Part shown: positions 1-64,000 of the stretch, in pieces
Layout of the letters: each line of letters begins with the position of its first letter
How positions within the stretch are numbered: the first letter of the stretch is position 1
Translations under genes and position numbers: made by a program
Source: Spizellomyces punctatus DAOM BR117
Taxonomy: Eukaryota
Assembly: GCA_000182565.2 (NCBI GenBank)
Contig: KQ257450.1
Strand: one strand, 5' to 3'
DNA length: 64,000 nt
Notes under the pieces: generated by a model
Database searches by the model: none
What the model was told of the DNA's origin: nothing
Seen by the model: the letters and a program-made list of their open reading frames with translations, nothing else

Positions 1-441
1 GTTCTCCTTCCTCCCTCCTTCCCTTCCTTCTCGTCCTCCTAGGAGTAAGCGCATGGACAAGTTGCATAGGAACAGCAGCTTCACCCCATGCGATTCCCAT
101 CAAAAAGTGTCCCCAAATGTTGTTTTGCGCCGCGGATTCGGCACTCAATATAAGTCACGTGACACAATTCGTTCAATTCAACTCCTCAGCAGACCCCCTC
201 CTCCTCCTCCTCCTCAACCTTATGAAAAAACCACCTCCGTCCATTGTTCGTTGTTGATTTTCATTTTGGGTTTTCATTTGTCTTGCTGGTGGATGTTTTG
301 GTGAGTATTTCCTCACATACGAACACCTATACGCCAATTGCGTAGTTTTTCTTCCCACCCATTTTGTGGTAGGTTCGTGCTGTCAGTTTGGGTGTCTACA
401 GTCTGGTTCACCATTTATTTTTTTTTCTCCGAATTTTAGCA

Positions 442-3400
442 ATGCGCAATAGCTCTGCCTGCCTCTTGGGCAATGTAGAGTCCGTACTCGCTTGCATCAA
501 TGCAGGAGAATGGGACAGTGCATCCACTCTCGTCGAGAGTCTTACAGACCTTTCCTCTCCCAATGCCTCACTTTCGAGTCTGACGGACCCACCTCTGGCG
601 AAGGCGCACTCTAATATTCCGGCCAAACCCGTGCGGTCAAAGTCGATCACGGCCAAAATTGGAACGTTCATTTTTGGGCCTCAAACTGTTGCACAGACGA
701 TGCCGGCTGATGTGGACGAGAATGGAATTGATGATCAGGCACAGAGGATGCAGGAGATGTTGAGGATGCTGTTGCAGTCGCATCAAGCTTTGCGGGAAGA
801 GCTAGCAGAGAGTAAGTGTCGTGTGTGCATGGCGCTGATTTTTTTTTTTGTGTTGGTGTTACTCTGGTGGCATGAGATGTGAGGCGCCAATCTCTTGATT
901 TTCTCAACTCACACATGGCAAACACGCAGACACTGCCCAAGCGAAAAAGGATTTGCGCCTCGAGCCGAACCCCATGGACTTGTACCGACATACTGCCAGC
1001 CTACCAACTCCGCCTGGTCCATATACCCCGGCTTCCATGGATAATGGCCCAATCGATGGCCCCGCAGCTCCGCTCCTCTCTAACGGAAATAGCGACGAGG
1101 TTGTCAACGAATGCATACGCGTGGTGAATGCTATTGGAAATGGTGACTTTTCCCAACGTGTTTCCCTCTCTGGGGCCTCTCCCCTGCACGCCGCGCTTTC
1201 CGTTAGCATCAACTCTACCGTCGAACGTTTGGACACAGTCATCACACCCATGAACAAAGTGTTGAATGATATTGGTACTGAAGGCAAATTGGGTGCTCAG
1301 GTGGAGGTAGGGGAATCCACAGGCGCCTGGGCCGATCTGGTGACGGGCGTCAACAATGTCACCGGAACCCACAGCGATCGCATCAAGGAGATTGTTGAAG
1401 TATGCAAAGCTGTTGCTGCGGGTGACCTGACCAGGGAGATTCGGGTAGATCTCAAGGGTGATGCGCTCATTTTGAAAGACACGATTAACATGATGGTCAC
1501 CACACTGAGCTCGTTTGCTACTGAGGTAACACATTCTAACCTTTCGTTATGTGTGCTTGAACAAGTGATATTAAAGCATTTGGTATTATGTAGGTCACAA
1601 AGGTGGCGCATCTGGTCGGAACGGAAGGGCAGTTGGGCGTCCAGGCTCAGGTTCACGGTGTCAGTGGAACCTGGGCTGTTCTTACTGACAATGTAAACAG
1701 AATGGCTGCCAATCTAACGGGTGAGTATTTCCTCCATTGTTAAGCGTCGCATGCTCATCTAACGCCTGTACCCTGTTTTAGATCAAGTGCGAGACATTGC
1801 TAATGTGACCAAAGCGATTGCACGAGGTGATTTGAGCAAAAAGGTCCGCGTGGATGGTCGCGGTGAAATTTTGGAGCTCAAGGAGACTGTGAACAGTTTG
1901 GTGGATCAGTTGATAACATTTGCAGCAGAGGTATGCTCGTCCATCATACATACGTGTTCTTGGTAGTGTGTATTTACGGTGAGGTGTAGGTGACTCGAGT
2001 GGCTCGTGAAGTAGGTACCGAAGGGAGGTTGGGAGGGCAGGCTGTCGTCAAGGATGTTGGTGGAACTTGGAAGGAGTTGACTGAATCTGTCAATGCCATG
2101 GCTGGCAATCTTACTGCACAAGGTGGGTTGTAATGTTTACGCAATATGTTACGCCTAGCAGATTGCTGATTTGCAATAGTGCGAGATATTGCATCCGTCA
2201 GCTCTGCCATTGCGAGAGGCGATCTAAGTCGCACGGTCACTGTGGATGTCCGTGGTGAAATGCTGGAACTGAAGGAAACTGTCAATAGTCTTGTTGATCA
2301 ACTGCGAACGTTCGCATCTGAGGTATGTTCTAAATTGCGTTGGTGCATTATTTACAGAAGCATTAATTTTAATGGACAGGTCACACGAGTGGCGCGGGAA
2401 GTAGGCACAGAGGGCGTGCTCGGGGGTCAAGCTGTCGTCAAAGACGTTGCAGGAACATGGAAGGAACTCACCGAGTCTGTAAACGCGATGGCGGCAAATT
2501 TAACAGCGCAAGTCCGGGACATTGCAGATGTGACAAAGGCCATTGCCAAGGGTGATTTGAGTCGCAAAGTACGGGTAGACGGACGCGGAGAAATCTTGGA
2601 ACTCAAAGAGACTGTGAATAGCTTGGTTGAGCAATTAACCACGTTTGCGTCTGAGGTGAGTATCTGATATCATGCAAACGGTACATGGCAGTCATGTTCT
2701 GACGAGTGATTCACTTTCCTTAGGTTACCCGAGTGGCTCGTGAAGTGGGCACGGATGGTAAGCTGGGCGGACAAGCAGTTGTGGAAAACGTTGCTGGGAA
2801 CTTGGAAGGAGCTGACAGAGTCGGTGAATGCTATGGCAAGGTAACATTTGATGGCGAGGATGTTCGTTCAAGGAGGCTCCGATGCTCACACACCTTATCT
2901 TATTCAGTAACCTTACTGCGCAACTTCGGGATATTGCCTCTGTCAGTTCGGCCATTGCTAAAGAGATCTCAGCCGCACGGTTACCGTCAATGTAGAGGGA
3001 GATGCTGGAGCTGAAAGAGACGGTGAACTCTCTGGTCGACCAACTGCGGACCTTTGCGAGCGAAGTGACGCGTGTAGCTCGAGAGGTGGGGACTGAGGGC
3101 AAACTTGGTGGGCAAGCTGTCGTTAAAGATGTCGCGGGAACCTGGAAGGAGTTGACAGAATCTGTCAATGCTATGGCTGCCAACTGTAAGTGGGGGCCAG
3201 TGCAGTTGTATTAAGTTGAAGTGATTCTGACTACTTGTTCCAAACAGTAACTGCGCAAGTGCGAGATATTGCCTCTGTTAGTACCGCCATTGCTGCAGGT
3301 GATTTATCGAAGACTGTGACGGTCGACGTCCAGGGAGAGATGCTGCAGCTCAAAGAGACCGTCAACAGTCTGGTAGATCAGCTAAGAACATTTGCCCGAG

Positions 3401-6400
3401 AAGTCACTCGTGTTGCTAAGGAAGTAGGAACCGAAGGCAAATTGGGCGGGCAGGCAGTTGTCAAAGACGTTGCAGGAACTTGGAAAGATCTAACCGATTC
3501 TGTGAACGCCATGGCTGCGAATCTGACCGCCCAAGTGCGAGATATTGCCTCTGTTAGTACGGCCATTGCTGCAGGTGATCTATCGAAAACGGTGACGGTG
3601 GACGTCCAGGGAGAGATGCTCCAGCTCAAGGAAACCGTGAACAGTTTGGTGGATCAGCTAAGGACTTTTGCACGGGAGGTAACGCGAGTCGCGAGAGAGG
3701 TCGGAACTGAAGGCAAGCTCGGCGGGCAGGCTGTCGTCAAAGACGTTGCTGGCACATGGAAAGACTTGACCGATTCAGTCAACGCCATGGCTGCAAACCT
3801 TACTGCCCAAGTGCGGGACATTGCATCCGTCAGTACTGCCATTGCCTCTGGCGACCTCTCGAAGACGGTTACGGTCGATGTCCAGGGAGAGATGTTACAG
3901 CTCAAAGAGACCGTCAATAGTTTAGTTGATCAATTGAGAACATTTGCACGAGAAGTCACACGAGTCGCTCGTGAAGTCGGCACGGAAGGTAAACTTGGTG
4001 GACAAGCTGTAGTGAAGGATGTTGCCGGGACCTGGAAGGATTTAACGGACTCTGTCAACGCCATGGCTGCCAACCTTACCGCTCAAGTGCGTGACATTGC
4101 TTCCGTCAGTACGGCTATTGCCGCCGGTGATTTGTCGAGGACCGTCACTGTAGACGTTCAAGGAGAAATGTTACAACTTAAAGAGACTGTCAATAGTTTA
4201 GTAGACCAGTTGAGGACATTTGCGCGAGAAGTCACCCGAGTCGCCCGTGAAGTCGGCACGGAAGGTAAACTTGGTGGACAAGCCGTCGTGAAGGATGTTG
4301 CCGGTACATGGAAAGAGTTGACTGAGGCTGTGAATGCTATGGCTGATAATCTTACGGTATGCATCAAGCAACTGCCCATTGCTATGCCACTTACTAATCC
4401 TATTTTTTTCTGGACAGACTCAAGTGCGTGACATTGGGCGCGTCAGTAAATGTATTGCAAGAGGAGACCTTAGTAGTAAGATAGAAGTAGACGTTCGAGG
4501 TGAAATGCTCGAGCTCAAGGAGACGGTCAATTCTTTGGTGGACCAATTGAGATTATTTGCTAGCGAGGTGAGAGGTCTTGTGGCATTATACGTTGGTGTT
4601 CTACTTCATCGTGCAGGGTGCTGATTTGCTTGACGGACATGGTGTAGGTCACACGAGTGGCTCGTGAAGTCGGAACAGAGGGAAAGCTGGGCGGGCAGGC
4701 CGTTGTCAAGGATGTTGCTGGTATCTGGGAAGAGCTGACAAAATCTGTGAATGCCATGGCCGCCAACTTGACGGTAAGAAGGGGATCGCTCGTTATTACG
4801 ATGTAGTACATGTTATTCAACAATGCACCTACCTACGAATCCACAGCGCCAAGTACGTGACATTGCGGGTGTTACCAAGGCCGTCGCGAGGGGAGATCTT
4901 GGCAGGAAGATTGTCGTCGAAGGTGGAGGCGAGATCCTGGAATTGAAGGACACCGTCAACCGAATGGTGGATCAGTTGCGTACATTTGCTGCTGAGGTGA
5001 CGAGAGTAGCCCGCGAGGTCGGAACGGAGGGCAAGTTGGGTGTGCAAGCTCAGGTCGACGATGTAGAGGGCACTTGGAGAACCATTATCGTCAATGTCAA
5101 CACCATGGCTGCCAATTTGACGTGAGTAGACATCCGGACTTTGGGAAGAGAGTGTGAAGATTTGCATGTACAGTGTTCATGATGATTATTGTGCAGATCG
5201 CAAGTCAGAGCCTTTGCAGATATTAGTGCCGCGGCGACGGATGGCGACTTCACGCGTCTCATTGATATCAAAGTCGAAGGTGAAATGGCTAGTTTGAAGA
5301 GCAAGGTAGGTTGCAACTAGAGAAAATTCAAGATATGAAGTGGACACTAATTATGGTGATTGTATGCAGATCAACCAAATGGTCTTGACCTTGCGCGACT
5401 CTATTCAAAAGAACACGGCCGCAAGGGAGGCTGCTGAACTTGCAAACAGAGCAAAATCAGAGGTGAATTCACTTTGACTTACCATACCATCTAATTTGTT
5501 TGCTAATCCTGGCTGCAAACAGTTCCTTGCCAACATGTCTCACGAAATTCGTACGCCAATGAACGGTATCATTGGCATGACGGCCCTGACACTCGAAACA
5601 GAGCTTACCCGCCAACAAAAAGACAATCTTATCATTGTCTCCTCGCTTGCCAACTCTCTCCTCTCCATCATTGACGACATTCTCGATATCAGCAAGATTG
5701 AAGCTGGTCGCATGGTTATGGAGGAGATTCCAATGAGTTTGAGGAGTGTGGTGTTCTCGGTCTTGAAAACGTTGGCGGTCCGGGCGCATCAAAAGAGTTT
5801 GACATTGGTGTTTGATGTCGATAATGGAATTCCGGATCAATTAGTAGGAGACCCTTTGAGGTTGAAGCAAGTTATCACCAATCTTGTTGGTGAGTATTCT
5901 AAGACTTTGCCTTGCCGATTTGCTCGAATCATCTAAATGACCCTCCCTGTTTCGTAGGAAATGCTATTAAATTTACCGCCGAGGGTATTGATCTTTCCAC
6001 TACCCCGAGAACGGGTTTGTTTTTCAAATTATCAGTTCGGACATTTTTCGTCCTGAACGACGGGAACACATAACGTTGCCTGATGATATTTGTTTTCTTT
6101 TCTTTATTTTCGTCTACGTATAGGTGAAGTTGTTCTACATGCTTCGTTTAAAGGAATCGCCGGCGACGTTGTGGAGCTTTTGTTCTGTTGCTCGGATACG
6201 GGCATTGGAATTGAAGAGAATAAGATGGATTTGATTTTTGATACATTCTGCCAGGGTGAGACTTGTTTGGTTCTGTGATATATTTGGGATTTGTGTTGAT
6301 TGATCTTTGGATGTAGCGGATGGATCTACGACAAGAAAGTTTGGAGGCACCGGTATGTCTGTGTGGAGTGTGGATATTTTTCGGATTCGATAATAATGTA

Positions 6401-7914
6401 GTGGTATCGTTTTTTTTATTGTAGGTCTTGGGCTTACGATTTCACGTCGCCTGGTTGCGCTCATGGGAGGCGATCTTTGGGTCAAGTCCATCTTTGGCCA
6501 AGGGTCTCAGTTTTACTTTAACGTCCGATTCAAGCTATCCCAGAAAATTGCGGAAGATGTTGAACAGAAAATGTCAGCCTTCCGCAACTCGAGCATCTTG
6601 CTCTTGGAAGAGGAAGACTATAACTACGAGTTGGAGGAGGCCTTTGTCCAGAATGATGAGTCTGCGGTCAAGCCTCCCAAGCCGTACATTTCCCCTGGCT
6701 CCCCTGACCCAGCGGATTCGATGGAGACCCTCGAAGTCTCCCTCAAGCACCTTGGCCTTGTCACAACCCTCGTCCGCTCTCTCCCTGAAGCCTCTGATTT
6801 CGCCGAACGCACAACATACTCCACCATCATCCTATCCTCCCTCGCCACCCTCGAACGTGTCCGAGACGACACTCGTCTCAGATACATTCCTGTCGTCCTC
6901 TTTGCATCCGCAGCTCGTATGCGCCTTGACATGAAGTGGTGCATTGACACGGGTATTTCCTCATACGCTTCCAGTCCCGCAACACGGGAAGACATAATCA
7001 ACGCCCTCGTTCCTGCGCTGGAGAGTTCGATCCAGAGTGGGACGCATGGCACTGGAGAAGCGGGCGCCGCAAGTGGAAGCGCCGGCACAGGTTACGAGAT
7101 TTTACTGGCTGAGGATAACCTTGTGAACCAAAAATTGGCTCTAAAGATTTTGGAAAGATTTGGACATAAGGTGGTCGTGGTCGAGAATGGAAAACTGGCG
7201 GTTGAGGCGTTCCAACGGAATGCATTTGATTTGATTTTGATGGATGTTCAGGTAATTTTACTATTTAGCTCATTTTCACTTTGACCTGGTTGACTAAAAT
7301 GCCTCTTGCCTATCCCCTAGATGCCAATCATGGGAGGCTTTGAAGCAACCCAGCGCATCCGCGAAATTGAAAAGAAAATGGGCCATGACACCCCTCTGAA
7401 AAGGATACCCATCGTTGGTATGTATTTTGTCCCCGCTGTCCTTCCTGGTTGATAATAAGTGCTGTGTCATGGGAGCTAAACTCATCTTTTACTTTCTATA
7501 GCCGTTACCGCCCACGCCATGATTGGCGACCGGGAAAAATGTCTCAATGCAGGCATGGACGAATACATTACCAAACCACTGCGCATGAACGAACTCAACG
7601 CCATCATCAACAAGTTCCCCAAGCGTGTCCACCAAGCCCACGTCACGGGCGGTCGGGCAGCTGTCGCCACAGGCGGCGCCGCGAGTGCCGGACTCGGTTT
7701 AGGCGCCGATATGCGGTTGGCAACAGATAGAGCCGTCGGAAGCGTCAAAGGCCTCGGTGTCGGTGCTGAAGCCGTCTTGTCGCATATGCAGCAACAACAG
7801 CAACAACAGCAACAGCGTCAGCAGCAGCAGCAACAGCAACAAATAGAAGATCGCGACCGTGAGTGGGAAATGGCTAGAGAAAGACAAATCGAAAGAGAGC
7901 GGGAACTCCAGTGA
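442..7914 (+). CDS. NIK1: Group III hybrid histidine kinase (Nik1/Os-1 family): poly-HAMP (12 x ~92-aa units), HisKA, HATPase_c, degenerate REC, REC; about 21 introns; three apparent indels at 2796-3001
   Basis: ATG at 442. First intron 812-929 joins in frame. Repeated [18 protein letters not shown]...WKxLTxSVNAMAxNLT units. H-box [12 protein letters not shown] (~5523-5560), N-box GNAIKFT, G1 DTGIGI, G2 GGTGLGL (spliced), receiver [11 protein letters not shown], stop TGA at 7912-7914. Confidence 0.93.
1240..5300 (+). repeat. Coding tandem repeat: 12 poly-HAMP units of ~92 aa (276 nt when intronless)
   Basis: Twelve GT[E/D]GxLG cores at approximately 1275, 1618, 2014, 2404, 2748, 3088, 3427, 3703, 3979, 4255, 4672 and 5021. 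Four units are contiguous in the intronless exon 3248-4356. Confidence 0.9.
7789..7842 (+). repeat. CAG/CAA poly-glutamine tract (Q9-R-Q8) at the kinase C-terminus
   Basis: Direct reading of the last exon. Confidence 0.9.
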
Positions 7915-8781
7915 ATCGGGCCCTTTAGCAGAGACAAGGTACACACGGTAACTTGAGAAGATAGATTTCTCTTTTTTTGATTATTCTATTAGACTGTGTA
8001 CAAGACAGTCTGCTTTCATACAAAACATTTTTACGAGTGTTTGGGGTTTGGTGCGGGATACACTGGATCTTTTAATATGGGCTCAAACGTATGGGGATCG
8101 AAAGAGGTGCAAAACTAGATGACAAAAAGGAATTGGGCTTGAGACGATACTTTTTTGTACATAGCTTGTTTGATTGTTTCTTTTTTTTTGTTGGCTTTTC
8201 TTGTCTTTTTTTTTGTTTTTCAGTTATTCCTGTCCTGTATTCGTATGTGTTCGTATAATGCAAAATTTTGACCTTGATTCCTTGGGTTTTGGTTAAAACG
8301 AAAGGCTTTGCGTTTTCCTTCCTAATGGCAGTACTTTGCGCTTGGGGAGTATCTTGTGGCATACCCTTGCGTGAGGTACTGATAAAGTCATTCGCAAAAA
8401 ATCTGAATAGCATGCAAGACACAATCAACCGTCAACTTGATGACAGATATAGGACACGAATTTGAATTGGAACAATTCATTCTCATCCACAGTCAAAGAA
8501 TCGACCAATAAGAAAAAAATCGGAGACTAGCAAAGTAAAAGAGAAACATGTTATGTTTTTAAAACATCTACCCACTACGCAAACCTCCATGCATCCCCCC
8601 CTCATTTTTTTTTGTCTCAATCGCAATCAGTCCAATCCATCCATTCATCCGACCAACCACCCCACCAAACTCAAAAAAGTAACAAAGAATCCAAATGACG
8701 CCAAATAGACCTCTTATTTTCATAAACCATTTTTGTAAAGGTGCGCTTCGTTTTCCCCCGAAAACATGGTTGGTTTTTTCC

Positions 8782-11700
8782 TTACTGCCTCCATCCCATT
8801 GTGCCCATAGGAGGCGGAGGGACCCCAGCGTATGCACCCGGTCCCCCCATTTGTTGATTTACCGGTGGGGGTGGCATACCGACCATGCCGTGCTGTAGAG
8901 GTGGACCTTGCTGTGGCGGTGGTTGCATGGCTTGCATTGGTGGCATGGACTGCATGGGCTGGGCTTGTTGGGCGTGCTGACCTCCCGCGGCAGCATTGCC
9001 ACCGGCTACGCGCTCTGCAGCGTCAATGAGCCTCTTAACGACTAGCATCCATTGCCCGGTTGCGTCAAAACGGGTGGTTAGGAGATCGATTTGGATTCGG
9101 TGCGCGGTGGCAAAATCTTGGACGTCCATTGCTAAAATATGTACGACAGGTTTGGCTCAATGATCTTTGGTGCGCGGCACATGAAAAGACTAGACGTACC
9201 TTTCACCAGCTCCATCATCTTGTCCACAACGTCCGCTGGAATCTCCTCCGCATTCAATTGATCGAACATGATATTCAGATTTCGTTCCGCATTGTCATAG
9301 ATTCTTCTTTGCTGAGGCTACAAGGACCGAAAGTTTGAGTCCATATCTCTTCAAAACGATATCACTGCCCGCGCCAAATGACTTACAGCACTAGAGACAC
9401 TACGGAATAGATCCAAATACTTTGTTAATCCGTCGTATAGGGGCTTATGAGCCACTGGAATGTGGGAACGGTCGCCAGGAGCTGTTCTCTGAAATTTTAG
9501 AGCCATTCCTTAATGCATACATATCAGAAACAGAACTTACGATATTTAGATGCCACTGGTGCAGCCGATGGTGGCCTCTGAGGTGTAGGTGTCCGCGCTG
9601 GACCAGGTGACGGCAGTCCACTCTGGGCAACGGGTGCCTGAGCATGTGTAGACGGCGCTCCAGCATAAACTGGCGGTGTCGCCGTTCGCAAGCCTACGCT
9701 GGGGATCGTGGGTTTCCCACCTATAGGAGGAGTAGGAGGTGGGGGAGTGGGTGTCGGAATAGGTCCAGCGCCACCATAGCCAGGTTGTTGTTGTGGTTGT
9801 GGTTGGCCGTAACTATTGTAATCGGCCTGATAGCCTGTTGGGGGCGGAGACAAGATTCTTCCTGGAGCAGTTTGTGCCGTGTATTCATGCTGCCCATTTT
9901 GTGGCAGCGCCGGAGTTCTCCGCCCCAGTCCAGGAGATGCTGACGGTTGTTGTGCATATCCCGTTGTCGGTGGTGGGGGCAATGGAGCAGTTGCTGTTGG
10001 CTGCTGTGCGCCCGGGAACGGATTACTTACAGGGGCGGTATTACTGGCCAGGCGAGACTTTGACAGCACCATTGGCGGATCATTAAAGCCGGTCTTCGGA
10101 GCTGCAATTGAAGAACTTCTGTTAGACAAATGACCTCACAAGGCGTCAACTATTTACCTACTAGTATGTTGCATGGAAACAGGCTGTGGCGCTTGCTGAT
10201 CAAACGCGTTGCTCGCGGGCGGCGGTGGGTACGCGGAAGCCGGAGGAGGATTACTTACGTGACCATAACTAGAAGGTTGATACTGGGTGTTATAGGTCGC
10301 CGGGGTTGGCTGCGAGTAACCATATGCCGGCTGTTGGGGCTGAGCATAATACTGGCCACCCGTCTGCTGTCCATATACAGGGGTATAGGACGGTTGATTC
10401 CAGGCACTATTAGTAATGTGCGTCGGTCCGTTCGCTGGCTGCGATACGTAAGGTTGCTGCGGGCCTTGGTAATGAACTGGAGCAGGTGCGAGGATATCTT
10501 TCACCTCAAAGCCAGGTCCGGGAGGTCGTGTCACCTGTCGTTTCAAGCCGCCACTCCGATACACTCTATCTTTAAGCACCGCAATAGCATCTTCTGTGCC
10601 CGGAGGTGGGCCATGACGCTCTTCTCTTGGCGTCCATCGGAATCCTTCAGGTACGAGTTCAAGCAATGTCCATGCCATATCCAATTTCCCTTGTCCAGCG
10701 ACAGAATCAGCATACTCCGCATAGTGGTCGTACAGGTTTTCCAATTGAAAGAATCCAGACGGGTTACTAAGTTCTGGATCGACGAAACCAATAGCCTTTC
10801 GGAATACGGTAACTTTTTCAATGAGGCTCTGGAGAGCAACAATATGAGACGCGTAAGCAGTAACTTGCTTCTTGTTCTGCGACCCAGCACCCTCCAGCAG
10901 CCTATGCTCTTCCTCAATTTCTCTCCGGCTCCAAATGTTAACAACCTTTTTCAAATCGCCGGCTGCGAGGTAACATAATACTGCTGCAAACTTTTTGTTA
11001 TCCCTAGTTGCTCCGCGGTAGTCGGCTCCGTCAGGACTGGTAGGGCTAGTTGCTTCAAGTCGCCTGCCAAGTGCTGAGAAAAGACTAGACGAGTCCTCCG
11101 CCTTGCCGTATGTACAGATAAGCGCCAGAATATCCTTCCATCCTCCCTCTGCACCGTCCAGGTTCCCGTTCTCCACAATATCCTCAAGATCGCCGGTTAC
11201 AACGCTTTTGAGTACCCGCACGTAGCTCTTCTCCTTGGCTTGCCGTTTAAAGTACTCCTGTTGAGTTCTCAGGAGAAGATCCGGACCCCCCGACACAGCC
11301 AGCATAAGGGCATCGGACAAGCGATTCGCACCGAGGGCAATATCTACCGCAGTTTCAAAGTCACCTAAAACGATCGCTTTCGTAATTAGAGTATCTATAT
11401 CTCCCTGTTCGCCGGTCTTTTTTGATGGGTAGAGAGAGAATGGATCTGAGCGTCGTTTTTGCATCCTCTTCGCTTCTTCAGGGGCAATGGTATCGGATTG
11501 GGGCAGTATTTCTGGGAAGTCCGCCTCCGACGCGCCGAAGAGGTTCGTCAAACCATTGGGGTGCCCACCATCAGCCGCAGCTGCTTGTTTCACCGCACTT
11601 GGCGGCTCGCTCACAGATGTTAGCGGCTCCTCCTCTTCATCTTTGGTATAGGCAGACAATCTGAGCTTCTGCAACAACCCTGCCAGCCTGTCTTCGCCAA

Positions 11701-13415
11701 CCTTACTACGATCGAAACCGAGATATTGGAGAACCTGTTCCCGAGCGCCACTTTCCAGCATCACTTTCAGGAACGACCACATCTCACGGTCTGTTTCGTT
11801 AACCGCATCCCCTTCATCATCTGCGGCGGCCCTTCGTTCACAGAAAGCTTTGTACGTATCTAGTGCGCCGTCTGCCATGACCGCCTCCAATTCGTCGGCT
11901 CTCTTAGCAAAGGTAGGCTCTGTTGGGACAGTGCGAACTGCTATCCACTTGCTTTGCGTGTCAAAGGACACCAATTTTCCACCGAAGCCAAATGTCGCAC
12001 CAACAGGACGACGCAGCCATTTTGGTGGTTGTCGTAGCGCAAATTGGGTCGCTGGTTGTGACTGTTGCTGTTGATAGCATCCGTCAAAAGGATCGTTACT
12101 AGTTGGCTGTGCCGCGGCCGGCTGCTCTTCCCCTTCCTCCGCCCCAGATGACTGCAGGGAGTGCACCGAGACATTACCATCAAAGCTCGAGATAGCGACC
12201 AGGTCAGGATTGCGCGGACACCATTGCACATCAAACGACCAGTTGTTGCTGCGTGCCAATTCACCAATCATTTCTCCAGTGGTTGGGTTCCACGCGAGCG
12301 TGGAGTTATCTTTTCCACTGGATAACAGCAAATCTGAGTCTTTTGGACACCATGAAACTGATAAAATTCCCTTTTGATGGCCTTGCAGACCCTGTAATTG
12401 CGGCATGTAAGGATGGGCAGGGTTATCAATAAAAAATAATCCATCTAACCTTTTGCGGAGCACTCGCATTTCGCAGATCCCAAACAAGTAATACGGGGGC
12501 GTTGTCATCCTCCGACGCAGTTACCAGTTGTGTAGCCTATCATTTGGGAAAAAAATATTAGTGATGCATACCACCTACAGTGTAAGGTCCAGAATGACAC
12601 CTTACCACAGCAGGATTCCATGCAAGCGCCGTGATAGGTTTACGCCCACCTGGATGAGCAAGCGTAATGATTTCCTTTTTGTGACGAAGATCCCACAGCA
12701 CTGTGTATCCGTTATTGCTAGCAGTCCCGAGGATGTATGCGACTTGTCGATTCCAAGCTAAGGTGCTAATGTCCTCTAATCTCTGAGATTTCGCTCCAGG
12801 GGTATACGGCTTTGTCGGATTTGTGAGATCCCAGATATAAATCTGCAAATCGATGGTAAGTGGACCACTCCGATCAACGGCGCCTTTACAAATCCCTAAC
12901 CTCTCCGTCTGTGGCACCAGATGCCAGCAAGTTGCCCTGGACAGGGCTAAAGTCCAGCCCACGAACAGGTCCACCATGAATAGAGTGTCGCATCAACAGC
13001 GATTTTTGTGAATCACCATCCATGATAGCAGCTGGGTTCCAAAGGTCCAGCTCCCCGTTTTCCATTCCACTCGCAAGGACTCCAAGAGGTCGAGTAGTGT
13101 CCCCCGGCAGTGCACCCCACGCAAGCCGATTGAATCTATTAAGGTAAAGATTAACTATCTGGAAAGGAGTCCAAAGCCCACCATTACGTACCTGGCGCTA
13201 CACGTAATACCACCCAGCCGTCTCAAATTTTTGGAGCCGGGCGTTCCTGGTTGAGCGGCCAAGTTTAAGTCAAAGATTTCGAGTTCAGCAGCGGTGCTGA
13301 AAGATGCATCTAGAGCCCCAGCAACGGTTCCAGTCGCGAGAAGGGGCCCATGGGTGTCATGCTGTCCTGGCGACCATGCCAATGTTGACGTTCGATCGAT
13401 GTATCGCAACCTCAT
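8782..13415 (-). CDS. SEC31: COPII outer coat protein Sec31 (WD40 propeller, ACE1, Pro-rich linker, C-terminal domain), multi-exon
   Basis: N-terminus MRLRYIDRTSTLAWSP...GALDASFST, WD repeats (GHQKGILSVSWCPKDSDLLLSSGKDN), PPKWLRRPVGATFGFGGKLVSF, TGFNDPP, and YPPGDRSHIP and WMLVVKRLI in the C-terminal domain. Canonical introns. Confidence 0.95.
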
Positions 13416-15400
13416 CGTGGATTACAGTAACCCAGTGTCCAATGTGCAGAATATGCGACTCTGTATACTTCTAAAAGGGGTTGAGAGAACATGTTTTGTC
13501 AGTCATTGTTGCACGTGAAATCCCAACAAACTACGTTCAAAATGCCGGATGACATGCAGCTGCAGCACAGGAATTCCGCAGTCCCTTGAACGTTAAAAGA
13601 CATATAGGTCTAATACAAACCTCCTTTGCTAGCGTTGGAGTGATTCGTTGTCTTCCGTTACCGCACAAGGATCCTTTGCACACAACACACACGCACACAC
13701 AGCGGCGCGACCAGATGGATGGGGGAAAAGACCAACGCGACGTGGACGGATTCTCCCTCGCGTGCTTTAAGTAGGCAGGACGTTCGTCTACCCTGAAAGG
13801 GAAAGGCGAGATGCAAGTCGTCGTTCTTTGATGCAACAAAGGTTGGTTTCGAAACTGCAACCCAAAAGCTGGTCGTTGCGCTGTTGGGTGACCCGGTTGA
13901 CACGATGACTGAACTGTTGACAAGCCACAGCTCCTTACCACAAATGGAAATCCACGCCACGATGAACGGCATTTTACAGGTTGAGGCAAGTGATTGGTCG
14001 ATGCGCTTGGAAGTCTTGACTAGGAAACATGTCTAGAGTTTCCTTCTGGACAAGAATATTTAGAAAGTGTAGGTCGTATTCACAGTCAAGCTATAGAATC
14101 GTCGAGGAGATATACGTATTTAGCAGACTCCTGCTATCAGCTTAAACATTGTAAAGTCATGCTCAAGTAGAAGTTTCACACCTCTGTTGAGGAAAAAGTT
14201 CATGTCATTACCAAAAAATAACATAGACATTCGGTTCCCTTCGCAAGCTTTCCAATCTAAAAGCCGTAGCACAGTATTGGCCTCCAAAAAAGACGGTTCT
14301 TTCCATATGCAGCTCTCAAGAAGGCAACATTGCAAAAATTTCTGAACTTGGATGCTTCCAATATAGAGAAGTTAAGATGTCACCCAATCATTTGCTACTA
14401 TACGGCTAGTGAGCTTATATCTTTGTTTAGCCACAGTATTTGAATCTGATCTTATGATAGAAACAACGCTTGAAGCAACTTGATCAGCATCGGAATCATA
14501 ACGTGCTTGTCCCACCTTCATCCTTGCGTTACCTTCAGTGCATTTGCCTACATCTAGCAAGTGTGCAAGGCATCAGTGCAGCTAGTTCTTTATTATATAT
14601 GACGCTATTCAAATCCCCAAGTATCTCTCCGCTTGCATGTATGCAGACCTACCAGGCCAGCACCGCCGTGTCACCTACCAGGACCGATATGTCCGCACAC
14701 GTTTTCAGCAGATCATTTCACGTTTGTGAGCCCCATACCATGTAGATTGGACGAGACTTTTTTTGGTTTGACCAGCAGTACTCCCAGGAACCATCATTGT
14801 CACCACTTGCAGTACTCCGAACCTGCGTCATTGCTACCATAGGCCTCACTCACGGGCCACCTGGACTGGCAGAATCTCTCTCAACGCTGTACGCTATATA
14901 CTATCTGGACCATCCGTGCAGCACTTTCTGCAAATGGGTGTCCAACCGACAAACTGGATTTTGTAACTATGACTTAGATCTACATTTCGCATCATCCAGT
15001 AACAAGCATCATCATTGAAATTTATAATCACGTGGATAAACAACATGTTTTACCTGTCAAAATAAGGTGACCTTCTGGCCGTCGTGTCTATAATGTGCAT
15101 ATATTGTGTAAATCGTATTGGAATGCCACGCCCCATGCGGGCTATACCGGTAGCAATAGATACTTGTTAAATGGGAAACATCCGATTTTTGACAGGTGAA
15201 TGAGATGGCAGTCGGAAAATGATTCAAGACAGCCAAGAGGTTATGACAGGTCAAGTCGTTTGTGTTGATGCAACAAAGCAAAGCCCGATGGCAAGAAGGA
15301 AACTCAATTATCTTAAAAGTCGAGAGTTCAAAATGTTCTTCCCCACAAGCCCTTTTTTTCGGAATTATTATTTCTTTGCCAAACTACCATCATAATTGGG

Positions 15401-17040
15401 ATGTTGTCTAGATATGCTCCCCGGCCGATTAGGATGGGATTAGGCCTATTTCCTAGTTCCTCCACCTGTGCATCCAGTCAACGCCGTCTATTTCTTCGGG
15501 AGCATGCAGCCATCCAAGCTTCGAGCTCTCTATTATTGGCTCGACAGATTCTCCCCCCTCGAAGTTTTTCGGTTGCGGTTCCTCTTCTGAGAAGCAATGG
15601 CAGCCGTAAACAATCCGAGCTACCTGAATTACCACCGGGGTAAGCCCATCATAGTTTGCTTATATCACATTGAAATGCTTAAAACTTTTGGTCTTTCTTT
15701 CATAGATTCACTTGGCCTGTACCACCTGGAAGCGAAGATCTCCCTCCACCTTCCAATCAATCCTATTGGAAGAAAGTACTCAAGCCGAATTTTGAACATA
15801 TTTACAAAGATAATTATCTGGACGTAAGCGTGAACTTTCCGGGTACCCAAACCTGGCCGGTGAGTTGCACTTGCTCCGAGAATTCAATTATACGTTCATC
15901 AAACGGTTCGTGGCTAAATGTGGGATCATGCAGTCGATGAAATACTACAATCACATGAACTCTTACATCAAGAATTTGGAAATGCCGATCACAAATCAAA
16001 ATGCAATTACGGGATATTGGAAACGATTTTTAAAATTGTACAAGGAGATAGACCGGATACAGTAAGTGGGGTTTAATTGCTGCCGGCCAAATGATGTTTG
16101 GCGCTGACGATATTATTTTAGCCTCACATTGCGTCGACCAAATAATGAACGCTGCTATCCAGACATGATGTGGCAGGATAGTCCCTTAGATTTGACAGTT
16201 GGCGAGGTAAGGGATTAACAAACCTTAAATATTTTTCAGGCGCTTACTGATATGAACAATCCCCAGTTCAAACCAAAGGGTCACCAACCTATCGAAGGCC
16301 AAACGCAATGCTTTTTATATGCACAGTATGGTGTATGGGACAAAATCGCCCGCAACTTGTGGGCTTCCTATTGCTGGGACCTCGCAGGGAACAGGACCTT
16401 GACCGCCACACAAATCGACAAGATCTCAAAACAAGCGATGGAGCAAGTCTTTGCAGACTTGAAAGGCAGAGTAGTCGTTATGGTAATTCATGTTCATGAA
16501 GAGGTGGAGATTTTGGTCGCCCCACAATGTCAGCTTCTTTTGGATTACCTGACCGGTCAGAATATGACCAAACCCAGAAACATTGTTCCGAAACCGAGCA
16601 GAAAATACCATTGGCTTAACGATGCAGATGAAATATATCGTGCTTTGACGGACGCGGTGGAGCAGGGATCGAACGTGGTGAAGAGCGAGGAGGCCGCCAT
16701 TCAGAGTCGTATTCTGGCATTTAAAGAGGGGCAGCGTTCTACGGTATTGGAAGGCGAAAAGACAAAGGCACAGAAGGCATCCCAGCCGAAAAAGACCGCC
16801 AAGTACGAGAACAGTGTGGCTAAGACAAAGGCACTGACACCGCCCCGGCCGAAGAATGCCACCAAATACAAAAACGCTGTAGCTCCAAAAATGTTGTGCG
16901 AACCCACTGCTGCTGTCATTCGTGTGCCGGAAAAAAAGAAGAGATGGGCCCAGATCGCCACCGAGACGTGGTTCTTGACAGCATCTCTAGCGTGCACGAC
17001 ACAAGCGACCTTGAAACTCTCGGAACTTTTGGGGAACTAA
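15401..17040 (+). CDS. Orphan 5-exon protein (~459 aa) with mitochondrial-presequence-like N-terminus and PD-(D/E)xK nuclease-like motif
   Basis: Exons 15401-15639, 15706-15859 (alternative donor at 15824), 15934-16061, 16122-16206 and 16267-17040 splice in frame through GT-AG introns. The spliced product contains YPDMMWQDSPLDLTVGE|FKPKGHQPIEGQTQCFLYA. Confidence 0.7.
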
Positions 17041-17391
17041 AGCTACCAAGCTCGTAGCGTTAGATGTATTACTTATGTGATTTAAACTGCGGCATTTAAT
17101 GGAGGAGGGCTCTGGTAGATTAAAGCAATGTCGAGGAAGCCAGTTATTCGACAGCATATATTATTTTCTTATTTACTATGACACTATGTAACTATATATT
17201 ATTCAATGACTGTTGATACTGGCTAGATCTCTCGTTGGCTATCTTTGCATGTATCTTCCTTCTTTTGCCTCGCACATGTCAAAAGATTAAGGAATAGAGC
17301 ACACAAGTGGTAATAGACACGTTCTGAAAATATCATTAAAAGGTCCAAGAATTAATACAGGTGAATTTACAATGCATATCTAGAATAAGTA

Positions 17392-19553
<2,162 letters not shown>

Positions 19554-20097
19554 TTTAATCAGACCTTTTAAAAACAAATGATGGGATGGGTATGAGATTT
19601 ATCTGTAGGCAAGAAGAGAGGTGCCCAAATGGCCTCTTATTTATACTCACTCGCTGGCAAGATGTAGCTAGCGCTATTTCACAAACGGAGCAAGCAAACG
19701 GAGGAACAAATCCAATGGGAAAGGAGGTGAGTCTTGTCCAAAATGCCTTCAACGCCCGTTCTTCTTTGCAGGCAATTTGCCTTTGATTTCAAAGTCTTTA
19801 AACAGGTGGGGAAGCGATCAATTCCCAAATATTCAAATCATTCCATAATTCCATTTTATTTCTTTTTTTCCCACGGTCCAAGAAACTCTTTTTTCCCACG
19901 GTCGTTTGAGAGGAGACGCGCGCTGGGACTTTCCCATTTGTCATCATTGGTGATTGAAACAAAAGTTTTCTTTGAAATTCCGCGGAAGTTCAAAACGCAA
20001 CTTGTCCGAAATTCCCGCAATGACTCATCTAGAGATTTCGGACTCTTTCCCAATTGGATTTATTTATGCATGTGTGAGTGTTTGTTTTTGTGCTTGG

Positions 20098-20159
20098 TGG
20101 ATAACTTGTTTGCAAGTGGGTAAGTATGGATAACTTGCTTGCAAGCAAGTGGGTAAGTA
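20098..20159. repeat. Imperfect tandem duplication (29 + 33 nt) containing an 18-bp perfect palindrome ACTTGCTTGCAAGCAAGT (20133-20150)
   Basis: TGGATAACTTGTTTGCAAGTGGGTAAGTA followed immediately by TGGATAACTTGCTTGCAAGCAAGTGGGTAAGTA. Confidence 0.85.
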
Positions 20160-21022
20160 GGTTTGAAACTTGCCACGTAGACGTTTACTACTGGCCCTTA
20201 CGACCGGCAGTGAGCGGGAATGAGATTAAAGCATTTCTACTCAACAACTGTGATTTATAATCTTGCTTTTCCAAGTTTCCGCTCGCGTCTGTGTAAAAAA
20301 AGTGTTGCCAGCGGTCAACGCTGCTGTTGCATATTTCCCCAACGGAGGAACACCCTCCATTGATCATTAAAAATGGCGATCTTGACGACATGTTGACGTC
20401 CAGGTAATCACATGACGTTGAGGGTGAGGGGAGTGTTGGTTGGACTTTGATGACATCCAATTTCAACAAAGGACAGGTGACAAGAGGTGTATTGTAGTGA
20501 AGGAATGCAACCGCCGTGTCGAATAAAACATAACAGAAGGAAGGGAGATGAGCGATATGAAGCCTTGCTGTCCATCCGGAAAGTTAGGGACGCAACAACT
20601 GTCTCCAACTAACAAAGCTAAAATCAAAGGTGGTAATGTTTCCCTTTGTCCTTCTTGTCAAAGACAGCCCGGAGCCCTCTAGAGTCGGAGGGTTCCGCGC
20701 ACCGGTGATTTACAAGCACACGACCAGCACGCGACGAGATGGCGCCCAAAGCCAGAATAGAACGCTTTGTGCTTATTGTCGGGCATTTTTTAAACACCAG
20801 CGGTAGAGCTGGATGGCTGGGATGGACGGCGGTTTCATCGATTGGACGACCTGACCTTGTCACGATCAAGCAGGTTTAAACATTCATGATTATCTTACAT
20901 GTTCCCCCAGCATGATCCTTGTCAAGCATGCCGGCCTTTAAAGAAATGTTAAAGCTGCATGCTACTTTTGATATTCCAGTCTGGTGTTGACGCTTTTCAC
21001 GCGTAGTATATTTCAGTCAGTA

Positions 21023-24000
21023 ATGCGTGCTGCACGTATTCTGAGCCTCATTCTCTTTGCCAAAGCAACAGCGGGGATTCCTGCCATCCACCAGCGTGAT
21101 GATGCCAATCCTAGCGCTGCCCTAATTGACACATCCAAATGCTCTGGTTATTCCCTGTCGGATGCATCCGACACCTCCGTCGGACGATTCTCTGCCAAAC
21201 TCTCTCTGAGCGACCAGCCGTGTAATGCTTACGGCAAAGACTACCCAAACCTGGACATCACTGTGGAATACCAAACTCGCGAGCGTCTGCGTGTTCTCAT
21301 CCGTGACACACCTCAGGAGAACTGGTTCATTCCTCCAGAGATTGTGCCGATCCCAAAAGCAGAGAACGGTGAAAAAAACAAGAGTAACTTGCGGTTCGAG
21401 TACGTCGCAAAGCCCTTTGGTTTCAAGATTATAAGAGTGGAGGATAATGAAGTGATTTTCGACACCACATCTCATAAAGTTAGTTTAAACAATTTAGTCT
21501 CTCCTCTCACTGATTAAGTTCCTAAACTCAATCTTGCCTTGCTTTAGCTGATTTACGAGGATCAGTACCTTGAAGTCACGACCAGCGTACCATCCCATGC
21601 AAACATTTACGGAGGTTCCGAGTTTATCGGTCGCTTCCGCCGTAATGAGCAAAGCACCACGCAAGCACTCTGGGCTCGTGATGTTGCAACTCCCACGGAG
21701 GAAAACATTTACGGTAGTCATCCCATGTACATGGAAATGCGGAAAAATAAAGCGCATGCAGTCTACCTGCGCAACTCGAACGGAATGGACTTTATTCTTC
21801 GTGATGGCATCGTTAGATACCGTACGATTGGTGGAGTTCTTGACCTCACCTTTTTCGCACCATTGGGTGGAAATCCTAACGACGTTGTTGCCGAATATAC
21901 CAAAGTCATTTCCCGACCTGCTATGCCTGCCTATTGGCATTTGGGTTTTCATCAATCTCGGTGGGGATATAAGAATATCACCAATTTGAAATGGGTGATG
22001 GACAACTATCGAAACGCAAATATTCCACTCGAAACGATATGGTCGGATATCGATTATATGGACAAATACAGGGTAACTTTTTTCCCGTTAGTACAGTAAC
22101 CAGAGCCAATCTTTTTAAATCATACTTGTAGGACTTTACGCTTGACCCGATTCAATATCCCAAAGAGTTAATGACCAAGTTTGTCAAAGAACTTCATCAA
22201 ACGGCGCAACACTTTGTAGTCATTGTCGACCCTGGCATTAGCACGAATTCAACACCTTACCAACGCGGTTTGGATGCCCAAGTCTTTATGCAAAATGATG
22301 CAACTCATACAGATGAGAAACACAAGTATTACATCGGACAAGGTACTGGCATTGAATACTGAATAGTTTATCCATAAACAGTTTGCTGACATTCTTCAAT
22401 AAAAGTTTGGCCTGGTTACACCGCCTTTGTAGATTGGTTCCACCCAAATGCCAGTGCGTACTGGACCGATGAAGTTTCTCGTTTCCTGGACACCCTCGAC
22501 GTTGATGGCCTATGGATCGACATGAATGAACCCTCTTCATTTTGTTACGGACCATGCGGACTGGACGCACCTGATCCGGCAGTCTTTCAACCAAAGACCC
22601 CGTTTGACTTACCTGGAGGCGACGACTTTACTCCACCAGACTTTTTAAATGCCTCAATCGAAGCTGCGCGACAAGGAAGACCATTACCGTATTCAACCTT
22701 GCCAAGGAATCTCCACAAACGAGCCTACAAACCAATGCCAATCGAACAACAGCTAGAACCTCATTACAAAATCAACAATAAATTCGCCAATCTCTCTGAC
22801 CATGCTGTTCAAACCAATGCCACACATTGGGGAGGACAGGACAAACCCCGTATCAGTGAAGTAGATGTACACAACCTATACGGCCACATGTGGGCCATCG
22901 CAACCCGAAAGGCATTAATTGCAAAAAGAGCCAACAAACGCCCGTTCGTTCTCTCCAGATCGACGTTTCCATCAAGCGGTGCGCACACCTACCACTGGAC
23001 AGGCGACAATCATGCCACATGGGAACATTTGCATTACTCTGTGGTCGGCGTATTGCAGTTCCAGATGTACGGAATATCCATGATTGGACCAGACATTTGC
23101 GGGTTCAACAGGTACTTGTGCTATTCCACTGAGATGATGACCCTTGCCTCTAACTTGCTTCGTACATGTAGCAACACTACTGAAGAACTATGCAATCGCT
23201 GGATGTCCGTAGGGGCGTACTTTCCTTTTATGCGCAATCACAACATCCGGGGCACAATTTCCCAAGAAGCCTACATCTGGAACTCTGTGGCCGAAGCATC
23301 ACGAACACATCTCCGTCATCGATACAGTCTCCTCCCTTACATGTACACCCATCTCTACCTATCTTCCGCACAGGGCACACCAGCATGGAAAGCCCTCATG
23401 TACGAGTTCCCAACCGAAGCACCAACACTCTGGATCGATGCCCAATTCTTAATTGGACCCGCTTTACTCGTTTCACCCGTCGTTACCGAGAAAGCAACAT
23501 CCGTCACGGCCTACATGCCCAAATCCCGTTGGTACGATTTTACAACCTTGATCCCCATCAATGGACAAGGACGTAACATGTCCTTTGATGCACCATTGGG
23601 GCACGTTCCCGTGCATATTCGCGGTGGATACGTGATTCCCATGCAAGAACCTGGCTACACCACTACCGAATCCCGCAAGAATCCCTATTCCCTTATCGTA
23701 GCGTTAGACGAGAAAGGAAATGCACAAGGATTGCTATACCTAGACGATGGCGAATCCCTCAACGTCGATAATCATACTTCAAACATCTCATTTCAAGTAT
23801 CGAATGGAAAAATGGTTGCGGATGGAACATTCGGATATCAACCCAATGACTTACCAAAGTTGACAAAACTTGTTATACTCGGATCGCAACCTGTCCAACA
23901 GGTCCGAGTGAATGATGCACAGATTATGTGCCAGATTTCTTATAAAGCTGATCGGGGGTCCGTGACCATCGAAGGATTGGCGATAGAGTTGACAGAGAGA

Positions 24001-24126
24001 TTTACGGTAGAGTGGGGTGTGGGACCGATGAGTTTCCTTTCTATCAGCTCTGGGACAGGTATTCGTAAGGTGGACCTAGGAGTAATGGGGATGTTGTTGG
24101 TTTTCGTGGCAAGTCTCTGGTGGTGA
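21023..24126 (+). CDS. Secreted GH31 alpha-glucosidase with hydrophobic C-terminal (GPI/TM-like) tail
   Basis: Signal peptide MRAARILSLILFAKATAG. NIYGSHP, WSDIDYMD, nucleophile motif DGLWIDMNEP, acid/base HWTGDN, FPFMRNHN, LYLDDGES. Confidence 0.93.
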
Positions 24127-24596
24127 TTTTAAAATGAATGTTAGAGTCAATTTCTTAAAAACACAAAGAAGGAGCTTTGACGGATGCAAGATGACATTGA
24201 TTTAGTGCTATCAGCAGAAAGTAGCTACCTATGAAGCCTACCTTTTGGATCTTTTACAATCGATCGCCTCCTCGTAAGGCAAACATTGTGATAAAACAGA
24301 CATTGCACACAAATGAGAAACTCACGCTAGATGCATAGTGAACTACCGCGATATACATTAAATGATATCTAAGTTACAAAGTACAAGCCCATTACGCACC
24401 CAATAACAGTTACAGGCCATAGTGGCAAACAAAAAAAAACGATAAAAATATATATCCACATGCAACAAGAAAGAAACAAAAAAGAAAACAAAAAGAAAAA
24501 TCCATCCCAACCAAGTGTCCATCACTCATGCCCACCACCCACAAAAAAAAAACCAATTCAATAGGTCGCTGGACCGTACTTTTTTTTGTCCACATG

Positions 24597-27500
24597 TCAT
24601 CGTCGCATATCCGCTCTTCGTCGCTGCACAAGCATTTCAATCTTTTCCACCAAATCCTTTTTCACATACGGTTTGACCATCACATCATCCATCCCCGCCT
24701 GCAGGGCTTTATCCAAATGTTCTCGTCGTGCATTACCGGTCACAGCAACGATAGGTATCCTCCATCGATTGCCATATATTTCCCGGATTTTGACGGTGGC
24801 TTGTAAGCCATCCATAACAGGCATCTCGATATCCATCAGGATAATATCGAATGCTCGTTCCTGTCGTTGGAGTATGTCTATTGCTTCTGCGCCGTGATTT
24901 GCTACTTGGGTAGAATAACCGAGCGTTTCCAGTTGGCGTTTGAGAACTTTTTGGTTCACCATGTTATCCTGTTGATATGAAGCGGATAAGTAACCAGGTC
25001 CTGTACTTAAGAGTAAAAATTAATAGAGGGGGCCTTACCTCGACAATTAGGATACTGATCTTGACCTCTCCGTCGACCATCTCGGCAGGGTTGTTCTCAG
25101 GTGTCTGTGCTGGTAGCCGACTCGTCCAGCGGGATTGTGCCGCAGGCGGCTGGCTCGGCTGTCTACTACCAGTCGCTCCTTCCACCCCGATATCAGACTC
25201 GGCCCTCCTCTCGACAGTTTCATACTTCACAAAGAACGTGAAAGTCGTCCCCTGGCCCTTGATACTATCTACACCGATATTGCCCCCTTGCAATTCCACT
25301 AGTCGTTTAGAAATAAACAAACCCAACCCACTTCCGCCGAAATCTGCATAAGTTTTTGGACTTGCTTGTGCGAATCGGCGGAAAAGCATGGCCTGTTCTT
25401 CGGGAGTCATGCCAAGACCACTATCGGCTATCGTCACTTGAACATAAATAGCATTGGCAGAGGTAGCTGGGGAAGATGAAGGTACCGGAGCCGCGGGAAC
25501 TTGGACTTTCAAACGACAAACAAAATATTAGTTCCCATTTATGACCTAAAACGTATTCAGTAGTCTCACCATTTCTAATCGTCGCCGAGCTACTTGTACT
25601 CCTACTCGAAGACAAACTCTGCATATCCGCCTTCTCATCATCCTCCGAGCCACTACTCACCATACCATCCCAAGCTGCACCTTTTGAACTTGGTTGGTTT
25701 GGCAAACTCGGTGGGGTTTCGCTGGCATCGAGGGTGACAACCACCTTTTTAACCTCAGCCTTTTCGGTAAACCGAATGGCATTGGTTAAGATGTTGATCA
25801 TAATCTGCGCCAACCGGGTCGGATCCCCTCGTACCCAGTCCACCGATAACGCCTCATAGCCAGTCCCAATGTTATATTGCAGATCAATATTCTTTAACTT
25901 GACTTCAGTGTCGAACATGCGTAGGACTTTGGTAATTTCTACCCGTGGTTGGAACTCGAGCTGGGCAAGGACCAAAAGGTTCATGCTGATCTTGGACATG
26001 TGCAGGACATCGTCCGCAATTTGTTTTTGATGTTGTGCACATAGTGTGATCGTTTCGACCGCTTCAAGATCGTTGATGACTTCCGCTCCCAACCATCTTG
26101 TCACCTTTTTCACGCTCTGAATCATGTTATCTTTTGGCTTGGACGTTTGTCGTGTAACGGGGCTATTTGTAACGGGAGCTGATGCAGGAAGTTTTATATC
26201 TTCGACACTCTCGACAGTTTTGTGCAATCCATCGACTTCTTTTTGTACTTTTTCAAGAGACTCATGCAGAAGATCGGCATTGTGGTATATGCCGTTGAGT
26301 GGGTTGCGCAATTCGTGGCATGTCATATCTATTTGACAAATCATGCCATCAGCTGTCTGCTGCAACACAATGAAACCCCTTTGAAACCAATCCAACAAAA
26401 AAACCTACCAATAAATAACTCTTGCTGCTTCTTGACCGCTTCCGCCTCCTCTGCTCTACGTCGCTGGTATTTTTCAGCCATTTCGAGTACATCAAGTCGC
26501 TCTTTTTCCAGTCGTTTCCGCTCAGTCACATCCGTACACGTCCCGATATGACCAACCGGATTCCCAGCCTCATCGTATTCGATCATCGTTGCGCCCAAAC
26601 ACCACCTCTCGACGCCCGTTCGAGTATTTTTCCACCGGAATTCTATATTGCACTGACGTCCATTCATTGCGTCCTGCCAATGAAGTTGACAACGTTTGCG
26701 ATCTTCAGGATGAATGCTATAAATGGAGAATCAGCATTGACACACCAACGTGAGATAGCAGATTTTCCGTTTGCTATACCTTTCAATAAAGTTCACAGCG
26801 GCTGGATCCTTTTCCCTGTCGTGCATAGAGATTTCCCACCACTTGTCATTTGCATAGGTGATTTGTCCCTTCATATCTGACCGGAAAATTCCAACCGGGC
26901 TAAGGGATGCCAACACCTTATACCTCCACTCACTCTCTGCCAGCTCCCTTGTTCTCTCATTAACCCTGCGCTCCAATTCAACCCTTAATTTTCCCAATTC
27001 CAAATGAGTATGAACGCGAGCGACAAGCTCTTTGGCAGAGAAGGGTTTCTCTAGGTAATCGTCAGCGCCAAGCTGGAGCCCATCGACTCGAGCTTCCTCA
27101 CCAGCTCGAGCTGAAAGTAATATCACTGGCAGCATTTTGCTTTCCGGGAGGGACCGAATCACCTTCAAGAGACCATAGCCATCCAATACCGGCATCATGA
27201 CGTCGCTTACAATGATATCGGGCATTTCCTGTTTTATTGCATCCAGTGCCTGTTGTCCGTCTGCAACGTCCGTCACGACCCACCATTTACTCAGCAAAGT
27301 CTTCACGTATCGCCGCATGTCCGAATTATCGTCGGCCAACAGCACCTTACTTCCGCGTGTTGTAGAAGGCACAGTATTGCTCGGGACACTGGATTCGGTA
27401 GAGTCTGCGGTACTTGAATGTTCCGCCGTATCATCATCACTTAGCGAGAGCCATCGTTTGGCTTCCTCAACCATGGCGTACCCATACGATCTTTTCGATT

Positions 27501-30500
27501 CGATAATGTAATCAGACACATCCTCATTGGTCTCTGACAACCGATCTTGCGGAAGATGTGAGGTACCATATGGAAGAAAGACGGAGAATGTGCTTCCCTG
27601 CCCGTACACACTACGTAACTCTACGGTTCCCCCATGTAATCGAACCAGCTCTTGTGTTAAAGCCAATCCAATACCACTGCCTTCATGGCTGCGCCCCTTC
27701 TGTCCGTCTACACGATGAAACCGCTCAAAGATTCGACTGATTTCGTGGGAGGGAATACCAGTCCCAGTATCCTCGACCGCAAAAATGACTCCTGACTTGT
27801 CCTCGTTAGGGTGGAGACTCACTTTGATGCTCCCTTGAAGCGTAAACTTGAAAGCATTGCCGATCAGGTTCAGCACGATTTTTTCCCACATGTCACGGTC
27901 TACCCACACCGTGCGCCCGTCGAGCTCACAGTCAACTATATACTGCACTCCACCTTTCTCGATGGCGCTGCGGAACAAGCTAGCTAAATCCGCTGTGAAT
28001 GTCACCAGATCCGTCTCCTTGAACGTAGCTTGCATGCGTCCGGCTTCAATTCGACTAAAGTCCAACAAGCTATTTACTAACTTTAGTAGCCTCTGAGCAT
28101 TTCTATTAATCAGGTGAACGAGGTCCAGCTGTCTTTTATTGAGAGGTTGACTTCGTTCGCCAAGCAGATCATCAACAGGTCCAAGGATCAGAGTTAAGGG
28201 AGTGCGAAGTTCATGGGAGACTGAGCTAAAGAACTGGTTCATGGCAAGTATTTTTTAGTATGTATATGAATATTTAATGCAAAGAGCTGCAAACGTACAG
28301 CAGTTTTCGCTCGATCAATCATGGCGAGGGCTTCGGCTCTTTGATATTCTTCTTCGTAGGCCCTTACGGTTGCGATGCTCGTGGCCGTTTGACGGCATAG
28401 GAGTTCCATAAACGTGCTAGGAAAAGCTTACAAATGAGCATTGAAATATCAGTAATTTTTCGCCGACAGCATACCGGTAGTCTTCATCGTACGGTCGTCT
28501 CGCACTCAATCCCGCCACAAGAACTCCCAATATATCATCGCCATCATTCGCCGTGATCGGACAGACAACTGTTATACGCGACTTCTCTCCCCATCCTCGG
28601 CCCTCAATTCCCCCAATCAGCTGTTGATCGTAAACCTCCACAACGGCTTTCTTTGCGCACGCTTCGTGGAACGGCCATATTTCATCCTCCGGGGGATCAC
28701 CAAGCAAATCTATTGTTACATTGTCAGGACTTGCACTGCACCCGTGCTCCACGCCCACAGCCGAGATCAATTTTAGTTTGTGAAGCTTGATATTTCCGGT
28801 TCGCGAGTTAGCTTGCTGCATTTTCGGTTGACAACCTGTATTATCGACGCTGCATGTATAGATGAACGCAAAGGTGATGTCATGGTGACTATCGTTCATG
28901 ACATCTGCAGCTATGGAACAGACTTCTGGGACAGATTTGGCCGTTGCTATTCAAAGTGCTTAGAAGTGAAAAGTATTGAGAAGAGAGAAATCGTTGCATA
29001 CCAGTTCGCGCTCCAAACTCTCGCAGAGTCTTTAAGCGGCGCTCCGCAACGACTCGGCCTACAAAAGATTTACGTTGTAAGAGCCTAATCATAACATTCT
29101 CTCACAAATGCTAGAGGTTCCTCACCAGTAGCTTCAAAGGTCGGGTTTAACAATCCTCCGACCGAACCATCTTCTTGGCGTATGGGTACGTAGGACCACT
29201 AGATTGCGTAAAAGGTTATTAAGGCATTCATAAATAATTTATATTCATATCATACCGTATGATATGTCTCTTCCGGATATCCATTGCGAACCATAAAAAG
29301 TAAATGATCCTCAGAGTAACATCGCTCGCCTTGCATTACGCTCTGAGCCATTGGCTCCAACGTATCCCAAATCTAGGGGAAGGCGTCAAAGGTCAGCTCA
29401 GCTATCCCAATTCTCGTGTTCAATCACGGATGCATACCTCACTCCACGCTTCAGAGCCTGCCTTGCCGAAAAGCCATGGATGCTTTGATCCGGCAATTGG
29501 CTTGTATGCATCATTGCTTAGCAAAAGCGGTGTTAGTAAGTAGCAAAGGGAATAGCTAAATGCATGCAATCCTATCTGCTTACTAGATGAGCACAAATTG
29601 TGGTCCCCACCATATCGCCATTGGGAACATGGAGCACATCGTGAGGGAAACAGCGGTGAGAAGGGACTGTGGCCATGACGAAATGCGACCCAATGGCGTA
29701 TTGGACCAATCAAAATTGCGCAACATTTCACCCATTATTCCCCCGCCCGCCAAAGAGTCTGCAAACTGCAAAATAAACAATATATCAATACCATAATGTT
29801 TTGAGTTGGACCACGAATGAAATCGCGATGCATCATGGGTAAAATCATCTTACCCTTGGAATAGTTTTCCACAAGTCATTCGACTCTGTAGAATCAATTC
29901 CTGAACCAGGATCCAGTCTTCCTTGATTGTCGGTTAGGTTGACAGACGATGATGAATGAACCCTTGGATAATTGGCGGTATCCTCATCACGAATTGTGTT
30001 GTCAGACGCAGACGTTTGTGCTTGCGTCGTGAGATAATCCTTGCTGACTTTCGTCTCCGGTTGAACAGGTTCTTCAGTCTCCCGGTGCTCTATCGCCTGG
30101 GCACTCAAAACAAAGTAGCGCTCCTTGATGCAAGTGGCCACCCATTCAATCTCCAGCTTGATCGCTTGTGCTTGAATACGGTCGATTGCATCGGTGGAAA
30201 TGATTTCGAAATTCTTGGCAACGCCAGTCTTCACTGTCATGGAACATGCCGCGGTGCGGAGATCTTTTAGTGTCGACGTGTAGTTGCCAGGTAACAGGTT
30301 TAAAGCCGGAACACCAGAGAGATCTTGTCGCGAAAGTCTCGAAGAGGATGGCTGTAGAAGGTCGTAGAAGGCAGGGTTGGCATAGTTGAAAATAGGGTGG
30401 GTTTCGGCGTCTGAATAGGTGATAATGATGTAGGGTTGTGGGAGGACGTCAAGGTAGTCAGCCAAGTACAAGTCAGAGCTGATGTCCGCGTTGCCGACAA

Positions 30501-30513
30501 CAGAGGCTGCCAT
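24597..30513 (-). CDS. Dual hybrid histidine kinase: PAS-like, PAS-like, GAF, HisKA1, HATPase1, REC1, PAS, HisKA2, HATPase2, REC2
   Basis: FDWSNTPLG..WPQSL sensor region. H-box1 FFSSVSHELRTPL, NAFKFT/DTGTGI/GSGIGL, REC1 IIVSDVMMP, PAS SPVGIFRSD..ITYANDKW, H-box2 DMTCHELRNPL, NAIRFT/DSGLGM/GSGLGL, REC2 IILMDIEMP. Confidence 0.92.
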
Positions 30514-31424
30514 TTGCTGGATGCCCAGAATCCAGCTCTCCAAAGTAAGATATCGTCTGTCCAAATGGGTCAACCACGATTTGTGTACACGCCCCTGGTC
30601 GTTTGCAGAGTGTCTGGCAGAAAGATTGGCGATTTCCGCGGCTGCACCTAGAAGTTAGTCATGTGACTTGGATGACGTAAAATCCAGATCACCGGTAAGC
30701 CTGCTTAGTCAGAGCCTATGTATCCAACAGGTCCGCTCGCCGCCCACTTGGATTTCGGTTACGCCTACAATTTCATATCGCACATACCACGTGAGCGCAC
30801 TTTTCGATCGGGAAAAGTTTTAAGGTTAAACTGCAATATGCCCTTTTGCGATGTAGATGAAATTGATACTTATGTCAGCAAGCAGATGGATGGACAAGAC
30901 AAACACAAGGGCCAAGGTTGCTGTCAAGACCACTTGATAGCTCTTCCATTGATTTGCTAGTGCCAACCTCATGGCTTATACAAAAGGTCATCTGCTGCCG
31001 TGATCACTGGCGCCGAAGGTCTTGAAGACAGCAAAGACAACTTCGACAAAACGATGAAGAAAGGATTCACATCCAGTGTAGACAGCCGCAGCTTAAACAT
31101 GGACGGGCGCCATCTTCTAGGAGGAAATCAGAAATAACTTTGTTGACAGGCGACATCCAAATTTTGGCAGCCATTGTAAATTCAGTTTCTCGCTGATCAA
31201 GGATCCCTGATACGTGGGGAATGGTGGTGATAATTACACATGTTTACTGACTATGTTAGTACTGGCTCTGGGTCGTTACGCCAACTCACATCCATCCAAC
31301 TTCTGAACTAAATACAATTCAATTCCTTCTTGCAAGCTCTCCCTCCTAGTTTTTTGTAGTATAATGGAAACCACTTTTGTTCTCATTGCCTACACGTATT
31401 CTCGCGTGCCCACAGTGCAACATT

Positions 31425-33780
31425 TCACTTTGCACAACATCCATTCGTTTCCGCCAAAGCATTTATACTGTGCCGATCCGTTCCATCCCATCCCGCAGCC
31501 CCTTTCGCAGCCTCGGTCGGGGTGACGGAATAGCTAGGTGGCACATCCAAAGCTGGATTCCTGCGGAAAAAGTGCCTGGGTCTCAACAACACTGTCATTG
31601 GCTCCGCAGGCATGATTGGGAAATCTTCAGGAGCTGGAAAGTGTGTCAGACCAAACGTGTGCCAGACGACAATATCCTCATTATCAATATTCTGGTCCGG
31701 GTTAGCCTGAATCCATTCCGTGAGACCTCGCGACGGGTCCCCTGAGGTTTGAGGGACGTGTCTGCCAGCCGGATGTACTTGAGCATCATCGTCTGTGGGA
31801 GGGTGTAGGTAAGACACTAATATTCAAGAAAAAGATCCTGAGATCAACCTACACTTTGTGACATGCAGGGCATGTCTGGCAAATCCTGCACGCTTCCAGC
31901 ATAAGCCACCTTCCTTTGGCATGAACTGAGGGACTTCTCGAGAAACAAGCTTATAAGATGCAGGTTTGCCTGAATAAGGGTGCAATTTTGACATATTGCA
32001 TATATCCCAAGTCCTCGATGTACTCCCATCATAATCCGCGATGGCCTCCTTGACGGTGGTAAACTTTGTCTTTTGCGCGTAAAAGGCATTTCCGTATTTA
32101 TTTTCCGCGGACCCAACTTCACCTGGTCCTCGCATAGCATCGACTTGCATCACAGTATTCTCATTACCGTCAATTTGGGGGTCCAAGCGAAGGCAAAATA
32201 GGTGCTGGTGATTATGAGCCTAGGATGTTACGGAGCGTTAACACTTATTTACGGAAGGTATTATGATATTTTTTCCGCCAAACTTACATTAACACCAGGG
32301 TGAACTTCTGTTCCCCATCCTTTCGTATCTTCTCCAGGTGCCATCGCGTATGTGTTCAAGATGCCTGTCAACTTAATATCTAACTGTATCGTGGCATCCT
32401 GGTGGAATATCCAATAAACACAATATTCATAATTGGCCGCCGTGAAAATCTGGGAGACCACCAGCTTGCGACCCCGAGTAACAATATACGAGCCATCTCG
32501 GAAATCTGTATGTTTAAAGAGGATTCCGTCATCCTCTTCATGGATACATATTGCGTTCTTCACCGTGATTGCAGAGCCGGCACGGTTCACAAATGCGGCA
32601 TCGAGGTAATGAATGGCCCCTTTGCAGTCGCAGCCGAGACTGTATTATCGTCAGGGAAGAGCCCAAATCACAAAAAAGATTGGATGACTTACGATAGCGA
32701 GTTCGTCATATATCCAGCCCCATATTCACCCAGATCAAAGGCGTGCTTCCTCTGATGGGGATGCTCGGGATTTCCATAGGGGACGACCATCTCCGCCAAG
32801 CTGATCCGGTAAAACATGGGCCGAACCTTGCCCTTGTCGTTGTAGGTAATGTTATGTAGCACTATTCCTTCCCGGTAGTTGAAGCCAATAACAAAATTGA
32901 AATTTTGCCAAGTAATGGCTCGTCCGGCCATCGAAAAGCTGACGCCTTCTGGTTGAGTAATGTTGAGCGTTTTAATATCTGTCCGATATCCACCATCTGC
33001 TTTAATGGCCTCTGGATGGTAATTGCTAGGAATTGTGTTGATGGGGCGACGCACAGGCGGAACATCAATGTGAATGATTTCTTGTGTTTCGGGGTTCACG
33101 ATGGGACAAAAATCGAGAGGAAAGGCGTATTGACAATCGTCAGGATGCGGTCGATAATACATTAAGGCCTGTTGGAGCCGGACTTTGTTGCCAAATCGCT
33201 CATCGTATCCGATTGTCCAAGCTACGGAATACGAAATGTAAGAGCCAGGTTTCACTGGTGGAACTTTGAGAACTTACGGTCACAATAGACTTTATCCATG
33301 TCCTCTTTTGGAATACCCAAGATCTCGCATTGGGCAATGACTTTTGGGTCCGAGCGCACGATTTTTTCTGTATTCTGTAAGTCTTCCATGGTAATCTGGT
33401 TTAAATAGGATATAGCATCAAGTCTTCAATTTCGCATAATTGACATTCCCAGTTCTCCATACCGTGGGCTGTTGTCCCTCAATCGTCTCCCACTTTACGA
33501 TTTTCCCATTCTCCAAATCCACAACCCCATCATATAAAAACCCCTTCTTATGCACAACTACCACTTCAGCTGCTCGCAGTGGGCGGTCCGCGTTTTCAGG
33601 ATCCGCCAACCATATTAGCATGTCCTTTTTTTTGGGTTCTGAGAGGGTTACGGCATTGAAAGCCAGTTGGTCACCGTGCTCTTTCCGAACGATGGCGACC
33701 GCACACTCAATTTCGGCCAACGAGAGAGGATCAAATGGATGTGGGCGACCGTCATTCGCATAAAGATGGGATGTGACCAT
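31425..33780 (-). CDS. Copper amine oxidase (TPQ-dependent primary amine oxidase)
   Basis: PHPFDPLS N-terminus, active-site base HAFDLGEYG, TPQ consensus TAANYEY, Cu ligands HNHQH (~32200-32220) and THFPAPEDFPIMP. Confidence 0.95.
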
Positions 33781-33850
33781 GATGAATACTGTCAACTAAT
33801 GAAAAATAAAAAACCTTATGGTGGTCAGAAGTTTGAGAACAAAGCCATGC

Positions 33851-34089
33851 TTTTATAGGCAGAGATTCCCTTTGCGAAGAGCATCTCATGTGATTTGCTA
33901 TCTCAAGATCGCACAAGAGGATGTCAAGATAAAGGTTTTGGAGTGTTTCCACACGCGTGTGTTATCGTTAATTAATTCATTGGCTTATCACGAAAGTCCC
34001 TAGAGTATATGCAGTCTCATCTTGATCATTCGCTTGCTCAATGATAGGTTCCCCAATTCTGGCACACATTTATCCAAAGAAGGAGATAA
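33851..34089 (-). promoter_or_regulatory. Amine oxidase promoter: TATAAAA plus a cluster of six HGATAR (GATA-factor) sites
   Basis: TATAAAA on the minus strand at 33851-33857. HGATAR at 33898, 33927, 33962, 33985, 34042 and 34084 (either strand), plus GGATAA at 34070. Confidence 0.55.
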
Positions 34090-34969
34090 GTCCAATTTGG
34101 TGCAACGGATATAACAGATGTATTTGGATCGAGTGCAAGATCGATATAACATGACGGTTATTGTTTTTAGTTCATTAACGATCTTCTGAACTAGATGGAT
34201 TGTAAGTTTTTGAACTGTTTTGGCATGAGATACGGACTTGGGGCTTTGAAACGAATGGCCACATCATGCTTTTAGGCTGATTCCAGGGAACAAGTTTGTG
34301 CAGATCTTGGCGTGCACCATCGTATATGACTCTGATTGCGGTTGCTACATATCGAGTGTTGCGGTACAGTCCTCGAGGGAGACATTGTTTTTTCTTTTGT
34401 AAATTTGTTCAAGCAGCGCATCACTCTTAGGTTTGGTTCGTCGCAAATGTCTTGTCTTTCTCTGCGGATTCGATCATTGTGTTTCAGTAACAAGTTCTTG
34501 GGGGCTTGTCATGCCCTTGAGGAGTTCACATTGGCTCAATTGCTCATCACGGCACTCCGACAACCATACATGCTCGTGACTTGGAGACCCAAAAACGTGC
34601 CTTCTTTTCTTGCAAATCGTTAGGAACCTGACGTCCTCAAGGTATCTGCCCGCGCCAGAGGGATGAAACTGTGAGTGTTTTTGTGATGCACCAGGGTTTG
34701 GATGTCCCGTCTGTTTTCGCGTACTGTGATTCAGCATCCAAGCAACCTTTCTGCATTCAACGGCGGACGTTTGTCCTTTTATATCGAATACTCAAGTATT
34801 GTTTAAGCAACCATTTCGAGTTAGTCACATCTAAAGGTCATCGCGTGCGAATGATGAAATACCACGATGATGGCAGTGTCAGATTTGTAATTATATTAAA
34901 TATAATAGCTGGCATTTCGCTCCCCAAGTATTGGAATCAGTCATTCATCGCTCGATATCCAGCAAAAGC

Positions 34970-36195
34970 ATGTCCTCCAAGAAACTACTTGTCGTTTTCG
35001 GAGCAACTGGTGCTCAAGGTGGCTCTGTCGTCAGGTCAATCCTGAGCGATCCCAAAACTGCTGCAGAGTTCTCAGTTCGCGCCGTAACCAGAGACACGTC
35101 AAAGCCGAGCGCTCAAGCTCTTTCAAAGCTGGGGGCTGAGACTATCAAGGTATGCTGAATTGTCAGTTCCCTCCAGATGATATCTTTAGCGCATCTGATT
35201 GCGCCTTGTTCATCCCTAGGCGGACTTGAAAGACAAGGCTTCTCTGCGATCAGCGCTCAAGGGCGCATATGCAGTATTTTCGGTAACAAACTATTGGGAG
35301 GAGCAAAGTGCAGAAGCGGAAATACAACAGGGGAAGAACGTTGCTGATGTCGCAAAGGTGTGCCCCGTTTAGGGTTTCAACGCCGATCATGCAGCCGCTA
35401 ACATCTTTTACATGTACAAAGGAACTCAATGTTCAGCACTTCATCTGGAGCAGTCTGTTGAATGTGACCAAACGTGAGTGCCATCATGTGAATGACACTA
35501 TTGGAGAAAATTAATTCACCGTCAGGTCCGCCATACTATAGTCTCCGGAGGGAAGCTCGATAAAGTCTTTCACTTTGACTCCAAAGCCGAGGTCGAAGAG
35601 TACATACGCTCTATTGGCATCCCAGCTACCTTCTTTTTGGCTGGATTTTACATGAGCAATCTCTCCAGCGGCATGTTCCGGCCCGACCCAGATACGAAAG
35701 CGTACACACTCGCTTTCCCTGTACCAGCCAGTGCGCCCGTCCCCTTGCTGGATGCGGCAGCAGATACCGGAAAATTTGTCAAAGGCATTCTTCTTCATCG
35801 AGAGAAGACGTTAGGGAAACGTATTTTTGGAGCTACTGAGTACTACACACTCGAGCGGATAGTTGAAGAATTCAAGGCTGTTAAGCCAGAAGCAGGGAAA
35901 ACTGCCAAATTTGTGCAAGTTTCCCCCAGCGTTTACAAAGAAAAAATAGCTTATACCGGAGCGCCGGACTTTGTACAGGAAGAAATGCTACAAAACATGC
36001 AACTGCTGGAAGAGTTTGGATATTATGGAAATGCAAGCCTTGACGAAAGTCATTCGGTACTTCTAGCATTCCCAGAAGCCTATCGTGAACGATTTCTAAC
36101 GACATTTTGCAATTTTGTTCTAGATCGTGAACGAGCCATTGACCACTTGGAAAGAATTTGCTGCCAAGACTCCAGATTGGGCAGACCTCAAGTGA
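34970..36195 (+). CDS. NmrA/HSCARG-like atypical SDR (NAD(P)-binding) protein
   Basis: [15 protein letters not shown] Rossmann motif, [42 protein letters not shown]. Four introns; stop TGA at 36193-36195. Confidence 0.92.
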
Positions 36196-37505
36196 TGACG
36201 TTGGTATATCGACTTGTAAAAAGGTTCAGTAGGAAGACATTCTGGTTTAAGGAGCCAGGGATGGAAACATAGGGACAACATCGCCGGAGTCTACACAGTA
36301 CTATACATTTATTTACTTGCGGATGGTGCTGTGTATTGGATAGTATGTTTGTACATAGGACATCTCATCATGAAAGTATTGAAGATATCTGTTTATGCCG
36401 GATTTTGCGCCGTTTTCTTATGCATTTATTTAAATTGCCAAAACAATGCTGAACTATCCTGGCTTGCGGGAAATATATACGGCACGATGTTCGCTCTGAC
36501 TATCCAACAGTTTAGGCTTATTTGATAAGAAAGGGAAAGAATACGACAAGAAGACTGGAATCTGGCGAAAAGAAAACTGCGGGCTGAGTATAGCTCCATG
36601 CCAGTGTGAATAATGCATGTTGATCTAGTGGTTTCTCTGAATTGGTTAAGGAATCTTCCGACGGAACATTCAAACTTTCACTGCGTGTTCACTTTTGAGT
36701 GTGCTTGACCTGGTTCTGGAATAGCAAAAGGCTGATGCAAATATAAACCACATTTGAGCGTATAGGTGCGGACCGTCATTGGCTTAGGTGATATCAAGTG
36801 ACGGGGAAGTTGAGATCACATATTGATGTAGGCCCATCTGATACTGACCTAGGTTTTGCATAAAATCTGGAAGCGAATACAATTATCGCACTGGTGCATT
36901 TTGGAGACAAGGCATTAAGCAATTCTCCTTGAACGTTGACAAAAGATAGAGGGCCTTTGGCAGCGACCTAAATTCACTAATATCAAAATGTACACCTCCT
37001 ACATGTTAGGTCCAAGCCCAGCGAATGTTCCATATTTCAGTCGCGTTGTTCTACGCGGGCTTTTTACTGCAAGCGATCACAACTGTCAAAGGGCGTCCAT
37101 CCGCTTTGACACTTACAGCACATACAAGGAGAATAGCAGGCTGTCGAGCAGCAGCCATGCTGGCGTGAGTAAAGCAATACCAGAACCCATGCTGTATACA
37201 ACTCCTCCTCCCCATGATATTGCTTGGTGGAAAATAATGGGAAATCATATCAGACTGGAATGCATAGGCTGGGGAGATTCCTGGATGTGGCCAAGAGATG
37301 TCGACCTACTTTGGGGCCGAACGCACATGAGGCCAAATTCCGCAGGGAACAGCAATTCCTATTTAGCGATTTCGTGGGTGATCGCTGCGCCCACGTGATC
37401 ACGACATGTGTGACGGCGATGGCAGTTCGATTTGAAATACGGTTTTCCTTGTTGTTCTCATCTTGGACTGACTCTGCAATAACATCTTGGACTGAACCTG
37501 CAATA

Positions 37506-39182
37506 ATGGCTGCCAACACAAATATGGAGTATCGCTTTTTGGGCCGTAGTGGGCTAAAGGTTTCCGTATTCTCTCTGGGAGGATGGTGGGTGCGGCGTTC
37601 ATGTGCTTTGTTTCCCAGCTGTGATCTACAGATGGAGGTTTCTCGGACGTTGCCTGGGGCGTTGACTGTGCTAGTTTATTCATCTTGCCACAATCTCTTT
37701 TACCTGCAGGGTTACCTTTGGGGGACAAGTTGGTAATGAAGCAACTTTCTCGTGTATGAAAGCCGCCTATGATGCAGGTGCGAACACCCTCGCGTTTGAA
37801 ATAGTAAGTGTTAAAGACTCACAGCTCACTATCATCCAGGCATCAACTTTTTTGACAATGGTATTTCCGGGTGGTGACTTTACGTGACCGTGCCAAATCT
37901 GATATGATACTCTCGTCATCAGCCGAAGTATACGCTGGAGGTGAAAGTGAACGTGCTATGGGACTCGCGATCAAGCATTTTGGCTGGAAGCGCAGTGATC
38001 TGGTGATCTCTACAAAGATTTACTGGGGTGGAAAAGGGCCCAACGACACAGGTCTCTCCCGCAAGCACATTGTCGAGGGAACAAAGGCTGCTCTTGAGCG
38101 TCTCCAGCTGGTATGCAGTTAACACTATCACACGCGGGTGCATGCTTATTACTTACGAGATTTATTCGGGTTTGTCAGGACTACGTGGATCTTATCTTTG
38201 CCCACCGTCCGGACAACTTGACCCCTATGGAGGAAATAGTTCGCGCTTTCAACTGGGTGATTGAAAAGGGTTACGCATTTTACTGGGGTGAGTGATACTT
38301 TGGAGAACCTTTAATAAGGGAAGCAGACGCTCATCAACTGCATAGGTACCAGCGAATGGTCCGCGGAGCAGATCAGCGACGCCCATCGGATCGCTGAGAA
38401 ACTTGGTCTTATTGGACCTTTGGTAAGACTTTTTAAGAGCGCACATCGCATTGGATCAGGGTTGGCGACGCTGACGCTAATTATTACTTCTAATAACAGA
38501 TGGAGCAACCCCAATACAACATGTTCCACCGTGAGAGGGTACCTATTCACTGAAGCGGACAGCGGACGCGATTATAGATTTACTAATTAATTTATCAGTT
38601 CGAGGTCGAGTACGCCCCTCTGTACAAAAAGCACGGTCTAGGAACCACGATCTGGTCACCCCTTGCCTCTGGTGTCCTGACGGGCAAGTACAACGCCGGG
38701 GTCGTCCCAGATGGTTCTCGTTTTGCCCTAAAGGACAGTGCTGTGATCCAGCGTATTAGAGCTAGCGCACTAGACACTGAGGAAGGCAGAACAAAGATCG
38801 CCAAAGTTCAGAAACTCGAGGTATAGTTTATCGCTTTGCTACAGGCAATGCAGGGCAATGTTTTAACAATACGTCCTAACGCTCACGTATCGCAGCCGAT
38901 TGCTAAAAAGCTTGATTGCACTCTTGCACAATTGGCCTTGGCATGGTGTGCCAAGAACCCCAACGTGTCTACCGTTATCACTGGTACGTTTCACCCCTTC
39001 AAAATGGCAGCTAGTAGACATCTTGCTGATTGTACTATGTGGAACTAGGTGCTAGTCGACCGGAGCAGGTGGTGGAAAACGTGAAAGCCATAGAGATATT
39101 ACCTAAGCTTACTCCCGAAATTTTGGCTGAGATCGAGGAGATCCTGGACAATGCACCAAAGGCTGATGTGGACCGTTACTAG
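37506..39182 (+). CDS. Aldo-keto reductase, voltage-gated K+ channel beta-subunit-like (AKR6-type), 9 introns including a 21-nt micro-exon
   Basis: [79 protein letters not shown]. Stop TAG at 39180-39182. Confidence 0.92.
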
Positions 39183-40505
39183 AATGTGCACACATGGCAT
39201 GGCCAGAATGAGACCAGAGGCTGTTTCGACATTGGCGGTTAAATATATAGTTCTATGTGGCGATCTTTAGCATCGTCGTATATGCGTTAGATATTTGTCT
39301 TCAAGACTATTAAACTGTTGAACCCACAAAAGTGGAGACGTTTTTCAACATGTGACCAGAGCAACTTCAAATCGGAGTTTTACGTCATCGTGGCGCAGTA
39401 TGTTTTGGTCTCGACCTCGTTTTGGTTCATATTGCTCGGGTTTCCTTTTGGAAAGTATCTAGGGGTCATTTGAGTCATGATGGTAACCCCAAAGTTGATG
39501 CGCATATATTTATATCTGCTATGGGCGGGAGCGATATCTTGAGGGAGCAACAGGTTGTGTGATATGGGCTCCAGTATTGGTCTTGTTTGCCGAGTGCTTG
39601 ACGAGTTGTCTGAGCGTGTTTTTTGAGCGGTCGTACCGACCTGACCTGTCAAAACACAACGATGTCCAAGATGTGATAAAAAAAAATACCCTACGCTCGG
39701 ATGTGGTCACGTCCCATTCATGTATTGCACGCGCAAATAGATCTGTGTCTACCCTTCTGGTAGCAGTTCCGCGTAGGGGCATGCTGACGGAACGTGTTTG
39801 CTTAGAATGCTGATTGTAGGCAGACAAAGGAAGCGACAATTGAGATTTTGTTCAAGCAGGGCTCTAGCTTGCTTACTCTTCGGTCGTAAATTTAGAAAGG
39901 GGAATCCCCCAACCCCCTGTTGTTCAAAGGGCCCGTGCCGAACCGTCGGGATATCCAGCATTTTCAATACCAACTAAAGCGCGGACGGGCGGGGCCAGCC
40001 AGTTACGTCCAATATGCGCACATATCCAATAATTCTCTCGCGTGTTACCATTCACTAGCAGCCATTATCAACTCCAACTGTGCATAGCTTGTGTCTTTCT
40101 GCCATGGATGCCATAAACGTATCCTGACTTGGGTCTGGGCTACCCTCGTGTCTCCTCGTCCTCTGGCTGAGGCCTGTAGGTGACCCTATTGAATTTTGGT
40201 TTGTTGGTAAACGAGGGTTTCCAACATAACGAATGAGGGCGGGTGATTTGATTGTATGGGCCGGCATTTTTCTGCACTGCTGTTGAGTAACGAGCGCGGA
40301 TAACCTGTTGTTGTGTTTTTCTTTGTATGTGGCGACATTGGGAGATACGATCTGTTTTATTTTTTTATTTTATACATTACATTACATTAGGTGCACCGGT
40401 TTTGTCGTTGGACAAAAACTGAAAACCCTTGTTAAGGGTTAGCACTCTTCTCTCTGTTCTGCATTACATCCATCACCCCCGATTCACACATCCCAAACGT
40501 CCAGC

Positions 40506-43500
40506 ATGACCCAACTCGAGTCCTCTGCTCTCACACTCCCCTTTCCTGACGACCGACTCGGGATCCTTGGTCCAACACTCAAAGCCTCACTCTGCCGCGA
40601 CGAGTTCCACCGTTCGATCCGTCGGACGTCTTCCGCCGGCGATATTCCACGAACGTGGAAAACGCTATTAGGATCAGGTGCAGCGTTAGATGGATATGTG
40701 CGGAGAGGAAGTGCTGCGTCAACTGGAACGAGCGCATCCAGTGGGGGTTATGAGGTGAAATGTGGGGAAGAAGCGAATCCCGCTTCTTGGCATACCCAGC
40801 AACAACGGGAGGATGGACAAGTACCAGAACAGCTCCAAAGAGCATCGTATCTTCCAGATGCTATGGGCGGTGTGCTGGGATTGGGTGTTATGAGGATACA
40901 TGATCATCTGGTTCGGGGCGAAGGAACGACGCAGTCTTTGCCTAGGAATGGATGGAAAGGGATTCCAACTATTGTTGGTCTCGATTCGGCTGCTACTTTA
41001 GGGCAGGATGTCTCATCACCATTATTAACATCCACATCGCCATCTACCACGATCACGACACAACCGATAGGACTCAAATCTCCCATCGCTCTCCCAGCAT
41101 CCAAGCAAAAGAAGCCCCTTCGTCCAGCTCTCCGCCGGCCATCCTCGCCTATTATCAACCAGGTTAATCCTGAGCAACCACCTATCGCATCCACCCCATG
41201 GACCAAAAGTGAACCTGCTCTCGCCAAACGTCCTCCAGAGCTGTCGTCTGACAGTGACCCCCAGTCCTCGGAAACCAGCACCAAAAGCGAGCCGGCACTC
41301 CACCGCAACGATGCGCTGCCATTAGATAGTGAGGCAGGGCCGAGTTCCACCACCCTCTACATTCCCTCTCGAAAAGGTAGCGCACCTACCACCATGCGCA
41401 AGCGGTCAAACAGCTTTGACGAAAAGGGAAAAGGACGACCAAAATCTGCCAATGGTCCACGGAAAGGAAGCGACGGCGCAATCGATGTTGAGCCGCGTGT
41501 CTCGTTTAGTGAACAGACGGAGCATATCGCTCAAGGAAGAAGGGGGAGTGGGTCAAGTTTTTCGGAAGGACATCGAAAGGCATTTTCGGCTTTCATGGGG
41601 CAAACGCGCAAACCCAGTGGAGGACCAAATGGTCCTGACTACATCTCAGATGACGATGAACGAGGCATGCGCATTTTTCTGGAACAATGTCAGAAACGGC
41701 GGACAGTGGGTGGTGCCAGGTCTTCAGGGGGAGCATCGAATTCCGATGAAGAATCCGGCTCCCGGATGAGCCCACCGCCAAGAAAAGGGAGTAGTGGAAA
41801 AGAGAAAAAGCAGACAGCATCACCCACACAACCCCAACAGCAGCAGCAGCAGCAACAGCAAGCAGAAGAAGACTTTCAATCCTCCCTGGGCCGCAAACGA
41901 GCTCGATCGACAGGAGCCGACAAAACCTATACGACCACGACCACAACCCATATCTCCAACATGAGCATTTTTAAACCTCTTCCTGGGGACATCATTAACT
42001 CCGACGCCCTCCCTGTCACCGTGGTTGCCGAACACCCTGCAGTCTTTTACCACCACCACCCTACAGATGAAGACGACCCCCATGACTACGGGAATGAAGC
42101 GGATGTTGCTGATGACGACGCAGATGAGGCATCCATTCCAAACAATCCCCGCAAATCCAGTGGCTCGATACGAAATAGGAAACTGATCCTCCAACCGCAA
42201 TATCCTCCTGATGAGACACTTAGCATCGGGACACTATCACAATCAATTTGGAGACCGGGGAGACATCATCGGCTGGACGCTGGGAGTCATGCGGCCGAGG
42301 GAGCAGGGGGTGGACGGCGGAGATCGGATGTTTATGCGCCGTCGATACGGTCGCCGTGGCTAAAGGCGGTTCGACTTCCTCCGAGGTGGTTGTCACTAAG
42401 AAATGCGATGGCTTTAACCAATGTCATTATTATTGTATTCGCGATTATTGTGATTGCGGTTGTGAGCTATGTTTCCGGAAAAGATAATGCGCGGGTCGCC
42501 CTCGAGGCCCTCGGCACCGTCGCCCTCAAGTCCATCGCCCTCTCCATAGGTTCGGCTCTGGGCCGCGCAGAAGAATCCAACGCCGTTACGGTCTCTGCTG
42601 TCGAGACTTGGTCACTCCGCCCCGACACCCAAGTCTGTGCTGGATACTACTGGTCTCGGGTGAAACGAGCAACGAGGTGGAATGGGGACCAGATCTATGT
42701 TGTGGATTTGAAAGGGTCTTTTTGTGGGGTGTTTGTCAATTCTTACCCGGGGTTCGAAGATTTTACAATTCCGGATCCAAAGGCAGTAGGTGGACAGGGG
42801 AAGTATACGTTGAGATTAGCAAACGGGACAGCACCCGCCCCAAGATACTCGTACAGCTTGAACAGCACCGCCGCGATTGCATGCCCCAATTACGAGGACC
42901 CGGCATGCGTTGCCAATCTATTGGCATCACCCACAGACGGAACAATTGATTTCTACGATGCAACACAGCGACCATACTACCGTCGTGCACTATCCAGTCC
43001 TTTCGAAAGTTGGACCGGAGTGTATAATCTCGGATCTGGGGATGGATATGGCTTCACCAATGTTATGCCGGTACATCAGTCCCCGTTTGATACGAATTCA
43101 CTGGTCGCGATTGCGGCAGTGGATATACGCTTACGGTCCCTCTCGCAGTTTTTAAAGCAATCACTAAGTGCCTTGTTGAGGGATTTGGACCCGAGTCGGC
43201 CAGATGTACTTTTTAACGATGATACCAGTGTTGCAGGGGCTATTCAATTTGTGATTGCTGATGTACAGACAGGGATTATCCTTGCGTCGACGTGTCCTGG
43301 AAATCGAGATGTTCCGTTGGCGACGACGCCTGGTGCGATGTTGCCACCACCTCCCGATGACCCTCCACCATTGTTTGCTTCGATGGATGGCGATCCGTGT
43401 TTGGGGGATTTACCGTCTACAGTAGGCTCTTTGAGAAATTTGCCTACAACACCCGTCCTTAGCGATGAGAATATTCCCATCCTCTCTGCCCCCTTGCAAG

Positions 43501-45161
43501 TGTGGTCAGACAGTGCGTTGGTCATTGCATCCCTGTATCAGCCTCGGGCGGGATTACAGTGGGCCATTATAGGGCGGGTTCCTGGGCAATACTTTCATCT
43601 CCGTCTAGGACAGATTTACACTCTCACGATCCCCTTGACAGCGGCGCTTGTCCTTGTTGCCTCGGCGTTGGCGAGTTTTCTCGTCACGAGGGCCATTGGG
43701 CGGCCTTTGAAACGAGCAGCGGAGAAAATGATGCGAATTGCAGATTTGAATTTTGACGAGGATGCACCGTCGTTTTCGGATGACGACACGGATGGTGGAA
43801 GCGACTACGAGGACCCCCCTAGACGGCGCTGGAGTCTAGCGAGTCTCCGATTTGGATGGTCCTTCCCGGGGCGGAGAAATAGTAACGATTCGCAAGATTC
43901 AACAGACCGAGGTCGATCCTCTACGGTTCGTCGGTCGTTTTTCTTACCACCGCGTTCCCGCTCCACATCCCGATCCGCCCGACGACGCCGTCGAAGTTCG
44001 GCAGCATCCGCACGAAGCAAACAAGTCCCGTTTGTGCTAAAAGAAATCCAATTGCTCAATACGGCCATGGACGCCATGACCTCTGGGTTAAAAAGCTTTA
44101 GCAAATATGTTCCACTGGATGTTGTCGCCCTGTTGGTGAAAATGAAGCGAGAGGCGGTGTTGGGTGTCGATGAAATGAGTTTGAGCATTTTCTTCTCGGA
44201 TATTGCCAATTTTACAACGATTGCTGAGAGTATGAGTCCACAGCAGTTGGTCCTTGTGATGAGGTAAGGTTTCCCTTTGTCAATACTGTCGGTTAGCGAA
44301 TACTGTGGTTGAAAACGTGTGCGTACAGTGAGTACCTGAGCGAAATGTCGAGCATCATTCTCGAAAGTCAAGGGATCGTTGACAAGTTCATTGGCGACGT
44401 AAGCGCACAGCTCTTTTCATAGATGAGTTTGGATTTTTTTTTTTCAAACCTCGTCTTCTATGTACACTAGGCTGTCATGGCGTTCTGGAATGCTCCCTTG
44501 TATTTAGAGGAGCACGCCATTGTTGCATGCGATGCTGCACTCAAATCACAGGAGCGGTTAAAGGAGCTTCGAGATGGTAAATTATCGATGGGTGTTTATA
44601 TGCAGCCTATTTGAAAACTATTGGCTGATGTGCTCTATCCTAGACTGGTTGGTAAAAGGCTACCCGGAGATCCGTGCCCGCATCGGACTCAACACTGGCC
44701 CCGCTCTGGTCGGTAACCTCGGATCCCCTACTCGTCTCAACTACACTTGCCTAGGCGACACCGTCAACCTCGCCTCCCGCCTTGAAGGTCTTAACAAACG
44801 CTACAACACATCCATCATTGTGTCGGACGCCGTGCGCGATCAGGTTCACGAGTATTTTGTACTTCGCCCTCTCGATTATGTAGCAGTTAAAGGCAAGACA
44901 GTTGCTAAAAAGTGTTATGAGCTCGTCGATTCTCTGGATGCGTGTGATCCCGCCGTCCTTCGACGCATGATGCTGTACGAAAAAGCATTCGATTATTACT
45001 GTCAAGGGGAATTCGAACAGGCAAAAGTCCTCTTTGAGACGTACTTGGTGGATGTGCCGTGGGATGTTCCGGCGATTATGCATCTGGAGGAGTGTATGAG
45101 GTTGGAAGAGGAGGGTGTGCCAATGAATTGGAGTCCGGTGGTGGTTTTGGATGAAAAATGA
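40506..45161 (+). CDS. Membrane receptor-type class III adenylyl cyclase (~1483 aa): disordered N-terminus, TM1, Cache-like extracellular domain, TM2, interrupted HAMP, cyclase, TPR-like tail
   Basis: Exons 40506-44263, 44329-44398, 44471-44576, 44644-45161. SIFFSDIANFT, VDKFIGD|AVMAFWNAP, RIGLNTGPALVGNLGSPTRLNYTCLGDTVNLASRLE. Cache-like DATQRPYY...WTGVY. Confidence 0.9.
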
Positions 45162-45458
45162 TTATTTTATGTTGTTTTGGTCGGGTCCTTTGCTGGGTTT
45201 GGTGAGTAGGTTGTGGTGTGCTAGTGGGCTTGTGTCATGGCGGATAATGGACCACGCTGGGACCTTCTGTACATAATTTTCTTTTTTGTAAAGCATAAGA
45301 AGAAATCTCACTTGTATGCATATGTGTTTGCATCCTTTCTTGTAGATGTGTTTACTCTGTCGACGGCTAGACATTTGAGGTCAACAGAAAAGGGTCTAAT
45401 CGACAAGATCTTTATTAAATATTATGTACAAAATCTCTACCAATACCCACAAGCTCCT

Positions 45459-48400
45459 TCAATCGGTATTCAAAAGCAGACAAACCCCCTGCAGTACCCA
45501 ATGACTCCCATGATCATTCGTACTCAAATCCGCATCAAACACCCACCCGACTCCACTGGCGTTCCGTCTCTGCTGGGTCGTGTACACTGGTGTTCGGAAC
45601 GTGTTGACGAGCTTCAGTCTGTGTGATTCGATGGGGATGATGCGGAGGATGGGAAGTTCAGTTAGGAGCCTTCCGCCAGTTTCAAGACGAATGAGCGCAT
45701 TGTTTTTGATGTCCCAGCCTGCGCCTTCTAGGTAGAGGCCTTGGACGTAGCAACCAGACGAGGGGCGTTCTTGTATTTCCTTGGGGTCCGTGTACTGCGT
45801 GACTTGAGTGTACAATGTCGACCGGTCCAGTGGCCATCCATTTTTGCGGCAGGTGGTTTGAACAAGGGCGGTGATGTAGGCCTCTGGAACATGTAAGCCA
45901 GATAGCCACATGACGACGGGTTCCCCGTTCTTGATCCAGTTGGAGTATTGCTGGAAGCGCCGTTCGAAATGCGTGATCCACCCTCCGAGACCTTTTTCTG
46001 TCTGTGGAGCGAGGGATCTCCACATGCTGGGTAGGTTGCCATTGAAGAGCGAATTGGCAAGTTGGTCCAGTTTAGCACTCATACCGATTTCACCCTTAAG
46101 AGCTCGGCGCAGATCTCGAAGGGAGGTCGACATTTGGTCCACCAGTATATTCCATCGTTCAAGTTCTTGTAAGAGGACGACTTGCGTAGGAGAAGGCGTG
46201 CCGATCGATTTATAAATTCGGGGAATGTCAAACATGGTAGGGAGTTTGGCTTGGATGTCTGACGCAATATTGGAAATAAACTCCTCCCGACTGATTCCGC
46301 CTGCCCCTTCTGCAGTCCGTGGTTGAAGCGAGATGAGCTGCGTCCACATATCTTTTACGGCTGTGGTGAGGTACCCGATTTCCGCGTCTGGATGGAGACC
46401 AAACACGTCAGGTGCGTTTGTCAGAGGGAGACCTTCAATATAGGTAAGGTAGTCATCTCTGGTGCCGTGTCTCGGGACTTTGTATTGGACTTGTGGGTTG
46501 GAGTAGAAGAAGAAGGGTTGGAAAGAGTCGAAAAGGAAATCTCCGAGGTATTCGTCAAGGTAGGTCATCAGTACTCTGCGATCGTAGTCATCCGTCACTC
46601 GACCTCCATAGATCGTTTCACCAATCAGATACCGCAACGTCGTCCATGGAATCTTTGCGTCCTTGACGCCAGCTGTCTTGTTCAAGTACGTTCGCAAGAT
46701 GGTCATACTCACTCTAAAGTCCGATTCATTGAAGTCGTATTTGACATTCCACCCAATCTTGCCATACTTGCCACGCTCTTGCACTACAGCATGGAAAAAG
46801 GCTAGAACGTACACCAAGGGACGGAACGCCTCGTGAGCACAGTCTTGTAGGGTTTCCTCTGTCAGCTTGTAGTAGCTACTGCGTAGATTAAGTTTAAGTC
46901 CGTTGGGAGGTTCTGTCACGACTTTCAGAGATCGTTGGAGGATGCCGATGGGGAATTGGGGTGTTGGCTCTGTCGTTAGCCACAATCTAAAGTCTACATG
47001 CGGTTTCTCGATCTTTTCGAGAACCTTTTCTAATGTCCGCAACCAAGTTACCAACAAATGGCAATTCTGCAGCATCAACCACTGTCCACGAGATACAGCT
47101 GTTTCTAGCAATTGCAATGCAATCGGGGCTTGTCCTTGCCCTAGTGACAAAAACTTGAGCCTGTTTCCCCCAAACCCACGGGCCTCTGCCAATTTCTGCA
47201 GGTCATTCTGTGGATCTGCTCCCGGACTGAGGATAAAGACCACCGGACTCGTCGGCGTCGATTGCTCAAAAATGTTTTGGTAATTGATCACCGGCGGCAT
47301 GACGTACTTTTCTCCCATGTGTTTAATGACAAAGTTGGTCACGGCATTGTAGACACGGTCGGTGCGGAAACACCGGAGCACGCAGAGCTGTTGGAAGGGA
47401 GACAGTCGGTTCGAGTAATCCATTGGGAATGGTGCATTTTCGGGAGCATCAAGTCGCACCCAACCTTGCCATTCCTCTTCATTTTTGCGAACGTGTTCGG
47501 CCAACATGGAAAAGTTGGCATTGAGGGTCGTCAGACGGAGAAGGTCCTTCCAACCCTGGTCCGTGATCCATGAAAAGGGTTTGGCAGTGGCGGGTTGCTC
47601 AAGGGATATATCTCCTTTGAGGAAATAATTGAGCTCCACCGGGTCAATCATCCCTTCCGCTTCCATGAGCTTAATCGTCATCTGGAATGAGAACATGAGC
47701 TTGTGTTTCTCGAACAAGCCCGTGCATGCGTAGTTATAGACGGCGTATTTCAACGTATCCATAATCTTTGTCAATCGCTTTGAAAGGTTAGCATCGGGCT
47801 TGCTGCGATGCAGCGAGAGGGAAAATACTTCAAGGAAGGCGGCAAGTGAGTACTCGTACATGGGGTTGATGGTTGACAATCCCGCCAGGACGAAAAAGAG
47901 GACAGCCCCGCACTTGGCGGCTGGGCGGTAGGCATCACGAGAAATCTCAACCTCAGCTGATGTTTGGGTCGCAAGTACCACCTTTTGTCCAATTTCAGTT
48001 GCCTTGGATTTTGTTTCTTCCAGTGTCCTGATGAGTTCCACATTGTCCAGCATCAACCCTGTGGACGATGCAAGTTCTCGAAGCAGCGTATCCTCTAAAT
48101 CCTTCAAGAGACTCTTGTTCTGGCTCATTTCGGCAATCAACCGTTCGCGTTGTTCCTCGAGCTCCTTCCTTTCGTGTCCCACGACAACGTTCAGGAGCTG
48201 ATCACTGAGCCCTTTGAATGTCACACTGTAGTTGATGATCATGGCGGACCCAAACATCTTGGGGGTGTAGGTCGGGTTTGGAAGTCGCGATGTCAAATAC
48301 AATCGGAAATTGGGGTCGTAGTCAACTTCCTTGTCCCCCAAAACAATGAACCTTCGGGCTCCTTGCACTTTGATATTCTTCTCCAGTAGGTTATCGATAA

Positions 48401-51400
48401 CAGGATCAATATATTCATCAACGTCTTCAAACAAGAAGGGGAAACCGTAGGTGACTGCCATTTCCAAGTGCTTCAAAAAATCTGGATCATTAAACGACGA
48501 TATCTTCAAGTTATTGGCAGCTTCACGCTTCTTGATCCAATTCAAAGCTTGTTGTTGTGGATCGATACAAAGGGGGAAGCGAGAGGCTTTGGTGGTAAGG
48601 ATACCGTTCTGAATGGATAGTTCGTCGGCGGGTAAACCTTCTTGACTCCATTTGCTCATCTCCACATCTGTCACTAAAAGTTTTTCAACTTTGAAATTGG
48701 CACTGATTGGAACGCTCTTGGAGGACAGATCAACCATCCATCGCTTGTAGATGAGGTCGTTTCGCAGCTCCCAGTTGAATGCACCAGCGTAACTGAGGAA
48801 TCCAGAGACAAGGAGGCAGTCACCTACGAGTTGGATACGCTGCTCCTTCAGGGACTCTAGATCTTTGGCCCAACGGATTCTTTCTGAACCCAAGCCAGAA
48901 ATGAGCTTATCGGCTGCTTGAAGGCGCCGCTCCATAATTTCAGCCATCTTTTGAAGTTCGAGCTGCTCCGCTTTTGCTTGGTGAAATTGTTGTTGCAGGG
49001 AACCGAGCTCGTCGTTCAACCGTTTCAACTCTTTGGTGATTTTCTCAAACTCATTTTTGGATAGGGCAAGATTTTTTTCCAGTGTTGCCACAGCTGCACG
49101 TTTGGGGGCAATTTGTTTTGCGACGTTGCAGTAGCCCACCACGGCCAGTACAAACTTTAACAGCCCAGCACCAGCAGCTGAGATTTCATTCATCCGCTGC
49201 ATGGACACATCCATTTCTTTCAAAATGCCCTTGACGGCCTTGATTTGTGCACTAGATATTCCATCAACGTCCAAGGCTTGTAAAGATGATTTGAAATCTG
49301 TTGCGGACATCATGGTTTTGGCGCTCTTCCATGAAACATCTTTGATGCCCTTGATAACACAAACACATTCGCAGACTTTTTGCACTTCTTTGGGCGGTTT
49401 GGCAAAGGAACGAATTTCAGTGATTTCGGAAGCAGAAAGATTTTGTAATGCTAGTCGAGCTTCTTCCAATGCAGGCAATGCTTCGGCAAGCGCCGCCTCA
49501 GCTTCTTCCTTGTCTTTAGCAATCTGCGTATTTTGGGCGTCCAGTTCGGTTTCCTTCTTTTCCGCTAGCTCCTTCTTTTCTTCAGCTTCCTTTGTGCTGC
49601 TAGTAATTACTTCCAGCAGCCTGTTACATGCTTCGGTCTTCTCCTTGACTGCAATATTCTGTTCAGCCAACTGTGCATTGAGGACATCCAGCTGTCGCGA
49701 TGATTCCTCGAGTTTTCCCAGACCAGTTTCCAAACGAGCACAAGAGCGAGTGTTCAGATCGCGATTCTCTTCCAGCAATCGGTTATAAGTGTTTACATAG
49801 TCCAAATAATTTTTTGGAGTCACATAGTTGGCTCGTCGGTATTTTTGTAGGAATTCGCTGCTCGCAACTCCCACTGACAGATGGACTCCCACCATGTGCT
49901 GCACAATCGAACCTCGATGCTCAGTAGGGACCAAATCCTCACGTAAGAAAGCATCCGCAACGGAGAAGAGTGCTTGCTCAGGCCATGGTGGGAACCAGTC
50001 GATGATGGTATTGTTGACCAAACCAGGGAAAGATCGGCATCGATCTCGTAACTTATCTCCTTGAGGGGACATGCAAAGGACAACGTGTAGATTATTCGAA
50101 CATTTGTTGACAAAGTATTGCCAAAGATTTTCCTTTGTTTGAACAATCCCTTGTTTAACCGCTTCGTCTCGAATCAACCCCAATAGCGCATCCTTTTCGT
50201 CATCTTCATAGAGTGCTGGTACCATACCAGTGGTGAGCATATTGTTGATGAGTTCCAGAAACCCTTCCTGCACGACGTGGGCATCCGTAAATAGGAACAC
50301 AGTTTTCTTGCCAGATCCCAGTTGGGAGTACAGCGTCTTTAGAGATTCGCGGAACTCTGCTTCTCCGTAGCCTCGAGTAAGGGTGATCTCGAACACGGAG
50401 CACCCAGCAGCAAAAGCAGCTAAGCGGGTTAAAGACTGTTTACCAGATCCTCCCACACCTACCAACAGAGCGTGACCACGTTGCATACGAATGACTCTAT
50501 GAATCCTCGTCAGATGCTCCAAAGCGTCTTCAAAGAGAACAAGGTTCATCCTGTTAAACTTTTCATTATATTCCTCTAGGATTTCCTGGTATATAGACCG
50601 GACAGCAGTAAAATCGAGCAAGTCTTCATACAACCGTGCAGTTTCTTCATGCATCGCATGCCGGAAATCGCCAAACAAACTGGGGTTCCGTGTAATGTAC
50701 TCTTCATCGGTTTCAAAGTTGTCCAGTACGAGTCGATTGATGAGCTTGGTGACATAGTCGCGATCAGCATCCGTGACCAGTCGATCGTAAAAGACGCGGA
50801 GAACCTCGTTTCGCCAGAGTCTAACAAAGTGTTTTGCTTCGACAAAGTGATCCGGAGTTGCCAAGCATAAGCCTTCGTAAACCCGGGAGATGTCACGAAG
50901 GTTGAAGATGTAGTGGAACTTGCTCGGAGTTGGCATGAGATTTTTGGAAACCTCCGCGTACAGTTTTAGAGTAATTGTGGTCAGTCTGTCGCCTATTTGC
51001 TTGATACCCTCTGAAAAGGGCGTTAGGTGGCCTTGTAGGATATTGGAATAAATCCTTTGCAGACTGTTCTCTTTCGGGAAAGTGATATTGAAGACACAAA
51101 ACAAGGATGCAAAGCGGATGTCAATGTCGTTCCTGCCTCCTCCGGGCGTACCCATCGCACCTAGGAACTGGACATCTTTCAAGTATTTCCAGTTGAGCTC
51201 CTTGCCTCGGTCATAAATACCGCCGCGCTCAATAAGTAGTTTCAAAAGCGCAATGGGTTGCTGTGTGCCGTAAGTGTCTTTTGCAGGCATGTTCAGATCG
51301 TCGATAAACACAATCATGCGCTTTCCAGCAGCTGGTCCATAGGTATCCTTGGTCCGCTTTTCGACATTGGCTTCCAAGTTCTTTTGAACATCCAAGGAAC

Positions 51401-54400
51401 TCGTGCGGGATGAAAAGTTGATATTGAGGAGGAAATTCTTGTCGGAAGGTAATCCTCGCAAGAATTTCTGAACAGTCACAGTCTTTGATGTTCCCGTCTC
51501 ACCGACAAACAAGACCGGACGTCTAATGGCAACCAGTTTCTCGAGTAACCACGAGTGTCGGATGGTGTCCATTGTAGGTACCAGGATCTCATGGTATGAC
51601 TGTGAACGATTGTGTTCGTAAGAGGGGACATAGTTGCTCCAGGGTATCCATTGCAGTTCTGTAGCATCAAAGTGGTAATCGTAAATGGACTTTTCGTTTC
51701 CTGGCAATTGACCAAGCGCAATGGCTGCGGCAGTATGCACCAACGGTAATTCGGACAGCTTCTTAATGGCATCCGAGAATTTGGTTCGGTCATCTTCTAC
51801 AAGGCTTGCCCCGATGGACCACGTCAGAGACTGGATGAAAATCCCTTCAATGACCGATTCTTGTGAATGCTGTTTATTGTCCGTTAATTGCATTTCCAAG
51901 AGTGCACAAAGTTGGGAAATCATGGCGAGTGCAGTGACAGGGATGACTCGCTTCAAAGGCTCCGCAACAAACCCTTCAAATGTTCCCTCGAGGACGTACT
52001 CGACGCATGGTGGCACGTACTTTGTAAACAACCGGAGCAGAATATCTCCCTCGGATTTATTCTGCCGTGCATTGACCCATTTTTGAAAATAGGGTTTGTA
52101 CCCGAGATTTTTGGGATCCATGTACACCATTCCACAACGGGATACTGTCGCGGGACTTGCGTACTGCAAATCACCGACCTCGAATAAGAGTGCTGCGTGT
52201 TTCTGGAGTCGAATACGCTCACCGTTGGGTAAGGTCAACAAACGGTTGTCGTCCATGACCGAGTTCATGTTCTCGACCCAAACAGCATCAACATCGCCAT
52301 CAAACACAATGTACTTTCGTTCCTTTTTATCTGTGGGTTTATTAACTTCACGGAAAATGTTGGAGAGCAATCCGTCTGTCCAGTCTCGAGTAACTGGGTC
52401 AAGAACACCGTAGAGTTCCGCGACTGTGACTGCCTTGGCGTTCAGCGTATAGAGCTTGGTTGTCACACCCAGCTTGGTTTGAGCTTTGGCGAGTGTGTCA
52501 ATGACAACGGATTTCCCTCCACCCGCTGGACCAACGACCATGGAAGTGTGACGTGTAAGCATCGTCTCATAAAGCTGCACAACCTTATCCACCTGCTCCG
52601 GAACCAAAATATAATTGTTCTCTCGCAACACCTCTTCGACAGCGTCGTTAAAGTTGGGGTATCTCACACGTGGGCAATCGAGGCCAGGGAAGAGATCCGT
52701 GATAAGCCCAAGGAACAGCGGCACATCTTCAAAGACAAACTTTGGGAGATTCATGTCACGCAGTGCACGCATGAGTACAACGTCTTCATTCAAATCCGGT
52801 GATCCACGCTTGAGAGAGCCAGCCATGACAAGCACGGATTTCAAGGCTCGAAGTCCAAAATCGTAGTGGTGTTGTTTGGATAGTTGACCTTTGGCGAGTT
52901 TATACAAGACCACCATTTTTTTCGCCAAGCTTTTTGCGAGCGTGAACCCTTCTGAAAAGAGCATAATCTCGCAAATCAATTCGAGATCGGGTACCACCAT
53001 GACGACAGGACGGAAAAGAGCTTTCAAGTTATCTGGAAGCTCCGTGCGTCCAGCGTAGCCAGGATTCATGGTAATAAAGATACCCGTCTTTTTATCAAGT
53101 CCAATTTCATTCCCTTCAAACTGAAATCTCTTTAAATTCATCACGAGGGCATTTTGAATGGTCTTGATTTGAGCAGAGATGACAGAAAGGACTGCCAACT
53201 CGATACGATTAAACTCATCAAAACAACCCCACGCACCGGTTTGAACGAGACCAGCAAAGATCTTTCCCATGGCTTGGTAATCCATTCCTTCACCGCAATT
53301 TGTCACCATGCAAAGTAATCCCATTGCTTTGGCCAAATCTTTGACGGTTTCAGTCTTTCCTGTGCCTGCTGGTCCGGCAGGAGCTCCACCCAATTTCATT
53401 GACAGTGCTTGCGTCAAGGTGAGGTAGCATCGATCCGTGAGGGGTGTAATCACCAATCGACCATTCAAACCCATGTATTCATATCCATAGTCGAACACAC
53501 CATTACATTGTCGAACGAGAAGTTCATCGGCTTGTTTATCCCAATAGAATCGAAGTTGGGATTCCCACTCAAATTCAGTTTCATCCATGATAGAGTCACG
53601 AACAAAACGGTCTACAATATCACGAGCATGGACGTCAATGATGATTTGCGAATTGAGTTTTTTGCGATCATTGGAGTTTAGATCGGATCGGACTTTGACG
53701 ACAAGTTGTTCGAGTTGGTCTCCCAGTGTTTTGGCATACTTTTTCATGGCTAGCTTGTTTCCCCCTTTAATCTTGTGAAAGACGTCTTCGACCTCCCATG
53801 TCCACCACACTTGGGAACCAGCAAGGGCTACCATACCCTGGTAAGCCTGGATCCAAGCAAGTCGTTCCATGTCTGGGTAATAGTAGACAGCTTCTTTATG
53901 AATGGTACGATTGGATCGTTTCATTTCAGCTTCAACTGCCGTCATCCACTCTTCTACGCGCCCTTCGACGGGGACAACTCGTCGAAAGTCGAGGGTTTCA
54001 CCTTCGGAAGATGACATGCCTACCACAGCCTTTTCGTTCTTGCCGGTCCCAAAATTCAATTTGAGGACGTTATCAAACATTTTGATAATGTGCTCTTGAA
54101 CGTTTTTGGGATCATGGCTTCCAAGAATAGATAGGAGCTCTTCGTCAGAGATGAAAAAGAAGCGCGGAAAAGCATTTCGTTTGGATTCTAGATAGTCTGA
54201 TAGGGATTTTTGGCAGGCTTCAAGCTCATTTGACAGATTTTGAAGCAGCTGTAACCTTCCTTCGGCATTACATGCCTCTAGTACTAGACTATGTTTCGCA
54301 GTATCGCTCATGAGTTTCTTGAATGTTTTGTCGATACGATCAAATCGGGCCGCTTCTTCAGGTAACTGCATACGGATATCACCCGCTCCAATGAAAATGG

Positions 54401-57400
54401 ATTCCAAGTACATCCAGCGACGTTGAACGACCATCCATACTTCCAATACTTCCCCGACATGGGATAGAATTTTTTCCCATTGTTGTACGGCTGGGAGGAA
54501 GGCAGCGACAAATCGTGATGCACCCATGGATTGAAGTGACATGGCATTATCATCCAGATTCAACACAATCTCGTCAATGGCTCCAAGAATGAATCCTCGG
54601 TCCTCGGTGCCTTTCATATACTTTACAATGGTGAATTTACAATTCTTCCACGTATTTTCCACTTCTTTGATTCCATTTTCGATACCGAGTTCCTTCATGG
54701 CACCACCGACAATCTCCCCAATGGCTTCAGAATGTTCATGTAAATTCATGGCAAAGAGTTTTTCAAGGGTAAAACTGTCTGGATTCATGTCAAAGGATTT
54801 TCCAGTGATTTCCATCAAACGTTTCCAGTGTCGTTCGCGGAGAGCTTCATTTTTGAGATCGGCAAAGAGGGGAATAGAGTCCTTGAAGGTGACGATTTTT
54901 TCGGCTACGACGTTGTAAGGTGGTAATTGTTTAAGTTCCTTTGGTAAACGTTTTAATCTCGTTGAAAAGGTTTCAACACCCTTGTTTAGGACGTTGATAT
55001 CCAGATTGACCCATAGTGTTGTAGACCACGATGATATGGCTTCCTTGACTTCAATATAGAGTACATAAATCTTGTCAAGCTCTTTAATGTCGTTTTCGAG
55101 TTCGTGGAGTTCTGGGTAAGACGTAATGTTCAAATTAAACAATTTCTCGGCTCGGACTAGGGCTTCTCTTTTAGATTGGAGAGCGGCCATGACCTCTTTT
55201 GCTTCCTTTAACAACTGTAACCCACGATCCATATCCAAATCCATTGCACCCGGTCCCGTAGCGGAGAATTCGTCCTTGAATCTTTTGAGCTCAGCTTTGA
55301 ATTCTTTGACTTGGTTTTCAGTTGTTTCCGTGAATTTTCGTTTGACGGGTATAAGGTCATCGTCGACTTGTTTGGCTTTGACTAGCATGGCTTGCCAACT
55401 TTCGGGAAGAGAATTGGCGGCCTCTAGTTCGGCGGGATCAACTTGTATATTGTACATTTGTAACGTCCGATATGCCTCCATGATATCTCTGTACCGCATT
55501 TCAACATCTTCCGAGGCGGATCGTAGCTCTGCAATAATGTTTAGGACAAATGTCAAGTCATCTAATGTCTCGGGAACTCGTTGTAAATCTGCCGTGTAGT
55601 TTGCCATTCGCTCGTGTAGTTGGTCGAGACCTTCTCTTCCCATATTATTCAAATGTTTTCCTGTGAGAGAAAAGTGTCAGTTGAAAAGAATTTGGAGAGC
55701 ATTAACAAATACTCTTTACCAATTGAATCAATCCAGCCTTTTGCTTCGTTATGAATGGCAGCTTGTAACGGTGTCGAGATCACACGGATAAAGTCCAGAT
55801 CTTTGGAACTCGGATTGCTCTGCACGTCTATTGCTAGCTTGGAGTAAAATGCGAGCTTGTCATCATACATGACAACAGACGGCTTTTTTTGTGCAAACTT
55901 TTCCAAGGTGATGACCTGCGGAAGGGCCATGTAAGAACAAACATTACAGGAAAAAGAATCGAAAAAAAAGAACAGATATATAATCTCACCTTGTCAACCT
56001 TCCATAGCGGCCGATACTTTCTCCACGTATCCAGCCACTTGTTCAAACCCCCAAAGGTTTTGGTAATGGAAGCATTCAGAGATCCAATCATGGTAATGAT
56101 CGTTTGATTCGCACACAAGTCGGTATGAAAATTGAATGTCACCGGGTCCTCATCCTCAGCAACCTTTTGCGGTGGTGTAATAATACAAGTACCATTCATC
56201 CATCGATGAAATTGCTTGGTGGAATCAACAATGGATCGCACGAGTTTGACCATCATTTTGAAGATTTCGGCCGAGAGTGGGGATATGACGATTTCGGGGG
56301 CAGAGAGGGAAGCGCTGACTTTGAAAAGTGGGACGCTTCGACGGGGTTTTGTGATGGATGATATATGAATGGCGCGTTTGGAACGACGGGCGTTCGTACG
56401 AAGGTTGAGCATGTTTTCGAGAACTTGCATATTGTTAACTACCATCTAACCATTATAAAAAATTCATTCATTCGCCGTAAATGGTTCGAAAGAAAACACA
56501 AGAAAACGATTTCTTCTTACATAGTTTAATGCAGAAAACACTTTTCTCTCCCAATGTGCATAGTATTCTCGTAGCATCTTGCTTTTCCCCGTATTGGTCC
56601 CTGCAACAAGTGATTCCATTTTAATAAGAAGCGGACCAATGCTCTTGTATTTCTGAACAATGGTCTCAAGAACGTTCGCACGGTTCTTGTGCTCAAACTC
56701 GAAAAATTCCTATAAAATGACAAGGAAACAACGAACAAGTTCTTAGTTTCATTCATAGTATGTTCAAAATGTCAAGGTAAAACTTACATGGGCATCTAGA
56801 ATGTTATCCGTTGGCGGTTCTTTGATGAGCATCGCGCAAGAGATTTGGTCAACTGCATTGGAAATATTGGCAGAATTCTTTCGAATTTGGTTGACCATGG
56901 ACGAAAACTTGTTGATTTCCTATTTTTCCAAAAAATGAGATTATGTTAAGCTCACTTTTGCGAGCGAACGAGTAGTAAGAAACTGCCTGTAGTATACCGA
57001 ATTACACCGGGAGATAAACTCTGGTATTCCAAGCGAGTTCCAATTCAACCTCGTAAAACCAGGTTTCATGACACGCTTGAGTTCTGCAATGTGGGTTTGC
57101 AGTAATTTGCGCTCGGCACTGTCTAGGACATCCAGGATGGAATTGTAGCTATTGAGCATTGTGTTGAGGTTTTCCACATAAGTGTAGTATTTCTCTTCCT
57201 ATTTCGAACAAGATATTCAATTTACAGAACAATCGAGCCCAATTCTGACACATATACTCCATACCTGCAACGCAACATTCAAAGCCACCTCAGGGACAGT
57301 CAACCCCATTTTATCCAAATACTTTGTTTCCTTGATGATATCCCTCAACTCGGGGCGAAAGTTGACATAAACCTTTCGATTCGTTTCGCCTTTTCCGCCC

Positions 57401-59756
57401 GTGTAGGTATCCGGTGTGGTAGGTGCTCCGGTACCCGTGTAAGCCGCTCCAGCGTCTTTGGAGAGAATATGGGATTTGAGGTATTGCAGAGAATTGGCTT
57501 CAACGGACTGACACCACGAATTGTATAGCTGTGTTGGGATTGGTTTGAAAAAAGTATTAGGTTATGGATTTGATTAGACTGCTAGAAACATAAATACAGG
57601 CATAACAAACCTGCTCGTCGTATTCTCGCATCGCTTTTGCTACTGTCAAGTATTTCTTTGTAACCGCTCGACCTTGATCACTTGCGAGCATCTCTGGTGA
57701 AATGTTGTTACAACAAAGTCTTTACCATTCTGAACACATATTGCTTTTCTAATGCTAACCTTGCAAAGACTGAAACCGCACAATCGTCTTTTTGATGCGA
57801 TAAAAGAGGGAGCGGGACCACGCTATGGCACCGGCAACTTTTGGTTGATTTTTCGTACAGGGAGGATTATCCCTAGCATTATAAAAGTTGTTTTTAAAAG
57901 GACCGCACATAGATCACCTCACATCTTTCCAAAAAAAAAAACCACTCACTTGTGACTTTTGAAAATCTCATCAATGATATCCACCTCTCTAGCATATTGA
58001 TCCAGAATTTCATACCACTTGCCCATAAGCTGATTATTGATTGATTCTCTCGATTTAATATTCTTAATATTCTGCAAGAGATCAAAAGCTCCTTCTGCTG
58101 ATCGCAGTTTTTTGAACGAGGCGTCAATGAATTGTTTTGCCATATCTTCAATTTGAACGATTTGCTCTCGAAAGCGGGACATGAGTGTTTCCCAAGCCGT
58201 TTGATACCTGCATCATATCAGAAAAATAAGATGAAATGATACGGGTAAGGCATACGAAATGGGGCGGCCATACTTTTTGGAAAACACATCAAATGGAACG
58301 GATTCAAAGGGGACTACGAGGTTTTCAACGCGTTTGATGACTTCGTCGATTTGCTGTGGATCTCCAGTAACAGCTTTCAATTCTGGTCCAAAGATACTGT
58401 AAAACTGCTCCATAATTTCGGCAATCTTGTAAAAATCCGCACACCGAAGGGCCATGTAATCCGTTTGTTCAAAGAGTTTCTTGCGATCAAATTCCCACCG
58501 CTGATCACGCCCAGATTGTTCAATTCGTTCTCGAACAGTGAAATACGTTTTCCGCCAGCTTTCCAACAAGTCTTTTGCATCGACAATTTTTTTCTTGGCT
58601 TCCACCGGGGGTTCTCGGAATATCGTTCGAATATTCACAATGTTGGCCACCTTGTTTGCCAACTCCCATGCAATTCTGCTCATTAAAGGCACCATCCGCT
58701 CATCCCGATTATAGTGCCGAGAAATAATCCATACCATACGTATAGCATTCAAGAGGGACGGAAGCGAGTCTTGGACGCTGTTGAGACTACCTGTGATAAT
58801 GTTTTTAAAGTGCCGTTCAAGGGTACTAAGGAATTTGACATTGTCTTTTGCTTCCGTGTAAAACTTGTTCAACTCCCCGAGTTGGAATTCGAGGGAGGAG
58901 GATACGGGTGATTGTGCTTTTGTGAGGATTTGTACAATGGAATGTACAATGGGAAGGTTGAGTTGTTCATAGAGAGTGGATAAGGACGCGTTACGGTCTC
59001 GCCAAAACTCAATTTCAGCCAACGGCCCCTAGGTTATACAAGTTGGATCAGCTAAAAAACAATGATGTTGAACAAAGGAACAACTTTGGGCTCGTACGTT
59101 TCCGACCGGCGTCTTTTTGGCTTCCCTTGCCAACACATTGGTCACCGTATCAATCCATTCCTCGGCCAATGTCTCTAATGATTTGACCAGGTTCGTGTTC
59201 CTCACTGCCTCATTTAAATCTGATAGCCCTTGTAGGACATTTAGCTCTTCTGGGATTTTCAGCCTCGTTTCACTGGATACTTGTTGAGCGGTATGAGATA
59301 TTTGACTAGCAAACTTTTGGATAGATACAACGAGCTCAGTTCGGAGTCCCTCGGACTTGTCCGTTCCTGCTGCCCCATTTACAGTTTGCTCGTCAAGTAT
59401 GTGCTCGGAACCGGATACATCGGGCCCTCTTGCATGCGTTGCCGAATCATGCTCATCGCGGAGATCGATTTGACTTAGTAGTGGAATGTAAATTTCAGAT
59501 AAAAGCTGCTCAAGCATGAGCAGGTCGTCGCCAGATGGGTGTAAAGTCTCGATGGGTTTTTGCGGAGGCGACGGTTCGACTTGATTTGGTGCATCTGATG
59601 ATGATTGCGCATTTAAGGCCAGCGTGAAAATTAGCTGTGCCAATGATGACTCTTACCTTGCATACTCTCGGGCACACCTTCCGGCGCATTATCCGGCACA
59701 CTCTCTGGCAAAGGATCTTGTTCCGGCGCATCTTGCACCGAGGGATCCACGTCCAT
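45459..59756 (-). CDS. DNAH10: Axonemal dynein heavy chain, inner-arm I1/f alpha (DNAH10-like); 12 introns in the 5' 4 kb, final exon 10,202 bp; true 5' end uncertain
   Basis: P-loops [24 protein letters not shown] and [16 protein letters not shown], and C-terminus [14 protein letters not shown] characteristic of the DNAH10 clade. 59756 is the most upstream ATG I can join in frame by canonical splicing. Confidence 0.9.
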
Positions 59757-60662
59757 TTCGACCGCTTGGCCTGGAACCACTCTCTACGTTTACCAACTTT
59801 CTTTTGCTTTCCCACTCTGATAGATGTCTGACACGTCGGAGTTGCTTAGATAAGCGAGTCCGGACGCGTGACCTGGACGCGTCTGCTAACTAGCTGCGCA
59901 TTTTCCCACGGCTCCAGGTATAAAAGAGGTGGATACGACATTTCCTGTGTGCTGCTTCTGGAATGCCATTCTGCACACCACGTATGGTATTGTTCATTGC
60001 ACCTGTTACTAAGGGTCGATGCGTCCTATGGATAAGAAATTGCTCTTCATCTGAAAGTGTGACTTTTGTTCTATATGTGGTGTCTGTTTAGTATAACCCA
60101 CAGTCCCTGCTGCCATGAACGTGTCAATAATCAATATGGTAAACAGGAAACGGTGCTGTTACAGTCACGCATATCTTGGTATTTCCTGGGGACCGCAGGG
60201 GGCCTTTGTACAGCGGCTTGCTTAGTATTACATTTAGGGGACCGCGTCCCTCCACCAGAGTGGTAAGTTTAATGTTACATGGGCTTGTCATTACGATGGG
60301 AAATGCCCTTCCACGGTGGTCATCGCCGTCCATCGTGGTCCATCGTCGCCAAGTTCTTTCGCCGAGGGACCGCCGGCGTTTGTCGATTGTCGTTTGTCGT
60401 TCATGGAACTCCCCGTCCATCACATCGACTACACCCCATCCAATGCACATGGCCGCGCTTCAAACAAGAAGAAATGGGACAAGCAGATCGGGATTTCACG
60501 TGAGCCCGTGTGACTGAGACGATCGGTGACCACATGGCCCCCACGGCCTCTGAAAAAACGTGGGCGCCCCCATTTTTGTATTCTGATGCTTTGCTGCGCA
60601 AAATGCGTTTTGGGGAATGACATGTCCCATGCGGATAGTCGGGATAGATAGCTATGCAATTA

Positions 60663-60680
60663 TCTACAAGTACTTGTAGA
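60663..60680. repeat. 18-bp perfect palindrome TCTACAAGTACTTGTAGA in the dynein/GT2 divergent intergenic region
   Basis: The sequence is its own reverse complement. Confidence 0.85.
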
Positions 60681-61478
60681 CCAATCTCTGTAGATACGCA
60701 TGCTGCAAGATTAACCGCCAGAATGATATCGTTATGACATTTGTAGATGGACAGATCTGGTTGAGCATCCTGTCATGGGCAGTCATTTCCTCCGTGCCAA
60801 GCAGCCAAGCAGGGATCTCTTGGTAGGGATGTTAAAGGGAGCCTCCCTCGAAAGGGCGCTGTCGTGGGTTTGTCAATTGGCCATAGTAATGCCACAGGAT
60901 GGCCATAGTGCCTGTGTAGGCGAGCAGGGCCATAGAACATGTCATGGCCTACATGGAATGCAAATTGCTTGGGCATGTTGAAAAGTCGCGGTGCCTCTTG
61001 TTGCTTCGTGTGGGGTGGGCTGTGTGGACGTGCAAAAAAACGTCATATTCTTGGCAAAATCTCTTGTACTCTAGACACCCGCCATGGCCTTCCCTAGCTC
61101 ATAGCCACCCCGTAGTAAACTCTCTTTCTCACAAGCTCTGTCGTTCAAAGCCCCAGAGAGACCCCGCATGTCATTCCCCCCCGTCATAGCCTCGTTCTCT
61201 CGTTTCTCACGTCATTCTCCCATTCTTTTATCTGATAACGAGCCGGGATCTTTCCTTGCCAACTACAGGTTGTGGGGCGCAGTATTACAATTTTTGCACT
61301 AAAATTCATGACATGGGTTCCCATGCCGCTTTCAGAGAGAGAAGAACTCCCAATTTGGGAATGAAACAGATGCATGGATTACGTAATAAGAGCGTTTCAT
61401 AGTGCCAATGCAATGCCAAAACGGACGTTGAACCGCATGGGAAATCTCTCTGTCTACACCTGTTTCCCCCCTTTTTCC

Positions 61479-61840
61479 CCTCTCTCTCTCTCTGTCTCTC
61501 TCTCTCCCAACGAGTACTCGGCCTCTGGTCCGTTTCCTAATTAAACACAACAAGAGGGAACACAACAAAAATGACGCTCAGAAAAAAAAAAAAGAAAGAG
61601 AGAAATTTCCTCTCTGCCTCTCCTTTCCCCCTCTTTATTCACAGTCTCTCTCTCTCTCTTTTTGTAGAGTGTGTGTTGCTCTGTGTGTGTGTAAATTCCC
61701 CCTTGTCTCTCTCTCTCTGTTGTAATTCCTCTCACAGAGACTTTAAAACTTTTTAACGCCAAACGAGCCGCTTTTTCTTTCCATTCTCTCTTCTTCTTCT
61801 TACTCTCTTCACTCTCTCTTCTGTGGGTCTTTCTTCTTCT
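61479..61840. repeat. CT/GT microsatellite-rich, pyrimidine-rich region upstream of the GT2 gene
   Basis: Several (CT)n and (GT)n runs and an A-run at ~61582-61593. Confidence 0.8.
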
Positions 61841-61971
61841 TGAACACCTTTGGCTGTTCATCCTCCTTTTATTCCCACTTTGCAAATAGACGTTTTATTA
61901 TATTAGACATTTTATTAGATTTCCCACATCTTTCACACATACACACTGAACAACGACCAACACACAACAAG

Positions 61972-63887
61972 ATGGACTCACGCAACGCTCCCCGTCCTCT
62001 GGCGAGCGNNNNNNNNNNNNNNNNNNNNNNNNNNNNNNNNNNNNNNNNNNNNNNNNNNNNNNNNNNNNNNNNNNNNNNNNNNNNNNNNNNNNNNNNNNNN
62101 NNNNNNNNNNNNNNNNNNNNNNNNNNNNNNNNNNGGTCGTCACAACCGCCACTACATCATCATCACAGGGTATGCGGTTCCTCCTCCACAAGCACAACAG
62201 GCCTACAGGCCTCTCTCGCCTCAACAGATTGCCGCTGCCCAACATTATCCCCAGTATGGCCATCCCCAGCAAATTCAACCCGCGCATACCGCCCCCGCAG
62301 CCGGCATACCAAACACAGTGGGATGATTCCCGCATCTGAATCCGATGGAACTGTCGTTGAAGACACCCCTGAAGCGCGAGCGGGTCCCGCTTTCCGTGGT
62401 GCGCGTCAAGAGACGGATCCAAAGGCCATTGGTGGATCAAGGAGTAACCCAAATGTGCCAGGCATGTCGTATGCCCTCCTCGAAGAAACGGGAGAGCGCA
62501 CAAACAAGGGAAACACCAAATTCATCATGGCCATTTTGGCTGAAGCTTGGCTCTTTCACTTGATTTTTATTCTGGGTGGGACCTTTTTGCTGACCTTTTA
62601 CGCGTGGGACTTTTCGTACACGGACACGAAATTATGGAACACGTCTTGCTACTGGAAGCTGGGTACGTTTTTTTGCTTGCAGGTAATTGAAATGAAATGA
62701 AATCTAATGCTTTTTATTAAACAGGCTGGCTGTTTCCTTTCCCTTACACACTGATTTGCTTTTTCGGCTTGGTCTTGCCCTTTCGCACACCAAAGTTTCT
62801 CTACGACACGGATATGCCCAAGCGTCGCGTAGACAATTTATACATTCTCACAGTCACAAAAGGTGACAACCGAGAAGCTGTCTACCGTGCCTGGAACGCC
62901 CACAAGCATTTGGAGCGCTTGCACCCTTGTGTTCGTGTCCACGTGTTGACCGACGAGCCCTACTTTTTCGAAAACCTGAATTGTTACACGTGCCCAAAGA
63001 GCTTCCGTACCGCCAACAGCAAGTACAAGGCCCGTGCCCTCGAATGGTACCGTCAAACTATGCGCTTTACAGAGCACGACTGGGTTCTCCACTTGGACGA
63101 AGAGTCTGTTATTGACGACGAGTCGGTCAAGCGCGTGCTTGAATTCATTTGGTACGAACGCGAGTGCACGTGGGGTCAAGGCGTCATCATGTACAACCAG
63201 TACCGCTACTGGTCCAACTGGATCTTTACTGTTGCCGATGCCATCCGTGTCGGAGACGACTTGAGTCGTTTCCACCTCCAGTACACGTACTTTAGGCGTC
63301 CTATTTTCGGTGCTCACGGTTCCTTCTTGTTGACAAATGGTCTCGTTGAAAACTCTGTTACATGGGATTTGGGCTCCTTGACCGAAGATTTCCAATTTGC
63401 CGTCCATGCATGGGAAATGGGTTACAAGTGCGGAAAAGTTCCCGGCATCATTCGTGAACAGTCTCCCATGGACTTGATTGGATTCTTGAAGCAGCGTCGT
63501 AGGTGGTATGTCGGTATTCGCCGTCTCCCTGCCTTTTTGCCCAAACTCTGGAGTTTCTTTTGGACCCTCGGTATCTTTTGTCTATTTTGCACGATTGCCT
63601 CGATCCCGCTCGGTATTTGGCTCGCCAAATCGATTGACGGTGAAAGCGGCAACGACACACCACGGTGGTTTGGCCTCCTCAAGGACTTTTCCTTTGTCGT
63701 ATTTGTTTACCTGTACCTGATTGGCATTATTACTCAAGACTTGGACAAAAAGGTCAATCCCATTATGGCCTTGATCCATATCCCCGCAACCCTGATTCTC
63801 CAATATGTAGCGGGTATTTTGGAAGCACTGAGTGTGGCATATGGTATCATTTTCCCGCCCGCTGACTTTGATGTCATTAAAAAATAG
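61972..63887 (+). CDS. GT2 glycosyltransferase, egghead/BRE-3-like (beta-1,4-mannosyltransferase family); exon 1 spans an assembly gap and a probable 1-nt indel
   Basis: ATG at 61972, intron 62663-62724. KYKARALEW, WVLHLDEES, GQGVIMY, DAIRVGDDLSRF, HGSFLL, SLTEDF, EQSP..LKQRRRW (QxxRW), followed by C-terminal TM helices. Confidence 0.88.
62009..62134. other. Assembly gap (126 N)
   Basis: Run of n characters. Confidence 1.
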
Positions 63888-63904
63888 TTGTGTGTGTGTG
63901 TGTG
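63888..63904. repeat. (TG)n microsatellite just after the GT2 stop codon
   Basis: Direct reading. Confidence 0.85.
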
Positions 63905-64000
63905 ATTTATATTAAGTGTGGACTAGGATGGGATCTTTTATTATCTAGTAGTTTGGGAATTGTAGGTAGAGGGACAAAAAAAATGTATTTGATAAATAGG

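What the first reader, a model, noticed from the sequence alone, without database searches (positions are those of the whole stretch)
15401..17040. Cryptic restriction-endonuclease-fold (PD-(D/E)xK) protein with a mitochondrial-presequence-like N-terminus, visible only after splicing
Seen: five exons join in frame by canonical introns into ~459 aa. Removing intron 16207-16266 assembles YPD-x13-EFK-x11-QCFLY, with the E and K split across the exon junction, so no single ORF shows it. The first ~70 aa are Arg/Ser/Leu/Ala-rich and almost acid-free, with RSFS (MLSRYAPRPIRMGLG...PPRSFSVAVPLLRS). Established: PD..(D/E)xK followed by a helical QxxxY is the catalytic signature of the RecB-like/REase nuclease fold, and such N-termini are typical of mitochondrial targeting peptides. 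Known mitochondrial members of this fold include MGME1, Exo5 and Pet127; this sequence does not look like any of them to me. Inference: a lineage-specific organellar nuclease (mtDNA maintenance or elimination, RNA processing, or a domesticated selfish/CRN-type REase), in an accessory-looking interval between SEC31 and the MFS gene.
Basis: partly seen in the sequence, partly recalled or inferred. Interest (0 to 1): 0.72.

Follow-up and report, generated by a model that had tools for sequence, protein, structure and literature searches.

The report
Orphan chytrid restriction-fold nuclease gene
A soil chytrid fungus has a single-copy, five-exon gene with no detectable relatives whose product probably folds like a bacterial restriction nuclease and may be imported into mitochondria, but neither its activity, its location nor even its splicing has been shown.

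Summary
The five exons are real and give 459 aa. The same exon chain is already in NCBI as the uncharacterised SPPG_00470 of Spizellomyces punctatus, started at Met12. The gene is single-copy, and no true homologue turned up in any protein or DNA search.

The nuclease fold is likely. ESM Atlas neighbours with a named cluster are HSDR_N, MmeI_N, PDDEXK or FunK1 types (TM up to 0.60 by query). The spacing D-x13-E-x-K-x11-Q-x3-Y matches 34 of 40 cyanobacterial stand-alone HSDR_N-like proteins, against 19 of 100,000 shuffles. Profile searches and my AlphaFold models did not confirm it.

The presequence-like N-terminus is unusual (7 of 257 control frames), but import is untested, and a Met12 start plus a C-terminal KKKR allow a nuclear form. 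One RNA run shows only trace reads and no junctions. It is not Pet127 and lacks Exo5's cysteine pattern. 'Accessory interval' is unsupported.

Verdict: probable new orphan PD-(D/E)xK member; mitochondrial role about even odds.

The parts
15049..15254 (.). Three copies of a 14-nt element TTWTGACAGGTNAA (15049-15062 minus, 15187-15200 plus, 15241-15254 plus), 150-350 nt upstream of the ATG; possible transcription-factor sites
   Evidence: 3 of the 6 exact genome-wide matches are here (pattern built from these copies; reversed control 2). Function not shown.
15401..15639 (+). Exon 1 (Met1 at 15401; Met12 at 15434 is the annotated start)
15401..15610 (+). Presequence-like N-terminus, residues 1-70 (10 R, 1 K, 1 acidic; RSFS)
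   Evidence: 7 of 257 control Met-started frames equal it in acid count and net charge, 2 of 257 also carry an RxF[SA]-type motif. Coding score ambiguous (-0.10).
15640..15705 (+). Intron 1 (66 nt, GTAAGC..TAG)
   Evidence: same intron implied by SPPG_00470
15706..15859 (+). Exon 2 (in-frame alternative donor at 15824)
15860..15933 (+). Intron 2 (74 nt, GTGAGT..CAG)
15934..16061 (+). Exon 3 (predicted first core helix)
   Evidence: helix in the low-confidence models
16062..16121 (+). Intron 3 (60 nt, GTAAGT..TAG)
16122..16206 (+). Exon 4: carries D188 (16162-16164) and E202 (16204-16206)
16207..16266 (+). Intron 4 (60 nt, GTAAGG..CAG) splitting E202 from F203-K204; in-frame stop if retained
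   Evidence: no junction reads
16267..17040 (+). Exon 5: K204 (16270-16272), Q216 (16306-16308), Y220 (16318-16320), helical insertion, strand hairpin, long helix, basic tail, stop
15851..16683 (+). Predicted restriction-endonuclease-fold domain (residues 129-341, introns included)
   Evidence: ESM Atlas structure neighbours over P0001 118-330; motif spacing
16759..16884 (+). In-frame 2 x 63-nt tandem duplication in a Lys-rich tail (73% nt identity; 8 identical, 3 synonymous, 10 non-synonymous codons)
16933..16944 (+). KKKR, residues 425-428, a monopartite NLS-like motif (motif type recalled)

Best explanation
An ordinary-looking, single-copy nuclear gene encodes a stand-alone PD-(D/E)xK nuclease of the QxxxY (HsdR/RecB) type.

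Shown: the exon chain, the motif and its spacing, orphan status within the searches made, and the N-terminal composition. Likely (about 85%): the restriction-endonuclease fold.

Inferred: D188 and E202 bind Mg2+, K204 completes the active site, and Q216/Y220 hold the domain on non-specific DNA. The Lys-rich repeated tail adds DNA affinity. The gene comes from the fast-evolving pool of eukaryotic conflict/selfish REases. It has gained an N-terminal presequence, so the Met1 product enters mitochondria and cuts mtDNA non-specifically.

It is probably made only at one stage or condition (trace reads in one run; three repeated upstream elements), which fits mtDNA turnover or elimination better than daily upkeep. 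A Met12 start could give a second, non-mitochondrial form.
For: Fold: all ten structure neighbours of the Atlas model are either unnamed or belong to MmeI_N, HSDR_N/HSDR_N_2, PDDEXK_1 or Pkinase_fungal clusters. TM by query is 0.43-0.60 for the domain, 7 of 10 at 0.50 or more. The top named feature hits are HSDR_N clusters at 0.85.

Motif register: 34 of 40 cyanobacterial stand-alone HSDR_N-like proteins have exactly D-x13-E-x-K-x11-Q-x3-Y. Chance is 19 of 100,000 shuffles and 0 of 256 decoy frames. QxxxY just after motif III marks RecB/HsdR nucleases (PMC2475608, abstract and passages).

Gene integrity: an open frame over five exons, coding-like score, CpG o/e 0.89 against a window value of 0.91.

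N-terminus: rarer than 3% among control frames. It is similar in kind to the Arg-rich, acid-free start of a frame upstream of this genome's Pet127 match (one control, judged by eye, start not verified).
Against: The Atlas rows are all 'under the bar' for naming a family, and feature scores under 0.9 are leads only. A third of shuffled proteins also get ten same-clan hits.

A profile of the 40 cyanobacterial proteins ranks the domain 206th among 1,259 sequences scored. Non-motif columns are no better than chance (p = 0.42), and hhalign gives 0.3% in a wrong register. Pfam, PHROGs, NCBIfam, PADLOC and PDB sequence searches are empty. By eye there is no clear motif I Glu at the start of the first helix.

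No homologue exists to show conservation. The annotated start is Met12, which has the stronger context (A at -3, G at +4), and its first 30 residues look less like a presequence (net +2 against +5). KKKR suggests nuclear import. Exon 1 does not score clearly as coding.

In run X5 plus-strand depth over the gene is 0-0.54 against 253-545 for the neighbouring MFS 3' end. This could mean the gene is simply silent.
Confidence: 0.33

Rival explanations
1. Same fold, but a nuclear or cytoplasmic conflict/selfish-type REase. Translation starts at Met12, or the N-terminus is just a basic disordered extension. KKKR and the basic tail take it to chromatin, as for Crinkler-related and FunK1-associated REases.
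For: The annotated start is Met12, with the stronger context. KKKR lies at 425-428. The nearest unfiltered Atlas feature hits are unnamed fungal clusters (0.86-0.87), and structure neighbours include Basidiomycota, Mucoromycota and Pkinase_fungal clusters. Other REase-like frames occur in this genome (L019-L022, by eye). REase domains act as nuclear toxins in CRN proteins (PMC5289972, passages).
Against: No Crinkler header, NTPase or kinase domain. No paralogues, terminal repeats or CpG loss. No similarity to the two in-genome REase-like frames tested. The N-terminal pattern is rare by chance.
Confidence: 0.3
2. A silent or decaying orphan: a real gene model of REase ancestry that no longer makes a functional enzyme.
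For: Trace reads only in one run. No orthologue was found in about 5.8 billion clustered proteins or 1.84 billion representatives. The tail repeat units differ mostly at non-synonymous positions.
Against: All five motif residues, four canonical introns and a 459-codon frame are intact. Coding score is retained and there is no CpG loss. The RNA evidence is one 3'-end-type library read at about 6%.
Confidence: 0.2
3. A mitochondrial RNA-processing nuclease, for example the unidentified nuclease that removes mismatched 5' nucleotides in S. punctatus mitochondrial tRNA 5' editing.
For: S. punctatus edits mt tRNAs at the 5' end, and as of that 2014 review the nuclease was unknown (PMC4284800, passages). 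PD-(D/E)xK folds include RNA 5' nucleases such as Pet127 and Rai1 (PMC3424549, introduction and passages). The N-terminus is presequence-like.
Against: Editing occurs in several chytrids and amoebozoans, yet this protein has no detectable homologue. An editing enzyme should be constitutive, and reads are at trace level. Its neighbours are DNA-cutting HsdR/MmeI types. Pet127 is present elsewhere.
Confidence: 0.05
4. The nuclease reading is wrong: the motif is a coincidence or depends on a junction that is not used, and the protein has another fold.
For: No profile, family or PDB hit. Single-sequence AlphaFold left the motif region unfolded (pLDDT 34 and 39). No junction reads. An alternative AG exists at 16239.
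Against: The exact spacing match is 19 of 100,000 by chance. The Atlas neighbours are consistent. The annotation uses the same junction. The alternative acceptor gives an atypically short 33-nt intron.
Confidence: 0.12

Closest known systems
HSDR_N / HSDR_N_2 (PF04313, PF13588): nuclease domain of type I HsdR, especially the stand-alone ~210-aa cyanobacterial proteins
   Same: Identical D-x13-E-x-K-x11-Q-x3-Y register (34 of 40); nearest named Atlas feature hits and structure neighbours; stand-alone domain without a helicase.
   Different: No detectable sequence similarity outside the five motif residues; an insertion of roughly 40 residues after the QxxxY helix (by eye); eukaryotic introns, long N-terminal extension and basic tail; no modification partner nearby.
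Eukaryotic CR-REases (Crinkler-related) and FunK1 kinase-associated REase-like domains (Zhang et al. 2016, seen only through PMC5289972 and PMC6131194 passages)
   Same: Eukaryotic, intron-containing, fast-diverging REase fold; fungal clusters and a Pkinase_fungal cluster are Atlas neighbours; NLS-like motif.
   Different: No ubiquitin-like header, NTPase or kinase; single copy; presequence-like N-terminus.
Mitochondrial PD-(D/E)xK nucleases Pet127 (PF08634), Exo5 (PF09810) and MGME1 (MGME1 recalled)
   Same: Predicted fold class; N-terminal extension that resembles a presequence.
   Different: No Pfam match to them; Pet127 is encoded elsewhere in this genome; no Fe-S cysteine cluster as in Exo5 (Cys at 23, 185, 217, 238, 290, 413, 445); these enzymes are conserved, this one is an orphan. 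Exo5 itself was not found in this genome (introns may hide it).
MmeI_N (PF20464), type IIL restriction enzyme nuclease domain
   Same: Atlas structure neighbour, TM 0.51 by query and 0.62 by target over 138 residues.
   Different: No methyltransferase or specificity domain; no sequence hit.

Membership tests
PD-(D/E)xK superfamily | PD...(D/E)xK catalytic residues in order | tested here: met
   P187-D188, E202, K204 after splicing; depends on the intron 4 junction, which is annotated but not seen in reads
PD-(D/E)xK superfamily | [quoted passage not shown] | tested here: inconclusive
   Atlas model (pTM 0.57) matches REase-type clusters at TM up to 0.60 by query, all under the naming bar; my AlphaFold models were too poor to test
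PD-(D/E)xK superfamily | Catalytic residues conserved among homologues | not testable with these tools
   No true homologue found
PD-(D/E)xK superfamily | Metal-dependent nuclease activity | not testable with these tools
   Needs an assay
RecB/HsdR-type (QxxxY) nucleases | QxxxY just C-terminal to motif III (PMC2475608) | tested here: met
   Q216/Y220, 11 residues after K204, same spacing as 34 of 40 cyanobacterial HSDR_N-like proteins; helicity not shown
RecB/HsdR-type (QxxxY) nucleases | Motif I acidic residue in the first core helix | tested here: inconclusive
   By eye the start of the helix has Gln/Asn where the cyanobacterial family has Glu; no reliable alignment
HSDR_N (PF04313) | Profile match at the family cut-off | tested here: not met
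   No Pfam hit; no candidate in the genome; custom profile rank 206 of 1,259
Crinkler / CR effectors | N-terminal ubiquitin-like header, usually with NTPase or kinase beside the REase | tested here: not met
   No Pfam family on P0001; PF20147 gave one sub-threshold match elsewhere, a ubiquitin-like gene by eye
Pet127 | PF08634 match / orthology | tested here: not met
   PF08634 matches five exon pieces on contig C3, none here
Exo5 | PF09810 match and four Fe-S cysteines (pattern recalled) | tested here: not met
   No match; no clustered cysteines
Mitochondrial presequence proteins | Arg-rich, acid-poor, amphipathic N-terminus with an R-2/R-3 site | tested here: met
   Net +10 and 1 acidic residue in 70; hydrophobic moment 0.83 at residues 2-12; RSFS. 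Holds for Met1, weaker for Met12.
Mitochondrial presequence proteins | Import and cleavage; use of Met1 | not testable with these tools
   No targeting predictor, 5'-end data or localisation available

The most novel reading that the evidence does not exclude
A restriction-type nuclease from the eukaryotic selfish/conflict pool has been fitted with a mitochondrial presequence in one chytrid lineage. It is switched on at a particular stage through the three TGACAGGT promoter elements and destroys or filters mtDNA: a nuclear-encoded, stage-specific mitochondrial restriction-like enzyme outside the MGME1/Exo5/Pet127 families. A less likely version is that it is the missing nuclease of mitochondrial tRNA 5' editing.
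Probability: 0.2. Interest if true: 0.75.

Novelty: new member of a known kind. Interest (0 to 1): 0.4.

Why it matters
If only the fold is right, this assigns a probable biochemical class to an unannotated orphan gene and adds one more divergent REase to a genome that seems to hold several; that is of modest interest. If import and activity are right, it would be a further, independent route by which a PD-(D/E)xK nuclease entered mitochondria, with a possible role in mtDNA turnover or inheritance. S. punctatus can be transformed (recalled), so a GFP fusion and a knockout would settle this directly. The lack of homologues limits how far any result would generalise.

Tried and rejected
Homologue searches. 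The exon 5 query (150-478 aa, 835 candidates) and P0001 residues 60-335 (246-784 aa, 758 candidates) returned only P0001. phmmer over 1.84 billion representatives returned P0001 and P0002. I rejected P0002 as a tandem-repeat protein whose weak scores add up. Metagenome, viral and prokaryote contigs and phage and plasmid records gave nothing. Longer and shorter length bands of the 90% database were not searched with this protein.

Family and PDB sequence scans were empty.

An attempt to build a fungal REase profile from an in-genome REase-like frame (L022) found no hits. That frame is 457 aa and outside the searched 141-450 band, so the result is uninformative. The cyanobacterial profile was built from 40 regions that I picked from the roughly 150 matches, favouring open frames of about 200-240 aa. 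It did not detect the protein. High-scoring decoys were runs of X.

Synteny: 6 SEC31-like metagenome loci (33-54% identity) showed no MFS or P0001 match, so it could not be tested.

Mobile-element reading: single-copy DNA, no convincing terminal repeats, normal CpG. Structured RNA: no Rfam match at E <= 1 in 13400-17500.

Expression: no RNA holder listed. Contigs of runs X1 and X2 cross introns unspliced, but their kind is not on record, so I did not use them for or against splicing. X6 laid nothing.

Regulon: the three other genome matches to the upstream element are isolated (one at a likely splice acceptor, one in coding sequence, one intergenic), so no regulon could be assigned. The bacterial promoter scan is not applicable.

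Literature: 'SPPG_00470' is in 0 papers and in 0 of 5 supplementary files of PMC5364385. 'Spizellomyces + mitochondrial targeting + endonuclease' gave 3 listings, none about this gene by title. Zhang et al. 2016 is not held, and its supplements or closed bioRxiv supplements may list this protein.

Full report
Observation. Exons 15401-15639, 15706-15859, 15934-16061, 16122-16206 and 16267-17040 join through four GT-AG introns of 60-74 nt into 459 codons. A search with the exon 5 frame returned one protein, SPPG_00470 of Spizellomyces punctatus DAOM BR117 (P0001, 448 aa, labelled uncharacterised). The spliced form is therefore already annotated with the same introns, only without a function. D188 and E202 lie in exon 4; K204, Q216 and Y220 lie in exon 5. 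Retaining intron 4 gives a stop. The alternative acceptor at 16239 would leave a 33-nt intron, while a branch-like CTGAT sits 20 nt before the 16266 acceptor, as in introns 2 and 3 (20 and 18 nt). A three-periodic coding model trained on long frames of the window scores the joined frame best of six (0.011 against -0.18 to -0.29). Four control exon pieces scored 0.06-0.07 and intergenic pieces had a median near -0.22. Residues 1-70 alone are ambiguous at -0.10.

Expression. No RNA run is listed as holding the stretch. One raw RNA run with the same species label (X5, about 6 in 100 read) behaves like a 3'-end library: depth 253-545 at the 3' end of the neighbouring MFS gene, with poly(A) tails at 17308-17311. 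Plus-strand depth over this gene and the 230 nt behind it is 0-0.54, and no junction in the gene is seen. In that sample the gene is at most trace-expressed, and such a library cannot test the junctions.

Relatives. The gene is single-copy by protein and DNA search of the genome. No homologue was found among 835 and 758 word-sharing candidates of the 90% database. phmmer over 1.84 billion representatives gave 2 hits: itself and a tandem-repeat artefact. Metagenome, viral, prokaryote, phage and plasmid DNA gave none. Pfam, PHROGs, NCBIfam, PADLOC and PDB sequences gave nothing for P0001.

Fold, for. The ESM Atlas holds a model of P0001 (pTM 0.57, pLDDT 0.58). For residues 118-330 of P0001 its ten structure neighbours have TM 0.43-0.60 by query. 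They are unnamed cyanobacterial, Basidiomycota and Mucoromycota clusters, plus clusters carrying MmeI_N, HSDR_N, HSDR_N_2, PDDEXK_1 or Pkinase_fungal. The best named feature hits are cyanobacterial stand-alone HSDR_N clusters at 0.85 (whole protein). To test this lead on real sequences I took 40 stand-alone HSDR_N-like frames from 22 cyanobacterial genomes, chosen from about 150 matches. Of these, 34 have the exact register D-x13-E-x-K-x11-Q-x3-Y and 3 more have 13/10. The chytrid protein has 13/11. That exact pattern occurs in 19 of 100,000 shuffles of P0001 and in 0 of 256 decoy frames. QxxxY just after motif III is the RecB/HsdR signature and is thought to hold the domain on non-specific DNA (PMC2475608, abstract and passages).

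Fold, against. The tool marks every Atlas row as under the bar for naming a family, and scores under 0.9 as leads. The cyanobacterial profile does not detect the domain (rank 206 of 1,259). The non-motif columns of the motif block score no better than chance (p = 0.42), and hhalign gives 0.3% in another register. My two single-sequence AlphaFold models failed (pLDDT 34 and 39), so the fold searches were meaningless. By eye the first core helix lacks a clear motif I Glu. Near-absence of sequence similarity is normal in this superfamily (PMC3424549, introduction). I put the fold at about 85%. It works like an HsdR/RecB-type nuclease domain, but it is not a member of HSDR_N by profile.

N-terminus and tail. 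Residues 1-70 have 10 Arg, 1 Lys, 1 acidic residue, a hydrophobic moment of 0.83 at residues 2-12, and RSFS. Of 257 Met-started open frames of 70 codons from the window and own-genome loci, 7 match both acid count and net charge, and 2 of those also have an RxF[SA]-type motif. That favours a presequence but does not prove one; no targeting predictor was available. Against it, the annotation starts at Met12, whose context is stronger and whose first 30 residues have net +2 rather than +5. The C-terminal part has a Lys-rich 2 x 21-residue duplication and KKKR at 425-428, which could direct a nuclear form. I put mitochondrial import near even odds.

Known mitochondrial relatives. Pet127 is encoded on another contig. 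Exo5 was not found in the genome, but this protein has no clustered cysteines, so it is not a diverged Exo5 by that criterion (pattern recalled). S. punctatus edits mitochondrial tRNAs at the 5' end with a nuclease that was unidentified in a 2014 review (PMC4284800, passages). An orphan, barely expressed gene fits that widespread process poorly.

Setting. The interval is single-copy, has no convincing terminal repeats, no Rfam match and normal CpG content (0.89 against 0.91). 'Accessory' is therefore not supported, and synteny could not be tested. There is no Crinkler header, NTPase or kinase. Earlier scan notes report other restriction-fold genes in this genome. Following one led to twister-like loci with REase-like frames (fold by eye); two tested are not similar to P0001. 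A new feature is three copies of a 14-nt element, TTWTGACAGGTNAA, 150-350 nt upstream of the ATG. They are 3 of 6 exact matches in 24 Mb, though the pattern was built from them. The core resembles a TALE-homeodomain site (recalled), which would fit regulated expression. No regulon could be assigned.

Mechanism and odds. Best reading (0.33): an active, conditionally expressed, non-specific DNase imported into mitochondria from the Met1 start. Rivals: a nuclear or cytoplasmic conflict-type REase (0.30), a silent or decaying orphan (0.20), a wrong fold or junction (0.12), and a mitochondrial RNA-editing nuclease (0.05).

Novelty. The locus tag is in 0 papers of the library and in 0 of 5 supplements of one chytrid genome paper. 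Zhang et al. 2016 and its supplements could not be seen and may list it. I class it as a new, orphan member of a known superfamily, interest 0.40. It would deserve about 0.75 if mitochondrial import and a stage-specific mtDNA role were shown.

Noticed in passing
window 15049-15254 (and a 11-of-12 inverted match at 17273-17284): Three 14-nt TTWTGACAGGTNAA elements just upstream of the gene, half of all exact matches in the genome; a similar inverted 12-mer lies downstream of the stop. Possibly homeodomain-type sites or remnants of element ends.
   Followed up: partly
window 15333-15395: A 20-codon upstream ORF ends 5 nt before the ATG at 15401; it could dampen translation if transcribed.
   Followed up: no
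window 15824: A strong in-frame alternative donor (GTAAGC) would remove 12 codons from exon 2.
   Followed up: no
L018-L022 (G000 C11:483761, C5:1241447, C4:555857, C2:837258, C24:32257): Five twister-P1-like matches below the gathering score. Four lie just downstream of frames that look REase-like or related by eye (L019-L021 one family, L022 another); the three frames scanned have no Pfam hit. L019-L021 also carry tandem ~60-130 nt repeats.
   Followed up: partly
L031 441-1214 minus (G000 C1 near 558523): Two TGACAGGT copies 32 nt apart lie upstream of a frame with an RLEYAKFKV motif that resembles the Whi5/Nrm1 motif (recalled).
   Followed up: no
G000 whole genome: No Exo5 (PF09810) candidate was found, while Pet127 is present; introns may hide Exo5.
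   Followed up: no
L220-L259 (cyanobacterial genomes G001-G022): Stand-alone ~210-aa HSDR_N-like nucleases occur in several copies per cyanobacterial genome, with a very constant motif register.
   Followed up: partly
window 17308-17311 and 17682-17751: RNA reads place the MFS gene's poly(A) sites at 17308-17311 and confirm a 68-nt intron near 17682-17751.
   Followed up: no
window 60879-60935: CTATGGCC occurs three times within about 60 nt.
   Followed up: no
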